The translations under genes were made by a program, and so were the position numbers. 64,000 nt of DNA from Calditrichales bacterium (GTDB taxonomy: Bacteria; Calditrichota; Calditrichia; Calditrichales; J004). Positions within the stretch are counted from its first letter, which is position 1; each line of letters opens with the position of its first letter. The stretch covers positions 640,001 to 704,000 of the forward strand of contig OZ254086.1 in assembly GCA_965267575.1 (NCBI GenBank), read 5' to 3'. The notes under the pieces were generated by a model. The model was not told the origin of the DNA. It searched no databases and saw only the letters and a program-made list of their open reading frames with translations. Of this stretch, positions 1 to 64,000 are shown one piece after another.

Positions 1-58
1 CCAGCATCGAGGCCCCTTCAAGGTAAGCCATAACGTCGCTTCTTTTTATCTCTGCCAT
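1..58 (-). CDS. rplL: 50S ribosomal protein L7/L12, 5' part (truncated by window edge)
   Basis: Hand translation MAEIKRSDVMAYLEGASML...; GGAGG RBS upstream; follows rplJ. Confidence 0.85.
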   Translation of the reverse strand, partial: MAEIKRSDVMAYLEGASML

Positions 59-95
59 TTTTATATTCCTCCAGTGTGAAATATGAGTTTTGGTT

Positions 96-611
96 TTATG
101 CTTTTGTTTCTTTCAGTGCGTTCAGAACGCCAATCATTTTTTGCATCGGTGCCTGCAGGGTTCCGGCAAGCTTGGTCATCGGGGATTGTAACATTCCCAC
201 AAACTGACTAAGCAGCGCCTCCCGTGTAGGCAGCTTAGCTATCTTTTTGGCGTCTTCCGATTCAAACACTCTGCCCTCAAACAACACCGCTTTAAGCCTG
301 AGGATTTCATCTTTTTTATTAAAATCTTCGAGAATTTTTGCAGGAGCCACCGGATCGTCATAACCTATAATAAAGGTATTAACACCCTTCAGATAGGGAT
401 CCAGCTCCTCAACGCCGGCACCGTTCAGCGACCTGCGCGCCAGTCTGTTTTTGAGAACTTTGTATTCAACATTCTGCTCTCTGAACTTGCGGCGCACCTC
501 ATTGACCGTCTCTACGTCAATTCCGCTGTAGTCGGCAATGAATACACTCTTGGCTTGTTTAAACTTTTCGGTGTATTCCTCAACAACCGCGATTTTTTCT
601 GGAGTTGCCAT
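96..611 (-). CDS. rplJ: 50S ribosomal protein L10
   Basis: KVLKNRL and LPTREALL motifs; position after rplA. Confidence 0.97.
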   Translation of the reverse strand: MATPEKIAVVEEYTEKFKQAKSVFIADYSGIDVETVNEVRRKFREQNVEYKVLKNRLARRSLNGAGVEELDPYLKGVNTFIIGYDDPVAPAKILEDFNKKDEILRLKAVLFEGRVFESEDAKKIAKLPTREALLSQFVGMLQSPMTKLAGTLQAPMQKMIGVLNALKETKA

Positions 612-631
612 TGTTACTTCCTGTCCTTTTT

Positions 632-1330
632 CTAGTTGCTGTAAACCGAGCTGTTTGTATCAAGATAGATGCCCGGTCCCATGGTGCTGGAAAGTGAAAT
701 AGACTTCAGATAAGTCCCTTTGGCAGCAACCGGTTTAAGCTTAATAACCGTATTTACAAACGCTTTTATATTGTCAACGATTTTGCCCTCTTCAAAGGAC
801 ACCTTGCCGATTCCCGTGTGGATAATACCCGTTTTGTCAACCCGGAAATCAATTTTACCGGCTTTGATTTCGCTGACGGCGGTTTCCACATCCGGGGTTA
901 CCGTGCCGCTTTTCGGGTTGGGCATCAACCCGCGTGTACCGAGAATACGTCCCAGACGGCCCACCTGGCTCATTACGTCAGGCGTAGCCACGGCCACGTC
1001 AAATTCCAGCCAGCCGCCGTTTATCTTTTCAACGTACTCTTCCAGCCCGGCATGATCAGCACCGGCATCAAGCGCCTTTTGCACATTTTCACCCTTGGCG
1101 AAAACAAGTACTCTTATGGTCTTCCCTGTACCATGCGGCAGGGTGACCGTTCCTCTAACCATCTGGTCGGCGTGCCGCGGGTCTACGCCAAGGCGCATGG
1201 CGATTTCCACGGTTTCATCAAATTTCGCCGAAGCCGCTTCTTTAAGCAGCTTTACCGCATCTTCCGGCGCGTACCGTGTCGCCCGGTCAATTTTTGCGGC
1301 TCCATTTTGATATCTTTTACTGCGCTTCAT
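632..1330 (-). CDS. rplA: 50S ribosomal protein L1
   Basis: [32 protein letters not shown]; start set at MKRSKRY with GAGGTG RBS. Confidence 0.97.
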
Positions 1331-1346
1331 TTTCACCTCTACCATA

Positions 1347-1769
1347 TTATTCAACCACTATGCCCATGCTGCGAGCGGTACCCGCCACCATGCGCATGGC
1401 TGCTTCCACATCTGCTGCATTCAGGTCAGGCATCTTCATTTCAGCAATCTTGCGCACCTGGTCCTGCGTTACCCGGCCTACTTTTTCCGTATTAGGCGTA
1501 GATGAGCCTTTTTCCAGTCCCGATTCCTTTAATAACAACACCGCCGCCGGTGGCGTTTTGGTGATAAAAGAAAAAGACCGGTCCGCGTAAACGGTGATCT
1601 CAACGGGAATAACCAACCCCGCCTGATCCTGGGTTTTAGCGTTATAAGCTTTGCAAAACTCCATGATGTTTACACCGTGCTGACCCAAAGCCGGGCCAAC
1701 GGGCGGAGCAGGCTTGGCCTGTCCGGCAGGCAGCTGCAACTTGATTTTACCTATCTCTTTTTTTGCCAT
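1347..1769 (-). CDS. rplK: 50S ribosomal protein L11
   Basis: [28 protein letters not shown]. Confidence 0.98.
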
Positions 1770-1794
1770 TTTGATTAAACCTCAGACACTGATT

Positions 1795-2340
1795 TTATTT
1801 TTCAAGCTCTATTTGCAAAAAGTCCAGTTCAACCGGTGTTGGCCGGCCAAAAATACTGATATTTACCTTTACCTTATTTTTCTCTTCGTTGATCTCTTCA
1901 ACGAATCCGGTAAAGTCATTGAACGGCCCGTCAACAACGCGTATAGCATCACCAACACTGAAAGGCACATCAACCTTACCGCGAATCTCTTTTTCGTGGC
2001 TTTTTTCAATTTTGCCCAGCACATCACGGATTTCGCTCTGACGCAACGGTACAGGCTCGTTTTTCGGCCCCACAAAACTAATCACCCCGGGCGAATTGGA
2101 AATCACATGCTGCGTCTGGTTGTCCAGCACCATCTCGATGAGCATATAGCCCGGGAAGAAAACCTTGTTTTTAACCCGCTTTTTCCCGTCCTTCATCTCA
2201 ATGATGTTTTCGGAAGGGATAATAATATTGCCCACTTTATCTTCAATTTGCTGAAGCTCTATTTCATGCTCGATATGCGCCTTTACCTTTTGTTCCTTGC
2301 CGGAATAAATGCGCAGAGCATACCACTTTTTGTCAGCCAC
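1795..2340 (-). CDS. nusG: transcription termination/antitermination factor NusG
   Basis: FFPGYMLIEM, KOW motif VVDGPFNDFTG, IFGRPTPVEL; GTG start. Confidence 0.98.
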   Translation of the reverse strand: MADKKWYALRIYSGKEQKVKAHIEHEIELQQIEDKVGNIIIPSENIIEMKDGKKRVKNKVFFPGYMLIEMVLDNQTQHVISNSPGVISFVGPKNEPVPLRQSEIRDVLGKIEKSHEKEIRGKVDVPFSVGDAIRVVDGPFNDFTGFVEEINEEKNKVKVNISIFGRPTPVELDFLQIELEK

Positions 2341-2359
2341 TTTAAATAGCCTCTTTGTT

Positions 2360-2542
2360 TTAATAGAAGAGTTCTACCACTCGGGAGATGATTACATCAG
2401 ACAAGAAGATATAGATGGTGAAAATCAGACTCACTACCACAACTATTATCGATGAGTTCAACAACTCTTCCCGTGTCGGCCAGCTTACCTTGGCCATTTC
2501 CTTACGGACATTCTCTATGAACTCTTGCAGCTTTTTAATCAT
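2360..2542 (-). CDS. secE: preprotein translocase subunit SecE
   Basis: EMAKVSWPTREE plus one TM helix; start set at MIKKLQ because the longer ORF overlaps tRNA-Trp. Confidence 0.93.
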   Translation of the reverse strand: MIKKLQEFIENVRKEMAKVSWPTREELLNSSIIVVVVSLIFTIYIFLSDVIISRVVELFY

Positions 2543-2572
2543 CGCTTTGAATTCCTCAGCTTTAAAAGAAAG

Positions 2573-2646
2573 CAGGCCTGGAGGGACTCGAACCCCCAAC
2601 CCCCGGTTTTGGAGACCGGTGCTCTAGCCAATTGAGCTACAGGCCT
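2573..2646 (-). tRNA. tRNA-Trp(CCA)
   Basis: Acceptor stem AGGCCTG/CAGGCCT, anticodon loop CTCCAAA, GTTCGAG T-loop; CCA tail not encoded. Confidence 0.96.
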
Positions 2647-2649
2647 AGC

Positions 2650-2799
2650 TTATTTCGATTCCCTGTGAATGACATGCTCGTTACAACGCGGACAGAATTT
2701 TTTAATCTCAAAACGCCCCGATTGGGTCTTTTTGTTTTTGTACGTTTTGTAATTTCTGTTTTTGCACTTGCTGCATTCCAGGTAAATAATTACACGCAT
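2650..2799 (-). CDS. rpmG: 50S ribosomal protein L33 (zinc-ribbon type)
   Basis: Not in ORF track; hand translation [49 protein letters not shown] with two CxxC motifs. Confidence 0.95.
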
Positions 2800-2814
2800 G
2801 AGCGTGAGCTTTAC

Positions 2815-4005
2815 TTATTCAATAATTTCCGCAACAACACCGGCGCCAACGGTACGGCCGCCTTCACGGATGGCGAAGCGCAGCTCTTTCTCCATGGCGA
2901 TCTCTTTGATCAGCTCTACTTCTACCGAGATATTGTCGCCCGGCATAACCATCTCTACCCCGTCAGGCAGCTTGATGGAACCCGTCACGTCCGTCGTACG
3001 GAAGTAGAACTGCGGACGGTAACCGTCAAAGAACGGTGTGTGACGTCCACCTTCATCCTTGGTCAATACGTATACTTCACCCTTAAATTTGGTGTGCGGC
3101 GTAATTGAACCCGGCTTGGCCAATACCTGACCGCGCTCCAGGTCTTCCTTGTTTACACCACGCAGAAGAAGACCTACGTTGTCGCCTGCTTCACCGCGGT
3201 CCAGGAGCTTGCGGAACATCTCAACACCGGTAACAACCGTCTTGCGCTTGGCGCCAAGACCAACCAGCTCAACTTCTTCTCCAACCGCTACAACACCACG
3301 CTCGATACGGCCCGTGGCTACTGTACCACGACCGGTGATCGAAAAGACGTCTTCAACAGGCATCAGAAACGGCTTGTCTACGTCACGCTCGGGTGTCGGA
3401 ATGTAATCATCAACGGCATCCATCAGCTCCAGGATCGGCTTGATCGCCGTCTCGTCGTTGGGATCGTTCAACGCGTTAAGCGCGCTGCCCTTGACGATCG
3501 GAATGTCATCACCCGGAAATTCGTAGCTGCTCAAAAGCTCGCGGATCTCAAGCTCTACAAGCTCCAGCAGTTCCGGGTCATCAACCTGGTCTACTTTGTT
3601 CAGAAATACCACGATGTAAGGTACGTTTACCTGGCGCGCCAGAAGAATGTGCTCGCGCGTCTGCGGCATCGGGCCGTCGGCGGCGCTTACAACCAGTATC
3701 GCGCCGTCCATCTGCGCCGCACCGGTGATCATGTTCTTTACATAGTCGGCGTGCCCCGGACAGTCCACGTGCGCATAGTGACGCTTCTGCGTCGTGTATT
3801 CCACGTGCGCCGTGGCGATGGTTATACCGCGCTCGCGCTCTTCAGGAGCGTTGTCGATACTGTCAAAATCACGCTTTTCACTCAAACCCTGGTTGGCAAG
3901 CACCTGTGTGATCGCTGCCGTAAGGGTCGTCTTGCCATGGTCTACGTGACCAATTGTGCCTACGTTTACGTGGGGCTTACTTCTGTCAAATTTCTGTTTA
4001 GCCAT
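2815..4005 (-). CDS. tuf: elongation factor Tu
   Basis: [32 protein letters not shown]. Confidence 0.99.
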
Positions 4006-4066
4006 TGTCCAACACCCTCCAAATTGTGTGGCTACGTGGTTTATGAATTTGTATCACTTTACTGAG

Positions 4067-4139
4067 AGCCCACGACCAGGATTGAACTGGTGACCTCGTC
4101 CTTACCAAGGACGTGCTCTACCGACTGAGCTACGTGGGC
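4067..4139 (-). tRNA. tRNA-Thr(GGT)
   Basis: GCCCACG/CGTGGGC acceptor stem, anticodon loop TTGGTAA. Confidence 0.95.
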
Positions 4140-4185
4140 CAACTTCAATGAAATAAAAGTGATTTTTAAAGATGAGGTTATGCAG

Positions 4186-4259
4186 AGCGGGAGACGGGAC
4201 TCGAACCCGCGACCAACAGCTTGGAAGGCTGTGACTCTAGCCAACTGAGTTACTCCCGC
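4186..4259 (-). tRNA. tRNA-Gly(TCC)
   Basis: GCGGGAG/CTCCCGC acceptor stem, anticodon loop CTTCCAA. Confidence 0.95.
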
Positions 4260-4326
4260 TGGTAAATTATTGCGGTGCAAGCATAACCGTATCTGACTTG
4301 TCACTTTTATTTTACAAGTTCACCAG

Positions 4327-4399
4327 AGCTGGTGAAGGGACTCGAACCCCCAACCGGCTGATTACAAATCAGCTGCTCTACCAATTGAGCTACACCAGC
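4327..4399 (-). tRNA. tRNA-Thr(TGT)
   Basis: GCTGGTG/CACCAGC acceptor stem, anticodon loop TTTGTAA. Confidence 0.95.
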
Positions 4400-4422
4400 A
4401 CTCATAAAATGAAAAGTCGTAT

Positions 4423-4450
4423 AATTTACAAACTTTTTTCGATCTGTCAA
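4423..4450 (-). promoter_or_regulatory. sigma70-type promoter for the tRNA-tuf operon
   Basis: TTGACA-N16-TAAATT on the minus strand, about 25 nt upstream of tRNA-Thr(TGT). Confidence 0.6.
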
Positions 4451-4492
4451 ATAAAAAGGCGAGAAAATTACATATATTTATCGAGTCCTTCA

Positions 4493-4521
4493 TTGACAGT
4501 GGTTTTTAATCTACTTATATT
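4493..4521 (+). promoter_or_regulatory. sigma70-type promoter for rpsT
   Basis: TTGACA-N17-TATATT. Confidence 0.7.
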
Positions 4522-4558
4522 AAAAATCTTTGATAAAAAATTACCAGGAGTTTTTTGA

Positions 4559-4813
4559 ATGGCACATCATAAGTCTGCTATTAAGCGCATTCGGAAATCG
4601 GCATCAGAGCGGGCCTATAACCGTGAATATAAAAGCCAGTTAAAAACCGCAACGCGTCAAATCATGGAAGAAAGCGATAAGAGCAAAGCACAGGAACTGT
4701 TAAACCAGATTTATAAATTGCTGGATAAGCTGGTTCACAAAAACATTATGCATAAAAACAGGGCCGCGCACAGAAAGGCACATCTCGCGCAGCATGTGAA
4801 TAACCTGCCTTAA
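4559..4813 (+). CDS. rpsT: 30S ribosomal protein S20
   Basis: KSAIKRIR, HKNRAAHRKA; AGGAG RBS. Confidence 0.96.
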   Translation: MAHHKSAIKRIRKSASERAYNREYKSQLKTATRQIMEESDKSKAQELLNQIYKLLDKLVHKNIMHKNRAAHRKAHLAQHVNNLP

Positions 4814-4824
4814 GTTTAAATCCG

Positions 4825-7170
<2,346 letters not shown>

Positions 7171-7194
7171 CTGGTATAGCTTGGTCTTGATAAT

Positions 7195-7219
7195 AAAAAA
7201 AGCGAGGCAGAAGCCTCGC
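7195..7219 (-). terminator. intrinsic terminator between clpX and lon
   Basis: GCGAGGC-4nt-GCCTCGC stem followed by T7 on the minus strand. Confidence 0.7.
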
Positions 7220-7227
7220 CCTGAATT

Positions 7228-8475
7228 TTAAGCGCTTTGCTTGGATGAGCCGAACTTCAAGTCGGCTTCTGCTTGCTCTTCCACTACGGATTCGGTTATC
7301 TCCACAGCCTTCAGATTGGGCAGCGATGGGATGCGGAACAGAATGTCCAGCATAACGCTTTCCATAATCGAGCGCAACGATCGCGCGCCGGTGCCCGTCT
7401 TTTTGGCTTTTCGCACAATGGCCATCAGTGCATCATCGGTAAAGGAGAGTTCAACATCTTCCATGCCCACCAGCTTTTGATACTGTTTGATCAAAGCGTT
7501 TTTGGGCTCGGTAAGCACTTTATACAAAGCCGATTCATCCAGCTCTTCCAGCGCGCCGATAACCGGCAACCGGCCAATCAGCTCAGGGATCAATCCAAAC
7601 TGGATCAGGTCTTCCGGCTGTACTTTGGCATAAAGCTCGCTCTTGGTGAACTTGTGCCCTTTTACGACATCTTTTTCGAAGCCAATATTTTTTTCACCTA
7701 CGCGACGACGGATAATATCTTCCAGTCCTTCAAAAGCTCCGCCACAAATAAACAAAATATTGCGCGTATCGATGTTTATCAGGTTTTGCTCAGGATGCTT
7801 ACGCCCGCCTTTGGGTGGTATGCTGGAGGTCGTGCCTTCCAGTATTTTAAGGATGGCCTGCTGCACGCCTTCGCCGCTTACATCCCTCGTGATGGATGGG
7901 TTGCCGCTTTTTCGGGCAATCTTGTCAATCTCATCCACGTAGATGATACCGCGCTGCGTTTGCTCCAAATTAAAATTGGCCGCCTGGTAAAGGCGCACAA
8001 GGATGTTCTCAACATCTTCACCAACATAACCGGCTTCGGTAAGAACGGTGGCGTCGGCGATGGAGAAGGGTACGTTCAGGATGCGGGCCAGTGTTTGCGC
8101 CAAAAGCGTTTTGCCCGTACCGGTCGGACCTATCAGAAGAATATTGCTTTTTTCGATTTCAACATCATCGACAGCCGCGCCCTGACTGATACGCTTATAG
8201 TGATTGTATACAGCCACCGACAATATGCGCTTGGAATGCTCCTGACCAATGACATATTTATCCAGCTGCGACTTGATCTCCGCGGGAGGAACAAGACGCT
8301 GGCCAAGATCGGGCCGGCTTTCCTTTTTGTGACGGTCAATAATATCGGAAGCACTGCGGACGCAATCATTACAAATATGTACGTCCGGACCCGATATAAG
8401 GCTTTCCACTTCTTCAGCCGAACGGCCGCAAAAGGAACATCGATAAGTTGGCATACGCTGATTCTTTCTGCTCAT
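7228..8475 (-). CDS. clpX: ATP-dependent Clp protease ATP-binding subunit ClpX
   Basis: CSFC..C..C zinc finger, [29 protein letters not shown] loop. Confidence 0.98.
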
Positions 8476-9075
8476 TTATTTCTTTGGTGCACCGGAACGC
8501 GGTTCCAGTATTTTATCGATCAAACCATAGTCCAAAGCCTCCTTGGCGGACATAAAGCGGTTACGATCGGTGTCCTTGTTAATCTGTTCGATATCTTTGC
8601 CTGTGCTTTCGGACAGGATCTCATTCAATATCTTGCGGATACGCAAAATCTCATTTGCCGCAATCTCGATATCGGAAGCCTGGCCTTCTGCGCCACCCAG
8701 CGGCTGGTGGATCATAATCCGCGCGTTGGGCAGGGCGTAACGCTTACCCTTGGTGCCTGCCGCCAAAAGAACCGCGCCCATACTGGCCGCCTGGCCCATC
8801 ACTGTCGTGACCACATCCGGCTTGATAAAGTTCATCGTATCAAAAATCCCCAAGCCTGAAGAAACAACGCCACCCGGCGAGTTGATGTACACGTAGATAT
8901 CTTTGTCCGGATCTTCAGCTTCCAAAAATAAAAGCTGCGCGATCACCAGGCTGGCTATGTTATCATCAATGGGACTTCCAAGGAAAATAATTCTTTCTTT
9001 CAGCAGCCGCGAATAAATATCATAGGCGCGCTCGCCTCTTCCCGTCTGCTCAACCACCATCGGAACTAATGCCAT
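8476..9075 (-). CDS. clpP: ATP-dependent Clp protease proteolytic subunit
   Basis: [28 protein letters not shown]. Confidence 0.98.
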
Positions 9076-9091
9076 TTCCGGACCTTTCGTC

Positions 9092-10351
9092 TTAATCTAA
9101 TTTGATTTCGTTTTGTTTGACTTTGTTTTTCTTTTCCAGAAACTCAAGGATCTTTTTGTCTTTTAAAGATTCCTTGACGTTACCCATCATACCTTCGTTT
9201 TTCTCGTACAACTGCCGTACTTCATCATTCTCTATCTCGTCCAGGAATTTTTTAACGTCTTCCTCTTCAACCTTAATCCCTTCTGCGTCGGCAATCTTTT
9301 CCTTCAGGTAATACCATTTGATGTTAAACTCGGCATCGGTTCTGTAATGCTGCCGGATCTGCTCTTCCTTGGCATTGGGATCACGCTGGCGCACATCGCG
9401 CACAACATGGTTCAGGTAATTGTCGATCAACGCCTCGGGCACATCGAAATTATTTTCCTCAATCAGCTTTTGTGTCAGCTCGGTGCCAAAGCGGTTTTGA
9501 GCCTCGCGCTCATATTCTGCTTGCAGGTTGCGCCGCATCTGATCCCGAAATTCGTCTGCGGAGTTCACATTGGGGTTGATTTCCTTCACAAATTCATCGG
9601 TTAATTCCGGCAATTCCTCTTCTTCGATTTTCTTAACGGTGATGTTGTAGCTTTCTTTCTTGCCGGCATACTCTTTTTGCGGGAAATCCTTGGGATATTC
9701 TTTAGTAATTTTGGTTTCTTTACCTTTTTTCAGGCCAATCAGCTGTTTCTCCAGGTCGGGATCGAAGCGGCCATCACCCACGGTTACTGAAATGTCCTTA
9801 TATTTTTTGCCGACCAGCGGCGCGCCGGATTCATCCAGCTCCTGCATATCCATCTGGATAATGTGTCCTTCGGCAACTGGACCATCCACTTCCTTGCGGC
9901 TGGCGCGCGACTTCAACAAGCGCTTGATCTGTTCTTCAACAAAAGAATCTTCAATGGTGTATTTGTCTTTAATGAAATCAAAACCCTGGTATTTTTTCAG
10001 TTCGACCTCAGGATAGGTATCCACTTCGATCGTCATAGCCAGGTTGCCGTCCTCGTTGAAATCAACTTTCTTGGGCTCCGGCATGCCCACCACTTCCAGG
10101 TTATTGTCGGCAACAGCTTTTTCAACGGCCTGCTGCACGGCGCTTTCCATGGTGTAGGCCTCAATCGCCTGACCGTAGCTGCGCTTTACCATGTGCAGGG
10201 GGGCTTTGCCTTTGCGAAATCCCGGGAATTGAACCTCTTTGCGCACGCGCTGCGTTTCCTGCTCGCGGATAGGATTCAGGTCGTCCTTTTCCATAACAAT
10301 ATGCAGCTCTTTGCGGCAATTTGAGATTGTTTTTATTTCACTCGTTATCAT
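9092..10351 (-). CDS. tig: trigger factor
   Basis: GFRKGKAP ribosome-binding motif; canonical tig-clpP-clpX-lon order. Confidence 0.95.
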
Positions 10352-10442
10352 TCATCCTCCGAAAAATCCAAATAAAATGAGCCTTTAATTTAGGCCTGCC
10401 CCACTCTAAAAGCAACCAGCGAGCCTGCTCTTTTAGCGCCCT

Positions 10443-13274
10443 TTAATTCTCTTGTTCGATTAGTTCCGTGCCTAATGTTTTTCCCTTCTTGAGGGCCGGA
10501 ACACCTTCGATGATCCAACGGGCGGGCGGCGCGTCTTTCAGGTAGTAATCAAAATACTGCTGTAAACGAATCGCCCAGTCTTTTTTATTAACAAACGTTA
10601 TCGGCCAGTGCGGCTGATTGTTGTAATTGATCAGCCACGAGGGTTTACCCAGGCGGCGCAGTGCCGTAAACAGCTCTATGCCCTGGTACCAGGGTACATG
10701 CCCGTCCTGATCGTTGTGCATGATCAGCAGCGGCGTTTCAATCTGGTCCGCAAAAAAAAGCGGCGAGTTTTCGATATAAAGCAAGGGCTTTTCCCACAAC
10801 GTGCCACCGATGCGGCTCTGGGTCATCTCGTACTGGAACATGCGGCTTTTGCCCGTGCCCCAGCGTATGCCGCCATAAGCGGATGTCATGTTGGCCACCG
10901 GGGCCCCTGCCTCCGCGACGCGGAAAAGATTAGTGCGCGTTATCATGTAGGCAATCTGATAACCACCCCAGCTATGACCCTGCACGCCGATGCGTTCGCG
11001 GTCAACGTAGCCTTTTTCAATCATATGGTTTACCCCGGCCATAACAGCATCGTATGCGCTTTCACCGGGAAAACCGGTTTTATAGGGGATGTCCGGAATA
11101 AAAATGACATAGCCGCGGCTGGCGTAAAAGCTGAAATTGATGATGGAACGGTGCGGCTCGGGCTCCCAGTGCCGGTAAAGATTGTGTGAGCTCTTTTCGT
11201 AAAAGTAAACCATCATCGGGTACTTTTGGGCCAGGTCAAAATTGGCCGGCTTATAAATAATGCCCTGCAGCTTTTGACCATCCAGCGAAACCCACTCAGC
11301 CTGTTCAGCCGTGCCCCATAAATATTCATCCTGCTGCGGATTGATATTGCTGATTTTGCGCGGGTCTTCAAATGAAGGATCGCTTACCCAGAAATCAGAA
11401 AACTCACGGAAATCTTCACGGGTATAGATCAGCACATCGGCGTTTTCGGCTTTTGTGGTCCTGGCAAAACGCTTTTCCGCCTTTACCAAAACTTTGAACG
11501 ACTGCTCTTTTTGCGGATGGACCTGCGCGTACCCCGCACGCTTGTCGTCGTAGTCGAAAAGCTCGAGCAGCCACGGCTCATCTTCCGGCAGGGCCCTTTG
11601 ATCCTTGTCCAGCTTAATATAGCGCAATTGTTCGCCACGCTCACGGCCCTTGCCGCCGGTAAGGTTTACAGGCTCCAGCGGTTTGGACGGATCAACCGCC
11701 CAGATATCGTATTGATCGTAAAGCACAAAACGCGCGTCATCTTCTGTCCAGCCGGCACTGCCTTCGGACCCTGCCGGAAAAGGCCAGTCATGAAGATGGT
11801 AAACCAGCGAAACGGCAATACCGCCCGAAAGACTGATTTCTTTGCCGCGCTCATTATCGTAAGCTCTCCATTCGCCAAGCTGGCGATCCCACCAGTAGAT
11901 GTAGCGGCCCTGCGGCGAAATATCGGCGGCGGACTGCACCCGTTCGGCAACCATGCGCGAACGGCCGTTCTTCAAATCGATCAGGTAAAAATCATGGTAT
12001 TCCGGGTAATCCCATGAAATCTCCATCCGGTATGGCAAATTGGAAAGCCCCAGCGCAAAACGGCCATCGCCCTGATCGCTTAATTTTATTTCGGGAATAT
12101 CTTCACGGCCCAGCTGCAGGATTGTTTTTTTGCCGAGATCATAAACCGCCAGGTAGCTGCGCTTTTGTTCCTGCTTCAGCTGCTTAAGCTGCATCGGCTG
12201 TAGCAGAGGATCTTTCCAATGCCAGATGTCCAGAACCGCCTGTTCTTCTTTTTGCTCTTCTTCCGGCTCCGGCTCGGGACGCGGCGCGCTGCCAAACAGA
12301 ATGCGCTTCCCGGCTTCGGAAAACTCCACTTTCGCGTGCGGACTTATCCACCAGCCTTCCGGCAAACCACGACTGCCCTGGCGCGCGATGGCCGTCGCTT
12401 TCATCGATTTTGTATCCGCCAGATAGAGCGCAAATGCTTTCTGCTTGGTATCAATGGAATCGCTGTTGGCAATAAAAGCCAGGTGGCTGCCGGGTGTGCT
12501 CCAGGCCAGCTTGCGGTAATCGCCCGGCGTTTGCATCAGTGTGCTGACCTTGCCGTTTTCCAGGCTTACAACCTGAACACCGTCGGCGCTACTGTCTTCG
12601 GAGGCCAGTGTCAGGGCAAGGAAACGCCCGTCCTCAGAAAAGCGGTAATCGCTTACATTGTTAAAAATTCGGCTGCTGTCACTTTCAAAATGATGCAGGG
12701 TAAGCTTCCTGCCGCGCGGCTTTTTGCCGTTGTCTTTTTTGGTTTCGCTTTCACTTTCCTGAAGTGTGTCGGCTATGGCAGCAGAGGTATCAGCTGTGGC
12801 TTTTTCCTCGGCGGGAAACTTGGTTAGCCAGGCCACCCAGCCGCCGGCCTTCTCCGGCATACGATAAGAGGCGGCTACGTCAACGACCTCTACATCCCCA
12901 TTCTCCAGATCAATCATTCCCAGCGAATCTTGCGGAGCTTCCGTGCCTTTTTTCTTCGCCTGTTTTGCCTTCTTCACGCTGTCCAGCGGCGCCCTTTTCA
13001 AAAAAACCGCATACGGCGTTCCATAGCTAAAAGCGGCGGAATCACCCCTCGCAATCACATACTCTTTTTCTTCAACCAGCTTTTTAAACGTCAAGGAACC
13101 ATCGCCGTTTTCGGGTCGCACCACGTATAAAAACAAGGAGCCGTCTTCCGAGATGGCGTGTTGTTTAGTCTTGTTCCAGAAGTCGTAAACATTGTGGTCC
13201 AGCGGTTTTTTGTCCTGCGCCGCAAGACTATTCGCCAAAAACAAAACCGTACTTAACAAAACGAGATAACGCAT
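10443..13274 (-). CDS. secreted S9 family (prolyl oligopeptidase-like) peptidase
   Basis: Signal peptide, beta-propeller region, GHSWGG nucleophile, HNDQDGHVP Asp, C-terminal His. Confidence 0.9.
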   Translation of the reverse strand: MRYLVLLSTVLFLANSLAAQDKKPLDHNVYDFWNKTKQHAISEDGSLFLYVVRPENGDGSLTFKKLVEEKEYVIARGDSAAFSYGTPYAVFLKRAPLDSVKKAKQAKKKGTEAPQDSLGMIDLENGDVEVVDVAASYRMPEKAGGWVAWLTKFPAEEKATADTSAAIADTLQESESETKKDNGKKPRGRKLTLHHFESDSSRIFNNVSDYRFSEDGRFLALTLASEDSSADGVQVVSLENGKVSTLMQTPGDYRKLAWSTPGSHLAFIANSDSIDTKQKAFALYLADTKSMKATAIARQGSRGLPEGWWISPHAKVEFSEAGKRILFGSAPRPEPEPEEEQKEEQAVLDIWHWKDPLLQPMQLKQLKQEQKRSYLAVYDLGKKTILQLGREDIPEIKLSDQGDGRFALGLSNLPYRMEISWDYPEYHDFYLIDLKNGRSRMVAERVQSAADISPQGRYIYWWDRQLGEWRAYDNERGKEISLSGGIAVSLVYHLHDWPFPAGSEGSAGWTEDDARFVLYDQYDIWAVDPSKPLEPVNLTGGKGRERGEQLRYIKLDKDQRALPEDEPWLLELFDYDDKRAGYAQVHPQKEQSFKVLVKAEKRFARTTKAENADVLIYTREDFREFSDFWVSDPSFEDPRKISNINPQQDEYLWGTAEQAEWVSLDGQKLQGIIYKPANFDLAQKYPMMVYFYEKSSHNLYRHWEPEPHRSIINFSFYASRGYVIFIPDIPYKTGFPGESAYDAVMAGVNHMIEKGYVDRERIGVQGHSWGGYQIAYMITRTNLFRVAEAGAPVANMTSAYGGIRWGTGKSRMFQYEMTQSRIGGTLWEKPLLYIENSPLFFADQIETPLLIMHNDQDGHVPWYQGIELFTALRRLGKPSWLINYNNQPHWPITFVNKKDWAIRLQQYFDYYLKDAPPARWIIEGVPALKKGKTLGTELIEQEN

Positions 13275-13346
13275 AATCGCTCCGAAATGATTTGTGAAAA
13301 CAGAATCTCTGAAGTTAGCATAAAAAGAATATCAGGCAAGACCGGA

Positions 13347-14198
13347 TCAGTGTGTTTTAGGAAAGCGTCGCAGTCCGCTCCAGGGCATGGTTTTAGAGAT
13401 GGGCAGCGCGGGTGCGTCCACGTTTTTTTCCAACCGGAACCAGGCGGAACCGTTGGCGGCACGCAAAAGGTAGGGCTGGCAAGCAGGTGTGTCTCCCTGG
13501 GCAAATAACAGCACGGTCTCCCCGGAACCGCTCCTGGCCATATCAACAATCATAACGGCGTGGCCGCGGCTGCCTTTTTTAACTATAAAATCACCGGGCT
13601 GCAGATCGGCACGTTTTTGCGGCGGGTAGTGATGATAAAAAGTTTGTGTGCCGCTATACTCAAAGATCGTGCGGATATAATCTTCAAAAACGCTTTGCTT
13701 ATGATCGCCTTTTTCCAGGATGAAGCGCAATCCTTTAAACCGCGGCCGCCAACCATCGCGCCAGGCTTTCCAGCTCAGGATTGTGCCCTCGGGCAAGGGG
13801 TATTGTATGCTGTCACTTAAGCCTTTGCTCCACAGCCAGTCGCTGTGCAGGCGGATGAGAATATCCATGCATTGTTCAAGCCTACAGCCTTTGATATCAA
13901 CGGCAAAAACAGCCGCAAGGCTTGTGTCATCCGCCGCTTTGGCAACGGAACCGTCAAATTCCAGAACAGCTCTTTTTTCAAGGTAGAGGGGAAGTTTGCG
14001 CAGGTATTGGGCAAAGCTGCCTGGCGCGACATCGACACGGGTGAAGCCATCGGGAGCCTTAATCGCCTCTTGCAAGGCCGGATGTTCGCCGGGCTCAAAA
14101 AGAACGCGTTGTCCGCTTACAGCATTCGGAAGCAGCGCGAAAAAGAGGGTCAAAGCACAAATTAAAGGAAAAGAAAAAACAGGAGATCGTCTGATCAC
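13347..14198 (-). CDS. exported DUF4846-like protein
   Basis: Signal peptide; SFAQYLRKLPL, LEQCMD..IRL, PGD...GHAVMIVD, LFAQG.TPA resemble DUF4846; GTGA overlap with the upstream gene. Confidence 0.7.
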   Translation of the reverse strand: MIRRSPVFSFPLICALTLFFALLPNAVSGQRVLFEPGEHPALQEAIKAPDGFTRVDVAPGSFAQYLRKLPLYLEKRAVLEFDGSVAKAADDTSLAAVFAVDIKGCRLEQCMDILIRLHSDWLWSKGLSDSIQYPLPEGTILSWKAWRDGWRPRFKGLRFILEKGDHKQSVFEDYIRTIFEYSGTQTFYHHYPPQKRADLQPGDFIVKKGSRGHAVMIVDMARSGSGETVLLFAQGDTPACQPYLLRAANGSAWFRLEKNVDAPALPISKTMPWSGLRRFPKTH

Positions 14199-15130
14199 AA
14201 CTCGAAAGCTTTTTGGATATTGGGCAGCAGCACATGCAGCGATGACCTGGCCATATCACCATCCAGCGGCAGGCAGATTACAACCGTCTGGCCGATTTTG
14301 CCTGCGGCCAGCCGTTGCGTGAACAGCCCCTTATGGTGCTCCCTTGCCACGCTGTAGAGAGACTGCTCAATACCCTCGATGCGAAAATCGAAGAACGGCT
14401 CCACCACGCCCAGCGTAATATCGCGGCGTCCAAGACCGTTTCCGCCGCAGGTCATGATCAATTCGACGCCCTCTTCCAGCCATTCCTGGAATTTCTCCAC
14501 CAGCTTGTCCGAATCGTTGGAGATGATGCTGTAGTGGCGGGTATCAAAACCGGCTTCCTTAAACCCATCGCGCAGAACGGCGCCGGCTTCATCTTCTGCC
14601 AGGCCGGCCACCACGCGGTCAGAAACAACCACAATCCCAACTTTGATGGGCATCTTTGCCGTATTGATAATCTCTTTGGATTCCTTTTCGGGAATTATCT
14701 GCAGATCGCGCACAGAAACATTGGGGTCATACTTGCGGAAAGCGTTGAGCAGGGTTACGGCAGTGGCCGATGCGGCACTTAAGGCATGAGCATCTAGCGA
14801 GGCCCGGCTTACGGCACGCACGCGGGCGGTAATGGCAATCGTATTTTCCTCTACGCTGAGATCGACACTTACAAAATCAAGCGACTGGCTAAAGGGCAGC
14901 GGGATAAATTCATGGGCGCGTTTGGCCGCCTGCACACCGGCAACCCGCGCCTCGCTCAGGATATCGCCCTGCAGCAAACCGGCATTGGCCAGAAGTGAAG
15001 CGCCGTCATCTTCAAAAACGACGGTAGCTACGGCTCGGGCACAGACGATGCCGGCAGGCTTTATGGTTTCTTTTTCGCTTTCAGAATAGTAACCGTTATG
15101 TGGCTTAATCAAAGCTTTGTCCTCAGTCAT
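14195..15130 (-). CDS. MoaC-MoaB/MogA-like fusion with degenerate catalytic motifs
   Basis: ARVAGVQAAKR..IPL (MoaC fold) and VVSDR, TCGGNG.GRRDIT, ICLP (MoaB/MogA fold). Confidence 0.8.
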   Translation of the reverse strand: MTEDKALIKPHNGYYSESEKETIKPAGIVCARAVATVVFEDDGASLLANAGLLQGDILSEARVAGVQAAKRAHEFIPLPFSQSLDFVSVDLSVEENTIAITARVRAVSRASLDAHALSAASATAVTLLNAFRKYDPNVSVRDLQIIPEKESKEIINTAKMPIKVGIVVVSDRVVAGLAEDEAGAVLRDGFKEAGFDTRHYSIISNDSDKLVEKFQEWLEEGVELIMTCGGNGLGRRDITLGVVEPFFDFRIEGIEQSLYSVAREHHKGLFTQRLAAGKIGQTVVICLPLDGDMARSSLHVLLPNIQKAFEL

Positions 15131-15912
15131 GACAGACCATCCATGTTAAATGTGTCTCCGTCTTTCCAGACGGGAAATTTTTGGCGATACTCCTTCAGGC
15201 GTTGCGCCGAAAGAGTTACCGTTTTGACTTTCTCCGTATGGGCGTGCTCAAAAAGCGGCTCGCCCAGCGGGTCCAGCACCGCCGAATCACCGCGGTAGTA
15301 AATATCGTTACCATCGGTGCCGATGCGGTTTACGCCCACCACGTAGGCCTGGTTTTCTGCTGCCCGCGCCCGCAACAAAAGGCGCCAGTGGCTGGAACGT
15401 CTTTCCGGCCAGTTGGCTACAAAAATGGCCAGATCATACTTGTTGCCGTAATTGCGCAGCCAAACCGGAAAGCGCAGATCGTAGCAGACAAACGGGGCGA
15501 TTTTCCAGCCCTTGCAGTTAACCACCAAATGCGTTTTACCGGCACTGTATACTTTATGCTCTCCGGCCATCCGAAATAAATGACGCTTGTCATAAAAATC
15601 GAAATGGCCGTCCGGCCTTACCCAGAACATCCGGTTGAAATAACGCCCGTCGTCTTTAATGACAACACTACCAGTAATGTCGACGGAATATGCCGCCGCT
15701 TTATCCCGCATCCATTGCACGGTCCGCCCATTCGGAGAATCGGCCACGCGCTGAGGGTTCATAGTAAAGCCCGTGCTGAACATTTCCGGTAAAACAAGGA
15801 CATCGCCCCAATGGGTTACGCTGGCTAAAATCTGGTCAAAATGCGCCAGGTTGGCTTCCCTGTCTTCCCATCGCAACGCGGTTTGCACAACGGTTACTTT
15901 CAAATCCTGCAT
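15127..15912 (-). CDS. carbon-nitrogen hydrolase (omega-amidase, YafV-like)
   Basis: LPEMFSTGF, YDKRHLF, VCYDLRFPVW; E-K-C triad. Confidence 0.9.
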   Translation of the reverse strand: MQDLKVTVVQTALRWEDREANLAHFDQILASVTHWGDVLVLPEMFSTGFTMNPQRVADSPNGRTVQWMRDKAAAYSVDITGSVVIKDDGRYFNRMFWVRPDGHFDFYDKRHLFRMAGEHKVYSAGKTHLVVNCKGWKIAPFVCYDLRFPVWLRNYGNKYDLAIFVANWPERRSSHWRLLLRARAAENQAYVVGVNRIGTDGNDIYYRGDSAVLDPLGEPLFEHAHTEKVKTVTLSAQRLKEYRQKFPVWKDGDTFNMDGLS

Positions 15913-17039
15913 AAAACCTCCGCCGCCCTGTCAAGCGTCTCATCCTTTTTGGCAAAACAGAGGCGTATCACCTTATGGTCATCCCTGTTGCGGTAAAAGA
16001 CCGATGTGGGAATGGTGGCAATCTTGTGTTCCCGCGTAAGTCTTTCACAAAATGCACGATCGTTTTCGTCGCTGATGCCGGCATAGCTGAGCAATTGGAA
16101 ATAAGTTCCGGCACAGGGTAAAACCTTAAAGCGCGATTGCTGCAGCTGCCCGGCGATACGGTCGCGCTTTTGCTGGTAAAAGTGCGCCAGTTCGAGGTAG
16201 TGGTTTTCGTCTTTCAGCATTTCCGCGTAAGCGTGCTGGCTTGGCGCGTGTACGGAAAAAACTATGAACTGGTGAATTTTGCGCAGTTCTTTGGTCAATT
16301 CAACAGGGGCCAAGCAGTAGCCTACTTTCCAGCCGGTGGCATGGAACGTTTTGCCGAACGAGCTGATCACGAAACTGCGCTCAGCCAGCTCCGGGTAACG
16401 TGCCAGGCTGAGGTGTTTCTGCCCGTCAAAGACGATGTGTTCATAAACCTCGTCGGCGATCAGCACAATATTTGTATTGCGGGTGATCGCAATCAGTTGC
16501 CGGATGTCGCTATCGCCCAGCACGGCGCCTGCCGGATTGTGCGGATTGTTTAGAATAATGGCCCGTGTTTTTGGTGAGATTGCCTTTTTCAGGGCATCCC
16601 AATCAATGCCGTAGCGCGGCGGCATAAGCGGCACGGTTACCACTTTGCCAGCGCTGTATTCAACCGTAGGAATATAGATGTCATACCACGGCTCAAAAAC
16701 AATCACTTCATCTCCCGGATGCACGGTTGCCGTTATGGCGGCATACAGTGCTTCGGTTGCGCCCGATGTTACGGTGACTTCAGTTTCCATGTCGTAACGC
16801 GCGCCGTACAGCTTTTCCGTTTTAATGGCAATTTGCTCGCGCAGTTGAGGAATGCCCGGCATGGGCGCGTATTGATTGTGCCCTTCCCTGATGGCCGCCG
16901 AAATCAACTCGCTCATCCGCCGATTTATGTCAAAATCGGGGAAGCCCTGGGAGAGATTCAAAGCATCGTGCTTGTGGGACAGCGCCGTCATAACGGCAAA
17001 AATGCTGGTTTGCAGGTTCGGCTGTTTGGATGTGATCAT
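15900..17039 (-). CDS. PLP-dependent methionine aminotransferase (YbdL-like)
   Basis: NLSQGFPDF, NNPHNPAG, DEVYEH, SFGKTFHATGWKVGY; paired with an omega-amidase. Confidence 0.9.
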   Translation of the reverse strand: MITSKQPNLQTSIFAVMTALSHKHDALNLSQGFPDFDINRRMSELISAAIREGHNQYAPMPGIPQLREQIAIKTEKLYGARYDMETEVTVTSGATEALYAAITATVHPGDEVIVFEPWYDIYIPTVEYSAGKVVTVPLMPPRYGIDWDALKKAISPKTRAIILNNPHNPAGAVLGDSDIRQLIAITRNTNIVLIADEVYEHIVFDGQKHLSLARYPELAERSFVISSFGKTFHATGWKVGYCLAPVELTKELRKIHQFIVFSVHAPSQHAYAEMLKDENHYLELAHFYQQKRDRIAGQLQQSRFKVLPCAGTYFQLLSYAGISDENDRAFCERLTREHKIATIPTSVFYRNRDDHKVIRLCFAKKDETLDRAAEVLCRI

Positions 17040-17045
17040 AAGGAT

Positions 17046-17077
17046 GTGCTATGGTGTTTAGGTGTTAGTGTGTTAAA
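17046..17077. repeat. 8-bp-period array, GTGYTA family, orphan arm
   Basis: GTGCTATG GTGTTTAG GTGTTAGT GTGTTAAA. Confidence 0.8.
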
Positions 17078-17101
17078 GTTGTGCCCGGCAAATATAACAA
17101 T

Positions 17102-17135
17102 TCTTGATCATGATCATGCTCGTGATCATGCTCTT
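17102..17135. repeat. 6-bp-period array, TCRTGM family
   Basis: TCTTGA TCATGA TCATGC TCGTGA TCATGC TCTT. Confidence 0.8.
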
Positions 17136-17152
17136 ATTATTCTCTGTCAGAA

Positions 17153-17181
17153 GATCCCGGCGCGGTTGCCGGGATGACAGG
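17153..17181. repeat. REP-like palindrome, copy 1
   Basis: GATCCCGGC-GCGGTT-GCCGGGATGACAGG. Confidence 0.75.
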
Positions 17182-17234
17182 AATCTGGAGCGAAATAAAT
17201 TGCGCCTTAGTGGCAAAATGCTCCGGCTTGGCTT

Positions 17235-17666
17235 TTAATCCGCCGGTTCCTTTGCCAGCAGAAAAGTGCCTGCCTCAAATATATAAAACATCAGCCAAAA
17301 AGCGGAAACACCGCGCAGTTTTTTGTAGCCGGGGGTCAAATCAACCCAGCCGGAGCCTTCCGCGGATGTGGCAAGCACGTAGCCAAAATTGAGCACAGCA
17401 TATACCGCGATAAAGACAATCAAATATTTAAACCATTGCGGCCAGAGACGCCAGGCGATTTTCCAGGGGTTAACGGCAGGTTCACTTTCGGCAAGTTCTT
17501 TAATGCGTTTGCTGCCATCCATCCAGGCCAGCAGCATGGCGATGGTGAGGGGGAAGGAAAGTGCCAAAGGCGGATGATAAAGATCCAAAGCAATCGACAT
17601 ATGAAAAAAAAGGCTGACTGCAGCTAAAACTACAGCCAGCCCCAAAAGCGGGTGTATCGACTTCAT
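17235..17666 (-). CDS. hypothetical membrane protein (about 4 TM helices)
   Basis: Hydrophobic segments; 1-nt overlap with the rhodanese stop codon. Confidence 0.7.
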   Translation of the reverse strand: MKSIHPLLGLAVVLAAVSLFFHMSIALDLYHPPLALSFPLTIAMLLAWMDGSKRIKELAESEPAVNPWKIAWRLWPQWFKYLIVFIAVYAVLNFGYVLATSAEGSGWVDLTPGYKKLRGVSAFWLMFYIFEAGTFLLAKEPAD

Positions 17667-17977
17667 TACCCCTCTTCCACGGGATTTTGGGCTTCATGCC
17701 AATCGATGATCCCTCCGTGCAGGTTCATCAGGTTGCCGTAGCCGTGTGCCGACAATTGCGCCAGCAAATAGGCGCTGCGGCTGCCGCTGCGACAATAAAC
17801 AACGGCATCGGTTTCCTTTGGCAACTCCTGCAGACGGCTGTTCATCTGGCTCATCGGGATAAGCCGCGCGCCGGGGATGCGTACCTGGTCAAACTCCTCC
17901 GGCTCGCGGATGTCGATGAACTCGATACCTTTGTCGAAGGCCTCACGGGCCTGCTCGACACTTATATTTTTAAACAT
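17666..17977 (-). CDS. rhodanese-like domain protein
   Basis: IDIREPEEF..RIPGA, YCRSGSRS active-site loop, LHGGI..W. Confidence 0.92.
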   Translation of the reverse strand: MFKNISVEQAREAFDKGIEFIDIREPEEFDQVRIPGARLIPMSQMNSRLQELPKETDAVVYCRSGSRSAYLLAQLSAHGYGNLMNLHGGIIDWHEAQNPVEEG

Positions 17978-18033
17978 ATTTTGCGCTCCACATTTTCTTT
18001 AAACGCTTATTAAATGATAAAGCGCAAAAGAGG

Positions 18034-19410
18034 TTACAAATCTTTAACCTGTTTAACGAGATCGGTAACCATACCCTTGGCGTCGCCAAACAGCATCATC
18101 GTCTTTTCATCATAGAACAGCTCGTTGTCCTCTCCGGCAAAACCGGCAGAAAGGCTACGTTTGATGATCATGACGCGGCGCGCTTTATCCACGTTGAGGA
18201 TCGGCATGCCGTAAAGGGCGCTGCCTTTTTTGTAACGCGCGGCCGGGTTGATAACATCGTTGGCACCGATAACCAGGGCCACGTCGGTCTCCTGGAATTC
18301 ATCATTGATCTCGTCCATCTCTTTCAGCATTTCGTAAGGCACGTTGGCCTCTGCCAGAAGCACGTTCATGTGTCCCGGCATGCGTCCCGCCACCGGGTGG
18401 ATGGCGTAACTGACTTTAACGCCCTGTTTCATCAGCAAGGTGGCCAGTTCCTGCAGCACGTGCTGGGCCTGGGCAACCGCCAGACCGTAACCCGGAACGA
18501 TGATTACCGATTCACTGCCGTCAAATATCATGGCCGCGTCTTCGGCGGTGTAGCGCGTAACGCTGGCTTTATCACGGCCACCGGTGCCTGTGCTGTCATC
18601 GGAGCCAACCGCGCCGAACAGCACGTTGGCCAGCGAGCGGTTCATGGCCACACACATGATGTTGGTCAGGATCAATCCCGACGCACCTACCAGCGCACCG
18701 GCAATAATCAGAATGTTGTTGGACAGCACAAAACCGGTCGCGGCGGCAGCCAAACCGGAGTAGCTGTTAAGCAGTGAAATAACCACCGGCATATCTGCGC
18801 CGCCAATCGGAATAACCGAGGTAACACCCAGGATAGCGGCCAGGACAACGATGGCAATCAACAATTCCTGCTGTGTGGTATCCATGGCAAACAGACCAAT
18901 TAAGGCGGCCATGACAATAACCACCAGCGCGTTAAACACGGTTTGACCCTTAAAGGTAATCGGCGCGCCGCGCATAATGCCCTGCAATTTTGCGAACGCA
19001 ATAATGGAGCCGGTAAAGGTAAGTACACCGATCATCAAACTGAGGCCGGTGGAAACCGATACGTCTGTGCCAAAAATCTGGAAGCCGCCGTTAACATATT
19101 CGGCGTAAGCCACAAAGGCCGAAGCGATACCGCCGAAGCCATTAAATAAAGCAACCATCTGCGGCATATCGGTCATGGCTACTTTTTTGGCAGCAATAGC
19201 ACCTACGCCGGCACCGACAATCAAACCGACAATGATATATGTAAAATCGAGGATCCCCTGGTCGAGCAGGGTAATTACGATGGCCAGCAGCATGGCGATC
19301 ATGGCCAGCAGGTTACCGCGGCGGGCTGTTTTGGGCGAACCCAGGTTTTTAAGCCCAAGGATAAAAAGAATCGCCGCAACGAGATATACGATATTTGTAA
19401 TAGCAGCCAT
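18034..19410 (-). CDS. pntB: NAD(P) transhydrogenase subunit beta
   Basis: IGGADMPVVISLLNSYSG, PGYGLAVAQAQH, HPVAGRMPGHMNVLLAEA. Confidence 0.97.
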   Translation of the reverse strand: MAAITNIVYLVAAILFILGLKNLGSPKTARRGNLLAMIAMLLAIVITLLDQGILDFTYIIVGLIVGAGVGAIAAKKVAMTDMPQMVALFNGFGGIASAFVAYAEYVNGGFQIFGTDVSVSTGLSLMIGVLTFTGSIIAFAKLQGIMRGAPITFKGQTVFNALVVIVMAALIGLFAMDTTQQELLIAIVVLAAILGVTSVIPIGGADMPVVISLLNSYSGLAAAATGFVLSNNILIIAGALVGASGLILTNIMCVAMNRSLANVLFGAVGSDDSTGTGGRDKASVTRYTAEDAAMIFDGSESVIIVPGYGLAVAQAQHVLQELATLLMKQGVKVSYAIHPVAGRMPGHMNVLLAEANVPYEMLKEMDEINDEFQETDVALVIGANDVINPAARYKKGSALYGMPILNVDKARRVMIIKRSLSAGFAGEDNELFYDEKTMMLFGDAKGMVTDLVKQVKDL

Positions 19411-19712
19411 TATTTAGCCTCCTTGCCTTTTTCTTTACCCTTAAACATGCCCAGCATGCGGTCCGTAACCATAAAGCCGCCCACCACGTTTATGGTAGCG
19501 GTAATAATGGCCAGCATACCAAGTATTATACCAAGATTTGTTTCACCCATGCCCGTACTCAGCAGCGCACCCACGATTGTAATACCGGAGATGGCGTTGG
19601 AGCCGGACATCAGCGGTGTGTGCAGCAAGGGAGGTACTTTTGTTATCACCTCAAAGCCGACAAAAATGGCCAGAACAAAAATATAAACCGAAACCAGAAT
19701 CATATCATTCAT
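19410..19712 (-). CDS. pntAB: NAD(P) transhydrogenase subunit alpha part 2
   Basis: LHTPLMSGSNAISG, NVVGGFMVTDRML. Confidence 0.95.
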   Translation of the reverse strand: MNDMILVSVYIFVLAIFVGFEVITKVPPLLHTPLMSGSNAISGITIVGALLSTGMGETNLGIILGMLAIITATINVVGGFMVTDRMLGMFKGKEKGKEAK

Positions 19713-19768
19713 GACATTTTTCCTTTTGTTTAATCCCGGAATCCATTGGACATATCAGGAATCAGGAG

Positions 19769-20914
19769 TTATTTGACAATATCCGCAACCACTTTATTTA
19801 CGATTTCGCCGTCCTTTACAACACAGGCGCCTTTAGTCACTTCATCATCCCAGGTGACGCCTTCGTTGCCAAAGATATTCTGGAACAGATTGGTAATATT
19901 TTTGGAATACATCTGGCTGGAGTGAACGGGAAGCTTTGTGGCCAGGTTTACCGCGCCAATGACGGTTACACCGTGCTTCTCAACCGTCTTATCTTTTTCC
20001 GTGATAGCGGTGTTGCCGCCCTGTTCCGAGGCGATGTCCACGATGACCGATCCCGGTTTCATCTGTTGCAGCATTTCTTCCGTGATCAGGATGGGCGCTG
20101 CCTTGCCAAATACCTGTGCCGTGGTAATCACCACATCAATTTTGGGCAGGCGCCCGCCGATGGCCTCCTGCTCTTTATTCAGAAATTCATCGCTCATTTC
20201 CTTGGCATAACCGCCTTCGGTTTCGGCGTCTTCGGGCATTTCCATTTCAACAAATCGCGCGCCCAGCGACTCCACCTGTTCTTTAACAGCTGCGCGCGGG
20301 TCGAATGCCTCTACTTTGGCGCCCAGCCTTTTGGAGGTAGCGATGGCCTGCAATCCCGCAACACCGGCGCCCAGCACAAGCACGTTGGCCGGTGAAACGG
20401 TTCCCGCGGCCGTCATCAGCATCGGGAACATCTTTGGCAGGTGGTCCGCTGCGATGAGCACCGCCTTATACCCGGCAATGGTTGCCATGGAGCTTAACGC
20501 ATCCATGCTTTGGGCGCGGGTAATACGCGGCACAAAACCCATATCGAAAGCGGTTACCTTCCGGCCGGTAAGCTTTTTGACATTGTCCGCATTTTGCGTG
20601 GGATGCAAAAATGTAATCAGGATAGCGCCCTCTTTCAGCGCTTCCGCTTCGTGCTTGCCCAGCGTGCTGTTCTCCTGCGGCGGCGCTACTTTCAGCACAA
20701 CGTCACATTCGGCAAAAAGCTTTTTGGCATCGGAGACAATTTCCGCGCCGGCCTTTTTGTACTGGTCGTCGCCGAATCCGGAAGCGACGCCGGCACCGCT
20801 TTCCAGCAGCACCTGGTTGTTGTTCTCTTTGCCTGTTAAAACCTTGATCATGGATGGGACGACGGCAACCCGTGTCTCATTCGGAGCAATCTCGCGAGGT
20901 ATGCCAATCTTCAT
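19769..20914 (-). CDS. pntAA: NAD(P) transhydrogenase subunit alpha part 1
   Basis: PRITRAQSMDALSSM, GAGVAGLQA, GGYAK. Confidence 0.96.
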   Translation of the reverse strand: MKIGIPREIAPNETRVAVVPSMIKVLTGKENNNQVLLESGAGVASGFGDDQYKKAGAEIVSDAKKLFAECDVVLKVAPPQENSTLGKHEAEALKEGAILITFLHPTQNADNVKKLTGRKVTAFDMGFVPRITRAQSMDALSSMATIAGYKAVLIAADHLPKMFPMLMTAAGTVSPANVLVLGAGVAGLQAIATSKRLGAKVEAFDPRAAVKEQVESLGARFVEMEMPEDAETEGGYAKEMSDEFLNKEQEAIGGRLPKIDVVITTAQVFGKAAPILITEEMLQQMKPGSVIVDIASEQGGNTAITEKDKTVEKHGVTVIGAVNLATKLPVHSSQMYSKNITNLFQNIFGNEGVTWDDEVTKGACVVKDGEIVNKVVADIVK

Positions 20915-21051
20915 GTGGCCTCCCTTAATACGTCCGTGGTTAAATTAGAGTACACTACAATGCGTAGTTTACGAAACATAAACCGTCATTTTCAAGGAAG
21001 ATTTGATTTCTTTTTAAGAGGCAGAATGGAATTGGGCAGAATAGGTATTAA

Positions 21052-21083
21052 GAATAGTTGAATTATGGAATTATTGAAGCGGT
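21052..21083. repeat. 8-bp-period array, GAAT family
   Basis: GAATAGTT GAATTATG GAATTATT GAAGCGGT; preceded by two GGCAGAAT copies. Confidence 0.6.
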
Positions 21084-21128
21084 GAGTTTCGTGGGGCGTC
21101 CGAGCTGTCTTGATGGTTTTAGTCGGTG

Positions 21129-21157
21129 GATCCCGGCGCACAGGCCGGGATGACAGG
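21129..21157. repeat. REP-like palindrome, copy 2
   Basis: GATCCCGGC-GCACAG-GCCGGGATGACAGG; arms identical to copy 1. Confidence 0.75.
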
Positions 21158-21166
21158 TAAGTGCCT

Positions 21167-21206
21167 AAGACGTCCAGACTCCAGGACACCATGACTTCAA
21201 GACCTT
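21167..21206. repeat. 8-bp-period array, GAC/GTC family, orphan arm
   Basis: AAGACGTC CAGACTCC AGGACACC ATGACTTC AAGACCTT, 4 nt after the acyl-CoA ligase stop. Confidence 0.8.
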
Positions 21207-21210
21207 ATTC

Positions 21211-23169
21211 TTAAACACTGTTCCTGATCGCCTCCACCGTCGCCGGGTTTTCAAGGCTGCTGACATCGCCGGTGGGCTGGCCGAGGTAGGCGGCGCGGAT
21301 AAGGCGGCGCATCACCTTGGCGTTGCGGGTTTTGGGCAGGGCGGTAGTAAAACGTATCTCTTTGGGCTTCAGCGCTTTGCCCAGGCCGTCCGTAACGCGA
21401 TCCATTAATGCCTTGCGCAGGTCTTCCGTAATTTCCACGCCTTCCTTCAGCACGCAAAAGCCCACAACGGCGTTGTCCTTTTTAGGGTCGGGGACGGCTA
21501 TGGCAGCGGATTCCACCACGGAGGGATGGGCGTTCAGCAGCGCTTCCACTTCCGCCGGGCCCAGCCTTTTGCCGGCCACTTTGATCGTGTCATCGCTGCG
21601 GCCCAGGATGTACCACAAGCCGTCCTTGTCGATGGCGGCAAAGTCGCCGTGCAGCCATACGTTGTCAAAACGGCTCCAGTAAGTATCGATGTAGCGCTGC
21701 TCGTCTTTCCAGAAACCGCGGGTCATACCAATCCACGGTTGGCGGATCACCAGCTCGCCGACGGCGCCGCGCAAGGGTTTGCCATTCTCATCCACCACAT
21801 CGGCGGCCATACCCGGCACCGGCCCGGAAAAGGCGCAGGGTTTCAGCGGTTTGAAAAAATTGCCGCAAACAATACCGCCGCTGATCTCCGTACCACCGGA
21901 GTAATTCAAAATAGGCTTGCGCTTTTCCAGCACATTCTCAAACAGCCACATCCACGATTCCGGATCCCAGGGGCTGCCGGTGCTGCCCACCATACGCAGG
22001 CTGCCCAGGTCGTGTTTGCGCAAAATGTCGCTGCCCTTGTCCTTCAACGCGCGTATCAGCGTGGGCGAAACACCGAGATGCGTCACCTTGTGTTTTTCGA
22101 TAAGCTGCCACAGGCGGCTGTGGTGCGGGTGATCCGGAGCGCCGTCATAAAACAGCATCGATGCGCCAATCGACAGCGAGCCGAACACTTCCCACGGCCC
22201 CATCATCCAGCCCATATCGGTCATCCAGTACATCACCTCGCCGCGTTTCAGGTCCATGCAGTGGTACATGTCCTGTGCGCCTTTAATCGGAAATCCGCAG
22301 TGGGTGTGGACGGCGCCCTTGGGCTTGCCGGTGGTGCCGCTGGTATAAATAATCATGCAGACATCTTCGGCGGAGGTTTTCTCCGTTTCGGCCCGGTCGC
22401 TTTGTCCGGGCACCAGCTTATTCCAAAAATGGTCACGGTTATTTGTCATCGGGCAATCTTCACGTCCGGCGCGACGCACAACAACCTGGTGTTTCACTGT
22501 GGGACAATCGGCGAGCGCTTCATCTGCAGTTTCCTTCATCGGCACCAGCTTGCCGCGACGAAAGGCACCGTCGGCGGAGAACAACGCTTTGGCCCCGGCA
22601 TCATTCAGCCGCGTGGCAATCGCCGAGGCGCCATAGCCACTGAAAAGGGGCAAAATGATTCCGCCAATTTTAATAATAGCCAAAAAGGCAATGGCGAGCT
22701 CGGGAATCATCGGCATGTACAAGCCCACCGCGTCGCCTTTTTTCAGGCCCAGTTCACGCAGGGCGTTGGCGCAGCGGCATACATCGCGATGCAATTCACG
22801 GTAAGTCCATGTTTTGCTGTTGCCCTCTTCACTTTCGTAGCGCAGGGCCACGGTATCAGCTACCTCGGTTTGCTGCCATTTGTCCAGAAGGTTGTGCACG
22901 ATGTTCATGCGGCCGCCGACACACCACTCAGGCCGCTGAATGCCAATTTTCAGATCGACGATTTTTTTATAGGGCGTGTAAAATTCGATGTCCAGGTCTT
23001 TCAATGCCGCATCCCAGAACCAGGCGATATCATCGGTGCTGCGGCGCATCAGTTCGTCATAATCCTTTACGCCATTATTTTCCATAAAGCGCTGCAGATT
23101 GCTTTCCACTATCCACCGTTTATTGGGTTGCCACACGATTTTTTGTCCAAATGGAAAATTTTGGGGCAT
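21211..23169 (-). CDS. AMP-forming acyl-CoA ligase (acetate/acetoacetate-CoA ligase family)
   Basis: YTSGTTGKPKG, WMTDMGWMMG, GRSDD, LPKTRNAKVMRR; start set at MPQNFP because the longer ORF reads through a repeat array. Confidence 0.9.
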   Translation of the reverse strand: MPQNFPFGQKIVWQPNKRWIVESNLQRFMENNGVKDYDELMRRSTDDIAWFWDAALKDLDIEFYTPYKKIVDLKIGIQRPEWCVGGRMNIVHNLLDKWQQTEVADTVALRYESEEGNSKTWTYRELHRDVCRCANALRELGLKKGDAVGLYMPMIPELAIAFLAIIKIGGIILPLFSGYGASAIATRLNDAGAKALFSADGAFRRGKLVPMKETADEALADCPTVKHQVVVRRAGREDCPMTNNRDHFWNKLVPGQSDRAETEKTSAEDVCMIIYTSGTTGKPKGAVHTHCGFPIKGAQDMYHCMDLKRGEVMYWMTDMGWMMGPWEVFGSLSIGASMLFYDGAPDHPHHSRLWQLIEKHKVTHLGVSPTLIRALKDKGSDILRKHDLGSLRMVGSTGSPWDPESWMWLFENVLEKRKPILNYSGGTEISGGIVCGNFFKPLKPCAFSGPVPGMAADVVDENGKPLRGAVGELVIRQPWIGMTRGFWKDEQRYIDTYWSRFDNVWLHGDFAAIDKDGLWYILGRSDDTIKVAGKRLGPAEVEALLNAHPSVVESAAIAVPDPKKDNAVVGFCVLKEGVEITEDLRKALMDRVTDGLGKALKPKEIRFTTALPKTRNAKVMRRLIRAAYLGQPTGDVSSLENPATVEAIRNSV

Positions 23170-23186
23170 GAGTGATCCTTTGTTTT

Positions 23187-23299
23187 CGGTCTGGAAGTCT
23201 CGAGGTCGGGGAGTCCTGAGGTCGAGTAGTACTGAAGTCTTTTTGTCCGCCAGTCGCCATCTCGGCTTCAAAACCACAAGACTTCATGACCTCATGACT
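23187..23299. repeat. two opposed 8-bp-period arrays (GTC x9, then GAC x5) downstream of four-helix-bundle gene 1
   Basis: GTC (one GTA) at 23189,197,205,213,221,229,237,245,253; GGC/AAC/GAC at 23264,272,280,288,296. Confidence 0.9.
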
Positions 23300-23716
23300 T
23301 TAAACTATTCTTCCGAAATTTTCATAGCTATAATTAGTATCGCTTACAAAATCATTATTTTTTAAATAATTGATCAATCCCAGTATTTTCGTGCTGCATA
23401 ATTCAGCTTTTTCCTTTAGCCGCACAAATTCGTCTTGGCTGATATATTCACAATCCAAAACGATATAAAGAAGACTTCTAAACTCCATAAGGGAACCATC
23501 AGCAATAGTTAAAAACCGTTTAAACTCTTTATCGGAATAACGCCCAAAGCCTTCTCCAATATTGGCCATGACAGATATCGCCGCTCTGCGAACCTGATCG
23601 GATAAAGCAAAATCTGTTTTCAACTTTGTGCTATTGTTAATCGAATAAATATCTTGGACCAACTCTCTTGCGAGTTGCCAGCATTTCAGCTCTTCAAAGT
23701 TTTTAACTGTCGCCAT
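23300..23716 (-). CDS. four helix bundle protein 1 (23S rRNA-IVP / Avd-like family)
   Basis: FEELKCWQ, DQVRRAAISVMANIGEGFGR, KEF..FL.IA.GSL.E; AT-richer than flanking genes. Confidence 0.93.
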   Translation of the reverse strand: MATVKNFEELKCWQLARELVQDIYSINNSTKLKTDFALSDQVRRAAISVMANIGEGFGRYSDKEFKRFLTIADGSLMEFRSLLYIVLDCEYISQDEFVRLKEKAELCSTKILGLINYLKNNDFVSDTNYSYENFGRIV

Positions 23717-23737
23717 TTAAGACCCCCAAATGTAATC

Positions 23738-23784
23738 CTGACTGCAAGACTCCAAGACCTCCGGACTTCAAGACTTCTCGACAG
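23738..23784. repeat. 8-bp-period array (GAC x6) upstream of four-helix-bundle gene 1
   Basis: GAC at 23740,748,756,764,772,780. Confidence 0.9.
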
Positions 23785-23786
23785 TT

Positions 23787-24407
23787 TCACGGCCTATACG
23801 GCTTACGAATCAGCTTAAATCTCTCACCTAATTTCGTGTACTCAGCACCGGCCAGGCGACCGATGGGACGCAGCTTACCAGTATCGATGCGGCCGTTTTC
23901 CAGCAGCTCATCGGCCACATGGAACATGACAATCTCACCGATTACCAGGAAGCCGCCACCGGCCTGGGGCTTACCTATTTCAACGATTTGATACAGCTTG
24001 CACTCAAAATGTATCGGCGACTCTTTGACCAACGGCGCTTTGACGACCTCAGCCTTTACCGGCGTTAAGCCGGATTGCTCAAACTCGTCAATCTCCGGGG
24101 GAAACTCCGTGGCGCAATCGTTCATTGGCTCGGCAATCTCTTCCGTTACGATGTTGACGACGAACTCACCGGTGGCTTCAATATTGCTCAGTGTGTCCTT
24201 ACGTTCACCGTCCGTGCCGCGCCGCGTGGGGCAAAAACAAATCGTCGGCGGATCGGAGGTGATGCCGGTAAAAAAGGAGAAGGGCGCCAGGTTGTATTGC
24301 CCATTTTTGGAAACAGTAGAAACGAAGGCGATCGGTCGCGGCAAAATGCTGCCGATCATCAGTTTATAATTTTCTTTATAGGTTTGTTTTTTGGGATCTA
24401 TTATCAT
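23787..24407 (-). CDS. flavin reductase family protein (DIM6/NTAB-like)
   Basis: PRPIAFVST, NLAPFSFF, KDTLSNI..TGEFVVN, PIGRLAG; start set at MIIDPK. Confidence 0.9.
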   Translation of the reverse strand: MIIDPKKQTYKENYKLMIGSILPRPIAFVSTVSKNGQYNLAPFSFFTGITSDPPTICFCPTRRGTDGERKDTLSNIEATGEFVVNIVTEEIAEPMNDCATEFPPEIDEFEQSGLTPVKAEVVKAPLVKESPIHFECKLYQIVEIGKPQAGGGFLVIGEIVMFHVADELLENGRIDTGKLRPIGRLAGAEYTKLGERFKLIRKPYRP

Positions 24408-24435
24408 TTTGTGCTTACCATTCAGTTCCACAGAA

Positions 24436-25593
24436 TTAGTCTTCGAGCCAGCTGTAGGGGTAATTTCCATCCTCCACTTCTTCGGCGTCTTTGGCAATAT
24501 TTAAGGGCCGGAATGTATCCAGCATCACCGCGTATTCATCGGTTTCCTTCGCGCCGATGGAGCCTTCATATTTTCCTGGATGCGGCCCGTGCGGCAACCC
24601 CGCGGGGTGTATGGTAATCGAGCCTTCGGAAACGCCTTTGCGGCTCATGAAATCGCCTTCCCAGTAGTAGAGCACCTCTTCGCTGTCCACGTTGCTGTGG
24701 GCGTAGGGCGCGGGGATCGATTTCTCGTGGTAGTCAAACAATCGCGGTACAAAGGAGCAAATGACAAAGCCGGGACCGGCAAAGGTTTGATGCACGGGTG
24801 GCGGCTGGTGAATCTTGCCCGTTATGGGCATAAAATCCCGGATGTTAAAAATCCAGGGATAGTAGAAGCCATCCCAGCCAACGACGTCGCAGGGGTTGTG
24901 GGCCAGCACATATTCCTGGATGCCCCGTTGCACACGCACCATGATGCGGAAGTCGCCTTTTTCATCTTTGGCAGCAGCAAAATCCGGCGTGCGGATATCG
25001 CGCTCGCAAAACGGGGCGTGCTCCATCAACTGGCCGAACTTGTTGAAATAACGCTTGGGCGGCGCCACCGGTCCAAAGGATTCGATGATCAGAAAGCGCG
25101 TGTCGCCGGTCTGGTAATGCAGCTTGTACAACGCCCCGCCGGGGATCATGATGTAGTCGCCTTCATGAAATGGCAACTGCCCGAACTGGCTTTCCAGCAT
25201 ACCCTTGCCTTTGTCCACAAAAATCACCTCGTCGGCGTGGGCGTTGCGGTAATAAAAGTCGGCTTCGTCCGCGGGCCGGCAGGTGGACATAATGACATCC
25301 TTGTTGTAGGCCAGAATGCGGCGCCCGCTGACCCAGTTGCCCTTGGGGTCAAATTTGTGCGTCTCCAAATGACGGTGGCGGTGGGTTTCATCGCTGCCGG
25401 GTAATATATGCACCGGGTGCAGCGGTCCCACTTTTTTCACCCGCGTTGGCGGATAAATATGGTACATATTGGAATAGGTGTCGGAAAAGCCCTCACGGCT
25501 CACCAGCTCTTCATAACGCAGATTATTTTTTTCATCGCGATGCTGCGTATGCCGTTTCTGCGGCACATCGCCCAGTTTTTTGTAGTAAGGCAT
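24436..25593 (-). CDS. hmgA: homogentisate 1,2-dioxygenase
   Basis: HQPPPVHQTF, CSFVPR, PYAHSNVDSEEV, HPAGLPHGPHPG. Confidence 0.95.
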   Translation of the reverse strand: MPYYKKLGDVPQKRHTQHRDEKNNLRYEELVSREGFSDTYSNMYHIYPPTRVKKVGPLHPVHILPGSDETHRHRHLETHKFDPKGNWVSGRRILAYNKDVIMSTCRPADEADFYYRNAHADEVIFVDKGKGMLESQFGQLPFHEGDYIMIPGGALYKLHYQTGDTRFLIIESFGPVAPPKRYFNKFGQLMEHAPFCERDIRTPDFAAAKDEKGDFRIMVRVQRGIQEYVLAHNPCDVVGWDGFYYPWIFNIRDFMPITGKIHQPPPVHQTFAGPGFVICSFVPRLFDYHEKSIPAPYAHSNVDSEEVLYYWEGDFMSRKGVSEGSITIHPAGLPHGPHPGKYEGSIGAKETDEYAVMLDTFRPLNIAKDAEEVEDGNYPYSWLED

Positions 25594-25604
25594 GTCCTCT
25601 CCTC

Positions 25605-25640
25605 GTGTTAGGGTACTAGTGTGCTAAAGTGTTAATGTGC
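25605..25640. repeat. 8-bp-period array (GTGYTA) downstream of four-helix-bundle gene 2
   Basis: GTGTTAGG GTACTAGT GTGCTAAA GTGTTAAT GTGC. Confidence 0.9.
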
Positions 25641-25647
25641 GCGGAGA

Positions 25648-26079
25648 TTATTGCAACTCGTTTGCTTCGCTTGCATCATAAAACACTTCAACGTCACTTA
25701 CACCGTCACTTTTACGATTTTTTAAATATTTTAATAGTCCGAGAATACGATTTCGGCAAAGGTCAATTTCATCAGAGAGCGATTCAAAATCGGCATCCGT
25801 TAATATTTTTAAATCTAAAACGATATAGGCCTGGCTTTTTAATTCTGATAATGAACTCTGCGCCATATTGAGGAAGTGAATAAATTCCTTGACGTTGTAG
25901 CGTGCAAAACCCTCCGCGATATTGCTCATAGCGGAAACAGCGGCTCGCCGCATTTGATCCGCCAGTGAATACTTCCTGTCAGTCATTAGTGGTTCAGTGA
26001 TCATGTATATTCGTTTTGTTAAAAACCTACAGCCTTGCCAGGCCTTTAAATCTTCGAAACGCTTAACTATTGCCAACAT
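25648..26079 (-). CDS. four helix bundle protein 2 (23S rRNA-IVP / Avd-like family)
   Basis: FEDLKAWQ, DQMRRAAVSAMSNIAEGFAR, KEFIHFL..A.SSL.E; AGGAGG RBS; AT-rich. Confidence 0.93.
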   Translation of the reverse strand: MLAIVKRFEDLKAWQGCRFLTKRIYMITEPLMTDRKYSLADQMRRAAVSAMSNIAEGFARYNVKEFIHFLNMAQSSLSELKSQAYIVLDLKILTDADFESLSDEIDLCRNRILGLLKYLKNRKSDGVSDVEVFYDASEANELQ

Positions 26080-26091
26080 AGCCTCCTATAT

Positions 26092-26135
26092 GCACACTAA
26101 CACATTAACACTCTAACACTATAACACAATAGCAC
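26092..26135. repeat. 8-bp-period array (TARCAC, reverse complement of the 25605 array) upstream of four-helix-bundle gene 2
   Basis: GCAC ACTAACAC ATTAACAC TCTAACAC TATAACAC AATAGCAC. Confidence 0.92.
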
Positions 26136-26139
26136 TTTC

Positions 26140-27066
26140 TCACCTGCTCACCTTCTGCTCCAGTAGGCCCAGGCCTTCGATTTCAAGTGTGATGGTGTCG
26201 CCGGGTTCAAGCCAGCCGTTAGTGTTTTCGGGGCGCAGCTCCAAAATGCAGCCGCTGCCCACGGTGCCGGAACCGAGAAGGTCTCCGGGGTAAAGGTCCG
26301 CGTCCTGTGAGGCACGGGCAATCATTTCACCAAAAGAATAGTGTATTTCCGACCAGTTGCCGTCGGAGATCAGCTGACCGTTTTTACGGGCGGTCATGCG
26401 TAAATCGTAGCCTTTGTTTTTTTCCTTTCCTTTTAATTCATCGGCAGTCACAAGAAATGGCCCCAGACCCGTGGCAAAATCCTTGCCCTTAGCCGGACCC
26501 AAACCCACGCGCATTTCGCGGCGTTGCAGATCGCGTGCGGACCAGTCATTCAAAACGCAGTAGCCCGCAATATAATTGGCAGATTCTCCAGCTTTAATGT
26601 TGCGACCTCGCTTTCCAATGATACAGCCAATCTCAAGCTCAAAATCCAACTCCGCGGTTGCCTGCGGCTTTTTGATAGTCGCCTTGTGGCCATAAAGCGC
26701 ATGGGGATTTGAAAAATAGAAAACCGGTATCTCGTACCATTCGGGCACTACGTCAAGGTCACGCAAAGCCCGGGCCGTTTTTACATGGCGCTCGAAAGCA
26801 TAGAAGTCGCGAAAATTGGCCGGACGCAGGAGCGGTGGCAGGAAATGAATCTCGCTTTCATTGAGAAGCGCGTCTGCCACAGGCTGCGTTTGCAATTCTT
26901 CAAGTTCCTGAAAACCGGCCGGCCAGTCACGCAAAGCGTCGTCCACACTAAAAGGAACGGCCTGCCGGCCGGCAGCCAGTTTCATCGCATCGTATAGCTG
27001 CCCGCCGATCGCCAATCCAAGACGTACTTCCGCGTAATCGGGCAGCGCATAGTTAAATAACTTCAT
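26140..27066 (-). CDS. fumarylacetoacetate hydrolase family protein
   Basis: RDFYAFERH, LDFELE, NDWSARDLQ, KGKDFA, PGDLLGSGT. Confidence 0.92.
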   Translation of the reverse strand: MKLFNYALPDYAEVRLGLAIGGQLYDAMKLAAGRQAVPFSVDDALRDWPAGFQELEELQTQPVADALLNESEIHFLPPLLRPANFRDFYAFERHVKTARALRDLDVVPEWYEIPVFYFSNPHALYGHKATIKKPQATAELDFELEIGCIIGKRGRNIKAGESANYIAGYCVLNDWSARDLQRREMRVGLGPAKGKDFATGLGPFLVTADELKGKEKNKGYDLRMTARKNGQLISDGNWSEIHYSFGEMIARASQDADLYPGDLLGSGTVGSGCILELRPENTNGWLEPGDTITLEIEGLGLLEQKVSR

Positions 27067-27099
27067 CTGCTGTCCTCATTTATCGGGTAATGGAATTGT

Positions 27100-28191
27100 C
27101 TAGAGGTTCCCGCGGCGTTCCTGCTCGCGCTCGATCGACTCAAACAGGGCCTTGAAATTGCCCTTGCCAAATCCGGACGCGCCTTTGCGCTGGATGATCT
27201 CATAAAACAGAGTCGGGCGATCCTGGATGGGTTTAGTGAATATCTGCAGCAGGTAGCCGAATTGATCCTTGTCCACCAAAATGCCCAGCTTGGCGAGATC
27301 TTCTATGTTCTCGTCGATTTCGGGCACCCGTTCCGGCAGTTCGTCATAGTAGGTCCTGGGAACTTCCAGAAACTCGACGCCATTTTCGGCCAGGCGGCCA
27401 ACGGTGTGAACAATATTGTTGGTGTCAAAAGCGATATGCTGAATACCCGGTCCGCCGTAAAACTCTACAAATTCCTCGATTTGCGATTTGCGAAGACCGG
27501 CGGCAGGACGGTTTATCGGCATCTTCAAACGCTCGTTTTCGTTGGCCACAACAATGGAACGCAGGGCCGAATATTTTGTGGAAATGTCCTTGTCATCGGC
27601 GCTCCAGAAGCGGTGCCAGCCAAACACGTGCTCGTACCACTCTGCCGTTTTCTGCATTTGGTTTTCCGGTTGGTTGCCAACAAAGTGATCCACAAAATTT
27701 AGGCCGACAGGATTAATATTCAGAGGGCTGGTGCGTGGCTCATAGCCGGGCATGAAAGCGCCTTTGTAATTATCACGCTGTACAAAGCTGTGCACCGTAT
27801 CTCCGTACGTTTTGATCGTCGCGATGATCACTTCGCCGTTTTCGTCTTTCAAGCGCTTTGGCTCCTGTACGGACTCAGCACCGCGTTCGGTAACATATTT
27901 CCAGGCGCCTTCCGCGTTATTGGTCCAGAAAGCCACATCGCGTACGCCGTCGCCGTGCTTTACCAGATGCTCGTTCAGCGGGGAATCGTCTTTATAGGGG
28001 GTACTTAAAACAATCCGTACTTTATTTTGCTGAAGCATGTAAGACGCATGATCACGGTTGCCCGTCTCAAGACCGGAATAAGCTTTCAGTTCAAATCCGA
28101 ACTGCTGCATATAGTAAAAAGCGGACTGACGGGCATTGCCCACAATGAGGTGGATATGATCCGTCCCCATAAATTCAAAATCTGCCTTCAT
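27100..28191 (-). CDS. hppD: 4-hydroxyphenylpyruvate dioxygenase
   Basis: DHFVGN, GIQHIA, LLQIFTK, EIIQRKG..GFGKGNFKALFESIE. Confidence 0.97.
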   Translation of the reverse strand: MKADFEFMGTDHIHLIVGNARQSAFYYMQQFGFELKAYSGLETGNRDHASYMLQQNKVRIVLSTPYKDDSPLNEHLVKHGDGVRDVAFWTNNAEGAWKYVTERGAESVQEPKRLKDENGEVIIATIKTYGDTVHSFVQRDNYKGAFMPGYEPRTSPLNINPVGLNFVDHFVGNQPENQMQKTAEWYEHVFGWHRFWSADDKDISTKYSALRSIVVANENERLKMPINRPAAGLRKSQIEEFVEFYGGPGIQHIAFDTNNIVHTVGRLAENGVEFLEVPRTYYDELPERVPEIDENIEDLAKLGILVDKDQFGYLLQIFTKPIQDRPTLFYEIIQRKGASGFGKGNFKALFESIEREQERRGNL

Positions 28192-28482
28192 AGGTCATTC
28201 TCCTTCATTTTTCTTTCGCGCCTAATATACAAAAATGGCCGTTTCAGTCTAATTGCCCCACAGAACGTCCATTGCGGTAATTGCACGGACAGGTTGGGAA
28301 TGCGCAAAACGACACCGAAAGTTTTTGTACCGGCCGGGCTTATTGGCAGAAAAAAATTTCATCCGCCTTGCAGCTTTGCGTTTTGTGCCTCGTGCATTAC
28401 TCTCATCATCCGAAAAACCCGTTGGTAGGGCGGTTTTTCTTTTGTAAATTTCATGCTTGCTATTTAAACGGGTGTTTTAAAT

Positions 28483-29886
28483 ATGAAACGACTAAAACTG
28501 CTTATTTCAATCCTGCTGCCCCTTTTGCTTTTGGCGATACCAACCACCAGTATCCCTATTGACGGGCTTTCCGTGGTGGAACACCGTGTACTTGCCCTGT
28601 TTTTACTGGCTACGCTTTTCTGGGTGCTGGAACCGATCCCGATTTTCGCGACATCTATTCTGATCATTATGCTGGAATTATTGCTGATATCCGACAACAG
28701 TCTGGCTTTTTTGCAAACGGGCGAAAACCTGGGAACCCTGTTGAGCTACAAAGCAATCATGGGTACGCTGGCCTCACCGATCATTCTGCTATTCCTGGGT
28801 GGCTTTAGCCTGGCCATGGCAGCCACAAAATACAATCTTGATATAAACCTGGCGCGCGTTCTGTTAAGGCCCTTTGGCCGGAAACCGCGTTACCTGCTGC
28901 TGGGCCTGATGGCCATTACCGCGCTCTTTTCCATGTTTATGAGCAACACTGCCACCACGGCGATGATGCTGGCCATTCTGGCACCGGTACTGGGCGTCAT
29001 TCAACGCGATGACCCGGGCAGGATTGCCTTCCTTCTTGGGATTCCATTTGCCGCTAACATCGGCGGTATCGGCACACCGATAGGCACGCCGCCCAACGCC
29101 GTGGCCATGAAATACCTGATCGGCGACAGCACCGTTTCTTTTTCGCAATGGATGGCCTTTGCCCTGCCCTACGCGCTGATCATGCTGGCCATTGTCTGGT
29201 TCTTGCTGCTCACCCTCTTTAAGCCAAAAACAGATAAGCTGGAGCTGGTAATCAAAAACCGTTTTATGTGCAGTCCGAAAGCGATCACCGTATACATTAC
29301 TTTTGCCGCCACCGTTTTAATGTGGATTTTAACCGACCTGCACGGCATAAATTCCTACGTGGTGGCCATGGCGCCGTTAACGGTGTTTCTGGTCAGCGGT
29401 GTCATTAACGCAGAGGATATCAAAAAATTTAACTGGGATGTTTTATGGCTTATTGCCGGCGGTATCGCCCTCGGCATGGCGATGGAACAAAGCGGGCTCT
29501 CGGCCAACCTAATAGCCAGCATCCCCTTTGAAACATTCAGCCCTTATGTGATTGTTTTTACGGCCACGCTGCTGGCTGTGCTGATGGCCACGTTCATGTC
29601 CAACACGGCCACGGCCAACCTGCTGCTTCCGCTTATGGCCGCGCTGGGCGCCAACCTGGGTACGCTGAGCACATTGGGCGGCAGCAAAATGCTGATTATC
29701 GCGGTTACAATTTCATGTTCGATTGCCATGAGCCTGCCGGTAAGCACGCCGCCAAACGCTATGGCCTATGCCAGCGGCGGCATTAAAACAAGCCAGATGA
29801 TGAAGGGCGGTGCAATCATTGGCGTGATTGCCCTTATTTTTGTGTATCTTTTAATGTGGATACTGAGAACGGTTAATTTTCTATGA
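28483..29886 (+). CDS. SLC13/DASS family anion transporter
   Basis: Two MSNTA(T) motifs, GTPIGTPPN, PVSTPPNA. Confidence 0.92.
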   Translation: MKRLKLLISILLPLLLLAIPTTSIPIDGLSVVEHRVLALFLLATLFWVLEPIPIFATSILIIMLELLLISDNSLAFLQTGENLGTLLSYKAIMGTLASPIILLFLGGFSLAMAATKYNLDINLARVLLRPFGRKPRYLLLGLMAITALFSMFMSNTATTAMMLAILAPVLGVIQRDDPGRIAFLLGIPFAANIGGIGTPIGTPPNAVAMKYLIGDSTVSFSQWMAFALPYALIMLAIVWFLLLTLFKPKTDKLELVIKNRFMCSPKAITVYITFAATVLMWILTDLHGINSYVVAMAPLTVFLVSGVINAEDIKKFNWDVLWLIAGGIALGMAMEQSGLSANLIASIPFETFSPYVIVFTATLLAVLMATFMSNTATANLLLPLMAALGANLGTLSTLGGSKMLIIAVTISCSIAMSLPVSTPPNAMAYASGGIKTSQMMKGGAIIGVIALIFVYLLMWILRTVNFL

Positions 29887-31238
29887 TCAATTACACGGAA
29901 GATCCCGATTACCGCTGGCTGATAGAAACCTATTTCTCCAGGCCGGACCGCATTATCGGCCTTAACAAAGGCGACATTTTGCTTGAGGAAGGCCAGCCAA
30001 ATACGCGGCTCTACCTGATACGGGAAGGTCATTTTACCGGCTATGTTACGCTGGCTTCAGGTGAGCAGCAGGAGAAATTCCGCACTTCGGAAAACGTTTT
30101 CCTGGGGCTGCACTCCTTCTTTTCCGGCACTTACAAAAGCCTGACCACCGTGCGCGCTCTTACGGCAGCCGAGGTAGTCTACGTGGAAAAAGACGATCCC
30201 GTCATTCCTTATAAGAACAAGCACACGCTGGCCGAGCAGTTTATGCCGTTCGTGGTCAAAGAGATGGTTAACCGCCAGGAAAACGAACTTTCATTTTTTA
30301 AGGAAAAACAAAAGGCGCTGAAGCAACTGCTGGAGCGTGAAAAGCTGGCCTCGCTCGGGCACATGGCCGCCGGCATCGCCCACGAGCTGAACAACGCCGT
30401 CGCCGTCATCTACAGCAACGCCAACTGGCTGATCGAGAAAATGGCCGCCTACTGGCGCGAGGCCCGTGAAACGGCGCTGTTTGAAGCCGGCCTGCTGAAA
30501 GGACGCGATCTGAACAGCCGCCAAAAACGCGAACTGCAAAAAGTGTGGCAAAACAAGCATAAACTGGACGCTTCCGCAGCGCGGGCGCTGGCCCAAACCG
30601 GCCTGCCCGAGGAGCACATTATGCAGCTGGGCCGCAACCTGCAGCAAGATGCCCATTGGATCGGCAATCTGTGGGAGATAGGCGCCACACTGAATGATAT
30701 GCGTCGCGCAGCCAAGCAGGCTTCGCATGTCGTAAAGTCAGTTAAACTGCTGGGCGCGCCACACAGCGAACGCATGCCGGGCCTCAATATCAACGAGAGC
30801 ATTGAAAACGCCCTTAATCTGCTGCGCCAAAAGCTAACCGGCATCACGCTGGAACTGGATCTGAAAGAGGCTTTGCCGCCATTTAACGGCAATATGGGTG
30901 AGTTTGTGCAGGTCTGGACCAACCTGGTTAAAAATGCTATCGAGGCCATGAAAGCGGCACGCACGGAGAATCCGCACATTAAAATCAGCAGCAAATCCAA
31001 TCGCAGCAGCATTCATATCAGCATCAGTGATAACGGTCCGGGCATACCGCCCGACATCCGCAAGGAGATATTTGAGCCCAATGTTACTACCAAAGTCAGC
31101 GGCATGTCTTTCGGGCTGGGCCTGGGACTTACCATAGTAAAGCGCATCGTGACGGCATATAAAGGCCGCATTAGTGTGAAAAGCAGCAAAGAAGGAACAA
31201 CGTTTACCGTGACTATACCCATGGAGAAAGCGTCATGA
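29883..31238 (+). CDS. cytoplasmic sensor histidine kinase with N-terminal cNMP-binding-like domain
   Basis: GDILLEEGQ..LYLI.EG, H-box IAHELNN, NLVKNA, DNGPGI, GLGLGL. Confidence 0.9.
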   Translation: MINYTEDPDYRWLIETYFSRPDRIIGLNKGDILLEEGQPNTRLYLIREGHFTGYVTLASGEQQEKFRTSENVFLGLHSFFSGTYKSLTTVRALTAAEVVYVEKDDPVIPYKNKHTLAEQFMPFVVKEMVNRQENELSFFKEKQKALKQLLEREKLASLGHMAAGIAHELNNAVAVIYSNANWLIEKMAAYWREARETALFEAGLLKGRDLNSRQKRELQKVWQNKHKLDASAARALAQTGLPEEHIMQLGRNLQQDAHWIGNLWEIGATLNDMRRAAKQASHVVKSVKLLGAPHSERMPGLNINESIENALNLLRQKLTGITLELDLKEALPPFNGNMGEFVQVWTNLVKNAIEAMKAARTENPHIKISSKSNRSSIHISISDNGPGIPPDIRKEIFEPNVTTKVSGMSFGLGLGLTIVKRIVTAYKGRISVKSSKEGTTFTVTIPMEKAS

Positions 31239-31717
31239 AGAAACTGAATATCATCTGTGTGGATGATCAGCGTGATGTTCTGGCCGCCGTCCAGAAGGAC
31301 CTGGCCATTTTTGATGAGATCGCCGATCTGACAGAGTGTGAATCGGCGCCGGAAGCGGAAGAGATCGTCGAGGAAATGTACGGCGAAGAGAAGCCGCTCG
31401 CCTTACTCATTTGCGATCATATCATGCCCGGGGAAAACGGCATCGATTTCCTGGCGCGGCTCAAAAGCGATCAACGTTTTGAAACGCTGCACACAATTTT
31501 GCTTACGGGACTGGCCACGCACACCGACACAATCGAAGCGATCAACCGTGCGCACATTGACCATTATATCGAAAAACCATGGAAAGCAGAAAACCTGCAA
31601 CAAAAAGTACGTGTGCTTCTAACGCGCTATGTTCTTGAAAACGGCATGGATTACATGGATTACCAGCAGCATCTGGACCAGCCCACGCTACTGCGCGAGA
31701 TGCACAAGAGAGGGTAA
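31235..31717 (+). CDS. response regulator (receiver with short C-terminal tail)
   Basis: CVDD, ICDHIMPG, LLTG, EKPW. Confidence 0.9.
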   Translation: MKKLNIICVDDQRDVLAAVQKDLAIFDEIADLTECESAPEAEEIVEEMYGEEKPLALLICDHIMPGENGIDFLARLKSDQRFETLHTILLTGLATHTDTIEAINRAHIDHYIEKPWKAENLQQKVRVLLTRYVLENGMDYMDYQQHLDQPTLLREMHKRG

Positions 31718-31758
31718 AAAAATAAAAGAGCGCAGAATGCCTTATATAATCTTGTACA

Positions 31759-32742
31759 TCATGTTGATCCTGTCAAATGATAAAAATTACGCTGCCAACG
31801 ATGTTTTTTTAGCCTTTCAACAAGGGCTTTAGAGAGTGGGCCCTTAAGAATACTCTTAACATTTTCTTGAACATGTTTCTCTCTTCGCATGCCCGGGATC
31901 ACCGTGGTTACGGCATCAAAGCTGATCACAAAACGCAATGCGGCTTCAGCCAAAGAACCACATTCTTCGCCAATCTCTTCACGGATGCGATTAACCCGTT
32001 CCCAGACCTGCTGCTTACGCTCACCCTGAAAATATTTATTGCGCCAGTCTTTTTTAGGAAATGTTGTCTCAGGGGTGATCGCGCCCGTTAAGCCGCCTTC
32101 ATCAAACGGAACACGCGCGATCACCGCGATATTATTCTCCTGGCAGTAAGGAAAAAGCCTCTCCGCAGGACTTTGGTCAAATATATTGAAAATAACCTGA
32201 ACCGAATCGATCAGTCCCGTTTCCAGCGTTTCAAGCACATTGTCCGGCTCATGGTCGTTTACGGAAATTCCCCAAAAGCGCACCTTGCCGCTTCTCTTAA
32301 GCCTGTGCACGGCCTCTTTCCATTCATCGTCTCCCGCCCAGGCATCATTCCAGACGTGAAACTGCATCAGATCGAGATAATCGCGCCCAAAGTGGCGCAA
32401 GCTTTTTTCCGTCTGCTCAATGATGTAAGAAGCCGGGTAAGATTCCTCGATTGTGGAATCCGCAGATGCCGGCCACTCAAATTTTTTGGAAGGAATCTTA
32501 GATGTAAGAAAAAGTGGTTTTTTGGATTCCCGCTCGACTTCACCGATCAGGCGCTCGCTATGGCCATTGCCGTAAACCAAAGCCGAATCAAAGAGCGTAA
32601 CGCCCAAGTCCACCGCTGTGTGCAAGGCACGCTTGGACATGGCGTCATCGCCGCCCTTCCAGATTTTTTTCCCAATGCCCCAGGCGCCAAAACCGAGCCT
32701 GGACACCTGCTGAGAGGATCGTGTGAATGTTCGGTATTTCAT
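31759..32742 (-). CDS. aldo/keto reductase
   Basis: LGFGAW, FDSALVYG.GHSE, LDLMQFH, VIPGMR. Confidence 0.92.
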   Translation of the reverse strand: MKYRTFTRSSQQVSRLGFGAWGIGKKIWKGGDDAMSKRALHTAVDLGVTLFDSALVYGNGHSERLIGEVERESKKPLFLTSKIPSKKFEWPASADSTIEESYPASYIIEQTEKSLRHFGRDYLDLMQFHVWNDAWAGDDEWKEAVHRLKRSGKVRFWGISVNDHEPDNVLETLETGLIDSVQVIFNIFDQSPAERLFPYCQENNIAVIARVPFDEGGLTGAITPETTFPKKDWRNKYFQGERKQQVWERVNRIREEIGEECGSLAEAALRFVISFDAVTTVIPGMRREKHVQENVKSILKGPLSKALVERLKKHRWQRNFYHLTGST

Positions 32743-32757
32743 GTTTAGGCTAATAAT

Positions 32758-32827
32758 GTGCTTTAGTGCTCAAACCATCATGATCATGCTATTGATCATG
32801 ATCTTCCCGGCTCCAAGGCCAGGATGA
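32758..32827. repeat. composite repeat: GTGCT 8-mers, TCATGM 6-mers and degenerate REP-like copy 3
   Basis: GTGCTTTA GTGCTCAA; TCATGA TCATGC TATTGA TCATGA; TCCCGGC-TCCAAG-GCCAGGATGA. Confidence 0.7.
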
Positions 32828-32865
32828 ACCAATAATCCGCATCTCACCCGCGCCGTTGAATCAGA

Positions 32866-34161
32866 TCAGTATAAATACTCTTTAAAAGCTTCAAAATCCG
32901 CCGGCATTTTGTGGCTTGTCTTCTTACGGTCGAGGTATTTTTTTAATCTTTGCGGCATGTCCGGCTCTGTGCCCAGCGCCTTTTTTACGCTGTCTCCAAA
33001 CTTAGCCGGATGAGCAGTTTCGAGGAAAATACCCTGACCCTCAAAAGAGAGCGATCTGCGCGCCTTTTGTAAAGCAAGGTAGCCTACAGCACCATGCGGA
33101 TCAGACACATACCCATACCGGTCACGCATTTCCCGTATCGCCGCGAGCGTCGCATCATCATCAAAACTGAAGGCGCTGATATCCCCGCGCATTGCGGCAA
33201 TATCATCCCAGTACATCTCACGTATCCGGCCCAGATTGCTGGGATCGCCCACATCCATGGCGTTGGAAAGCGTCGGCTTTGATGCCCGCGGATTGTAAAC
33301 GCCCTTTCGCAAAAAAGCGCCAAAAACATCATTGCTATTCAGCGCCGAGACAAAGCCGGCCAGCGGCAGGCCCATCCTTTTTGCGATCAGCCCGGCGGTA
33401 AGATTACCCAGGTTTCCGCTTGGTACACACATAAGCGGTGCCGCGGCGCTTTCGGGCAATTGTGCCAAGGCATAAAAATAATAAAATGATTGCGGCAGCA
33501 GGCGCGCGATGTTAATGGAGTTTGCCGACGAGAGACGCCGCCGTTTGCGCAATTCCTTATCCAGAAAAGCGCCTTTCACCAATCTTTGGCAGTCATCAAA
33601 AGTGCCGTCCACTTCCAGAGCGCGGATATTTTTATCCAGCGTGGCGATTTGCTGCTCCTGGATGCGGCTGATTTTTCCCGACGGATAAAGTACAATCACC
33701 TCAATACCTTCTACGCCATAAAAGCCCTGGGCCACGGCACTGCCGGTATCACCGGATGTGGCCACAAGAATATGCAACGGATCATCCTGGTGGGCTATCA
33801 ACTTCTGCATCATGCGCGCCATAAAGCGGGCGCCAACGTCCTTGAAAGCCAGCGTGGGACCGTGGAAAAGCTCCAGCACGGATAGATTTTCATCGAGGCG
33901 TTTCAGCGGTATGTCAAAGTTCAGCGCGTCCTCAACAATCTCGCGCAGTTCCCGTTCCTTCAGGTCCTCACCAAAAAAAGCATGACTTCCCGCCAGGGCA
34001 ATCTCCACAAAGGAGAGGCCGGGCAAAGCAGAGAAAAAACCGGCGGGCAATTCAGGAATGCGCTGCGGCATGTAGAGACCATTATCCGGCGGGAGGCCCT
34101 GCAAAACGGCTTCCGTCAAAGAAACATGATGTGTTTTGTCGCGGGTGCTGTAATAATACAT
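32866..34161 (-). CDS. thrC: threonine synthase
   Basis: ELFHGPTLAFKD, ATSGDTG, ANSINIARL, PSGNLG, TAHPAKF; start set at MYYYSTR. Confidence 0.96.
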   Translation of the reverse strand: MYYYSTRDKTHHVSLTEAVLQGLPPDNGLYMPQRIPELPAGFFSALPGLSFVEIALAGSHAFFGEDLKERELREIVEDALNFDIPLKRLDENLSVLELFHGPTLAFKDVGARFMARMMQKLIAHQDDPLHILVATSGDTGSAVAQGFYGVEGIEVIVLYPSGKISRIQEQQIATLDKNIRALEVDGTFDDCQRLVKGAFLDKELRKRRRLSSANSINIARLLPQSFYYFYALAQLPESAAAPLMCVPSGNLGNLTAGLIAKRMGLPLAGFVSALNSNDVFGAFLRKGVYNPRASKPTLSNAMDVGDPSNLGRIREMYWDDIAAMRGDISAFSFDDDATLAAIREMRDRYGYVSDPHGAVGYLALQKARRSLSFEGQGIFLETAHPAKFGDSVKKALGTEPDMPQRLKKYLDRKKTSHKMPADFEAFKEYLY

Positions 34162-34163
34162 GG

Positions 34164-34745
34164 TCAGATTTGTTTGCGGTCGATCCACTTTTCGGCGTGC
34201 ACGGGCGGGGCGGCGGCCAGTTTTTGCAACAGCGTTTCAGCATCCGAATCCACGTGCAGCATAGCTCGGTGTTCGCTGCGCACAAAACCGTTCTCAACAG
34301 CGCCATCCAGAAAGGCAATCAGATTGCTGAAATAGCCGTTTGTGTTAAGCAGCCCAACCGGTTTGCGGTGCAGGCCAAGCTGTGCCCAGGTCAGTGTTTC
34401 AAAAAGCTCGTCCAGGGTGCCCATGCCGCCGGGCATAGCGATAAAGGCATCGGAGAGATCGTAAATCATGGCTTTGCGCCGGTGCATGGTTTCGACTACA
34501 TGCAATTCGGTGAGTTGTTCGTGACCTACCTCTTTTTCCAGCAAGGCGCGGGGAATAACCCCGTAAACGCGTCGATTGTTTTGCAGCATGGCGTCAGCCA
34601 GAACGCCCATCAGGCCGACTTTGCCGCCACCGTAAACAAGATCGTATCCCTGCCCCGCCAGGGCCTTGGCCATATCAACGGCGGCTTGTTTAAAAACCGG
34701 GAAACGCCCGGGACCGGATGCACAAAAGACGGCCACATTTTTCAC
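34164..34745 (-). CDS. LOG family (Rossmann fold) nucleotide phosphoribohydrolase
   Basis: VYGGGKVGLMG, MHRRKA, PGGMGTLDEL. Confidence 0.92.
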   Translation of the reverse strand: MKNVAVFCASGPGRFPVFKQAAVDMAKALAGQGYDLVYGGGKVGLMGVLADAMLQNNRRVYGVIPRALLEKEVGHEQLTELHVVETMHRRKAMIYDLSDAFIAMPGGMGTLDELFETLTWAQLGLHRKPVGLLNTNGYFSNLIAFLDGAVENGFVRSEHRAMLHVDSDAETLLQKLAAAPPVHAEKWIDRKQI

Positions 34746-35689
34746 GCGCCCTCGCCTTGTTGTGTGATCAGCGCGCCTCGGCTGCGAATCTGTCCAAAAT
34801 AGTTTTCGGAAGGCGTTTTCTCTTTTTCATAAACTTCGGCCATGGCCCTAGCCACCTTGCGTGCCACGTGGTTGCCGCGGCAAAAGGCAAACATGGCCGG
34901 CCCGCTTCCGGAAATGGTAACAGCCAGCGCGCCGTTGGTCAGCGCGGCCTTTTTTACACGCTCGTAACAGGGTATAAACTGGGCACGCACCGGTTCCGCC
35001 ACATGGTCGTGCACGGCACGGGCAAGCAGGTTAAGATTGCGCGTATGCAGGGCATGTACCACGGCGGCCGTATCGGCCCATTGGGCCACGGCATTTTTAA
35101 GCGTAATGCTTCCGGGCAGGGCAGCGCGCGCCTGGGCCGTGTTCACTTTTACATCCGGCCGCACAACGGCGTAGTATAAATTGGGCGGAACAGGCAAACG
35201 GAACACATCCGCTTCCTTGGCCCGGCGCACCAGCATAAAGCCGCCCAGAAGAGATGGCGCGGCGTTATCGGCATGGGCACTGCCGCTCACCTTTTTTTCC
35301 GCTGCAATAACAAACGGTAACAGCTGGCGCGGCGAGAGGCGTAAATTGAGCAGCCGGTTTACGGCAGTCACCGCGGCGGCGGCACTGGCAGCGCTGGAAC
35401 CGAGGCCGCTGTTCAGCGGAACGTTTTTATGCAAAACCAGGTCAACGGACGTATCACTACGGCCGACGTTTTTAAGAAGCTCTGATACGGCAATCCCGGC
35501 GGTATTTTCCGCGCTGTCGCTGGTCAGTTCGCCACCGTCTCCTTCAATTGCGCTGATGTTTACGCCGCCGTTCTTACCCAGCCGGGCGGTTACTTCGTCT
35601 CCCGGTCCGTCGATGGCGAAACCGAACACATCAAAACCACAGCCCACGTTGGATACGCTGGCCGGGGCGAAAGCAGTTATGCTGTTCAT
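34742..35689 (-). CDS. thrB: homoserine kinase
   Basis: PASVSNVGCGFD, PLNSGLGSSAAS, HADNAAP, ISGSGP. Confidence 0.95.
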   Translation of the reverse strand: MNSITAFAPASVSNVGCGFDVFGFAIDGPGDEVTARLGKNGGVNISAIEGDGGELTSDSAENTAGIAVSELLKNVGRSDTSVDLVLHKNVPLNSGLGSSAASAAAAVTAVNRLLNLRLSPRQLLPFVIAAEKKVSGSAHADNAAPSLLGGFMLVRRAKEADVFRLPVPPNLYYAVVRPDVKVNTAQARAALPGSITLKNAVAQWADTAAVVHALHTRNLNLLARAVHDHVAEPVRAQFIPCYERVKKAALTNGALAVTISGSGPAMFAFCRGNHVARKVARAMAEVYEKEKTPSENYFGQIRSRGALITQQGEGA

Positions 35690-36732
35690 GACGCGATTAG
35701 TCCTTTCTTTAGCAGCAGCTCGGCATTCAGCAAGGCGCCGCCCGCCGCTCCACGGATTGTATTATGTACCAGCAGGTTAAATTTATAATCCAGCAGCGGA
35801 CATTCCTGCAAACGGCCGGTGCTAACCGCCATGCCACCTTCCAGGTTGCGATGAAGGCGTGGCTGCGGATACCAACGATTTTCAAAATATGTTACAGGCC
35901 GGCGTGGCGCGGAAGGCAATCCCAATTCCTGCGGCACACCGCGAAACTCATTCCAGGCGGCGATTATATCTTCCGCCGCTGCCCTTTTTTTCAACTTAAC
36001 GGAGACACACTCCAGGTGACCGTCGCGCACACTTACGCGGTTGCACTGGGCGCTGATCTTCATGTCGGCCGGGACAAACGAATCACCCTGCAGTTTGCCA
36101 AAAATCTTGGCCGGTTCGATCTCCATTTTCTCTTCCTCGCCACCGATATGAGGGATGACATTATCCAGGATATCCAGCGAGGACACACCGGGATAACCGG
36201 CCCCGGAAAGGGCCTGCATGGTCACCACGTGCAGCGCTTCCACGCCGAAACGATCGACCAGCGGCTTGAGCGCCATAACCAGCCCAACCGTGCTGCAATT
36301 GGGATTGGTCACAATCGCGCCACGGCCATATTTTTGTTTTTTTATAATTTCTGCATGATCGCCGTTTACCTCCGGCACCAGCAGCGGCACATCTCCGCGC
36401 ATGCGATGGTTGCGCGCGTTGGAAACGACGATGTATCCGGCCCAAGCAAATTCTTCTTCTATTTCGCCGGCCACGGATGAATCCAGACCGGAAAAGGCGA
36501 TGCGCCCCTTTAAACCGGGAGCACAAGCCTGCACGGGCATCTGCGCGACGTGGCTGTCCAGCGGTGCATCACCCTGCCAGCGCGCGGCTTCACCGTAGCT
36601 CTTACCCGCCGAACGGTCGGACGCACCGAGGGAAGCTATCCGGAACCAGGGATGCTGCTGCAGCAGTTCCACGAACTTTTGCCCCACACTGCCTGTGGCG
36701 CCGAGAACCGTTACGTCTATTTTATCTGCCAT
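35686..36732 (-). CDS. asd: aspartate-semialdehyde dehydrogenase (archaeal/eukaryote-like type)
   Basis: LGATGSVGQ, NPNCST, QALSGAGYPG, HNTIRGAAG. Confidence 0.95.
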   Translation of the reverse strand: MADKIDVTVLGATGSVGQKFVELLQQHPWFRIASLGASDRSAGKSYGEAARWQGDAPLDSHVAQMPVQACAPGLKGRIAFSGLDSSVAGEIEEEFAWAGYIVVSNARNHRMRGDVPLLVPEVNGDHAEIIKKQKYGRGAIVTNPNCSTVGLVMALKPLVDRFGVEALHVVTMQALSGAGYPGVSSLDILDNVIPHIGGEEEKMEIEPAKIFGKLQGDSFVPADMKISAQCNRVSVRDGHLECVSVKLKKRAAAEDIIAAWNEFRGVPQELGLPSAPRRPVTYFENRWYPQPRLHRNLEGGMAVSTGRLQECPLLDYKFNLLVHNTIRGAAGGALLNAELLLKKGLIAS

Positions 36733-39163
36733 TCAATTTGTCCATGATCGAAAGTATATCATTAAGAACCCCTTGCGCCGTTACCTCTTTGCCGGCACCC
36801 GTCCCACGGATAACCAGCGGCGAGTCGCTGTAGTAACGGCTGTAAATCGCCAGCATATTATCACTGCCGGAGAGCGTGTAAAAAGGATCGTCCTTTCCCA
36901 CCTGTTGCAACGATGCCACGATACCCTTTTCATCGTAGCGGGCGATAAAGCGTAAACGCTTACCTTGCTTGCCGGCATCCTCGTGCAGGGCCCTAAAATA
37001 ATCATCAGAAGCTTCAAGTGCCGTAAAAAAAGTAACGACGTCGGGCGCGGCCGTGCAGGCGGGCGGCAAAAAGCCTTCCAGGCGCACATTTTTCCAGCGT
37101 TTTTGTGCCCCCGCAAGCCTCGCCAGAATCAGTATTTTTCGGGCCGCGTCGATACCACTCAGGTCGATACGCGGGTCCGGTTCGGTAAAGCCCATTTTTT
37201 TTGCTTTTTTAACCAGCTTACTGAACGGCGCGCTGCCGTCGTACTGATTGAACAGCCAGCTAAGCGTTCCGGATAATACCCCCTCAATGCGCGTAACTTT
37301 ATCGCCGCCGTTGGTTAAAAGCCGGATGGCATGCAGAGCGGGCAGCCCCGCTCCCGCAGTAGCCTCATAAGCCAGGTGTGCGTTGTTGTCTGAAGCCTGT
37401 TTTTTGAGCTTAGGCCATTCGTCGCCGGCAAAAGCGATTTTGTTGGCTGCCGCTATATGAACGCCCCGTTTTACAATCTCACCATAGCGTGAAGCCACCT
37501 CTTCGCTTGCGCTTACGTCAATAAAAATGTCATCTCTGCTCATGGCCGAAACAAATGCGCTGAGGTCTGCTTTTTTACCCTGTTTGTCGAGAAGCGTTAT
37601 CGCGCCGTCATAGCCCAGAGCTTTTTCGGAAATAACCATCCTGCGGCTGTTGCAAATGGCGTGAAGTGTCAGGCGTTTGTCATTCTGGGCGTTGAGCTGG
37701 CGCAATAGCTCGCGACCGATTTGCCCGCTGCCGGCAATGAAAAGCCTGCCTTTTTGTGTTGTTTTGCCCTCTTCAAAAAAGGCGCGGTGCAGCACATTAA
37801 GCGCCTGCTTCTGGTCCTCTTTGCGGATCACCAGCGAAATATTGAGCTCTGATGAACCCTGGGCCATGGCCACCACGTTTATGCCGACGCTGCCCAGCGC
37901 GTGGAACAGACGCCCGGCAATTCCCGGTGTGTGACGCATACGTTGGCCCACAACAGCCACCGCGGACAGGCCCGTTTCCATCTTGACCGGATCAATTTCG
38001 TGGAGCTGGATTTCAGGCCGAAAGGTGCTTTCAATAACCTTGCGTGCCAGCACGGCATCTTCGGGCTTGAGGCCGACACAAATTGAATGCTCGGATGAGG
38101 CCTGCGTAATCAGGATAACGTTGATCTCTTTCTGGGCCAGCGCCTGGAACAAGCGCGCCGCGACTCCGGGCACGCCAACCATGCCGCTGCCCTGTATCGT
38201 GATCAGCGCCACCTGGTCAATCGCCGTAAGCCCCGTTAACGGACCGAGTGTAGCATCGGCTTCGGATGAGATGAGCGTACCTTCAAAGGCCAGATCGAAT
38301 GTGTTGCGGATGCGGATGGGTATTTTCTTCTCCAGCGCCGGTTGAATGGTTGGCGGATGCAGCACCTTGGCGCCAAAATGAGAAAGCTCCATCGCCTCAT
38401 CATAAGTCAGCTTGTGCAGGGAAAAGGCGTTCTTTACGAGGGCAGGATTGGTTGTCATAACACCGCTTACGTCCGTCCAGATCTCTATTTCCCGGGCATC
38501 GAGCGCGGCGCCCAGCAAAGAAGCCGTATAGTCCGAGCCACCGCGACCCAGCGTGGTTGTAACGCCGTTATGCGTTGAGGCAATAAACCCTGTAACCACG
38601 GGCATCTCCGGGCCATCGGCAAAATATTCGCGCATGTTGGAATAGCTGGTGGCAATATCCACGTGGGCTTCGCCAAACTGCTCATCTGTAAAGACAAGCT
38701 GCCGGGCATCCACCATGGCGGCATCTTTGCCCTCTTCGGCCAAAAAACCGGCAATAATGCTGGCCGATAAACGCTCGCCAAAACTGAGTATAAAATCGCG
38801 CGTCCGCGGCGAACATTCGCGCAACAAAAATGCGCCATGTATAATTTCAGAAAGCTCATTCAGCAGCGGGGCGATCGCTTCCTCGGTCTGTTTTGCCTTT
38901 TTGCTGAGTAAGGCGGCGATCATTTCTTTGTGCCGCGCCCGCAACAGCTCCAGCTCATCCTGGTAGGCTGCATCGCGCTTTACGGCAAGATCGCTGATAC
39001 GCACAAGCTGGTTTGTAACACCACTGAAGGCGCTGACCACCAGAATAGCACGCCGGCCGCCAGCCAGGCGTTCGTTTACAATTTTATTAATGACGCGAAT
39101 GCTCTCCGGTTTGCCGACAGACGTACCGCCAAACTTGAGAATATGTAATGAAGCCAATGCCAT
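36722..39163 (-). CDS. thrA: bifunctional aspartate kinase / homoserine dehydrogenase
   Basis: KFGGTSV, LGRGGSDYTA, two ACT domains, AANK, GFTEPDPRIDLSG.DAARK. Confidence 0.95.
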   Translation of the reverse strand: MALASLHILKFGGTSVGKPESIRVINKIVNERLAGGRRAILVVSAFSGVTNQLVRISDLAVKRDAAYQDELELLRARHKEMIAALLSKKAKQTEEAIAPLLNELSEIIHGAFLLRECSPRTRDFILSFGERLSASIIAGFLAEEGKDAAMVDARQLVFTDEQFGEAHVDIATSYSNMREYFADGPEMPVVTGFIASTHNGVTTTLGRGGSDYTASLLGAALDAREIEIWTDVSGVMTTNPALVKNAFSLHKLTYDEAMELSHFGAKVLHPPTIQPALEKKIPIRIRNTFDLAFEGTLISSEADATLGPLTGLTAIDQVALITIQGSGMVGVPGVAARLFQALAQKEINVILITQASSEHSICVGLKPEDAVLARKVIESTFRPEIQLHEIDPVKMETGLSAVAVVGQRMRHTPGIAGRLFHALGSVGINVVAMAQGSSELNISLVIRKEDQKQALNVLHRAFFEEGKTTQKGRLFIAGSGQIGRELLRQLNAQNDKRLTLHAICNSRRMVISEKALGYDGAITLLDKQGKKADLSAFVSAMSRDDIFIDVSASEEVASRYGEIVKRGVHIAAANKIAFAGDEWPKLKKQASDNNAHLAYEATAGAGLPALHAIRLLTNGGDKVTRIEGVLSGTLSWLFNQYDGSAPFSKLVKKAKKMGFTEPDPRIDLSGIDAARKILILARLAGAQKRWKNVRLEGFLPPACTAAPDVVTFFTALEASDDYFRALHEDAGKQGKRLRFIARYDEKGIVASLQQVGKDDPFYTLSGSDNMLAIYSRYYSDSPLVIRGTGAGKEVTAQGVLNDILSIMDKLNGR

Positions 39164-39273
39164 GGTATAAAACTAATCCCCCCTCTGGCGCCGGCATTGC
39201 GACGCTTATTTAAGACAATACCGCCGGAACGGCAGTAATTAAAAACCAGATTAATTCAATCGAGCAAGTTGTT

Positions 39274-41049
39274 TTAAAAATACATCCAGTAGATCAATCC
39301 GATACCAAGAATGCTTACAATAACCTGCAACGGTATGCCAACACGCAGAAAATCGCTGGTATGATAACGACCCGGACCCATCACCATCAGGTTGGTCTGG
39401 TAGCTTATCGGCGTCATAAAACTGGTTGACGCTGCTATGGTTAATGTAAGTATAAATGGCCTTGGGTCCAGACCCATTTCTCCCGCAACTGAAAAAGCGA
39501 CAGGAAAAACCAGCGCTGCCGTGGCGTTGTTGGTCATAACGTTGGTATATAAACTGGCAACCAGAAAAATGCCGGCCATTACGCCGGGCACGCCAAAAAC
39601 ACTGCCCACCGCGATTACACCCCGTGCCAGTGTATCTGCCAGGCCGCTGGCCTGCATAGCTTCGGCAATACCAAAAGCGGAAGCGATGATCAGCAAAACC
39701 CGTACATCGATAGAGGCCTGCGCTTCTTCGCGCGTGATGGTTCCCGTTAACAGCAGGGCCACCACGGCAAGCGCCGCCGCCGGAAAAATATTCATCGCGC
39801 CGCTTACCACCAGCGCTATCATGGTCAGCATAAGGCCGATGGTCAGAATGCCCTGCCAGCGCGGACGTGATCCTATCGGTTCCGACTCCGAGATCAGATA
39901 AAAATCGCGCGAGTGGTACCACTTTTTCTGGAAACCTTTGTGGGCCAGCAGCAGCAGCGTATCGCCCTCCTGCAAAACGATATCCCCGATCTTGCGGCGC
40001 ATGCGTTCGCCGTTGCGGTGAATGGCCACGATGACCGCGTCGTACTGCGCACGGAAGTTGCTGCGGCGGACGTTTTTGCCCACCAGCGGCGAGCTTTTGG
40101 AAATCACCGCCTCATAAGGGCGGATCATCGACGAATCATATTGTTTCAAATCGAAATGCGAGTCTTTCAGCAGCTCCAGCCCCGGTGTTTTCTGCAATTC
40201 AAGGATCGTTTTGGGCAGCCCGGTGAAATACAAGCGGTCACCCGGAAGGATCAATCCATCGGGACGCGCCGGCGCGATCACCCGGCCGTTGCGCTCAATC
40301 TGGAACAAAAACAATCCGTTCAGGTGGCGCAAACCGGCCTGTTCGATTGTTTTACCGACATGGGCGTATTCGTTGGCTACTTTCAGTTCAATTACAAATT
40401 CGCGCGTATCCTCTCCGACGCTTTCAATGAACTCACGATGATCCGGCAAACGGCGGTGGCCATAAAAAATAAGATAGAACAAGCCCACCAACGCGATGGG
40501 AATGCCGATTGGCGCCAGCTCAAACATTTTTAGGCCGGGCATACCAAAATCCAGCATCAAACCGTAAATAATCAGGTTGGTGGATGTGCCGATCAGCGTA
40601 CACATGCCACCCAGAATCGCGGCGAAGCTGACCGGGATCAAAAGCTTGGAACTGGCCGCGCCCGTCCGCTCAGCCCAGGAACGCAACGCCGGGATAAGAA
40701 TGGCCACCAGCGGCGTGTTGTTAATAAAGGCCGAAAAACCGGCCACCGGAAAAAGAACACGGCTGAGCGTGTAGCTCATGGAACGTTCGCTCGAGCCAAA
40801 AAGCGATGTGCTTATTTTGCGTACGAGGCCCGTACTCTGCAGCGCGCCGGCCATGATGAACAGCAACGCGATGGAAAGCATACCCTCGTTGGAAAAACCG
40901 GAAATGGCCGTACGGATATCAATCACGCCACCCAGCATAAGCGCCAGCAAGGATGAAAAAATAATGATCTCTGTCGAAAGCCATTCACGCAACAATGCCG
41001 CGCTCATTAAAACAAGCACGGCCGCCGTAAACCAGAAGTCGAAGCCCAT
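39274..41049 (-). CDS. SLC13 family permease with TrkA-C (RCK_C) domains
   Basis: FINNTPLV, LIGTSTNL, two soluble RCK_C-like segments, TPISYQTNL. Confidence 0.88.
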   Translation of the reverse strand: MGFDFWFTAAVLVLMSAALLREWLSTEIIIFSSLLALMLGGVIDIRTAISGFSNEGMLSIALLFIMAGALQSTGLVRKISTSLFGSSERSMSYTLSRVLFPVAGFSAFINNTPLVAILIPALRSWAERTGAASSKLLIPVSFAAILGGMCTLIGTSTNLIIYGLMLDFGMPGLKMFELAPIGIPIALVGLFYLIFYGHRRLPDHREFIESVGEDTREFVIELKVANEYAHVGKTIEQAGLRHLNGLFLFQIERNGRVIAPARPDGLILPGDRLYFTGLPKTILELQKTPGLELLKDSHFDLKQYDSSMIRPYEAVISKSSPLVGKNVRRSNFRAQYDAVIVAIHRNGERMRRKIGDIVLQEGDTLLLLAHKGFQKKWYHSRDFYLISESEPIGSRPRWQGILTIGLMLTMIALVVSGAMNIFPAAALAVVALLLTGTITREEAQASIDVRVLLIIASAFGIAEAMQASGLADTLARGVIAVGSVFGVPGVMAGIFLVASLYTNVMTNNATAALVFPVAFSVAGEMGLDPRPFILTLTIAASTSFMTPISYQTNLMVMGPGRYHTSDFLRVGIPLQVIVSILGIGLIYWMYF

Positions 41050-41186
41050 AAGTCTCTGTATTATTGGGTGAGATGGAAAATTAGGGGTTGTTGGGGAATG
41101 ATGCTAAAAAATCTTATGGCGGCTGATTCTACTGTGCGACGTCGTTAACGCTGGTCAGCGAATGATTAGGAGAATGAGAAAAAAAA

Positions 41187-42692
41187 TTAACTGACGGGGG
41201 TTGAGCGCAAATAGTAGACCTGCTCCGGCGGAACAATGCGATCAAATATCTCTTCGTTGTGGGAAATAAGCCAGATGCCTTTTCCTTCTTTCTGGCGCTG
41301 GCGGATCTTGTTGATCACTTTGTCGGCGCTGCGCAGATCGAGCCCGTTGAGCGGTTCATCGAGGATCAACACATCGGTATCGAGCACAAGACCGCGCAGA
41401 ATGTTGACGCGCTGTTTTTGTCCACCGCTCAGCCTGCCAATCCGGCGTTCCAGGAAGTCTGCCGGCAGGTTATTGTCAAAGAGGTCCTGCAGGCGGCGCA
41501 GCACTTTGCCTTTATCAACACGGCCGTTACCGGACAGTGCGCGGAACGTGTCCAGCACGCTGGCTTTCTGGTTCAGCGCCTCATCGGCATGCTGGAAAAC
41601 CATGGTGGCGCGTTTGCCCCAAATGTGCCTGCGCCAGAAATCTTCCGCGCTCTTTTCGGAGGCGGTCAAAGGCCCGTACGCCAAAGCCAGCTTCCGTGCG
41701 TTCAACAATCCCAAAGCGAGCTTGGCCACGGTGGTCTTGCCCATGCCGCTGGGCGCTTTCAGGTAAACCATCTCGCCGCGGTGAATGACAAAATCAGTCG
41801 GCTCGCTGTCCGGCTTTTCTTTGTGAAATGTTAGCCGACGGCCAAAAACCTCAATGCCCCCTGCCATGCGCAGCAGTTCCTGTTTTTCGTGAGCGGCACT
41901 CTGCGGCTTATGCTCCTGACGATCCAGCCACTGTAGGTAATCACCCGCCGAAAAATCAAACAGCTTCACCGCCCCGTTTTCTCTGCGCAGCTCCTTGTAA
42001 GTAACAATCTCTTCCAGGTCAGGATGGCTTTCGTGCATTTCGCTGATCATGGAATAGTCGTGGGTGATCAGCAACGCGGTAAACGGCTTGCGGCGATAGC
42101 AATCGGTTAAAAGCTTTAAAAAGCGATTGCGGTAAACATTGTCCAGATTGCCGCTGGGCTCATCAAAGATGAACAAAGCCCCGCGCGTATCTTCTTTGTG
42201 ACGCAGATACTGGTAAATCTTCTTGAAGGCCATCACCAGCAGAACGCGCTGTTTTTCGCCGCCGCTGGGCCGGTGCGGACGCGGATAAACTTCCAGCAAC
42301 TTGTCCAAAAATTGCGGATCGGCGTCTTTCCAGAGACGGGTTAGGATGGTCTTTTCGTCTTTTTGCGGATTGCGTTGCAGCCGGCCCTCGTTAAGCTGTG
42401 TGGAAAGCGGATCCAGGGGGTTAAGGTGCGTGGATGGTTCCTGGAACACGAAAAAGCCATCGCGCTTTAAGCGGCTTACGATATTGCCATTCAGCCACTC
42501 TTCATATGACTTGCCATTCAGAGAAGCCTCCAGCAGCTCCGGATCGAGCAGACCGAAAAGCGCCTTGCTGATCAGTGTTTTACCGATACCGGATTCGCCC
42601 AGAAGGATCGTGATATGGTTGCTGTCCAGTTCAAAGTTTTTTATATCCACAAGCGTCTGTTTGCCGCCGTGAATGGTGATGGAGAATTGCAT
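41187..42692 (-). CDS. ABC transporter ATP-binding protein with two ATPase domains (divergent OppD/F-like)
   Basis: GESGIGKT/PSGGEKQR/FDEP/ITHD and APSGMGKT/LSGGQKQR/LDEP/ISHN. Confidence 0.88.
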   Translation of the reverse strand: MQFSITIHGGKQTLVDIKNFELDSNHITILLGESGIGKTLISKALFGLLDPELLEASLNGKSYEEWLNGNIVSRLKRDGFFVFQEPSTHLNPLDPLSTQLNEGRLQRNPQKDEKTILTRLWKDADPQFLDKLLEVYPRPHRPSGGEKQRVLLVMAFKKIYQYLRHKEDTRGALFIFDEPSGNLDNVYRNRFLKLLTDCYRRKPFTALLITHDYSMISEMHESHPDLEEIVTYKELRRENGAVKLFDFSAGDYLQWLDRQEHKPQSAAHEKQELLRMAGGIEVFGRRLTFHKEKPDSEPTDFVIHRGEMVYLKAPSGMGKTTVAKLALGLLNARKLALAYGPLTASEKSAEDFWRRHIWGKRATMVFQHADEALNQKASVLDTFRALSGNGRVDKGKVLRRLQDLFDNNLPADFLERRIGRLSGGQKQRVNILRGLVLDTDVLILDEPLNGLDLRSADKVINKIRQRQKEGKGIWLISHNEEIFDRIVPPEQVYYLRSTPVS

Positions 42693-42698
42693 TTTTGA

Positions 42699-42738
42699 GT
42701 GCTACAGTAATAGTGTGTTAGGGTGTTAAGGTGCTTTT
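42699..42738. repeat. 8-bp-period array, GTGYTA family, orphan arm
   Basis: GTGCTACA GTAATAGT GTGTTAGG GTGTTAAG GTGCTTTT. Confidence 0.85.
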
Positions 42739-42760
42739 TACTACAGGCATTTATCTTTTA

Positions 42761-42820
42761 TTTGGAAATTGACGTTTGAAATTTGCTTGTTATTTGTGTT
42801 TTGTAATTTGTCCTTTGCTA
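42761..42820. repeat. 7-bp-period array, TTTG family
   Basis: TTTG/ATTG at 42761,768,775,782 and at 42793,800,807,814. Confidence 0.8.
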
Positions 42821-43738
42821 AATATGATACCTTCGGCCAAAACCGTCGGATATCTTGTATATGCAAAGCAGGCTGAAGACAATCAGAAAAGCGACGCTGA
42901 TACCCTGCAGGTGGCGGAAAAACAGCTTTGGCAAATAAAGCGGATTGCTCAGCGTGCGGCCAATGGCCAGAATGTCCTGTTTGCTGTCTATGCGCGCCAG
43001 CATGCTGCCCAGCGTTTCCGGCAAATTTACCGAACTCACCTCCGTCGAAAGGCCCACGGAGATGATAAAATCCACGCTGCACAGCAGAAAAATGGTCATC
43101 CCGAACAAGGCAATCAGCTTATTGAAAATATGTATCCAGCCGTTTTTCCAGAGAACGTCTATGTTGATGATGCGCCATTCCGGCACGTTGCAGACACGCA
43201 TGGCGTTGTAAAAATCGGTGCGCTGAAAATGGGCAATGCGTTCCAGCATCAGGTCGGCAAGCTCCATAAAAACGAACAACCCCACAAAAGCGGCCATCAG
43301 CAAAACGATCGTGACCTGCGAAAGGCCGTCGCCTTGCAGCAGCCGGTTTACAAACACATAGCCGAACAAAATACCCAGTATCTGCGGGATGGAACGCAGC
43401 AGGTTGGCGGCAAAGTTGATCGGGATGTAGAGCCAGCCGTGCAGGTAGTGGCGGCTGTAGTGCAGCGCCATGGTCAAAAGCCAGGCAAGCAACAAGGCCA
43501 CGGCCACGGCCAGAAAGCCAATCAGCAAGGTATTAAAAAAGGCCGCCTCCAGCCGCCCGCGCGCCGGGTCGTTAAGAAAAAAGAGATTCCACATCCACAG
43601 TGCCAGCAAGCCGCCCAGCCAGATCAGCGTCCAGAGTTTGTCGCGATCGTTGCGCAGCAGCGGCCACCATTTTTGCCACAGGTTTTGCAGCTTTTTAAAC
43701 CAAGGCGCTTTTTTTAGTTTTTGTATCTGCCGCATCAT
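42818..43738 (-). CDS. divergent ABC permease (OppC/DppC-like)
   Basis: About 6 TM helices; RSIP, EAA-like [18 protein letters not shown]. Confidence 0.65.
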
Positions 43739-45426
43739 ACACGCACGTTCTTTAGGGCCTTGATCAGTGATTTGAACTGTTTTTCATCCAGCGCCTGCTC
43801 GGCGTCGCTAAGCGCGGTGGCGGGATTGAAGTGTACTTCCACCATAATGCCGTCAGCGCCCACGGCAAAGGCGGCTTTAGACACCGGCTCGATCAACGTG
43901 CTGATGCCGGTGGCGTGGCTGGGATCGACAATGACCGGAAGGTGCGTTTTCTGTTTCAGCAGCGGCACGGCGCTAATGTCCAGCGTGTTGCGCGTGGCCG
44001 TTTCGAATGTGCGGATGCCCCGCTCGCACAACACGACATGCGGATTGCCCTTGGCCAGAATATATTCCGCCGAGAGCAACAATTCTTTCACAGTCGCCAT
44101 CATGCCGCGTTTCAACAGCACCGGCTTTTGCGTTTTGCCCACTTCTTGCAGCAGCACAAAATTCTGCATATTGCGCGCGCCGATTTGCAGCATATCCGCA
44201 TATCGGGCCACTATTTCCACATCATCCGGTGAAATGACTTCGGTGATGACCGGCATGTTGAAAGCGTCGCCCGCTTCGCGCAGCAGCTTCAGCCCCTCCA
44301 TGCCCAGGCCCTGGAAACTGTATGGACTGGTGCGCGGCTTAAAGGCTCCGCCACGCAGCATCTGCGCGCCCTGCTCCGATACGATCTTGGCCGATTCCAT
44401 CATCTGGTGGCGTCCCTCCACGCTGCAGGGTCCGGCCATAACCACAAATCCGCCGCCGCCAATCGTCACATTCCCGATTTTTATTTTTGTTGGCGTGTTT
44501 TGTTTTTCCAAACTGTACAACGGCGCATTGTCGTCTTTGCGCGCTTTGGAGGAACCGGCACGCGTCTCAAAATCCTGCCCCGGCAGATACTTGGGGTAAG
44601 AGCCCAGCACGTGCAAAAAACCGGACATCTTTTTGACCTCGTTCAGCGCCACATGGATATTCTCGTCGTGGGCGTGCCCGTCCAGATCCACAAAGAAAAT
44701 GTATTTCCAGGGCTCGGTCTTGTGCGGGCGCGAGGTCAGCATGGTCATGTTGACATCATGTTTTTCGAAAACGGCCAGCATTTTATAAAGCATGCCCGGC
44801 TGGTCCAGCGTGTTAAATACCGCCGTCACTTTCCACGGCGTGTACTCATCGTTTTCAAGCTGGATTGTTTCCGCCGTAACCAGTACAAAGCGGGTTTGAT
44901 TGTGGGGGTAGTCCTCGATGCGCTCGTGCAGAACATTGAGCCCGTACAGCCCGGCGGATTCCGCGCTGGCAATCGCGGCCGTATCGGTCAGCTTTTTCTC
45001 GGCGATCAGCTTGGCGCTGCCGGCCGTGTCGTAGGTCGGGATGATCTCGGCCTTGTCATAGCGGCGCATGAAAACCTCGCATTGCGACAGCGCCGCGGGA
45101 TGCGAAAAGATCTTGCGGATCGATTTAGCCGTTACCCCGGGATAGGCCAGCAAGTTGTGGTTAATCGGGATGATCACCTCTTTGAGTATGGTCAGCTTAT
45201 TTTCCAGCAACAGGTCATAAGTATGCGTAATATTTCCGATGATGCTGTTATCGATCGGCAGCAAACCGTAGGTGACGGCGCCTTTCTTCATGGCATCCAC
45301 AACATCATAAGAAGTGCGGAAGGGGATCTTCTCAATAGCCGTTTCGCCGTACAAATGATCCAGGGCCTTTTCGCTGTATGCGCCTTTCTCACCCTGGTAG
45401 CCAATTTTTTTAGGACTGTTGGACAT
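43735..45426 (-). CDS. prephenate dehydratase-ACT fused to a type Ibeta DAHP synthase
   Basis: [27 protein letters not shown] domain; then [37 protein letters not shown]; start set at MSNSPK with GAGGAG RBS. Confidence 0.9.
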
Positions 45427-45463
45427 GCTCTCCTCGGTGGAATGAATTGATGAATTAGTTACT

Positions 45464-45562
45464 GTCTCGGAGTCTGGAAGTCCGGAAGTCAAAAGTCGTA
45501 AAATCACTTGCGAGCGCATGACTCCCTGACCGCAAGAGCCCGGGACCTCATGACTTCAAGAC
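45464..45562. repeat. ORF-less inverted pair of 8-bp-period GTC/GAC arrays
   Basis: GTC at 45464,472,480,488,495 (ATC 45503); GAC at 45520,528,(GAG 536),544,552,560. Confidence 0.88.
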
Positions 45563-45572
45563 CCAACTCCGT

Positions 45573-46697
45573 TTACTTTTCCATTTTTCTTGTATCGCGC
45601 AGCGTCCAGGCATCCACGGCTATTTCCGTAGCCTTGATCAGCCAGTAAATGCCCATCACGATGAGCGCGCTGAGCGCCCATTCATTGTACAGAATGTATT
45701 GCAGCAACTCATAGCAAAGATGGTCCTGGATATTCAGCGCCATCTCGATGATGATCAATCCGCTGATTAAAAATGAAGCCTGCTCTTTCAACGTGGCCCG
45801 GTATTGCCAGGCGGCGTTGCGGAAAATATGATCAAACACGTGACCGTGAAAGCGCTTGCGCCAGTGCAGCACATTTTTTTTGGCGATGCCTCCCGGTCTG
45901 TCCCAGCCCCAATCATGATCCATGTTTTTAACAAGCGCCGTTTCCACATAGCCGCGGCGGCTCTCGCCCTGCAGAAACGTGTAAAATTTATGGGCATAGG
46001 TGATCAGCATGGCATTGGAAACAACACCAAGCAAGATCATAAACAGCGCGAAATCGGTATCGAAGCGGGTGCGGAAACTGTATGCTATCACGTAGGCCGG
46101 TGCAAAAAGCAGTAAATAAGCCGCGCCTTTGGCGATTGCCTTTAGCCCCAGAATAGCGGCCGGCCGGTAGTGCAGCAGTAATTTTTTCCAGTCTGCCTTG
46201 CGGGGCCGCGCTTTTTGCCAGAAACGCACAAATTGTACGCTATAGGGCTGCGCTTTTTGACGATGCCGCAGAAAGCGCCACGTGCCCAACGTTTGCACGC
46301 CGTAGGTCGTTATAAGCAGCGTGATTATAAATATGATGGCAAATTTGATATACATGCCCAGCAACCGGCTTACTTTCCCGGCACTTACCACGCCGCTGCT
46401 CACTTCGCCCGAGGCGCTGCGCAACACCTGCTGCCGGCGGTACTGCTCAATCTCCGCCAGCAGATCGGCATGATCCGCTTTGTGGCCCGGTTCGTAGATG
46501 TCCATCATATCTTTCCACAGCGCGCGCTGAAAGGGGTCGTTCCAATCGATATACTCTTTGTCCAGCCACTCTTTTACGGCTTTGTTGGCGGTTTGCTGTT
46601 TATGAAGAGCTTCACTGTGAAACCAGCGCGCAAACAACAGTAAGACAAGCGTTACCAGCGCCAGTTGCAAAAGATGCTGTCCAAGCAGTTTCTTCAC
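45573..46697 (-). CDS. divergent ABC permease (OppB/DppB-like)
   Basis: Several TM helices; GYVETALVKN, HIFRNA, SGLIIIEMAL; GTG start overlaps the upstream stop. Confidence 0.65.
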   Translation of the reverse strand: MKKLLGQHLLQLALVTLVLLLFARWFHSEALHKQQTANKAVKEWLDKEYIDWNDPFQRALWKDMMDIYEPGHKADHADLLAEIEQYRRQQVLRSASGEVSSGVVSAGKVSRLLGMYIKFAIIFIITLLITTYGVQTLGTWRFLRHRQKAQPYSVQFVRFWQKARPRKADWKKLLLHYRPAAILGLKAIAKGAAYLLLFAPAYVIAYSFRTRFDTDFALFMILLGVVSNAMLITYAHKFYTFLQGESRRGYVETALVKNMDHDWGWDRPGGIAKKNVLHWRKRFHGHVFDHIFRNAAWQYRATLKEQASFLISGLIIIEMALNIQDHLCYELLQYILYNEWALSALIVMGIYWLIKATEIAVDAWTLRDTRKMEK

Positions 46698-47536
46698 AGC
46701 TCCTCCCGCGCCACAACGATACGGCTTTGCTCGCTGTAAACATACCAGGGCCGGCCAATCAGCAGCGTCTCGATGGAGAGGATAAGTTGCCGCGTGCTGG
46801 CGCCAAGCTGCTCTGTGTACGAGGCCGGTTGCAACTCAATATCGATGCGACCTTCGCTTTCAGTTACGCTCCAGTGCGGCGCGTTTCTGTCCTGCCGGAA
46901 GCGGCTGTTGAAATGGTGCACGAAGCTCCCGTAAGCGTCGTTGGCTTTATCAATAGCTTCACGGATCTGATTAACAAGCATTGAATCTTCCACTGCGGCC
47001 GGGACAGTTTTTACACCTGTTTCTTTCGCCACGGGCTCGCCAAAAGAAGTTCCCGCAGCAAGCCAGCCGTAATCGCCGCTGTCCAGCCTTCGGGCAAACC
47101 AGTAGCCTTTCTCTTTCCAAAGCCGGACCACCTCCGTCCCCCCGGGCAGCAGGCGCCTTTGTTCTCCATCCGCCTCCTGAAAAAAATCACCGGCCGCAGC
47201 TACGTTCAGGGTGTCGTTCTGCATGGTCTGTTCTTCAACGAGGATGCCCGCTGCCGGCGGGGCGCCATTACCTTCAAGCTTCAGGAAAAAGTCGCGGTTT
47301 TGCCAGCGCAACCGCATCACCCGGGTAAAGCCGTCGGCCAGCGTCAGGTCGCGCTGCACAATGCGCCAGGGCGTGTTGCGGGGCAAAGCGGCTTTGTCCA
47401 CATCGCTCATATTCTGTTGGTAGCGATCCAGAAAAGCGAACTGCAGCGGATCGGGGGTAATAAAAAAATCGGCCTTCTCCGCGGCGAAGACCGATTGAAC
47501 AATCAGCAAAATAAAAAGCAGTTTTTTCAAAGGCAT
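46694..47536 (-). CDS. exported hypothetical protein (possible SH3-like segment)
   Basis: Signal peptide ending VFA; YWFARRLDSGDYGWL. Confidence 0.65.
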   Translation of the reverse strand: MPLKKLLFILLIVQSVFAAEKADFFITPDPLQFAFLDRYQQNMSDVDKAALPRNTPWRIVQRDLTLADGFTRVMRLRWQNRDFFLKLEGNGAPPAAGILVEEQTMQNDTLNVAAAGDFFQEADGEQRRLLPGGTEVVRLWKEKGYWFARRLDSGDYGWLAAGTSFGEPVAKETGVKTVPAAVEDSMLVNQIREAIDKANDAYGSFVHHFNSRFRQDRNAPHWSVTESEGRIDIELQPASYTEQLGASTRQLILSIETLLIGRPWYVYSEQSRIVVAREEL

Positions 47537-47558
47537 TAGGCTTCCCTGCGCATTTGGC

Positions 47559-49295
47559 TCAATCCTTTTTCTCCTGCCATTTCTCGATAGTGGAAAGCTG
47601 CGAAGCTACCCCGTACAGATCGATGGCTTGTTCATCAAACTGGCGCGAGAAATAGGCCGTACTGGGCAGCGAGAACAGCCAGCTTCCCAGTGCCAGGTCC
47701 TGGTCCAGCAAATCGATGCGTTGCGCGTAGACCTGGCGGTCGCCCACTTCGCGGGTGGACATAAAGCCGTAAATGTAGTCCAACAGCGTGTACACATCCT
47801 GATAGTCCGGCCCCTGGCGGCCAAGGTCGAGGCGGAAGAAATTGTTGTTCCCGCTGAACGACTGCGTATTGAAAGTGCGGCTGCCGCGCCCGTCGGAATC
47901 GGTAACCAGGTTGATCTGATGAATGGAGAGGTCGGGTTCGCGCAGGAAGACGTTATACAAATCGAAAAAGAAGTTGCTGCTGTAGCCGCTAAAGGCAATC
48001 AAAAGCGCATCATAATTTCCGTTTTTGATTACATCATTGGAAACGGCACGGGCGCGCAGCTTGCCGTTAAAAAGCGAGCGGTCATTCAAAATTTCCAGCA
48101 GCTCGCCATATTCCTCGCGGTAGCCGTAATTGAGGTTGGCCACCACCTGAACGGAATCGGGCAGTATCGCAAGATTGGCCTGGCCCTGGTCGCGCAGCGG
48201 CATAACAATGTCCTCTTCCACATAATACGAGGTCGAAGGGAAAATGCTGTGGTTCAGGTAATCGCCGTAGTTATCACGATTGCCTTTGTAGTCGCTGATG
48301 TGCCGTTGCTGCGGCGTACCCACCTTGTAAAAGCGCTCGATGATCGTGCGGTTGTTGATCAGTGCGCGCAAAGACTGGCGCTGTTCACGATCCAGGCGCT
48401 CCGTGTTAAAGAGCAGCGCGAAAAAGGTGTTGCTGATATTCGATTTGTGGAAGAAATCCGATGTGTCTTCGAGGATCGGGGACAGGGCGCCAAACGGCGT
48501 ACTCAGCAAAACGTTGATATTATTGTTGCTCAGCTCGGTGGTGTAGGTGCTGTTGTCCACAAAGGGGCGCAAACGCACAAAATCAACAGCGGCCACACCT
48601 GCGGGATTTTTATAAAAATCGGTCACTTCCGCGGCCGGCTGAATGGCCATGTAGGGCCCGGTGCCGGTGCGATAGATACCACCGACCATCTCGGAGGTGT
48701 AAGGCAATATCTTGAAAGAGAGCATCTCCTTGATATCGTCGGTGCTCCAGTCGCGAATCGGCTTGAATTTAAACTTGATCTCGTTGTTGGCGTCCGGACC
48801 GCTGAAATCCAGCTGCTCCAGGGATTGGGTCAGCAGAAGGTAATCCGGCGAGAGGCTGCCCAGGCGTTGAATACGGCGCAGCGTAAAGCGCAGATCTTGT
48901 GCCGTAAACAAAACCTGCTTGGTATCGCTTATACTTACATTGCCATCTTCATCCACGTTTACCAGGTAGCTGTTGTGCCATTTTTGCTGCGGCTTCAAGC
49001 GTACCGTCACCACAAAATCCGGCGAAACATCAACCAACTCGCCCAGCCCGTCTTCATAGGTGATGCCGCTGGGGTTGGCCGATACATTAAACAGTCCGTC
49101 AAAAACCACTTCATCCAGTTTATCGGACAGCTCGATGGAACTGGGCAAATGCGGATCCACTTTAGGCGGCTGGTGGCTGATAAAAGGTATTACAATCTGA
49201 TCATCAAGGTTTTTCCACGGTGCCCAAATGAACAGTACAACAGCGGCAATTACAACCACCGCGGCACCGCCGATTATCCAAATCTTCTTATTCAT
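47559..49295 (-). CDS. membrane-anchored solute-binding protein, family 5-like (divergent)
   Basis: N-terminal TM anchor; VFDGLF, FTAQDLRFTL, GTGPY, LLFN motifs. Confidence 0.7.
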   Translation of the reverse strand: MNKKIWIIGGAAVVVIAAVVLFIWAPWKNLDDQIVIPFISHQPPKVDPHLPSSIELSDKLDEVVFDGLFNVSANPSGITYEDGLGELVDVSPDFVVTVRLKPQQKWHNSYLVNVDEDGNVSISDTKQVLFTAQDLRFTLRRIQRLGSLSPDYLLLTQSLEQLDFSGPDANNEIKFKFKPIRDWSTDDIKEMLSFKILPYTSEMVGGIYRTGTGPYMAIQPAAEVTDFYKNPAGVAAVDFVRLRPFVDNSTYTTELSNNNINVLLSTPFGALSPILEDTSDFFHKSNISNTFFALLFNTERLDREQRQSLRALINNRTIIERFYKVGTPQQRHISDYKGNRDNYGDYLNHSIFPSTSYYVEEDIVMPLRDQGQANLAILPDSVQVVANLNYGYREEYGELLEILNDRSLFNGKLRARAVSNDVIKNGNYDALLIAFSGYSSNFFFDLYNVFLREPDLSIHQINLVTDSDGRGSRTFNTQSFSGNNNFFRLDLGRQGPDYQDVYTLLDYIYGFMSTREVGDRQVYAQRIDLLDQDLALGSWLFSLPSTAYFSRQFDEQAIDLYGVASQLSTIEKWQEKKD

Positions 49296-49317
49296 ATTCG
49301 TCTCCTTCAGGCGGTTG

Positions 49318-51684
49318 TCAGGGATTTTTTCTCAGGATCGGTTTCTGTGCCATAACGCTTACTTCGAACACCTTGTAGCTGTTATGGTTAAAGCGCACTT
49401 CCAGCACGCTGTCGCCGTCCTTTTCCGTTTGCAACGGCGTAATCAGCGCGGTGTAATCGTTTTCCGCGTTGGGCGATGTGATCATAAAACGGCCCTCATT
49501 TTTAAGCACGTTTTTGTTCATCGTGATCTCTTCGTACCACTGCCGGCTGCCGGCCGATTGCGCCACGTCGCGCGGCAGCTTGATATTCACGTCATATACC
49601 GGGAAACGGGCATCGGTCGGTATGCGGATATTCACGCGGAAAACATAGGTGTTTGTGCCACCCGGATTGCTGGTTACGGGCAGCGCGTACATTTTGCGGT
49701 ATTCGGTGGTTTTGGTAAGCCACTTGCTGGCATAGGGATCGCATTCCGCGACAAGGCGCTTTATGCTTTGATCGCTGCCTTTATAGTTATTGCCATGCAC
49801 CACAATGGCGCGCGCTTTGGCCACGCCGTTTTCGTTAATATTAGCGCTGAAATCCTTATATAAAAACTGGATCGCTTTGGCCGGGAATTCCACCTCTTTG
49901 AGACGGGTGAGCCGCTGACGCAGCTGCTGTTTGCGCGCGGCCAGCTGGCTTTGGCTGCCCGAGGTGAAAGTAATATCCCACACCGGATCAAAAACCGGGC
50001 TCTGGTAAAGCGCTTCCACATTACTGAGCGTATTATATTGCTCGTTCACAAATTGATCTACGCGTTGGCGGGTCGCGCTCTCCACTTTGGAAAGCAGCGA
50101 ATCTTCCAGCGTTTTAACTGTGCGTTGTTTTGTGCCCGAAATCGCGCCGGAATTTATGAAATTGCCCTGGTTATGAAGCTCGCGCAGGTTCGATTCGGCC
50201 TGTTGCCAGTTCTGGCTAGCCAGGGCGTTTTTCACAAGGCTTTCCTGGCGCTCAACATACTTGGTATCAAGGTCGCTGTAGATGCTTTTTAGAAAACCGA
50301 GGTTGCTGTTTCGATTGACCAAAACAATCATGTCACGGTAGTTTTTTGTCGCGGCCAGATTGTTTAATCGCGGTACAAGCTGCGCCGCATCGCGATAATC
50401 TTTTTCCATTTTCAGCAGATCACTGCGCAGGGCGTAGATGCCGTTATTCAGAGATTTGCTTGCCGCGCTGTTCCGGTATTTGGGCCAGGAGTCAAATCCG
50501 GCGGAAGGCAGGTCCCGCAGTAGTCCGGCCGAGCGCGACGCCATGGTGTTAAAAAAGCTGTTATCCGGCCAGCGCTTCAGGCCAACAACCTCTTTCTCTA
50601 TTTTATCGGCCTCTTCGCGGATGCGCTGGTAGGCGCGCGCTTTCTGATTGTACTGCTCGCTGAAATTGAGCAACGCATCCAGCGATGGAAATACGTCTAC
50701 ACCGGCAGCACCGGCCAGCGAACGTACCAGCGCCGGATCAAGCATCAAAGGATCGTTATTGTTTTTACGGCTGATCACATCCTCAAAATAGGGACCAAGT
50801 TCATCCAGCCGTGCTTCCAGCATACGCCGCGCCTCATCGATAACATTGTTGGAGTAGCGCTGCTTCTGACCGAAAAAGGCATTCAGCTCCGGCAAAGCTT
50901 TAACAAACGCGGCCATATCATTCTCGGTCTTGTTCATGGTAGAGAAGAAAAGCAGCGCGTTGCGGAAATTTTCCTGAAAGGTCAGCTCTATCTCAATATC
51001 TTCCTTCAATCTCACATAATTGAGATAAGCCTCGTCACCGGAATTTAAAATGGATGGCGGAAAAAGGCGCTCGATGGAGGCCAGCTGATCCTGCAGCGTT
51101 TCCAGGTTGGCGGTTTTATCTTCCAATCGCGAAATGGCCTGGCCAAAGTTAAAATTACTCCAAGACAGGCTCACACCGATATTGTCGTAAACAGCCCGGT
51201 CACCACGGTTTTCTGCCAGGATGTTCGTAAAGGCCTCATATTGCGTTTCGAACTGGTAGCGCCACTGCGGCAGGTAGCGGTAATTCATCAGCAGCTTCAT
51301 ATCCCGCGGTACCCGCTCAATGACCCAGTAGTAGGTCTGACCGGTGCGGTTTACGGCATAAGCTTTTTCTTCGCTGCCCGCCGGTGCCTCGTTTGTGATG
51401 GGCTGCCCCGGACCTTCGTTTTTATCAAACATCGTGCTCATCACGGTCGTCAAGGCACCATCGTCCGACACCTTAATCAACAAATAAAAATTATTTTCCA
51501 GTGGCGACGGAAAGGCGATATAATACTTTTTACCTTCGTCCAGCTCAAAAAAGTCTTTGTCATCCTTTAATTCGATATAGTCGTTTTCTTCAGGACTTAT
51601 TTCCGGTTCAGGCTCCAGGTGCTTGTAGGCGGCACAGGAGGCAAGAAGGAAAACGCTTATCAGCAAAAAACCGGTTTGTTTCAT
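49318..51684 (-). CDS. large hypothetical lipoprotein
   Basis: Lipobox LLASC at residues 13-17; long helical middle; first gene of the ABC cluster. Confidence 0.75.
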   Translation of the reverse strand: MKQTGFLLISVFLLASCAAYKHLEPEPEISPEENDYIELKDDKDFFELDEGKKYYIAFPSPLENNFYLLIKVSDDGALTTVMSTMFDKNEGPGQPITNEAPAGSEEKAYAVNRTGQTYYWVIERVPRDMKLLMNYRYLPQWRYQFETQYEAFTNILAENRGDRAVYDNIGVSLSWSNFNFGQAISRLEDKTANLETLQDQLASIERLFPPSILNSGDEAYLNYVRLKEDIEIELTFQENFRNALLFFSTMNKTENDMAAFVKALPELNAFFGQKQRYSNNVIDEARRMLEARLDELGPYFEDVISRKNNNDPLMLDPALVRSLAGAAGVDVFPSLDALLNFSEQYNQKARAYQRIREEADKIEKEVVGLKRWPDNSFFNTMASRSAGLLRDLPSAGFDSWPKYRNSAASKSLNNGIYALRSDLLKMEKDYRDAAQLVPRLNNLAATKNYRDMIVLVNRNSNLGFLKSIYSDLDTKYVERQESLVKNALASQNWQQAESNLRELHNQGNFINSGAISGTKQRTVKTLEDSLLSKVESATRQRVDQFVNEQYNTLSNVEALYQSPVFDPVWDITFTSGSQSQLAARKQQLRQRLTRLKEVEFPAKAIQFLYKDFSANINENGVAKARAIVVHGNNYKGSDQSIKRLVAECDPYASKWLTKTTEYRKMYALPVTSNPGGTNTYVFRVNIRIPTDARFPVYDVNIKLPRDVAQSAGSRQWYEEITMNKNVLKNEGRFMITSPNAENDYTALITPLQTEKDGDSVLEVRFNHNSYKVFEVSVMAQKPILRKNP

Positions 51685-51836
51685 AATTTCCTCTGCTGGT
51701 TTTTGTTAAACGAGTAATTGAGTTTTTGTAAATGCCGTTTTTGATTATGATATTAGGCGACTGGCATGGCAATAATTTATGGTTTTTTTATGATAATCCT
51801 TAATTTTAACATAAAAATTGCGGGTTTAAAAATAGC

Positions 51837-52883
51837 ATGACACTAATGTTTGTATACCTGGCTATCGCGCTGGGCTTTTCATTTTTGTGCTCTGTACTGG
51901 AAGCAATCCTGCTAAGTGTAACACCTTCATACATAAACATCAAAATTCAGGATGGCAAAAAAGCCGGAGAAGATCTGAAAATGCTGAAGGATGATATCGA
52001 CCGGCCACTTTCAGCTATTCTCACACTGAACACGTTCGCCCATACGGCCGGTGCCGCGGGCGTCGGCGCGCAGGCGCAGTTAATCTGGGGCGTTGAGTAC
52101 CTTACGCTTGTATCGATCATTCTCACCCTGCTGATACTTTTTCTCTCCGAGATTATACCCAAAACCATAGGAGCCATGTACTGGCGTACGCTGGCGCCTT
52201 TTGCCGCTCCGCTAACCAAGATATTGGTTTATACCCTTTATCCGGCGGTCTGGGTCAGCCAACTGGTTACAAAGCTGATCAAACGCGATGAAAAGAAAAG
52301 TGTTCTTTCGCGGGCGGACTTTAGAGCTATTGCCGAAATAGGCATAAAAGACGGCGTTTTCCGCGACAGCGAATCGGCCATAATCCGCAATCTGCTCAAC
52401 TTTAATTCTATCCTTGTTAAAAATATTATGACGCCGCGAACGGTCGTCTTGGCAGCCGACGAAGAAATGAGCATTCAGGCATTTCATAAGAACCATCAGG
52501 ATTTGCGTTTTTCGCGCATCCCGGTTTATAAGAACACCATAGACAGCGTAACGGGATTTGTGCTAAAAGATGAGATCCTCCTTAATATGATCAACCATAA
52601 CGGCGAAAAGCCCCTGCGTGACATAAAGCGCAAGATTGAGATTGTTCCGGAGGTTGTGTCGATCCCCGAGCTGTTCAAGCTGCTGGTGGATAAAAACGTG
52701 CATATTGCCATGGTAGTGGATGAATACGGCGGGATGGCCGGTATCGTAACCATGGAAGATATTATTGAGACTCTGCTGGGACTGGAGATTACAGATGAGT
52801 ACGATAGTGTGGACGACCTGCAGGCACTGGCCCGCGAAAACTGGGAAAAAAGGGCCAGGCGGCTGGGCCTGCTTGACAAATAG
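51837..52883 (+). CDS. CNNM/DUF21-CBS domain protein (hemolysin family)
   Basis: SFLCSVLEA, SEIIPKT, IMTPRT, FSRIPVY, VVDEYGG. Confidence 0.93.
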   Translation: MTLMFVYLAIALGFSFLCSVLEAILLSVTPSYINIKIQDGKKAGEDLKMLKDDIDRPLSAILTLNTFAHTAGAAGVGAQAQLIWGVEYLTLVSIILTLLILFLSEIIPKTIGAMYWRTLAPFAAPLTKILVYTLYPAVWVSQLVTKLIKRDEKKSVLSRADFRAIAEIGIKDGVFRDSESAIIRNLLNFNSILVKNIMTPRTVVLAADEEMSIQAFHKNHQDLRFSRIPVYKNTIDSVTGFVLKDEILLNMINHNGEKPLRDIKRKIEIVPEVVSIPELFKLLVDKNVHIAMVVDEYGGMAGIVTMEDIIETLLGLEITDEYDSVDDLQALARENWEKRARRLGLLDK

Positions 52884-52885
52884 AC

Positions 52886-53761
52886 TCAGCTCATGATCGA
52901 GCCGGCGAACTGCTCTACCTCCATCTGGACATCGCGTATTTCGGCCATAAGCAGCAAGAATTCCTTATCATCGATGTCCAGCGCCTTTATGATGGCATCT
53001 TTTATTTTGGTGTGTGTCTCTTTTTTCAGATTTAGCATGGAAAAACTGCTGCAGAGGCTGCCGATTGCTATCATCTTTTTAAAGTCGCTTTTGGAATCGG
53101 AAGTCAAAATATTCTGCAGGGCGGAAAGCGTGTGCGATTCGCAGGCGATTTTAACGCTTTCCGGCAGGCGCCAGTAGCGCGCCAGCAAACTGCCAAAGTG
53201 ACCGGATGGAGGCAGCTTGAGCTGCGCTTCCGACTCTTCGTTAAGGCATCCGTTCTTCTCGGAATAGTTTAAAATCTCACTATAGTAATCAGGATAGAAT
53301 TTAAGGTAGACAAGAGTGCCAATATCGTGAAGCAGCGATGGCACCCATAACTCCTCGCGGTCCAGGTAATTGGCAAAACGCGCCGCCAGCAGTTTGCTGT
53401 TGCGCGCCGTAAAATAGCTGTGATACCAGAAATCTTTTAATTGTTCTTTATTCTTAAGCTGAAAGGACGAGATTACCGAAAGGGAAAGGACGATACGGTA
53501 AATCTCGTTAATGCCCAGAAAAGCGATGGCGATGCGCAGATCGCCGATTTCGCGCTTAAGGCCGTAATAGGCAGAATTTATAACTTTTAGGATTTGTGCC
53601 GTCAGCGCGGCGTCACTGGAGACGAGCTTTGTAATTTCCTGCACGTTGAAGTCTTCATCCTGCACGGCTTGCTGGATGCGTGTTACGATTTGCGGCAGAG
53701 GGGGTAGTGTCTGGTACTGCTGTGCGAATTCATGCGATGTTAGGTCAATTCTGTAGGCCAT
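52886..53761 (-). CDS. HDOD domain protein
   Basis: LPPLP, DAALTAQILKVINSAYYG, FWYHS, LLHDIG, WRLP. Confidence 0.9.
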   Translation of the reverse strand: MAYRIDLTSHEFAQQYQTLPPLPQIVTRIQQAVQDEDFNVQEITKLVSSDAALTAQILKVINSAYYGLKREIGDLRIAIAFLGINEIYRIVLSLSVISSFQLKNKEQLKDFWYHSYFTARNSKLLAARFANYLDREELWVPSLLHDIGTLVYLKFYPDYYSEILNYSEKNGCLNEESEAQLKLPPSGHFGSLLARYWRLPESVKIACESHTLSALQNILTSDSKSDFKKMIAIGSLCSSFSMLNLKKETHTKIKDAIIKALDIDDKEFLLLMAEIRDVQMEVEQFAGSIMS

Positions 53762-53908
53762 TTCCGCTTAATCTGTATGTATCGTAATATGATTCCATGT
53801 ATATTTGCGCCCACCCGAAAAATAAACCATAGGGGAACAAGACTTATCGACAGAATAGTCAATAATTTAGTCGATTAAATTAAATTCAGAAAGAAACATA
53901 CTAAAATC

Positions 53909-54622
53909 TTGCATTTGCAAAAACAAAAATCACAAAAAGTCTATGTTTTTGTTGAGTTTACACTCGTCGTTTTAATCGTTTTAGGCTTTTTTGTACACTC
54001 CGCTTTCAGCTGGGCTGCCGGTGAGGGTGGCGGTACACGCGAAATACGCTATGACACATCCGATGCCGTTTATCTGATCGTTTATGAATTGACGATGCTG
54101 ATACTGCTGACCCTCTATTTGCGCTGGCGCGGATACGGTTGGCGCGATTTCGGTATTTCCACGGGTCTATCGCATATTACGGCGGGGTTGGTGATGTTTA
54201 TTGCCAACTACCTGGCCTACCTGCTGTTGTACCGCTGGTTTGGCGAATTCCTCATGTCGCTGAATATCTCCGTGGGCAATGCCAGTTTCGAATCGGCCGG
54301 AACATCCTATGTAATTGATATTGCCATTCCCGTTCTGGTTCTCTTCACCTGGATTAATGCCATGTTCGAGGAATTCGTTCTTGTCTCATACAGCACCAGC
54401 GCGTTGGGCCGTCATTTGCCCGGACTGGCCGTTCTGGTCATCAGCATAATTATGCGGCTCTCCTTTCATTTTTACCAGGGCCCGATAATCCTTATTTCCA
54501 TTTTACCCATGGGCATTATTCACTTTGTGTTTTACTGGTATAAACGCAACCTGGTGGCCATAACGCTGAGCCATGCCATTATGGATTTTTTAAGCTTCTA
54601 TGTTTATATGCTGATCAGCTGA
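53909..54622 (+). CDS. CPBP (CAAX/Abi) intramembrane metalloprotease
   Basis: EEF, SFHFYQG, HAIMD motifs; multi-TM; TTG start uncertain. Confidence 0.8.
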   Translation: MHLQKQKSQKVYVFVEFTLVVLIVLGFFVHSAFSWAAGEGGGTREIRYDTSDAVYLIVYELTMLILLTLYLRWRGYGWRDFGISTGLSHITAGLVMFIANYLAYLLLYRWFGEFLMSLNISVGNASFESAGTSYVIDIAIPVLVLFTWINAMFEEFVLVSYSTSALGRHLPGLAVLVISIIMRLSFHFYQGPIILISILPMGIIHFVFYWYKRNLVAITLSHAIMDFLSFYVYMLIS

Positions 54623-54710
54623 TTTTCCTGCTTTTATTGTTAAAGAATAAACCGCCCAATTCGAAAATGAGATGCCACTCACTTTGCTAACTTGAATACC
54701 GGGATCTTAG

Positions 54711-55091
54711 ATGAAGTACGTTTTGTTGTTGGAGGATGAAGAACTTGTCATGGAAATTACGGCTGAAATCCTGGAAAATCTGGGCTATACCCCCGTGTTG
54801 GCTGAAAACGGCCGGGAAGCGCTGGACAAGACGCAAAAGCTTTATGATGAGGGAAAATCGCTTCATCTCTCTATTCTGGATCTTAATGTGCCCGGCGGTT
54901 TAAGCGGCAAAGACACTTTCCTGGAACTGCGCAAGATCGACCCCCGGCTGCGCGGCATCCTGACAACCGGCCACAACCCTTCAAAGACAGAGAACGAGTT
55001 TTTGGAGATGGGTTTTTCCAAAGTCCTTAACAAGCCCTTCCGTATTCAGGAACTGGCGGCACTGCTTAAAAAAATGGACAAGGACATCTAG
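54711..55091 (+). CDS. single-domain response regulator
   Basis: LLEDE, ILDLNVPG, TTG, KPF. Confidence 0.9.
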   Translation: MKYVLLLEDEELVMEITAEILENLGYTPVLAENGREALDKTQKLYDEGKSLHLSILDLNVPGGLSGKDTFLELRKIDPRLRGILTTGHNPSKTENEFLEMGFSKVLNKPFRIQELAALLKKMDKDI

Positions 55092-55182
55092 CCGCTTTAA
55101 TTATTTCCCATTATTGATTATACTCTGCAACCAACTGGCATTATTGCAGTATTAGCATACATTCATACATAAACATCCGGCC

Positions 55183-57978
55183 ATGAAAAACGAAACGCGC
55201 ACGCGCATCCTTTTTATTACCGCCACTTTGCTGCTTTTGCTTACAAGCGCCATCAGTCTTATTCGTTATGCCCGCTCAACAACAGACGAAAACTGGTTCC
55301 GCGATCCCCCTTCCCGCATAAGCATTACGAAAGATTTGCCCGCGGCCATACCCCATTTTAGTCAACAATATGGCATGATCGATTCCGTTAAAAACGGCGA
55401 CCTGCTTCTGGGGCTGAACGACAAAAAAATAACCCGGCAGGAACAGATCGCCCGGCTGCGCGCCCAGTCCAGGGATACGGTTTATTTTCACATCTTCCGG
55501 CCGCAGCTGGATCAATCTTACAGATTGCCCGTGCTGGCTACACACGTACCCGACAGCTTTACGACGCGCCTGCCAAACTACGTTTATGTTTTCAGCGTAT
55601 TGCCAGGTGGCGCCTCTGACCGCGCCGGCATGCAAAAAGGCGACCTGATCACTAAAATAAAAGGCAAATCCTTCCAGTCGACATTCCAGGCGGACCTCAT
55701 CCTGCGCCAGAACAAGCCCGGTGAAACGATCGCCTATACCGTCCTGCGCCAAAACGAGGAAATCACACTTTATCTCACTCTGAGCGTTTTCGGGATTTTT
55801 GTTGCCAATATTATCGCGCTAATCGTCGGGCTCTTCTTTATCGCCTGCGGATTGTTTTATGTGCTGAACAGGCCTTCCTTTAAGGCCGCCAGGCTTATCG
55901 CCGGCACATTCATTTTAGTCGGCTTTATTATAACGGTGGCCTATACGCAGCGGGAGCCGCAGTTTGACGCCTTTTCGGTATTACGCGTCATTCTGCTGAC
56001 CACTGCAGGTTATCTCAGTCTGGCCTTTTTTATTCACAGCCAGTTCTATTTTCCACGGCCCTTGGACATGCTTCCAAAGAAGAAGTTTCTGATTGTTCTT
56101 TATGTGCTGGCTTCCGTTTTTCTTACTGCCCAGATATATTTTCAGCTTGCCGCCTCTTCCGCCTCGGCGGCTGTGGGTGCCGGTATGCTGCTAATGATAC
56201 TGATGTTCGGCATGTTCATGCTCTTCCACCACAAAAAAATACCCCAGGAAATAAAGGTGCTGCGCAGACCTATCAAATATAGTTTAATAGCTGCGCTGGC
56301 GGGAGCCTTTTTGTTCCTTTTTATATTGTCAAATATAGGCCAGGTATTTGTCGTAAATGCAGGCTATCTCACACTCTTTTTTCTGTTAATTCCGCTGGCC
56401 TACCTATACACCACCGGCCGCTATGCCTTAATGGGGTTGAATATCCGGTTGCGGCGAAATTTCCAGTATACACTGGTTTCATCTCTTTGGCGGCTGGCCA
56501 TGCTGGTTTTAACGATATGGGTGCTTTTTGCCTTTGCCGGCAGCGAATTCGAACTGCCGAATCTTAGCATAAGCCCCACATCGATCGAGCTGCTCGAGCG
56601 CGAACTGCCGCAGCAGCAACGGCTTTTCCTGGACAGGATTATTTTTATTGTCTTCGCGGCGATCGTGATCTTTCTGGCCTGGAAAATTACGCAGTTGGTA
56701 CAGCGCTTCATAAACCGGCGCTTTCATCAGTCGAAATTTGACTACCGCTACTCGATGGAGGAAATCAGCACAGCCTTATCCGGGACAACTGATCCGCAAT
56801 CGCTGTGTACCGTATTTGTAAAAACGCTGCACGAAGTTATGCGCCTGAAGAAAACGGGCATCGGGGTTTTCGATAAGAACCATGAGATCGTACTGACCTT
56901 TCAGTTGCCGCAAAATGAGGCAAACGGCTGGAAGGCATTAATAGAAAAAAACCATGCCGGCCTCTATTATAATTTGTTAAGCGCAACGCGGCCACAACGT
57001 CCGTCAGACCTTAGCGGAAACCTTGCCGGACCATTCGAAAGCGCCGCGATAAACCTCTTTGTGCCCGCCAAAACTGCGCGCGGAGCCCTACAAGCCATCC
57101 TTCTTATCGGGGAAAAACAATCGGAATCCCCTTTCCACCAGGATGACTTTGATTTTCTCTCAGCCGCAGCGGCGAGGCTGGCTGTTGCCCTGGAAAACAG
57201 TTTTCTCTACCTGGACCTGGCGCAACAGGAGCGTATCAAGCACGAGCTGGCCATCGCCAGGGATATCCAGATGTCTTCGCTGCCGCAGAAGCTGCCTGCC
57301 GTCAGCGGGCTGGATGTAGCCGGCCTCTCTATCCCGGCGCTGGAGGTTGGCGGCGACTATTTTGATTACCTGAATGGCAGCAGCAACGCGCTTACGGTTG
57401 TGGTGGGAGACGTTAGCGGCAAAGGCACCTCCTCCGCGCTCTACATGTCAAAAATTCAGGGTATACTGCGCTCGCTGAACAGTTTCAGCCTGCAGCCTTC
57501 GGAACTGTTTATTCGCGCCAATACCATTCTCACTTCGGATATGAAAAAACAATATTTCATAACCGCGCTGGCAGGGTCCTTTGATGTAAATAATCATTTA
57601 CTGAAATTGGCACGCGCCGGTCATTTGCCGCTGTACCACTACTGCGACGAAAAGCAAAGCATAAACTCCATCGCTCCGGAAGGACTTGGAATGGGCATCG
57701 GCAGTGGCGAAGCTTTCGCGGAAAACATGCGCCAGAGCGAGATCGTCTATAAAAAGGGTGATATCTTCGTTTTTCTTACCGATGGCATCACGGAAACGAC
57801 CGATCCTGAGGGCCAGATGCTGGATGAATCCGGCATACTGGAAGAGTGTATCCTGCAAACACACCATCAGCCGGCAAAAGAGATATGCCGCAACATTATT
57901 GACGCGGCAGTCCGCTTTGCCCAGGGCCAAAACCAGGCCGATGACATGACTGTGGTAGTTGTGAAAATAATTGGCTAA
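55183..57978 (+). CDS. membrane PP2C/SpoIIE-family phosphatase with PDZ-like and GAF-like domains
   Basis: VKNGDLLLGLN and GASDRAGMQKGDLI (PDZ-like), multi-TM core, GAF-like segment, VGGDYFD, GDVSGKG, TDG, DDMT. Confidence 0.88.
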   Translation: MKNETRTRILFITATLLLLLTSAISLIRYARSTTDENWFRDPPSRISITKDLPAAIPHFSQQYGMIDSVKNGDLLLGLNDKKITRQEQIARLRAQSRDTVYFHIFRPQLDQSYRLPVLATHVPDSFTTRLPNYVYVFSVLPGGASDRAGMQKGDLITKIKGKSFQSTFQADLILRQNKPGETIAYTVLRQNEEITLYLTLSVFGIFVANIIALIVGLFFIACGLFYVLNRPSFKAARLIAGTFILVGFIITVAYTQREPQFDAFSVLRVILLTTAGYLSLAFFIHSQFYFPRPLDMLPKKKFLIVLYVLASVFLTAQIYFQLAASSASAAVGAGMLLMILMFGMFMLFHHKKIPQEIKVLRRPIKYSLIAALAGAFLFLFILSNIGQVFVVNAGYLTLFFLLIPLAYLYTTGRYALMGLNIRLRRNFQYTLVSSLWRLAMLVLTIWVLFAFAGSEFELPNLSISPTSIELLERELPQQQRLFLDRIIFIVFAAIVIFLAWKITQLVQRFINRRFHQSKFDYRYSMEEISTALSGTTDPQSLCTVFVKTLHEVMRLKKTGIGVFDKNHEIVLTFQLPQNEANGWKALIEKNHAGLYYNLLSATRPQRPSDLSGNLAGPFESAAINLFVPAKTARGALQAILLIGEKQSESPFHQDDFDFLSAAAARLAVALENSFLYLDLAQQERIKHELAIARDIQMSSLPQKLPAVSGLDVAGLSIPALEVGGDYFDYLNGSSNALTVVVGDVSGKGTSSALYMSKIQGILRSLNSFSLQPSELFIRANTILTSDMKKQYFITALAGSFDVNNHLLKLARAGHLPLYHYCDEKQSINSIAPEGLGMGIGSGEAFAENMRQSEIVYKKGDIFVFLTDGITETTDPEGQMLDESGILEECILQTHHQPAKEICRNIIDAAVRFAQGQNQADDMTVVVVKIIG

Positions 57979-58066
57979 TTATCCACCCTCCTGTTCACAT
58001 TTCTCCAAAGCTGCCGAAAGTTGACACAAATCACATTGCAGTTTATTTACCGGGAATGATTTATTG

Positions 58067-61000
58067 ATGCAGGGGTTTAGTAAAAGCATTTTTTTTTGTC
58101 TTATTTTTGGCGCGCTTTCGCTGTTCGGCCAACAGTATCCCGTAAAAAATTATACCATTGATGAGGGTCTGCCATCACCGAATATCATGGATGTTGATCA
58201 GGACCCGTCCGGACGAATGTGGTTTGCCTCGCGGGCCGGCATAATCAGTTATGACGGATTTAGCTGGACGCATCATAAAAAGCTTTTTCTGGACCACGCC
58301 CGTTTTGTCTCCGCTGACCGGGGAAACGTCATTTGGGCAGCCTCCAGTCATCTAAGATATGGTATTGCTTATTTCTCTGACGAGAGCTGGCATATTCTGA
58401 ATCCTGACGCAAGTATGCCGGACTATATTCTAACCGACCTGGTGCTCTCCGAAAAAAATGGTCATACAGAGATTTATCTCGCCACAAGCGTGGGCGTTGT
58501 GGTCCATTACAACGGCAGGGAGTGGAAGCGATACGACAACCGCCATGGCTTACCTGCCGCGCACATATATAAAATGAAAATGGCCGGAAATGCATTATAC
58601 GTGCTTGCGAAAAACGGCATCTATCATCTGAACGGAGACCGCTTTGAGAAAATTGATATAAGCTTTGACAATATGCATCGTGTGCTGGGCTTTACCTTTG
58701 GTCTTCGCGGGCAGCTTATTGCCGTTGGCAGAGGCTGGATAGCGGTGCAAAAAGGTAACACGTTTGAGTATAAAGCGTTCGAACGGGTTTATAATATTTA
58801 TGAGTTTAGCAATATCTTTCTCGATGACAGAAATCGCCTCTACATTCCCACCGCCTTCAGGCTGTTACAGTATGATCTTGACAGTGGCGATATTATGGAG
58901 CTGGGCAGGAGAAACGGTTTACTCATGGATGTGCCATCATCCGTTTTTCAGGATCGCGAAAAAAACCTATGGATGATCGCTTCCGTAGGCATCAGCAAAA
59001 TATCATCCAGGCGCTTTATAACACTTAATAAAAATTCGGGATTGCTAAACGATGAGGTGAGCGCCATTGTAGAATATAAACCGGGCCATTTTGTTTTGGG
59101 ACATAACACCGGATACACGTTCTACGACGGCGAGAACTTCACCAGGGTAGCGGTAACGGAAGAAACCGGCAGCCTGGAACATGGTGTTTCGAGGATATGG
59201 GATCTGGCCAGGCAGAATGACGGTACCATCTGGAGCGCTTCCATTTTCCACGGCATATCACGCATAAAGGGTAACGCCACTACCTGGTATTTCAAGCAGG
59301 ACAGGCCCGGCCATGTATCCGTCTGTGTAGACGCGAAAGACCGGGTATGGGCGATGATCAAACGCGGTATTTATATGTTCACCGGAGATACTTTCAAGCT
59401 CTTCTTTACCATTCCCGAAGGCATCGGCAACGCCCGCAAGATTTTTGCAGGTACGGACGGTTCGCTGTTTCTTGCCAGCGATATCTCGGGTATTATCCAT
59501 ATTAAGAAGGACAAGACTTACAAGGTCTACCGTGTTACCGGCAATTCTTTTCGGAACAATACTTACGCGCTTTATGCCGAAGAAAACGGCAACCTGCTTG
59601 TCGGTACGGCTGCCGGTCTAAGCCGTGTTGAGGGCGACTCCCTGGCAGCGGCGCGCGGCTTTCCCCCAATCGATTATCCCGTTTATTCAATCATCCGTGA
59701 TGACAGAGAAAATTTCTGGATTGGCACCGACCGTGGTGTTGTATTCTGGGATGGTGAAAAAAGCCGCCGTTTCACCCATGATGACGGGCTGGCCGGCAAT
59801 GAGATGAACCGCAGCGCCGCCCTTCAGGACAGCAAAGGTCGCATCTGGCTGGGCAGCGATTTCGGGATTACCATATACGATTACAATTACGATCGCTCGG
59901 ATATACCTGCACCGGTAGTGGAAATTGGTTCCGTGGTCCATAACGACGGGGAAATCGCACCCGCCGGCACTCAAAAGCTGCATTCCCCCGGTAATACGAT
60001 CGACATTAACTTTGCTGTGATCTCCTTCCGTGATGAAAACGAAATCGAGGCGCAATATATGCTGGAAGGGTTTGACGCACAGTGGGTAACGCAAAAGCCG
60101 CTAAGGATAAGCGAAGCGCGATACAACCGACTTCCGCCGGGTGAGTACATTTTTAAATTACGAGCGCGCAGCCCGGAAAGCGCCTGGAGCAGTATCGTGC
60201 AATCGTCACCCATTGTTATAACCGTGCCTTTTTATAAAAGGTTGTGGTTCGCGCTTCTGGTAACGGCGCTGATGGTAACAATGGTATTCGTGAGCTACCT
60301 GGCAGTAAACCGCCAAAAGCAGGCCAGGATGCTGGAAGAAGAGGTGCAACGGCGCACGGATGAATTAAAGCTATCGGAAGAAAAATTCCGTGACTTTTTT
60401 CGGCATTCGCACGATTTACTCTTTTTTGCCGACGCTTCGGGCATAATAAATGAGATTAACGCGGCGGGCGCCAGTTTGCTGGACAAGGAAAACCCCGCGC
60501 AGGTTGCGGGCATCCCTCTGGATGCGTTTTTTGAAGCTGACCCGCAGTGGGCAGACACACGCAGCCGCCTTCTTGAAACGAGCTCCGTGCGTGATGTTAC
60601 GCTGAACCTGCAAACGCGTTCGGGCCTGCGCATTGTGCTTTTCTCCGCCGACCTGGTGTTTGATAAAAAGGGCGATGTGAGCGGCTGGCGCGGTACGATC
60701 AAGGACATCACCGACCGCCAGAAAATGCATGAACAAAACAGCTACCTGGCAAAGATGGAAACGATCAGCCAGATGGCCGGCGGCATTGCTCACGATTTTA
60801 ACAATCTGCTGGGAGCTATCCTTGGCTATGCTTCGTTGCTGAAACTTAAAAAAAGCAAGCAGGACGCGGACTACGGCGCCCTGGAAACAATCGAACAGAG
60901 CGCGCAACGAGGTTCTCTGCTTACCAAGCAAATGCTGGCTTTTGCCCGCCGCACGCGCACTGTGAGAACAGATTTTGACTTACGAGCACGCATTGAAAAA

Positions 61001-61873
61001 AGCATCGCCGAATTCACCGCTGATATAAAAAAGAACATCTCCGTTACCTTTAGCTGCCCGGATGGCGTTCTGCCCGTTCTGGCAGATGCGGGACAGCTTG
61101 ATCAAATCCTGCAACAGGTGCTGCAAAATGCGGCGGATGCCATAGAACATGAAGGCCGCATTGAGGTGGACTGCGGTTTCCGGCAGCTGACGCGCAAAGA
61201 AATACCCGAAGCACACGGTCTGGAAGAGGGCACGTATGTATTCATATCCGTGCGCGATAATGGCCGTGGCATCAGTGAAGAAATCCGGGACAAAATTTTT
61301 GAGCCTTTTTACACCACAAAAGAGCGCGCCCGCGGCAGCGGTCTGGGCCTCTCCGTTGTACATGGCTATCTTAACAGCAACAAGGCGTTTGCCCGCGTCG
61401 ATTCGGTCCCGGGGGAAGGCACGACATTTAGCCTCTTTTTTCCGGCAGGCAAGCTGCAGGAGCAGCCGGATAAGCGCAGCAATAAACCGCGGCAAACCGT
61501 CGAGGCAAAAGGAACCGTGCTAGTAATCGATGACGAAAGCAGTATGCGTGAAATGATAAAAGACGCCTTGCAGATGAAGGATTACACTGTGGACGGCGCG
61601 TCCGGCGGTGAAGAGGGTCTTGCCCTGATCCAAAGCGGCAAGAAATATAAGCTCATTATTCTCGACATGATCATGCCGGGTATGGGTGGTGACGAGGTTC
61701 TGCTCCACCTGCGTGAAATGGATTTCTGCGGCAAAGTTCTCGTCATATCGGGCTTTAGCAATAAGACACATTTTGAGCGCGGCGCTTCCATCAAACCGGA
61801 CGGATTTCTGGAAAAGCCTTTCACGGTTGAACAGCTTCAGGAGAAAGCCGGCCGTTTACTGACCTCCGCGTAA
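58067..61873 (+). CDS. hybrid sensor kinase: beta-propeller, Y_Y_Y, TM, PAS, HisKA/HATPase, receiver
   Basis: Repeated QD..GR.W..S..G propeller motifs, YMLEGFD..W, AHDFNN, DNGRGI, GLGL, ILDMIMPG. Confidence 0.9.
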   Translation: MQGFSKSIFFCLIFGALSLFGQQYPVKNYTIDEGLPSPNIMDVDQDPSGRMWFASRAGIISYDGFSWTHHKKLFLDHARFVSADRGNVIWAASSHLRYGIAYFSDESWHILNPDASMPDYILTDLVLSEKNGHTEIYLATSVGVVVHYNGREWKRYDNRHGLPAAHIYKMKMAGNALYVLAKNGIYHLNGDRFEKIDISFDNMHRVLGFTFGLRGQLIAVGRGWIAVQKGNTFEYKAFERVYNIYEFSNIFLDDRNRLYIPTAFRLLQYDLDSGDIMELGRRNGLLMDVPSSVFQDREKNLWMIASVGISKISSRRFITLNKNSGLLNDEVSAIVEYKPGHFVLGHNTGYTFYDGENFTRVAVTEETGSLEHGVSRIWDLARQNDGTIWSASIFHGISRIKGNATTWYFKQDRPGHVSVCVDAKDRVWAMIKRGIYMFTGDTFKLFFTIPEGIGNARKIFAGTDGSLFLASDISGIIHIKKDKTYKVYRVTGNSFRNNTYALYAEENGNLLVGTAAGLSRVEGDSLAAARGFPPIDYPVYSIIRDDRENFWIGTDRGVVFWDGEKSRRFTHDDGLAGNEMNRSAALQDSKGRIWLGSDFGITIYDYNYDRSDIPAPVVEIGSVVHNDGEIAPAGTQKLHSPGNTIDINFAVISFRDENEIEAQYMLEGFDAQWVTQKPLRISEARYNRLPPGEYIFKLRARSPESAWSSIVQSSPIVITVPFYKRLWFALLVTALMVTMVFVSYLAVNRQKQARMLEEEVQRRTDELKLSEEKFRDFFRHSHDLLFFADASGIINEINAAGASLLDKENPAQVAGIPLDAFFEADPQWADTRSRLLETSSVRDVTLNLQTRSGLRIVLFSADLVFDKKGDVSGWRGTIKDITDRQKMHEQNSYLAKMETISQMAGGIAHDFNNLLGAILGYASLLKLKKSKQDADYGALETIEQSAQRGSLLTKQMLAFARRTRTVRTDFDLRARIEKSIAEFTADIKKNISVTFSCPDGVLPVLADAGQLDQILQQVLQNAADAIEHEGRIEVDCGFRQLTRKEIPEAHGLEEGTYVFISVRDNGRGISEEIRDKIFEPFYTTKERARGSGLGLSVVHGYLNSNKAFARVDSVPGEGTTFSLFFPAGKLQEQPDKRSNKPRQTVEAKGTVLVIDDESSMREMIKDALQMKDYTVDGASGGEEGLALIQSGKKYKLIILDMIMPGMGGDEVLLHLREMDFCGKVLVISGFSNKTHFERGASIKPDGFLEKPFTVEQLQEKAGRLLTSA

Positions 61874-61994
61874 TACCTCCCACACCGATTCTTTTACAGC
61901 TTATTAACCCAAACAGCCACAAGCAAAAGCAACCTTGTGGGGGCCTGGCCGTACTCTTAGTTTTTGCGCCACCAAAACAAACGGAGCCAAAATC

Positions 61995-64000
61995 GTGCGA
62001 GCCATTCTTCTTGCGCTTACCATCAGTACCATTTTATCCGCAGGGTCGCTTTCCTTTCAGAACCTTTCTCCGCGAAACGGCCTTTCCGATATCTTTGTCT
62101 CCGACATTGTCCAGGATCCCAACGGCTTTATCTGGCTGGCCACGCACGACGGCCTGAACCGTTTTGACGGCCAAAACATCCGTATTTTCCGTCATGAGCC
62201 GGGCGACTCGTCAGCGATTGCCGGCAGCTGGATTAACCGGCTGTTGTGCGATAAGGAAGGACGCATCTACTGCCAGCTTGGTATTGGTGGCGTGGCCGTA
62301 TATCACCCTGAGGATCAGCGCTTTAGCTGGCTCAATTCATCCAACGGCCTCAGCAGCAACCTGATACAGGATATGCAGGTCGATGATCAGGGCCGTGTCT
62401 GGCTGGCCACGCCCGCCGGCCTGGATATGATCCCGCCGGATTCCTCCAGACCATTGAGCATTACCTCCGCCGATGCTTACCGTATCGCTTTCGACGGCAG
62501 CGGCGGCATTTGGCTGGCTCTGAAAAACGGCGGTATTATGCGTCTTTTCCTTCAGCCCGACGGGCAGTTCAGCCAACAGCTTTTCGCGGAATTTGAGGCG
62601 CGCATCAGCACGATGCTGGCGCGCGGCAAAAATGTCTGGGTGGCCACGCAAAACGGCCAGATCATGGTGTTCCGGGTGGAAAAAGGGGACGCCTATTACG
62701 AGACAATCTATACCATTTCCGACCGGGCCCCGGTGCTACGCATGGCCCTGCACGAAAACACGCTGTTTGCCCTTACCGCCAACGGGCTCGCGCGGATCGA
62801 AGAAAATATTATCCCCGGCAAGACAGGCTACATCTGGCAACCGGACAATCAACCAAACAGGCTTAGCAGCATGCGCCTGCTGGAATCCACCCGCGAGATC
62901 TGGATTACGGCCAATGGCGCCGCTCATTTTTACAGATTCGACCTGGCAACATCCACAATTCAAAAAGACTCTTTCACTTCACGCGCCCGGGCGCTCTATC
63001 TCACACGGATGTTCAAGGACGATCGCGGCGGCCTCTGGATTGCCAGCGAGCATGAAGGCGCTTTTTACCATACGCCCTACAAAAACGGGTTTACAAAAGT
63101 GCTCAGCGCTGAAAACAACATCACGGCGACAGAGACGACGGGCAAAAATATTTACGCGGCGGCGGGCGGAAAACTGGCCATTCTGCGCGATAAAAAAATC
63201 ATATGGCACGAAGATCCGGACGCCGGCCACATCAGTGCCCTGCATTATGACGAAAACAACGGGCTGTGGCTGGGAATGGCCGACGGCTCGTTAGCCCTTT
63301 GGGATACACTGGCGCGCACGATGATCTCTAAAAAACGCATAACCAAAAACGCGCCCATTCGCTGCATCACGGCTGAAGATGCCGACCATCTGTGGATCGG
63401 TACGGACAACAACGGGCTGGTACTTTTTAACCATCAAACAGGACACCGGCGTCTCTGGCATACCGGCAGCAGCCCGCAAAGCCTTTCGTCACCCTTTGTC
63501 TGGTCACTGTTGAACGAGGACAAATATCTGTGGATCGGGCTGGCGGCCGGCGGCCTGAACAGGCTGGACAAAAACAGCGGCCGCGTGGAGCGTTTTTTGC
63601 CCGGTGAGCCGCCATATCATCTAAACAATCTTACCGTTTCAGTGATGCATAAAGACAGCGCCGGCTACCTGTGGCTGGGCACATACAGCGGTGGTCTGAA
63701 CCGCTACGATCCCGTAACCGGTCACTTTAAGGCGCTCACTGAAAAAGACGGCCTTAGCGGCAACATGATAAAAGGTATTCTGGAAGCAGAGGACGGCTTT
63801 TTGTGGATCAGCACCAACGGAGGCGTAACAAGGCTTAACACGGTCGATCTCTCCATGACCCATTTTGACCGCAACGACGGACTGCAGGCGGCCGCGCTGC
63901 TTACCCGTGGTGTGGCTTTACGTGATCACGAAGGACGGCTCTATTTTGGAGGGCAGCATGGCCTGGACCGCATTGACCCGGCAGAGCTGCGCAGCAATCC
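61995..64000 (+). CDS. two-component regulator propeller protein, 5' part (runs off the window)
   Basis: Not in ORF track (no stop). GTG start with GGAG RBS; MRAILLALTISTILSAG...IVQDPNGFIWLATHDGLNRFDG; same frame gives GYLWLGTYSGGLNRYD near 63663 (spot-checked). Confidence 0.85.
   Translation, partial: MRAILLALTISTILSAGSLSFQNLSPRNGLSDIFVSDIVQDPNGFIWLATHDGLNRFDGQNIRIFRHEPGDSSAIAGSWINRLLCDKEGRIYCQLGIGGVAVYHPEDQRFSWLNSSNGLSSNLIQDMQVDDQGRVWLATPAGLDMIPPDSSRPLSITSADAYRIAFDGSGGIWLALKNGGIMRLFLQPDGQFSQQLFAEFEARISTMLARGKNVWVATQNGQIMVFRVEKGDAYYETIYTISDRAPVLRMALHENTLFALTANGLARIEENIIPGKTGYIWQPDNQPNRLSSMRLLESTREIWITANGAAHFYRFDLATSTIQKDSFTSRARALYLTRMFKDDRGGLWIASEHEGAFYHTPYKNGFTKVLSAENNITATETTGKNIYAAAGGKLAILRDKKIIWHEDPDAGHISALHYDENNGLWLGMADGSLALWDTLARTMISKKRITKNAPIRCITAEDADHLWIGTDNNGLVLFNHQTGHRRLWHTGSSPQSLSSPFVWSLLNEDKYLWIGLAAGGLNRLDKNSGRVERFLPGEPPYHLNNLTVSVMHKDSAGYLWLGTYSGGLNRYDPVTGHFKALTEKDGLSGNMIKGILEAEDGFLWISTNGGVTRLNTVDLSMTHFDRNDGLQAAALLTRGVALRDHEGRLYFGGQHGLDRIDPAELRSN

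Follow-up and report, generated by a model that had tools for sequence, protein, structure and literature searches.

Why should two small genes, each encoding a four-helix-bundle protein, sit inside an operon for amino-acid breakdown? In the window, by which we mean the whole stretch of 64,000 nucleotides analysed here, the host operon keeps its conserved order hppD-fah-hmgA-flavin reductase-CoA ligase, and two of its junctions are filled. The assignment of hppD was firm in the profile search (448.7 bits against a cut-off of 277); the hmgA-like and fah-like genes gave family matches only, far under the equivalog cut-offs. The preliminary description had placed two AT-rich genes at junctions of this tyrosine operon, with no transposase, integrase or reverse transcriptase nearby, and both statements held: the ORFs and profile matches agree, the GC content of the cassettes is 0.35-0.41 against 0.50-0.59 in the flanks, and the 48 ORFs predicted across the 64-kb window gave no match to a transposase, integrase or reverse transcriptase family. 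The genes, and the arrays of short repeats that form arms around two of them, are as follows.

21211..23172, minus strand: acetate/acetoacetate-CoA-ligase-like gene, the host gene downstream of cassette 1 (ATG at 23170-23172; profile match)
23180..23250, minus strand: 3' arm of cassette 1, ~6 units GACYNNNN, sense strand C-rich (TRF 23188-23239)
23258..23306, minus strand: extra array A', just past the stop of gene 1, oriented like the 5' arm
23300..23716, minus strand: four-helix-bundle gene 1 (4HB-1), 138 aa, PF05635/TIGR02436, match to 2gsc XCC0516
23730..23795, minus strand: 5' arm of cassette 1, ~5-6 units NNRAGTC/GGTC, period 8, sense strand G-rich (TRF 23740-23777, period 8)
23787..24410, minus strand: flavin-reductase-like gene, the host gene upstream of cassette 1 (profile match)
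24436..25593, minus strand: homogentisate-dioxygenase-like gene (hmgA-like), the host gene between both cassettes (59 bits; equivalog cut-off 510)
25598..25645, minus strand: 3' arm of cassette 2, ~4-5 units TARCACNN, sense strand C-rich (no TRF call)
25648..26079, minus strand: four-helix-bundle gene 2 (4HB-2), 143 aa, PF05635/TIGR02436
26085..26139, minus strand: 5' arm (in the sense of transcription) of cassette 2, ~5-6 units GTGYTANN, sense strand G-rich (TRF 26093-26136, period 8)
26140..27066, minus strand: fumarylacetoacetate-hydrolase family gene (fah-like), the host gene upstream of cassette 2 (family level only)

Each cassette exactly fills an intergenic spacer: the stop codon of the gene upstream and the ribosome-binding site of the gene downstream lie just beyond the arms. 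The 5' arm of cassette 2 begins 3 nt past the stop of the fah-like gene, and the end of its 3' arm abuts GAGGAGAGG, which is the hmgA-like gene's ribosome-binding site. In cassette 1, the 5' arm begins a few nt past the flavin-reductase stop and the 3' arm ends ~8 nt ahead of the ribosome-binding site (AAGGA) that serves the CoA-ligase gene. Gene 2 has its own AGGAGG ribosome-binding site, placed between the 5' arm and the ATG. Array A' (23258-23306) is absent from the preliminary description.

Both proteins belong to PF05635/TIGR02436, as had been proposed, with profile scores above the curated cut-offs: genes 1 and 2 matched PF05635 with E values of 5.4e-34 (117.1 bits) and 6.8e-31 (107.1 bits), respectively (cut-off 33.8), and TIGR02436 with 109.1 and 100.9 bits (cut-off 24). 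By sequence match, the closest solved relative of gene 1 was XCC0516 (2gsc; E 2.6e-14), whose entry was deposited with five chains. We know of no function for this very large family outside diversity-generating retroelements. The identity of the two paralogs, put at 57 of 119 residues by an ungapped alignment made by hand, becomes 62 of 134 with BLASTP. The whole genome holds four PF05635 genes, and the two outside the window are likewise flanked by open reading frames. An insertion into an rRNA helix is ruled out for both window copies, each of which lies between protein-coding genes.

No PF05635 gene was found at either junction in any of the 10 relatives that hold the operon, and empty junctions of 33-54 bp are present in four relative genomes; the hmgA-like gene has orthologues of ~70% identity in 10 relatives. 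Judging from this comparison, both genes are insertions relative to the 10 operon-holding relatives, which upholds the insertion part of the earlier proposal of independently acquired cassettes. For neither window protein did the searches turn up a homologue closer than ~50% identity, and thus the insertions cannot be dated. Regarding the traits of transposons and MITEs, inverted arms are present and the window has no transposase, while the empty sites (~70% protein identity) are too distant to align for target-site duplication. Among 100 protein pairs of at least 50% identity, 81 had neither flank in common, including pairs at 90% and 82%, and the latter retains an identical 8-nt unit. The unit accompanies related genes to genomic settings that are unrelated.

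The arms are inverted arrays of 8-nt period on both sides of each gene, built from the unit GAAGTCNN in cassette 1 and GTGTTANN in cassette 2. They are 77% complementary over 35 nt in cassette 1 (23189-23223 / 23740-23774) and 78% over 36 nt in cassette 2 (25605-25640 / 26092-26127), with inverted-arm scores of 15.0 and 16.0, respectively, against 14.0 as the 99th percentile of non-cognate flank pairs. TRF called a period of 8 or 16 at 23188-23239, 23740-23777 and 26093-26136, and no tandem repeat at 25605-25640 in the 3' arm of cassette 2. Under a strict cut-off for periodicity (above 21 of 32), only the upstream arm of each window cassette qualified, the downstream arms scoring 20. The gene flanks had been described as mutually reverse-complement arrays that differ in unit between the cassettes; both points are borne out, and the arms match their own partners far better than the arms of the other cassette.

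In this genome, all four PF05635 genes had an inverted-arm score of 15-17, while only 4 of 688 other small ORFs scored above 14 (Fisher 7e-9), and none of the 688 control genes had both flanks periodic. Furthermore, 51 of 90 family members from 31 related genomes were above the 99th percentile of non-cognate flank pairs, the other 39 lacking arms above this threshold; both flanks were periodic in 40 of the 90 and of equal period in 38. In other phyla, 17 of 43 usable loci exceeded a stricter threshold. The enrichment of arms at family members, named beforehand as one of two points on which the proposal hinged, is therefore found both here and among the 31 genomes, and gene and arms co-occur far above chance; on the second point, the unfilled junctions of the relatives show that empty alleles exist, and neither check refutes the proposal. 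Both arms share their unit (similarity of at least 0.85) in 58% of the cassettes but in 3.8% of non-cognate pairs. The unit is 8 nt long here and mostly 7 nt in relatives.

Neighbouring genes overwhelmingly shared the family member's strand (upstream 50 vs 2, downstream 49 vs 1; both the same 30, both opposite 0), and a scan for promoter-like and terminator-like sites detected no excess of either at the cassettes. Given this co-orientation and the lack of a promoter excess, the cassettes most likely ride on the host operon transcript. An intrinsic (Rho-independent) terminator was considered and rejected: 3 such sites were found in 23000-26300 with 4.3 expected, none of them at the arms, and no T run follows either 3' arm in the sequence.

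On balance, we lean towards the reading that the window genes are the cargo of cassettes of the intervening-sequence (IVS) type outside rRNA, which move as gene plus arms and have many gene-less derivatives. Such a cassette would comprise a 5' arm, a ribosome-binding site, the four-helix-bundle gene and a 3' arm, the arms being inverted arrays of one short unit. On the polycistronic RNA, the G-rich 5' arm may pair with the C-rich 3' arm in an interrupted duplex of ~35-45 bp, composed of 6-7-bp helices parted by 1-2-nt mismatches. This duplex would loop out the cargo, placing the host stop codon beside the ribosome-binding site that follows, and, by analogy with the S23p-bearing 23S rRNA IVS, would likely be a substrate of RNase III.

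The predicted duplexes of cognate arms reached -48.8 and -42.2 kcal/mol for the window cassettes (0/300 shuffles as good) and -32 to -49 kcal/mol overall (0/300 shuffles equal), compared with -8 to -24 for non-cognate pairs. In both whole-cassette RNA folds, the minimum-energy structure and the centroid structure alike pair the arms; the z-scores of the folds are modest (-3.06 and -1.38). Complementary termini enclosing an ORF, a trait of the IVS, are thus present in silico in both window cassettes. In cassette 1, array A' and the 3' arm can form a local hairpin (-40.4 kcal/mol, z -2.35; 6/200 shuffles as good), a competitor of the long-range arm pairing. Mismatched arm positions on the sense strand were G.U in 62 cases and A.C in 38 (p 0.02; 21 vs 15 by locus), with 144 other mismatches. 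In 26 of 35 loci, the observed complementarity was above the mean obtained by shuffling the unit order of the 3' arm, with p <=0.05 in 1 of 35. The arms follow a common unit consensus and are not unit-by-unit complements. The earlier claim that the arms pair in the mRNA agrees with both predicted folds, but the evidence for selection acting on this pairing is weak.

The arrays are not confined to cassettes. At least 86 strong arrays occur in 66 intergenic regions of this genome, adjoining genes as varied as those for an oxidoreductase, a methyltransferase-like ORF, a glyoxalase and a thiamine-binding protein; GTGTTANN has 150 overlapping matches in the genome and GAAGTCNN has 47. They answer the description of polarised tandem repeats of 6-9 nt at gene boundaries, often convergent. 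The preliminary description took the arrays as cognate to their cassettes, but they are not specific to them: no PF05635 gene adjoins 26 of the 28 GAAGTC-type arrays or 51 of the 53 GTGTTA-type arrays. For 58 of the 86 strong arrays, an inverted partner could not be detected, and GxxExxY nuclease-like genes also occur within similar arms. Of the inverted partners that exist, 21 are on the expected side and 6 on the other, and some intergenic regions combine a G-rich array of one family with a C-rich array of another, for which pairing is impossible. At ordinary genes, the array chirality is opposite (C-rich ahead of the start, G-rich past the stop), as would be expected from two neighbouring elements and not from one enclosing element. 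Under the cassette reading, the gene-less arrays would be decayed or non-autonomous derivatives. Altogether, the interpretation first offered is partly supported.

Alternatively, the arrays might be binding platforms for the four-helix-bundle protein, which has relatives that assemble into pentameric rings, with one subunit on each unit and pairing being secondary. Every paralog would then have an array family of its own across the genome, in the manner of RAYT transposases and REP. We regard this as rather unlikely, and are equally reserved about a wider version in which PF05635 proteins are trans-acting partners of lineage-specific 6-9-nt array families, a five-subunit ring binding ~five units of its own arms and driving or maintaining gene-less bursts. 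In its favour, the four paralogs of this genome bear four different units, of which GTGTTANN, GAAGTCNN and GATCAY represent the largest array families of the genome, and the first two families are absent from all 30 relatives searched, which also lack close homologues of both proteins. The median of 4.4-4.6 units per arm, the five chains of the XCC0516 entry, the lack of mirror order among units and the pentameric stem-loop-binding barrel of Avd, as given in the available part of a preprint (10.1101/2023.10.23.563531), point in the same direction. Across five unit families and 31 genomes, a PF05635 gene was flanked by the unit in 10 of 15 array-rich cells against 5 of 140 others, but this association is inflated since the families were chosen because they flank PF05635 genes, the arms of the cassettes themselves each contribute a few matches, and the genomes are related to one another. 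The other 5 of 15 array-rich cells have no matching PF05635 gene (e.g., GGGAAYT in genomes G027 and G021, AATTACG in G018), and neither does the AATTCAGC-type family of roughly a dozen arrays, counted by eye, in this genome. Furthermore, the AATTGGG unit of cassette 3 is shared with proteins only 17-19% identical to that of cassette 3, while its relatives at 61-71% identity carry AATTACG-type units. The co-variation between protein and unit (mean identity 0.40 vs 0.27; 0/5000 permutations as high) is also expected from plain common descent of gene and arms.

Somewhat more doubtful is the possibility that the arms are a DNA-level by-product without RNA function, the cassettes and gene-less arrays being selfish or neutral DNA. 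Slippage, or templated repeat addition to both 3' ends where the DNA broke at the insertion site, would yield inverted one-unit arrays with the G-rich strand inward on both sides. Consistent with this, the top strand is G-rich near the left gene and C-rich near the right gene regardless of the direction of transcription (54 vs 14; 18 vs 6 between two minus-strand genes), and in the 5' arm G>C holds at 41 loci vs 6 (16 vs 1 in other phyla). The little mirror order of units, the majority of mismatches that are not wobble pairs, and, in the available parts of the literature, the strain-variable copy number in Coxiella (PMC4990558) and the equal polarity of the Xanthomonas GGGAATC repeats (PMC4692102) agree as well. 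However, the polarity fits the RNA level too, as a transcript from either side meets the G-rich arm first and would therefore expose no unpaired C-rich stretch to Rho. No RVT_1 match was found in the complete genome, and no repeat-adding enzyme can be named. The retention of the unit in both arms of orthologous cassettes at 61-75% protein identity argues for constraint or continual homogenisation, and the strict co-orientation (30 vs 0) points to selection through transcription.

Coincidence, with ordinary small genes lying amid tandem repeats that are common in the intergenic DNA of this genome and stand beside genes of many kinds, is very improbable and already disfavoured by the controls (4/4 vs 4/688; 0/688 with both flanks periodic), the opposite chirality at ordinary genes and the recurrence of the architecture in 31 genomes and several phyla.

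Free-standing PF05635/TIGR02436 members, if read as stem-gene-stem cassettes, would unite three separately described oddities, namely the ORF-bearing rRNA IVS, the polarised heptamer-type repeats at gene boundaries, and the stray four-helix-bundle genes in operons and cas loci. Periodic arms, one polarity, host-operon co-transcription and lineage-specific gene-less derivatives would be their features in common. In annotation, it is best to treat a four-helix-bundle gene that lies within an operon as inserted and not as a component of the pathway. If the trans-acting partner reading were true, the PF05635 family would gain a function, and both the origin of the rRNA IVS and the surplus of heptamer-type repeats long noticed in the intergenic DNA of bacteria would be explained. 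We found no paper describing a stem-gene-stem architecture of this kind.

REP/RAYT systems and MITEs form lineage-specific families of many short, gene-less, hairpin-type intergenic repeats with a few gene-bearing copies. The arrays here are likewise lineage-specific, with many gene-less copies beside few gene-bearing ones, but the cargo is not a known transposase and the arms are tandem 6-9-nt arrays, not a single palindrome. Integron gene cassettes are small promoter-less genes with structured boundaries, co-oriented with an outside promoter, and the window cassettes resemble them in size, co-orientation, structured boundaries and lack of a promoter. An integron origin was rejected, with no integrase among the 48 window ORFs and arrays on both sides instead of a single attC; unlike integron cassettes, the insertions are scattered through housekeeping operons. 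Avd, a four-helix-bundle homologue of the window proteins, is described in the accessible parts of PMC10053308 and 10.1101/2023.10.23.563531 as a pentameric barrel with a positive charge, which binds stem-loops and works with structured RNA (a template-flanking duplex and 'Avd-binding stem-loops'). The window genes stand alone inside operons, and their assignment as such an accessory protein of a diversity-generating retroelement (DGR) was rejected, there being no RVT_1 match in the whole genome (98% complete, one contig).

Intergenic G-rich heptamer repeats are known from Xanthomonas (GGGAATC) and Nostoc (GGGGA(C/T)T) (Rehm et al. 2015, PMC4692102). The available portion of that paper reports about 70 convergent (inverted) heptamer pairs per Xanthomonas genome, their length differing between close species, and a G-rich coding strand just past stops but a G-rich non-coding strand just ahead of starts. 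These, like the arrays here, are short-unit tandem arrays at gene boundaries with identical polarity; the polarity, published for the Xanthomonas heptamers, is not new. On the other hand, most units here have 8 nt, and many of them, such as GTGTTANN and GAAGTCNN, are not quadruplex-capable, while PMC4692102 treats the heptamers as quadruplex-forming. Neither '23S' nor 'intervening' occurs in that portion, which accordingly makes no link to PF05635 genes.

In the Coxiella burnetii IVS, according to the part of PMC4990558 at hand, the S23p ORF is enclosed by a stem of 28 bp, the 5' arm carries tandem heptamers GACAGAT in strain-variable copy number, and the first of these repeats is where RNase III cuts; ORF-bearing 23S rRNA IVSs of Leptospira and others are cited there. 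The window cassettes differ in lying between protein-coding genes of a catabolic operon and not in an rRNA helix, and in stems interrupted about every 8 nt where the 28 bp of Coxiella are nearly perfect. Their ORFs are intact with good ribosome-binding sites, while that of Coxiella is reported as decaying, and RNase III cutting, shown for the Coxiella IVS, would apply to the window cassettes by inference only. What they share with the 23S rRNA IVS is the same protein family in the loop, complementary termini as a stem, tandem short repeats in the 5' arm upstream of the ORF, the lack of a transposase and an element size of ~430-620 nt.

The two four-helix-bundle genes were found in an operon encoded on the minus strand, in which the order of transcription is hppD, fah, gene 2, the hmgA-like gene, the flavin-reductase-like gene, gene 1 and the CoA-ligase-like gene. 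We refer to each small gene with its ribosome-binding site and the flanking inverted repeat arrays (5' and 3' arms, named on the sense strand) as a cassette.

Features of the operon and its two cassettes (window positions)
27100-28191, minus strand: 4-hydroxyphenylpyruvate dioxygenase gene (hppD); TIGR01263, 448.7 bits, cut-off 277
26140-27066, minus strand: fumarylacetoacetate-hydrolase-family gene (fah); family match 78 bits, NCBIfam equivalog cut-off 375
25605-25640 and 26092-26127: arms of cassette 2, 36 nt each, period 8, inverted, 78% complementary
25648-26079, minus strand: four-helix-bundle gene 2; PF05635, E 6.8e-31; TIGR02436 match
24436-25593, minus strand: homogentisate-dioxygenase-like gene (hmgA); family match 59 bits, NCBIfam equivalog cut-off 510
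23787-24410, minus strand: flavin-reductase-like gene, from profile search
23189-23223 and 23740-23774: arms of cassette 1, 35 nt each, period 8, inverted, 77% complementary
23300-23716, minus strand: four-helix-bundle gene 1; PF05635, E 5.4e-34; TIGR02436 match
23258-23306: third array, in the orientation of the upstream arm of cassette 1
start at 23172, minus strand: acetate/acetoacetate-CoA-ligase-like gene, from profile search

Both 'hmgA' and 'fah' score far under the equivalog cut-offs; their assignment to the tyrosine pathway depends on the solid hppD call and the conserved gene order. The proteins of genes 1 and 2 are identical at 62 of 134 positions, and the GC content of the cassettes falls to 0.35-0.41 against 0.50-0.59 in the surrounding DNA. 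Thus, the preliminary description of two AT-rich, co-oriented four-helix-bundle genes at the fah/hmgA and reductase/ligase junctions holds, as does the absence of mobility enzymes nearby: a search with the 48 ORFs predicted in the 64-kb window gave no match to transposase, integrase or reverse transcriptase families. The arms proved to be degenerate tandem arrays of 8-bp period with reverse-complementary sides, as had been described. The repeat units of the two cassettes are GAAGUCNN and GUGUUANN. Each cassette occupies its spacer exactly: the 5' arm starts 3-8 nt past the upstream stop codon, the 3' arm stops at the following gene's ribosome-binding site or shortly ahead of it, and the small gene's own ribosome-binding site is inside the loop. 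A local hairpin between the third array, which had escaped the preliminary description, and the downstream arm is predicted at -40.4 kcal/mol (z -2.35).

Periodicity and inverted-repeat scans around PF05635 genes revealed a clear enrichment of such arms. All four PF05635 genes in this genome carry inverted short-period arms, each of a different unit (GAAGTCNN and GTGYTANN of period 8, GAATTGG of period 7 and GATCAY of period 6); in the GATCAY cassette, the downstream array lies in frame inside the C-terminus of the gene. Their inverted-arm scores were 15-17, while only 4 of the genome's 688 control ORFs (100-172 aa) scored >14 (Fisher 7e-9), and none of the 688 had both flanks periodic. The search was extended to a census of this genome and 30 relatives, which contained 95 PF05635 matches above the cut-off. 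Among the 90 loci analyzed with at least 250 nt on each side (four near contig ends and one unfetched were left out), 51 exceeded the 99th percentile of non-cognate flank pairs. Periodic flanks were detected upstream in 51 and downstream in 52, both being periodic in 40 of the 90 loci and of equal period in 38; period 7 accounted for 74 and period 8 for 25 of these 103 flanks. Both cassettes of the window narrowly miss this strict periodicity cut (score >21) on their downstream side, where the arms score 20. In 58% of 36 cassettes, the 5' and 3' arms had reverse-complementary consensus units (similarity of at least 0.85), vs. 3.8% of non-cognate pairs. In other phyla (Acidobacteriota, Chloroflexi, Verrucomicrobiota, Bacteroidota and others), 49 PF05635 loci were collected, and 17 of the 43 usable ones exceeded a stricter threshold.

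The arrays obey a polarity rule: on the top strand, G prevails in the array closer to the left gene and C in the array closer to the right gene (54 vs. 14), and this is true for every arrangement of the neighboring genes, including 18 vs. 6 between two minus-strand genes. In the cassettes, G exceeded C in the 5' arm in 41 of the 51 loci scoring >14 (C exceeded G in 6, with 4 ties), and in other phyla the counts were 16 vs. 1. Since inverted arms have identical chirality on both strands, the rule is uninformative on the orientation of the cargo.

The arrays are not restricted to PF05635 genes. A TRF scan of the genome overlooked degenerate arms, among them the arms of both window cassettes, and was replaced by an autocorrelation scan; this yielded 86 strong arrays (61 of period 8) from a few unit families, located in 66 intergenic regions. 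GAAGTC-type arrays of at least four units occur at 28 sites, only two of which flank gene 1, and GTGYTA-type arrays occur at 53 sites, only two of which flank gene 2; permuted 4-letter cores gave 0-3 sites. The idea that the arrays are private to their cassettes thus does not hold, with 26 of 28 and 51 of 53 sites, respectively, located elsewhere. What stands of the proposed distinct repeat families is that each cassette has its own unit and that cognate pairing is predicted to be the strongest, but these units reside genome-wide mostly at gene-less sites. An inverted partner within 800 nt was detectable for 28 of the 86 arrays and not for the remaining 58, and some spacers contain two arrays from different families, one G-rich and the other C-rich. 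The window itself includes one composite array without a gene, at 17043-17135, between the start of an aminotransferase gene (15900-17039, minus strand) and an ORF at 17235-17666; it comprises approximately four GTGYTANN units followed by approximately five GATCAY units, and its sense-strand C-rich part abuts the downstream start, matching the polarity rule. Long intergenic stretches at G000:C1:4290000-4295700 (locus L123; G000 and C1 denote this genome and its contig) consist of nested 8-nt arrays (GAAGTGAT, GGGTRACN and AATTACGA) with inverted partners, which bracket multi-copy non-coding hairpin repeats (GTCATTCTGAAC...GTTTCAGAATC; CCTTCCCTTAGGCTAAGGGAAGG).

A second type of cargo was identified in the same packaging. 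Three of the six GxxExxY/PDDEXK_3 nuclease-like genes (TIGR04256) in the genome are enclosed by inverted arms above the threshold, built of 9-nt units (G000:C1:4493381-4494346 [L118], 804361-804711 and 2261058-2261393, two in tandem; CGCAAAGAY, CATGAAGRN and CTCTGYGNN). Two apparently bracketed ordinary genes, an oxidoreductase gene (G000:285477-286457) and a methyltransferase-like ORF (in L120), were rejected as cargo; their arrays have chirality opposite to that of the cassettes, and we read these genes as lying between two separate elements.

Unit families were counted across the 31 genomes as overlapping matches to four-unit patterns with up to three mismatches. GTGTTANN gave 150 and GAAGTCNN 47 matches in this genome, both with 0 in the 30 relatives and 0 for the reversed-pattern controls. 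AGTTATTN and AATTACG were each abundant in two genomes (54 and 38; 90 and 49), and GGGAAYT had at least 10 matches in nine genomes. With the reversed control TYAAGGG x4, there were 148 matches in a single relative and 80 in a second one, a further lineage-specific array family found by accident. When the five chosen families were tabulated against the 31 genomes, a PF05635 gene flanked by the unit was present in 10 of the 15 array-rich cells vs. 5 of the 140 others, an association inflated because the families were picked for flanking PF05635, the arms themselves add matches and the genomes are related; the other five array-rich cells had no PF05635 gene flanked by that unit. The anticipated co-variation of protein and unit was borne out in part: proteins of same-unit cassettes are more similar (identity 0.40 vs. 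0.27; 0 of 5000 permutations), but cassette 3, elsewhere in this genome, shares AATTGGG with proteins of only 17-19% identity, and its relatives of 61-71% identity carry AATTACG-type units. These exceptions and the array-rich cells without a matching gene led us to reject a strict rule of one paralog to one family.

In the main alternative, which we consider rather unlikely, the four-helix-bundle protein itself would read the arrays. On its side, a pentameric barrel form is described for relatives and stem-loop binding for Avd, and the arms have a median of 4.4-4.6 units. The preferred reading is that the two arms would pair with each other in the operon transcript. In folds of the whole cassette RNA, the arms of cassettes 1 and 2 are paired in both the minimum-energy and centroid structures, with predicted helices of ~6 bp separated by 2x2 loops in cassette 1 (z -3.06) and of ~7 bp separated by single mismatches in cassette 2 (z -1.38). 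The cognate arm duplexes of the four cassettes were predicted at -48.8, -42.2, -33.1 and -31.8 kcal/mol, matched by 0 of 300 shuffles, against -8 to -24 kcal/mol for all twelve non-cognate combinations; single arms on their own were predicted to be unstructured. These models agree with the proposed pairing in the mRNA, but the signs of selection on it are weak. Mismatched arm positions comprise 62 sense-strand G.U vs. 38 A.C (p 0.02) besides 144 other mismatches; counted by locus, G.U prevails in 21 and A.C in 15, with 15 ties. When the units of the 3' arm were put in random order, 26 of 35 loci had a higher observed complementarity than their shuffles did on average (p 0.006), but individually only 1 of 35 reached 0.05 or below, the power being low with 4-5 units. 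Because such shuffles seldom lower complementarity, what the two arms have in common is a unit consensus; they are not exact mirror copies. In orthologous cassettes with proteins of 61-75% identity, the unit of both arms is unchanged or almost so, and this retention counts against pure neutrality of the arms. Three further readings were rejected: arms as terminators (3 terminator-like sites in 23000-26300 vs. 4.3 expected, none at the arms), own promoters (3 sigma-70-like sites vs. 4.1 expected, no excess, in a scan covering this type only) and a DGR/Avd reading (no RVT_1 match in a profile search of the complete genome).

The operon is present in 10 relatives, in which the hmgA-like proteins are ~70% identical. 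Comparison of these orthologous operons found a PF05635 gene at neither junction in any of the 10, and empty spacers in four genomes of one genus (44-54 bp for fah/hmgA and 33-51 bp for reductase/ligase). Other, unrelated inserts occupy operon junctions in relatives (L034, 2963-4243; L035, 7213-8492; L037, 7198-7944; L038, 7168-8484 and 9098-9410), identified by eye as a membrane ORF of ~370 aa, a two-gene PIN/VapBC-like pair, an outer-membrane-like ORF and, at the reductase/ligase junction, a gene-less GGAAGTRG run. Junctions in operons thus appear to be places where elements can land and are tolerated. The best hits to gene 2 in species-representative genomes are 31-58% identical over the best segments (43 loci), the search with gene 1 gave six metagenome loci of 38-48% identity, and the 31-genome census holds no protein at least 50% identical to either, so the arrival of the two genes is not datable for want of a sufficiently close relative.

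Among the 82 intact census proteins, 100 pairs are at least 50% identical; both flanks are common in 15, one flank in 4 and neither in 81, and the last group includes a pair of 90% identity and a pair of 82% identity, the latter retaining the same 8-nt unit. This pattern indicates that the gene and its arms act as one unit, at times long retained and at times relocated. The two proteins of the 90% pair (G030:C53:8071-8379 and G009:C204:32661-32966) come from genomes of different taxonomic families and lie in unrelated contexts, with different, weak flank arrays; compared with ~70% for housekeeping orthologues within one family, this identity suggests recent horizontal transfer. Cassette 4 (G000:C1:1528447-1528915, L004) lies between ORFs read by eye as E2 and E3 of a 2-oxoacid dehydrogenase, and its downstream 6-nt array encodes, in frame, an Asp/His-rich tail. 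Its orthologue in another genus (G003:C2:82439-82747) occupies the same E2/E3 junction, with 52% identity and a different 6-nt unit. The orientation of the cassettes is non-random. Among assignable neighbors in the census, strand agreement with the cassette gene was seen in 50 vs. 2 cases for the upstream gene and in 49 vs. 1 for the downstream gene; both are co-oriented with the cassette gene in 30 cases and both opposite in none.

Altogether, the sequence comparisons support regarding the window loci as stem-gene-stem cassettes of the 23S rRNA intervening-sequence kind, lodged in operon spacers, and support a scenario in which gene and arms move together and numerous arrays without a gene are left behind. 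The cassettes share the orientation of the host operon and, presumably, its transcript. By analogy to the Coxiella element, the paired arms may be cut by RNase III. With the G-rich array first, a transcript from either side would never expose a long unpaired C-rich stretch to Rho, and avoidance of Rho is a possible reason for the universal polarity.

In the literature searched (main texts, mostly outside subscription journals), no description came up of PF05635 genes lying between inverted periodic arrays at sites other than rRNA, and TIGR02436 occurred in none of the papers listed. Several components are already in print: PF05635 genes inside cas loci (PMC3936711) and in insertions within the rRNA of CPR bacteria (preprint 10.1101/2024.02.27.582315), the Coxiella heptamers, and repeats in Xanthomonas and Nostoc. 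The Coxiella intervening sequence is described with a 28-bp stem around the S23p ORF, tandem heptamers of strain-variable copy number in the 5' arm, and cleavage by RNase III at the first repeat (PMC4990558). The GGGAATC heptamers of Xanthomonas form ~70 convergent pairs per genome with the same polarity as the arrays here, and that paper makes no mention of the IVS protein (PMC4692102).

Follow-up and report, generated by a model that had tools for sequence, protein, structure and literature searches.

A gene of the PF05635 family lies in the fah–hmgA spacer of a Calditrichales bacterium, enclosed by inverted tandem arrays of the 8-nt unit GTGTTANN whose transcript is predicted to fold into a long hairpin with the gene in its loop. 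This unit, termed here cassette 2, is probably a hairpin cassette of the intervening-sequence type, whose stem would loop out the insert and be cut by RNase III. It was found in a window of 64,000 nt; positions refer to the window unless prefixed by C1, and all features of the operon described here are on the minus strand.

Cassette 2 in the homogentisate operon

The fah ORF (26140–27066, PF01557) ends with the TGA codon at 26140–26142. The start of the hmgA ORF (24436–25593) occupies 25591–25604, with the SD GAGGAG at 25604–25599 and the ATG at 25593–25591. The cargo gene between them (25648–26079) encodes 143 aa in an intact, full-length ORF preceded by the SD GGAGG (26086–26082). The neighbouring genes encode an FAA hydrolase, homogentisate dioxygenase, a flavin reductase and a glyoxalase-fold dioxygenase. 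The whole stretch is intact at the DNA level, without joints or variants, in contigs from four runs of one sample.

The gene order hppD-fah-hmgA-flr is conserved among relatives. In the loci of nine of them the fah–hmgA spacer is 37–47 nt (four loci), 70–143 nt (three) or 1272–1273 nt with an unrelated gene (two), and none of these nine spacers contains a PF05635 gene. A tblastn search (E 1e-5) with both PF05635 proteins of the operon gave no match in ten relatives' loci. An insertion of cassette 2 into the short spacer between two tyrosine-breakdown genes is supported by this sequence comparison. The site is between fah and hmgA and not in helix 9, 25 or 45 of a 23S rRNA gene; the two LSU genes of the genome are at C1:2121899–2124895 and C1:2127024–2130020. 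An Rfam scan of the cassette 2 region yielded no family at or near threshold and no rRNA match, and promoter and terminator scans of the region gave chance-level hits only. The same operon holds a further unit, cassette 1 (23189–23774), with a PF05635 gene at 23300–23716 between inverted arrays of another 8-mer of the GAAGTCTT type (5′ arm 23774–23740, 3′ arm 23223–23189).

The cargo protein matches PF05635 with 107.1 bits (cut-off 33.8, E 6.8e-31) over model positions 1–103 of 106, and TIGR02436 (four helix bundle protein) with 100.9 bits (cut-off 24). With both curated cut-offs passed, it is assigned by its sequence to the "23S rRNA intervening-sequence protein" family. It is related to PDB entry 2GSC (E 9e-18), a solved relative annotated as XCC0516.

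Predicted structure of the stem

The 5′ arm (26127–26092) reads GTGTTATA GTGTTAGA GTGTTAAT GTGTTAGT GTGC, and its complement, the 3′ array (25640–25605), reads GCAC ATTAACAC TTTAGCAC ACTAGTAC CCTAACAC. When aligned strand-symmetrically, the 36 positions comprise 28 Watson-Crick pairs, four G·U pairs, one A·C and three other mismatches. The original prediction of a 36-nt helix on the sense strand was confirmed by folding calculations: the helix is present in both the MFE and the centroid structures, its pair probability in a 621-nt partition function is 0.85–1.00 at paired positions and ~0.99 overall, and it would loop out the inserted gene. The sense arm duplex (−37.2 kcal/mol) is favoured over 1000 shuffles of the 3′ arm (mean −12.8, sd 3.6, best −27.0; z −6.7) and over the antisense RNA duplex (−28.6 kcal/mol). 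Because the arms make up little of the 581-nt region, its folding z-scores as a whole do not stand out (−1.21 sense, −0.91 antisense), and they were dropped as uninformative. Cassette 2 thus has the complementary termini forming a long stem around an ORF that characterize ORF-bearing intervening sequences of 23S rRNA.

As had been noted originally, mismatches are confined to the ends of the 8-mers: the non-pairs fall at unit positions 7–8, 8 and 8, which are free NN positions of the unit, and leave internal loops of 2×2, 1×1 and 1×1. Registers offset by one repeat unit (8 nt) or by two pair nearly equally (64%, 61% and 57% versus 64% identity), so the stem is slippery.

The fah stop codon (26142–26140) and the hmgA SD stand at the base of the stem, in agreement with the original prediction. 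The 3′ array ends directly at GAGGAG, 11 nt before the hmgA ATG; the first 2 nt of this SD prolong the stem (P ~0.9), and the remainder is paired with P of 0.26–0.54. The 5′ array (26092–26135) does begin 4 nt past the fah stop, as had been stated, if its degenerate first unit GTGCTATT (26135–26128) is counted; however, this unit has almost no predicted pairing with the 3′ arm (P ~0.01), and the paired array begins 12 nt past the stop.

The stem had also been proposed to hide the ribosome-binding site of its own gene by pairing of GGAGG with the UCUCC directly past the cargo stop codon (25647–25643). Such pairing is possible on paper but has P ~0.11, and a local 6-bp hairpin at 26076–26091 (26091–26086 with 26081–26076, P ~0.7) is preferred. 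Its loop contains the GAGG of the SD, with P(paired) of ~0.2 for the SD, and its stem contains the ATG (26079–26077) and an in-frame TTG (26076–26074). The distance from arm to ATG is variable among 58 relatives, with a median of 29 nt and just 15 of them at 12 nt or below, and therefore occlusion of the SD is not a design feature of the PF05635 family.

The argument for sense-strand folding from G·U pairs did not survive replication. The ratio of G·U to A·C was 81:49 in the first sample of loci (p 0.006) and 17:31 in the replicate (pooled p = 0.20). Similarly, the sense duplex was stabler than the antisense one at 32 loci versus 16 (p 0.03), and then at 7 versus 13 (pooled p 0.27). Both measures, reversed in the independent sample, were rejected as a test of RNA selection in either direction. 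The case advises caution, since an appealing "RNA signature" of one cassette and one family sample vanished. Both arms are arrays of one core, with fitting shifted registers and mismatches at the NN positions, so their complementarity may arise simply from that.

Inverted arrays around PF05635 genes

Inverted tandem arrays flank all four PF05635 genes of this genome, the arms of the third (C1:4661404) having been read by eye only. Indels in the 6-mer arms of the fourth kept its score at 9, short of the threshold, and one of the four genes has GGGAATT arms. Among 82 scored copies of the family, an inverted score of at least 14 was obtained for 58, compared with 8 of 82 in the direct-orientation control and 1 of 82 in shuffles. 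Inverted arrays surround 23 of 45 non-redundant metagenome copies and 18 of 27 copies in relatives. Locus L119, from a relative of the same order, is a 23S rRNA gene (2473.6 bits with Rfam LSU) interrupted by 454 nt of inserted DNA, in which a PF05635 gene lies between inverted arrays of the heptamer CAAGGNN. In our search of the main texts of openly accessible articles, neither a connection between PF05635 genes and flanking tandem arrays nor a description of such operon cassettes was found.

As judged from their sequences, the arms share a fixed G-rich-first polarity and an RGTY core across phyla. The 5′ arm has more G than C in 50 of 58 loci, and the dinucleotide GT occurs 271 times in the arms versus 41 occurrences of AC. 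Of the 58 units, 51 contain GT, and a purine (A or G) stands before it in 47 of these 51. Units repeat every 7 nt in most loci (41), every 8 nt in 14 and every 9 nt in three. The core of the unit is conserved, and base-by-base complementarity is not.

The start of the 5′ arm lies within −10 to +15 nt of an upstream stop codon in 37 of 51 relatives, counted by an open-frame method that also admits shadow frames. Any insert with hairpin ends that lands in a short spacer gives this geometry, and the closeness of the fah stop to the start signals of hmgA is thus a family-wide by-product and not a coupling device. The originally proposed restoration of operon continuity is not supported: hmgA is preceded by a strong SD of its own and, in relatives, by a separate spacer, which leaves no translational coupling to be restored. 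The orientation of neighbouring genes, assessed by the longest open frame (upstream co-oriented in 42 of 58 loci, downstream in 46 of 58), was set aside as too crude and too near the background of adjacent genes.

The array family of the genome

The GTGTTANN family is the largest family of intergenic arrays in the genome, with 74 merged arrays (3 in the control). The pattern of three successive GTGTTANN units has 187 matches (3 in the control) versus 0–3 per genome in 40 relatives; on this sequence count, the arrays are essentially missing from the relatives, and the expansion appears in this lineage only. Cassette 2 is the sole gene-bearing copy of the family, its gene being the one of four PF05635 genes of the genome with the GTGTTANN unit. 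Arrays of the unit GTTATT are expanded in two relatives (113 and 126 matches), each with a PF05635 gene flanked by the same unit; yet relative G017, which also has a PF05635 gene with GTTATT arms, shows 11 matches only.

The GTGTTA arrays abut an ORF border in 67 of 76 cases, whatever the gene, and point away from the nearest ORF; their median distance is 7 nt from the nearest ORF and 163.5 nt from the far one. Arrays of this genome point towards PF05635 genes and away from ordinary genes. The suggestion that GTGTTA arrays wrap ordinary genes as cassettes was rejected, since the arrays belong to spacers and point away from such genes. Array pairs within one spacer are present; many arrays of the GTGTTANN family are solo, or face, at the far side of the spacer, an array from a different family, and are therefore unable to form a stem. 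The spacers are mosaics of several array families and REP-like hairpins, and some array families have no resident PF05635 gene.

The arrays share with intergenic heptamer-type SSRs the tandem units in spacers, the adherence to one ORF border, the fixed polarity and the convergent pairs, the unit being 8 nt and not 7. They share with REP/RAYT-like systems one gene-bearing and many gene-less copies in a single lineage; the gene flanked by the repeat is a PF05635 gene and not a Y1 (IS200-like) transposase.

Possible mechanism and alternative explanations

The PF05635/TIGR02436 gene of cassette 2 would be placed, in the operon transcript, in the loop of an imperfect helix of ~36 bp formed by the inverted GTGTTANN arrays in the fah–hmgA spacer. 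The helix would loop out the 0.43-kb insert and be cleaved by RNase III in the manner of rRNA intervening sequences, after which hmgA would keep a short leader beginning at its own SD, so that the insert would be tolerated. We infer transcription across the stem and its cleavage from the DNA sequence. By analogy, cutting of this stem by RNase III is probable, and a gene for this enzyme is present in the genome; the internal loops of the stem might limit cleavage. RNase III is described as cleaving the intervening sequence of Coxiella halfway along its 28-bp stem (PMC4990558), and the heptamer-repeat hairpin in the hmw 5′-UTR of H. influenzae is described as a substrate of the same enzyme (PMC12721329).

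The original prediction, which is partly supported, missed the identity of the cargo with the intervening-sequence family, and this identity points to processing by RNase III and not to a static bridge. Taken as a rival explanation, it amounts to an unprocessed stem that keeps the gene silent through a covered SD and allows reinitiation at hmgA by ribosomes terminating at fah. The stem base, which lies 12 nt past the fah stop and adjoins the hmgA SD, the local hairpin that holds the cargo start codon, and the four G·U pairs versus one A·C in cassette 2 would fit such a bridge, but we find it unlikely given the low probability of the SD:UCUCC pairing, the SD lying largely unpaired in a loop, and arm-to-SD geometry that is not fixed across the family. 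The spacers of 37–143 nt in relatives and the own SD of hmgA indicate that coupling is not ancestral. A ribosome stopped at fah would cover ~12–15 nt of the sequence that follows, and would open the outer unit of the stem instead of using it. The intact, full-length ORF further argues against permanent silencing. Very improbable, in our opinion, is a coincidence in which slippage generates short tandem arrays in the spacers of this genome generally and the gene landed between two of them, not forming one unit with them. The mosaic spacers and the GTGTTA arrays that abut ORF borders whatever the gene agree with it; however, the layout of a gene between inverted arrays recurs in many phyla with other units and is also present within a 23S rRNA gene, a place that has no spacer arrays to begin with. 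The arrays also point towards PF05635 genes and away from ordinary ones, and the closest sampled homologue (L012, a Cytophagaceae MAG; 50% identity, with none nearer than ~50% found among the genome and metagenome contigs) also has GTGTTAAA arms.

A plausible but less probable alternative places the element at the DNA level: the arrays could be terminal inverted repeats or iteron-like sites for insertion, recombination or copy spread, with RNA pairing incidental. The four-helix-bundle protein may then act on the arrays in trans, which is compatible with the intervening-sequence explanation. The polarity and core conserved across phyla, the conservation of the unit core rather than of base-by-base complementarity, and the G·U asymmetry that was not replicated all argue for it. 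So do the lineage-only expansion of GTGTTANN, cassette 2 as its only gene-bearing copy among 74 merged arrays, and the GTTATT-flanked PF05635 gene in both relatives with that expansion. On the other hand, cassette 2 encodes no nuclease, transposase or recombinase, and no target-site duplication is visible by eye at its ends (outside bases GAAA upstream and GAGGAG downstream, not a direct repeat). Moreover, G017 indicates that a resident gene is not always accompanied by an expansion, and some array families of the genome lack a resident PF05635 gene.

More tentatively, we suggest that PF05635 cassettes could perhaps be the gene-bearing (autonomous) members of widespread array-hairpin elements, with a protein that maintains or spreads the arrays in trans, and gene-less 7–8-nt spacer arrays as their derivatives. 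The latter would be GGGAATC in Xanthomonas, the Nostoc heptamers, TAACTGA in Beggiatoaceae and GTGTTANN here. By analogy, a pentameric four-helix-bundle protein would act on G-rich-first arrays with the RGTY core, much as RAYT on REPINs. If so, cassette 2 would be the master copy of the 74-array GTGTTANN family, and rRNA intervening sequences would be a special case in which the element landed in a tolerant rRNA loop. To our knowledge, the large PF05635 family has no assigned function outside Avd of DGRs, and rRNA intervening sequences have so far been treated as an rRNA oddity. Gene-in-hairpin units of this kind are also wedged in ordinary operons, and their tandem-unit arms have one polarity and core across phyla. 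This joins three puzzles and makes them testable, namely the role of the intervening-sequence protein, the over-representation of 7–8-nt tandem repeats by bacterial genes, and the tolerance of inserts in operons. New observations are the GTGTTANN arrays themselves, with their sole gene-bearing copy, and the fixed arm polarity with the RGTY core.

Comparison with known systems

REP and REPIN elements with a RAYT gene were reportedly described by Bertels and Rainey in 2011. Cassette 2 resembles them in having one gene-bearing copy flanked by the repeat and gene-less copies at dozens of intergenic sites of one lineage. It differs in that its gene is not a Y1 transposase, its repeats are tandem arrays and not single palindromes, and its mobility is putative. 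Avd, the accessory protein of DGRs, is a distant relative in the same four-helix-bundle superfamily; the cargo protein scores 20.5 bits with NF033474, far under the 80-bit cut-off and thus outside this family, and cassette 2 is surrounded by metabolic genes, with neither a reverse transcriptase nor template and variable repeats beside it.

ORF-bearing intervening sequences of 23S rRNA are described for Coxiella burnetii (helix 45, with S23p) and, as cited there, for Leptospira (PMC4990558). They share with cassette 2 the PF05635 gene, an insert of ~0.43–0.53 kb and complementary termini that pair into a stem with the gene in its loop, the stem being 28 bp in Coxiella versus ~36 bp here. The insert of L119, with tandem-heptamer arms, brings the likeness into the same order. 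In contrast to them, cassette 2 resides in a protein-coding operon, fah–hmgA, and its excision by RNase III is putative. Its arms are tandem 8-mer arrays, found gene-less at 74 genome sites, whereas the Coxiella account speaks of complementary termini (PMC4990558). The Coxiella ORF is reported to have no RBS and not to be synthesised in vivo (PMC4990558), while the ORF of cassette 2 is preceded by GGAGG.

Intergenic heptamer arrays were described for Xanthomonas (GGGAATC) and Nostoc (GGGGA(C/T)T) (PMC4692102), and TAACTGA arrays for marine Beggiatoaceae, Cyanobacteria and Bacteroidetes (PMC4679880). Like the arrays of this genome, they are intergenic and close to one ORF whatever its orientation (28 versus 160 nt in Xanthomonas, 7 versus 163.5 nt here), form frequent convergent inverted pairs (70–75 cases in Xanthomonas) and show lineage-specific expansions (PMC4692102); the unit here differs in being 8 nt. 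A link to Xanthomonas is provided by the GGGAATT arms of one PF05635 gene of this genome and by the annotation of 2GSC as XCC0516. The terms "four helix" and "intervening sequence" are absent from the main texts of PMC4692102 and PMC4679880, and therefore the link to the PF05635 family is not made in those texts. The functions proposed there for the arrays are G-quadruplexes or a site for a post-transcriptional regulator (PMC4692102, PMC4679880).

In the hmw1A 5′-UTR of H. influenzae, a tandem array of short units likewise supplies one side of a long hairpin in the mRNA, shortly ahead of a gene, and cutting of this hairpin by RNase III is reported to alter expression of the downstream gene (PMC12721329). 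It differs from cassette 2 in having no gene in the loop, a non-repeat G-rich second arm and a role in phase variation of an adhesin, and its polarity is opposite, with the pyrimidine-rich array on the 5′ side (PMC12721329).

Insertion of cassette 2 between fah and hmgA

Cassette 2, a PF05635 gene with inverted 8-mer arrays, lies on the minus strand in the spacer that follows fah (26140–27066, minus strand; PF01557). The fah stop codon TGA (26142–26140) is followed by GAAA, a degenerate unit GTGCTATT, and the 5' paired arm (26127–26092), which consists of the units GTGTTATA GTGTTAGA GTGTTAAT GTGTTAGT and GTGC. The stretch AUAUAGGAGGCU separates this arm from the cassette ORF (143 codons, 26079–25648), which ends in TAA and is followed by UCUCCGC. 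The 3' array (25640–25605) begins with GCAC followed by ATTAACAC TTTAGCAC ACTAGTAC CCTAACAC, and GAGGAGAGGAC leads to the hmgA ATG at 25593. Both arrays are oriented towards the PF05635 gene. The pattern GTGTTANNGTGTTA (at most one mismatch) has 8 matches in the window versus 0.08 expected, and the stretch is intact at the DNA level in the sequencing-run contigs carrying it.

The spacer is 546 nt long, and 15 nt remain once 531 nt (26135–25605) are removed. The gene order hppD-fah-hmgA-flr is kept in ten relatives from other genera (hmgA about 70% identical). Nine of these loci have a measurable fah-hmgA spacer, the tenth having no fah within reach: it is 37–47 nt in four, 70, 103 and 143 nt in three, and 1272–1273 nt in two, where it holds an unrelated membrane-protein gene. 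Neither operon PF05635 protein had a match in the ten loci (tblastn, E 1e-5). By this comparison, cassette 2 is an insertion into the fah-hmgA spacer. Operon junctions in relatives hold unrelated inserts, and therefore these spacers accept foreign genes. None of these inserts, named by eye, has array arms: besides the membrane-protein gene (L002:227–1500), there are (L005:2650–3376 and L006:2662–3970) a small two-gene module, which resembles toxin-antitoxin genes, and, at the hmgA-flr junction, a possible outer-membrane protein.

Stem formation and ribosome-binding sites

The 36-position complementarity of the arms holds in a strand-symmetric alignment, with 28 Watson-Crick pairs, four G.U, one A.C and three other mismatches; as originally predicted, non-pairs are confined to the final one or two nucleotides of an 8-mer. 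The arm-arm helix is present in both the MFE and the centroid sense fold, and only partially in the antisense fold. Partition-function folding of 621 nt gives units 2–5 probabilities of 0.85–1.00 of pairing with the 3' arm at the paired positions; the first unit, GTGCTATT, does not pair with it (about 0.01). The sense duplex, at –37.2 kcal/mol, is more stable than all 1000 duplexes with a shuffled 3' arm (mean –12.8, s.d. 3.6, best –27.0) and than the antisense RNA duplex (–28.6 kcal/mol), and thus the helix is favoured over both. Folding z-scores of the whole region (–1.21 sense, –0.91 antisense, –1.26 with DNA parameters) are uninformative. The stem is slippery, its complementarity deriving from a 6-nt core common to the units: over a wider region, registers offset by 8, 16 and –8 nt match at 64%, 61% and 57%, versus 64% in the predicted register. 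A stem of this strength would loop out the insert and keep fah and hmgA adjacent.

Concealment of the cassette gene's ribosome-binding site (SD) by GGAGG:UCUCC pairing, also proposed, is possible on paper but has a probability of only about 0.11 in the folding model, and this SD is paired with a probability of about 0.2 overall. A local 6-bp hairpin (26091–26086 with 26081–26076, probability about 0.7) would hold ATG and TTG in its stem, with GAGG in the loop. The hmgA SD lengthens the long stem by its first two bases (about 0.9), and its remainder is paired at 0.26–0.54. The suggested restoration of fah-hmgA coupling is unsupported or generic, close contact with neighbouring genes being general among PF05635 cassettes.

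The PF05635 family and its array-bracketed genes

The cassette 2 ORF belongs to PF05635, "23S rRNA-intervening sequence protein" (E 6.8e-31), and to TIGR02436, "four helix bundle protein" (100.9 bits). Among solved structures, PDB 2GSC, an entry with five chains, is a relative (E 9e-18); the match to the DGR Avd model is weak (20.5 bits, cut-off 80). The family is present in 40 of the 41 genomes searched. The genome under study has four members, all bracketed by inverted tandem arrays with a different unit at each: GAAGTCTT-like 8-mers, GTGTTANN 8-mers, GGGAATT 7-mers and GATCAT-like 6-mers. One is the second PF05635 gene of the operon (23300–23716, minus strand), 45% identical to that of cassette 2. 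Its cassette (cassette 1, 23189–23774, minus strand) has extra units, AGTCATGA GGTCATGA AGTCTTGT and so on (about 23298–23262), between the stop codon and the inverted 3' arm; this run is oriented as the 5' arm and could replace it in pairing, giving alternative structures. The called GTG start of the downstream gene (23277) falls inside cassette 1, and translation more likely starts at an ATG near 23168 that follows AAGGA.

Among 80 PF05635 loci of many phyla (genome_contigs sample, at most 50% identity), 79 were scorable; together with three of the genome's own four, 58 of 82 copies reached an inverted flank match score of at least 14, versus 8 in the direct-orientation control and 1 for the best of five shuffles. 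The inverted-array score was also passed by 18 of 27 copies in same-class relatives and by 23 of 45 non-redundant metagenome copies (76 of 80 loci scorable).

The unit period is 7 in 41 of the 58 loci, 8 in 14 and 9 in three. The 5' arm is G-rich (G>C in 50 of 58 loci; GT 271 versus AC 41); GT occurs in 51 of 58 consensus units, with A or G before it in 47 of these and T after it in 30. This polarity is a property of the element and not of its orientation relative to the gene, since an inverted repeat reads alike from either strand. The 5' arm starts within –10 to +15 nt of the upstream stop codon in 37 of 51 loci (median 1 nt; the method admits some shadow frames). The distance from the arm to the cassette ATG varies widely (median 29 nt; at most 12 nt in 15 of 58 loci), as does that between the stop codon and the 3' arm (median 15 nt). 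Because the former distance is tight and the latter two vary, close contact with neighbouring genes is general to PF05635 cassettes, whereas a fixed SD-occluding geometry is not.

Interpretation of the hairpin cassette

In a same-order relative (locus L119), a 23S rRNA gene (Rfam LSU, 2473.6 bits) is split by a 454-nt insert (L119:1451–1904), at about position 1252–1265 of the studied genome's LSU, in which inverted CAAGGNN heptamer arrays enclose a PF05635 gene. The insert is a bona fide rRNA intervening sequence (IVS) with tandem-array arms, and therefore the operon cassettes and a true IVS share one architecture. The Coxiella burnetii IVS has a 28-bp terminal stem, cut mid-stem by RNase III, and an S23p ORF reportedly not synthesised in vivo (PMC4990558); a heptamer-array hairpin in the Haemophilus influenzae hmw 5'-UTR is described as an RNase III substrate (PMC12721329). 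Cassette 2 is best read as an IVS-type hairpin cassette, probably tolerated in the operon via RNase III processing. An RNase III gene is present in the genome, and the enzyme would cleave the cassette 2 stem. The original observation stands, and its interpretation was partly right.

The arrays may have a role at the DNA level. G.U and A.C mismatches were counted in helices located by a strand-symmetric score. In the first set of loci, G.U pairs were in excess (81 versus 49, p 0.006; p 0.043 minus one locus giving 10:1) and the sense duplex was the more stable in 32 loci versus 16 (p 0.03). An independent second set reversed both results (17 versus 31; 7 loci versus 13), and pooled counts are 98 versus 80 (p 0.20) and 39 versus 29 (p 0.27). 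G.U pairs therefore fail as an RNA signature, and the 4:1 excess in cassette 2 is no evidence of sense-RNA constraint, since the pooled asymmetry is not significant.

Cassette 2 may act as a master copy. The pattern of three GTGTTANN units (at most two mismatches) has 187 matches in the genome versus 3 for a control, and 0–3 in each of 40 relatives. The matches merge into 74 arrays (77 by another definition). Of 76 arrays, 67 are oriented away from the nearest ORF, at 29 starts and 38 stops; this ORF lies at a median of 7 nt versus 163.5 nt for the far one. For the three remaining PF05635 genes, the arm units recur elsewhere in 13, 3 and 7 arrays (controls 0). Matches to GTTATT arrays are numerous in two relatives (113 and 126), each of which has a PF05635 gene flanked by this unit, yet a third with such a gene has only 11 matches.

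Border-hugging and convergent pairing of the same kind are on record for Xanthomonas, with GGGAATC heptamers (28 versus 160 nt; 70–75 inverted pairs; PMC4692102), and for TAACTGA repeats in Beggiatoaceae (PMC4679880); the main text of neither paper mentions the PF05635 family. The literature searched, supplements apart, yielded no account of tandem arrays around PF05635 genes or of such genes within operons.

Solo arrays, mosaic spacers and other cargo

Solo GTGTTANN arrays at 17046–17077 and 42699–42738 (both plus strand) each lie 6 nt to the right of a minus-strand ORF, and no complementary partner of the unit was seen in the same spacer. Several array families, together with REP-like hairpins, make up the genome's spacers as mosaics, and some spacers hold gene-less hairpins having arms of the cassette kind. 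In examples (G000:C1 3223150–3223500, 520870–521095 and 2578185–2578560), the modules are ordered as an outer GTGTTA/TAACAC array, GATCAT-type 6-mer arrays and a REP-like hairpin (ATCCCGG...CCGGGAT). Some spacers have a different array family at each border, the G-rich array always on the left and the C-rich on the right.

Just upstream of hemB, a 125-aa PD-(D/E)XK nuclease gene (PF13366, 144.8 bits; L203:36–634, G000:C1:2260935–2261533) is bracketed by inverted 9-mer arrays (CATGAAGNN) with 33-nt arms, 88% complementary; a second cargo family is therefore packaged in array hairpins as well. Inverted repeats of 74 nt, 85% complementary, flank a 97-aa GIY-YIG gene (PF01541, 58.8 bits; L202:186–781, G000:C1:4255885–4256480). 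Around these repeats are two outer layers of inverted 8-mer arrays, of the AGTGATGA and GGTAACGG types, which enclose a sugar-transferase gene as well.
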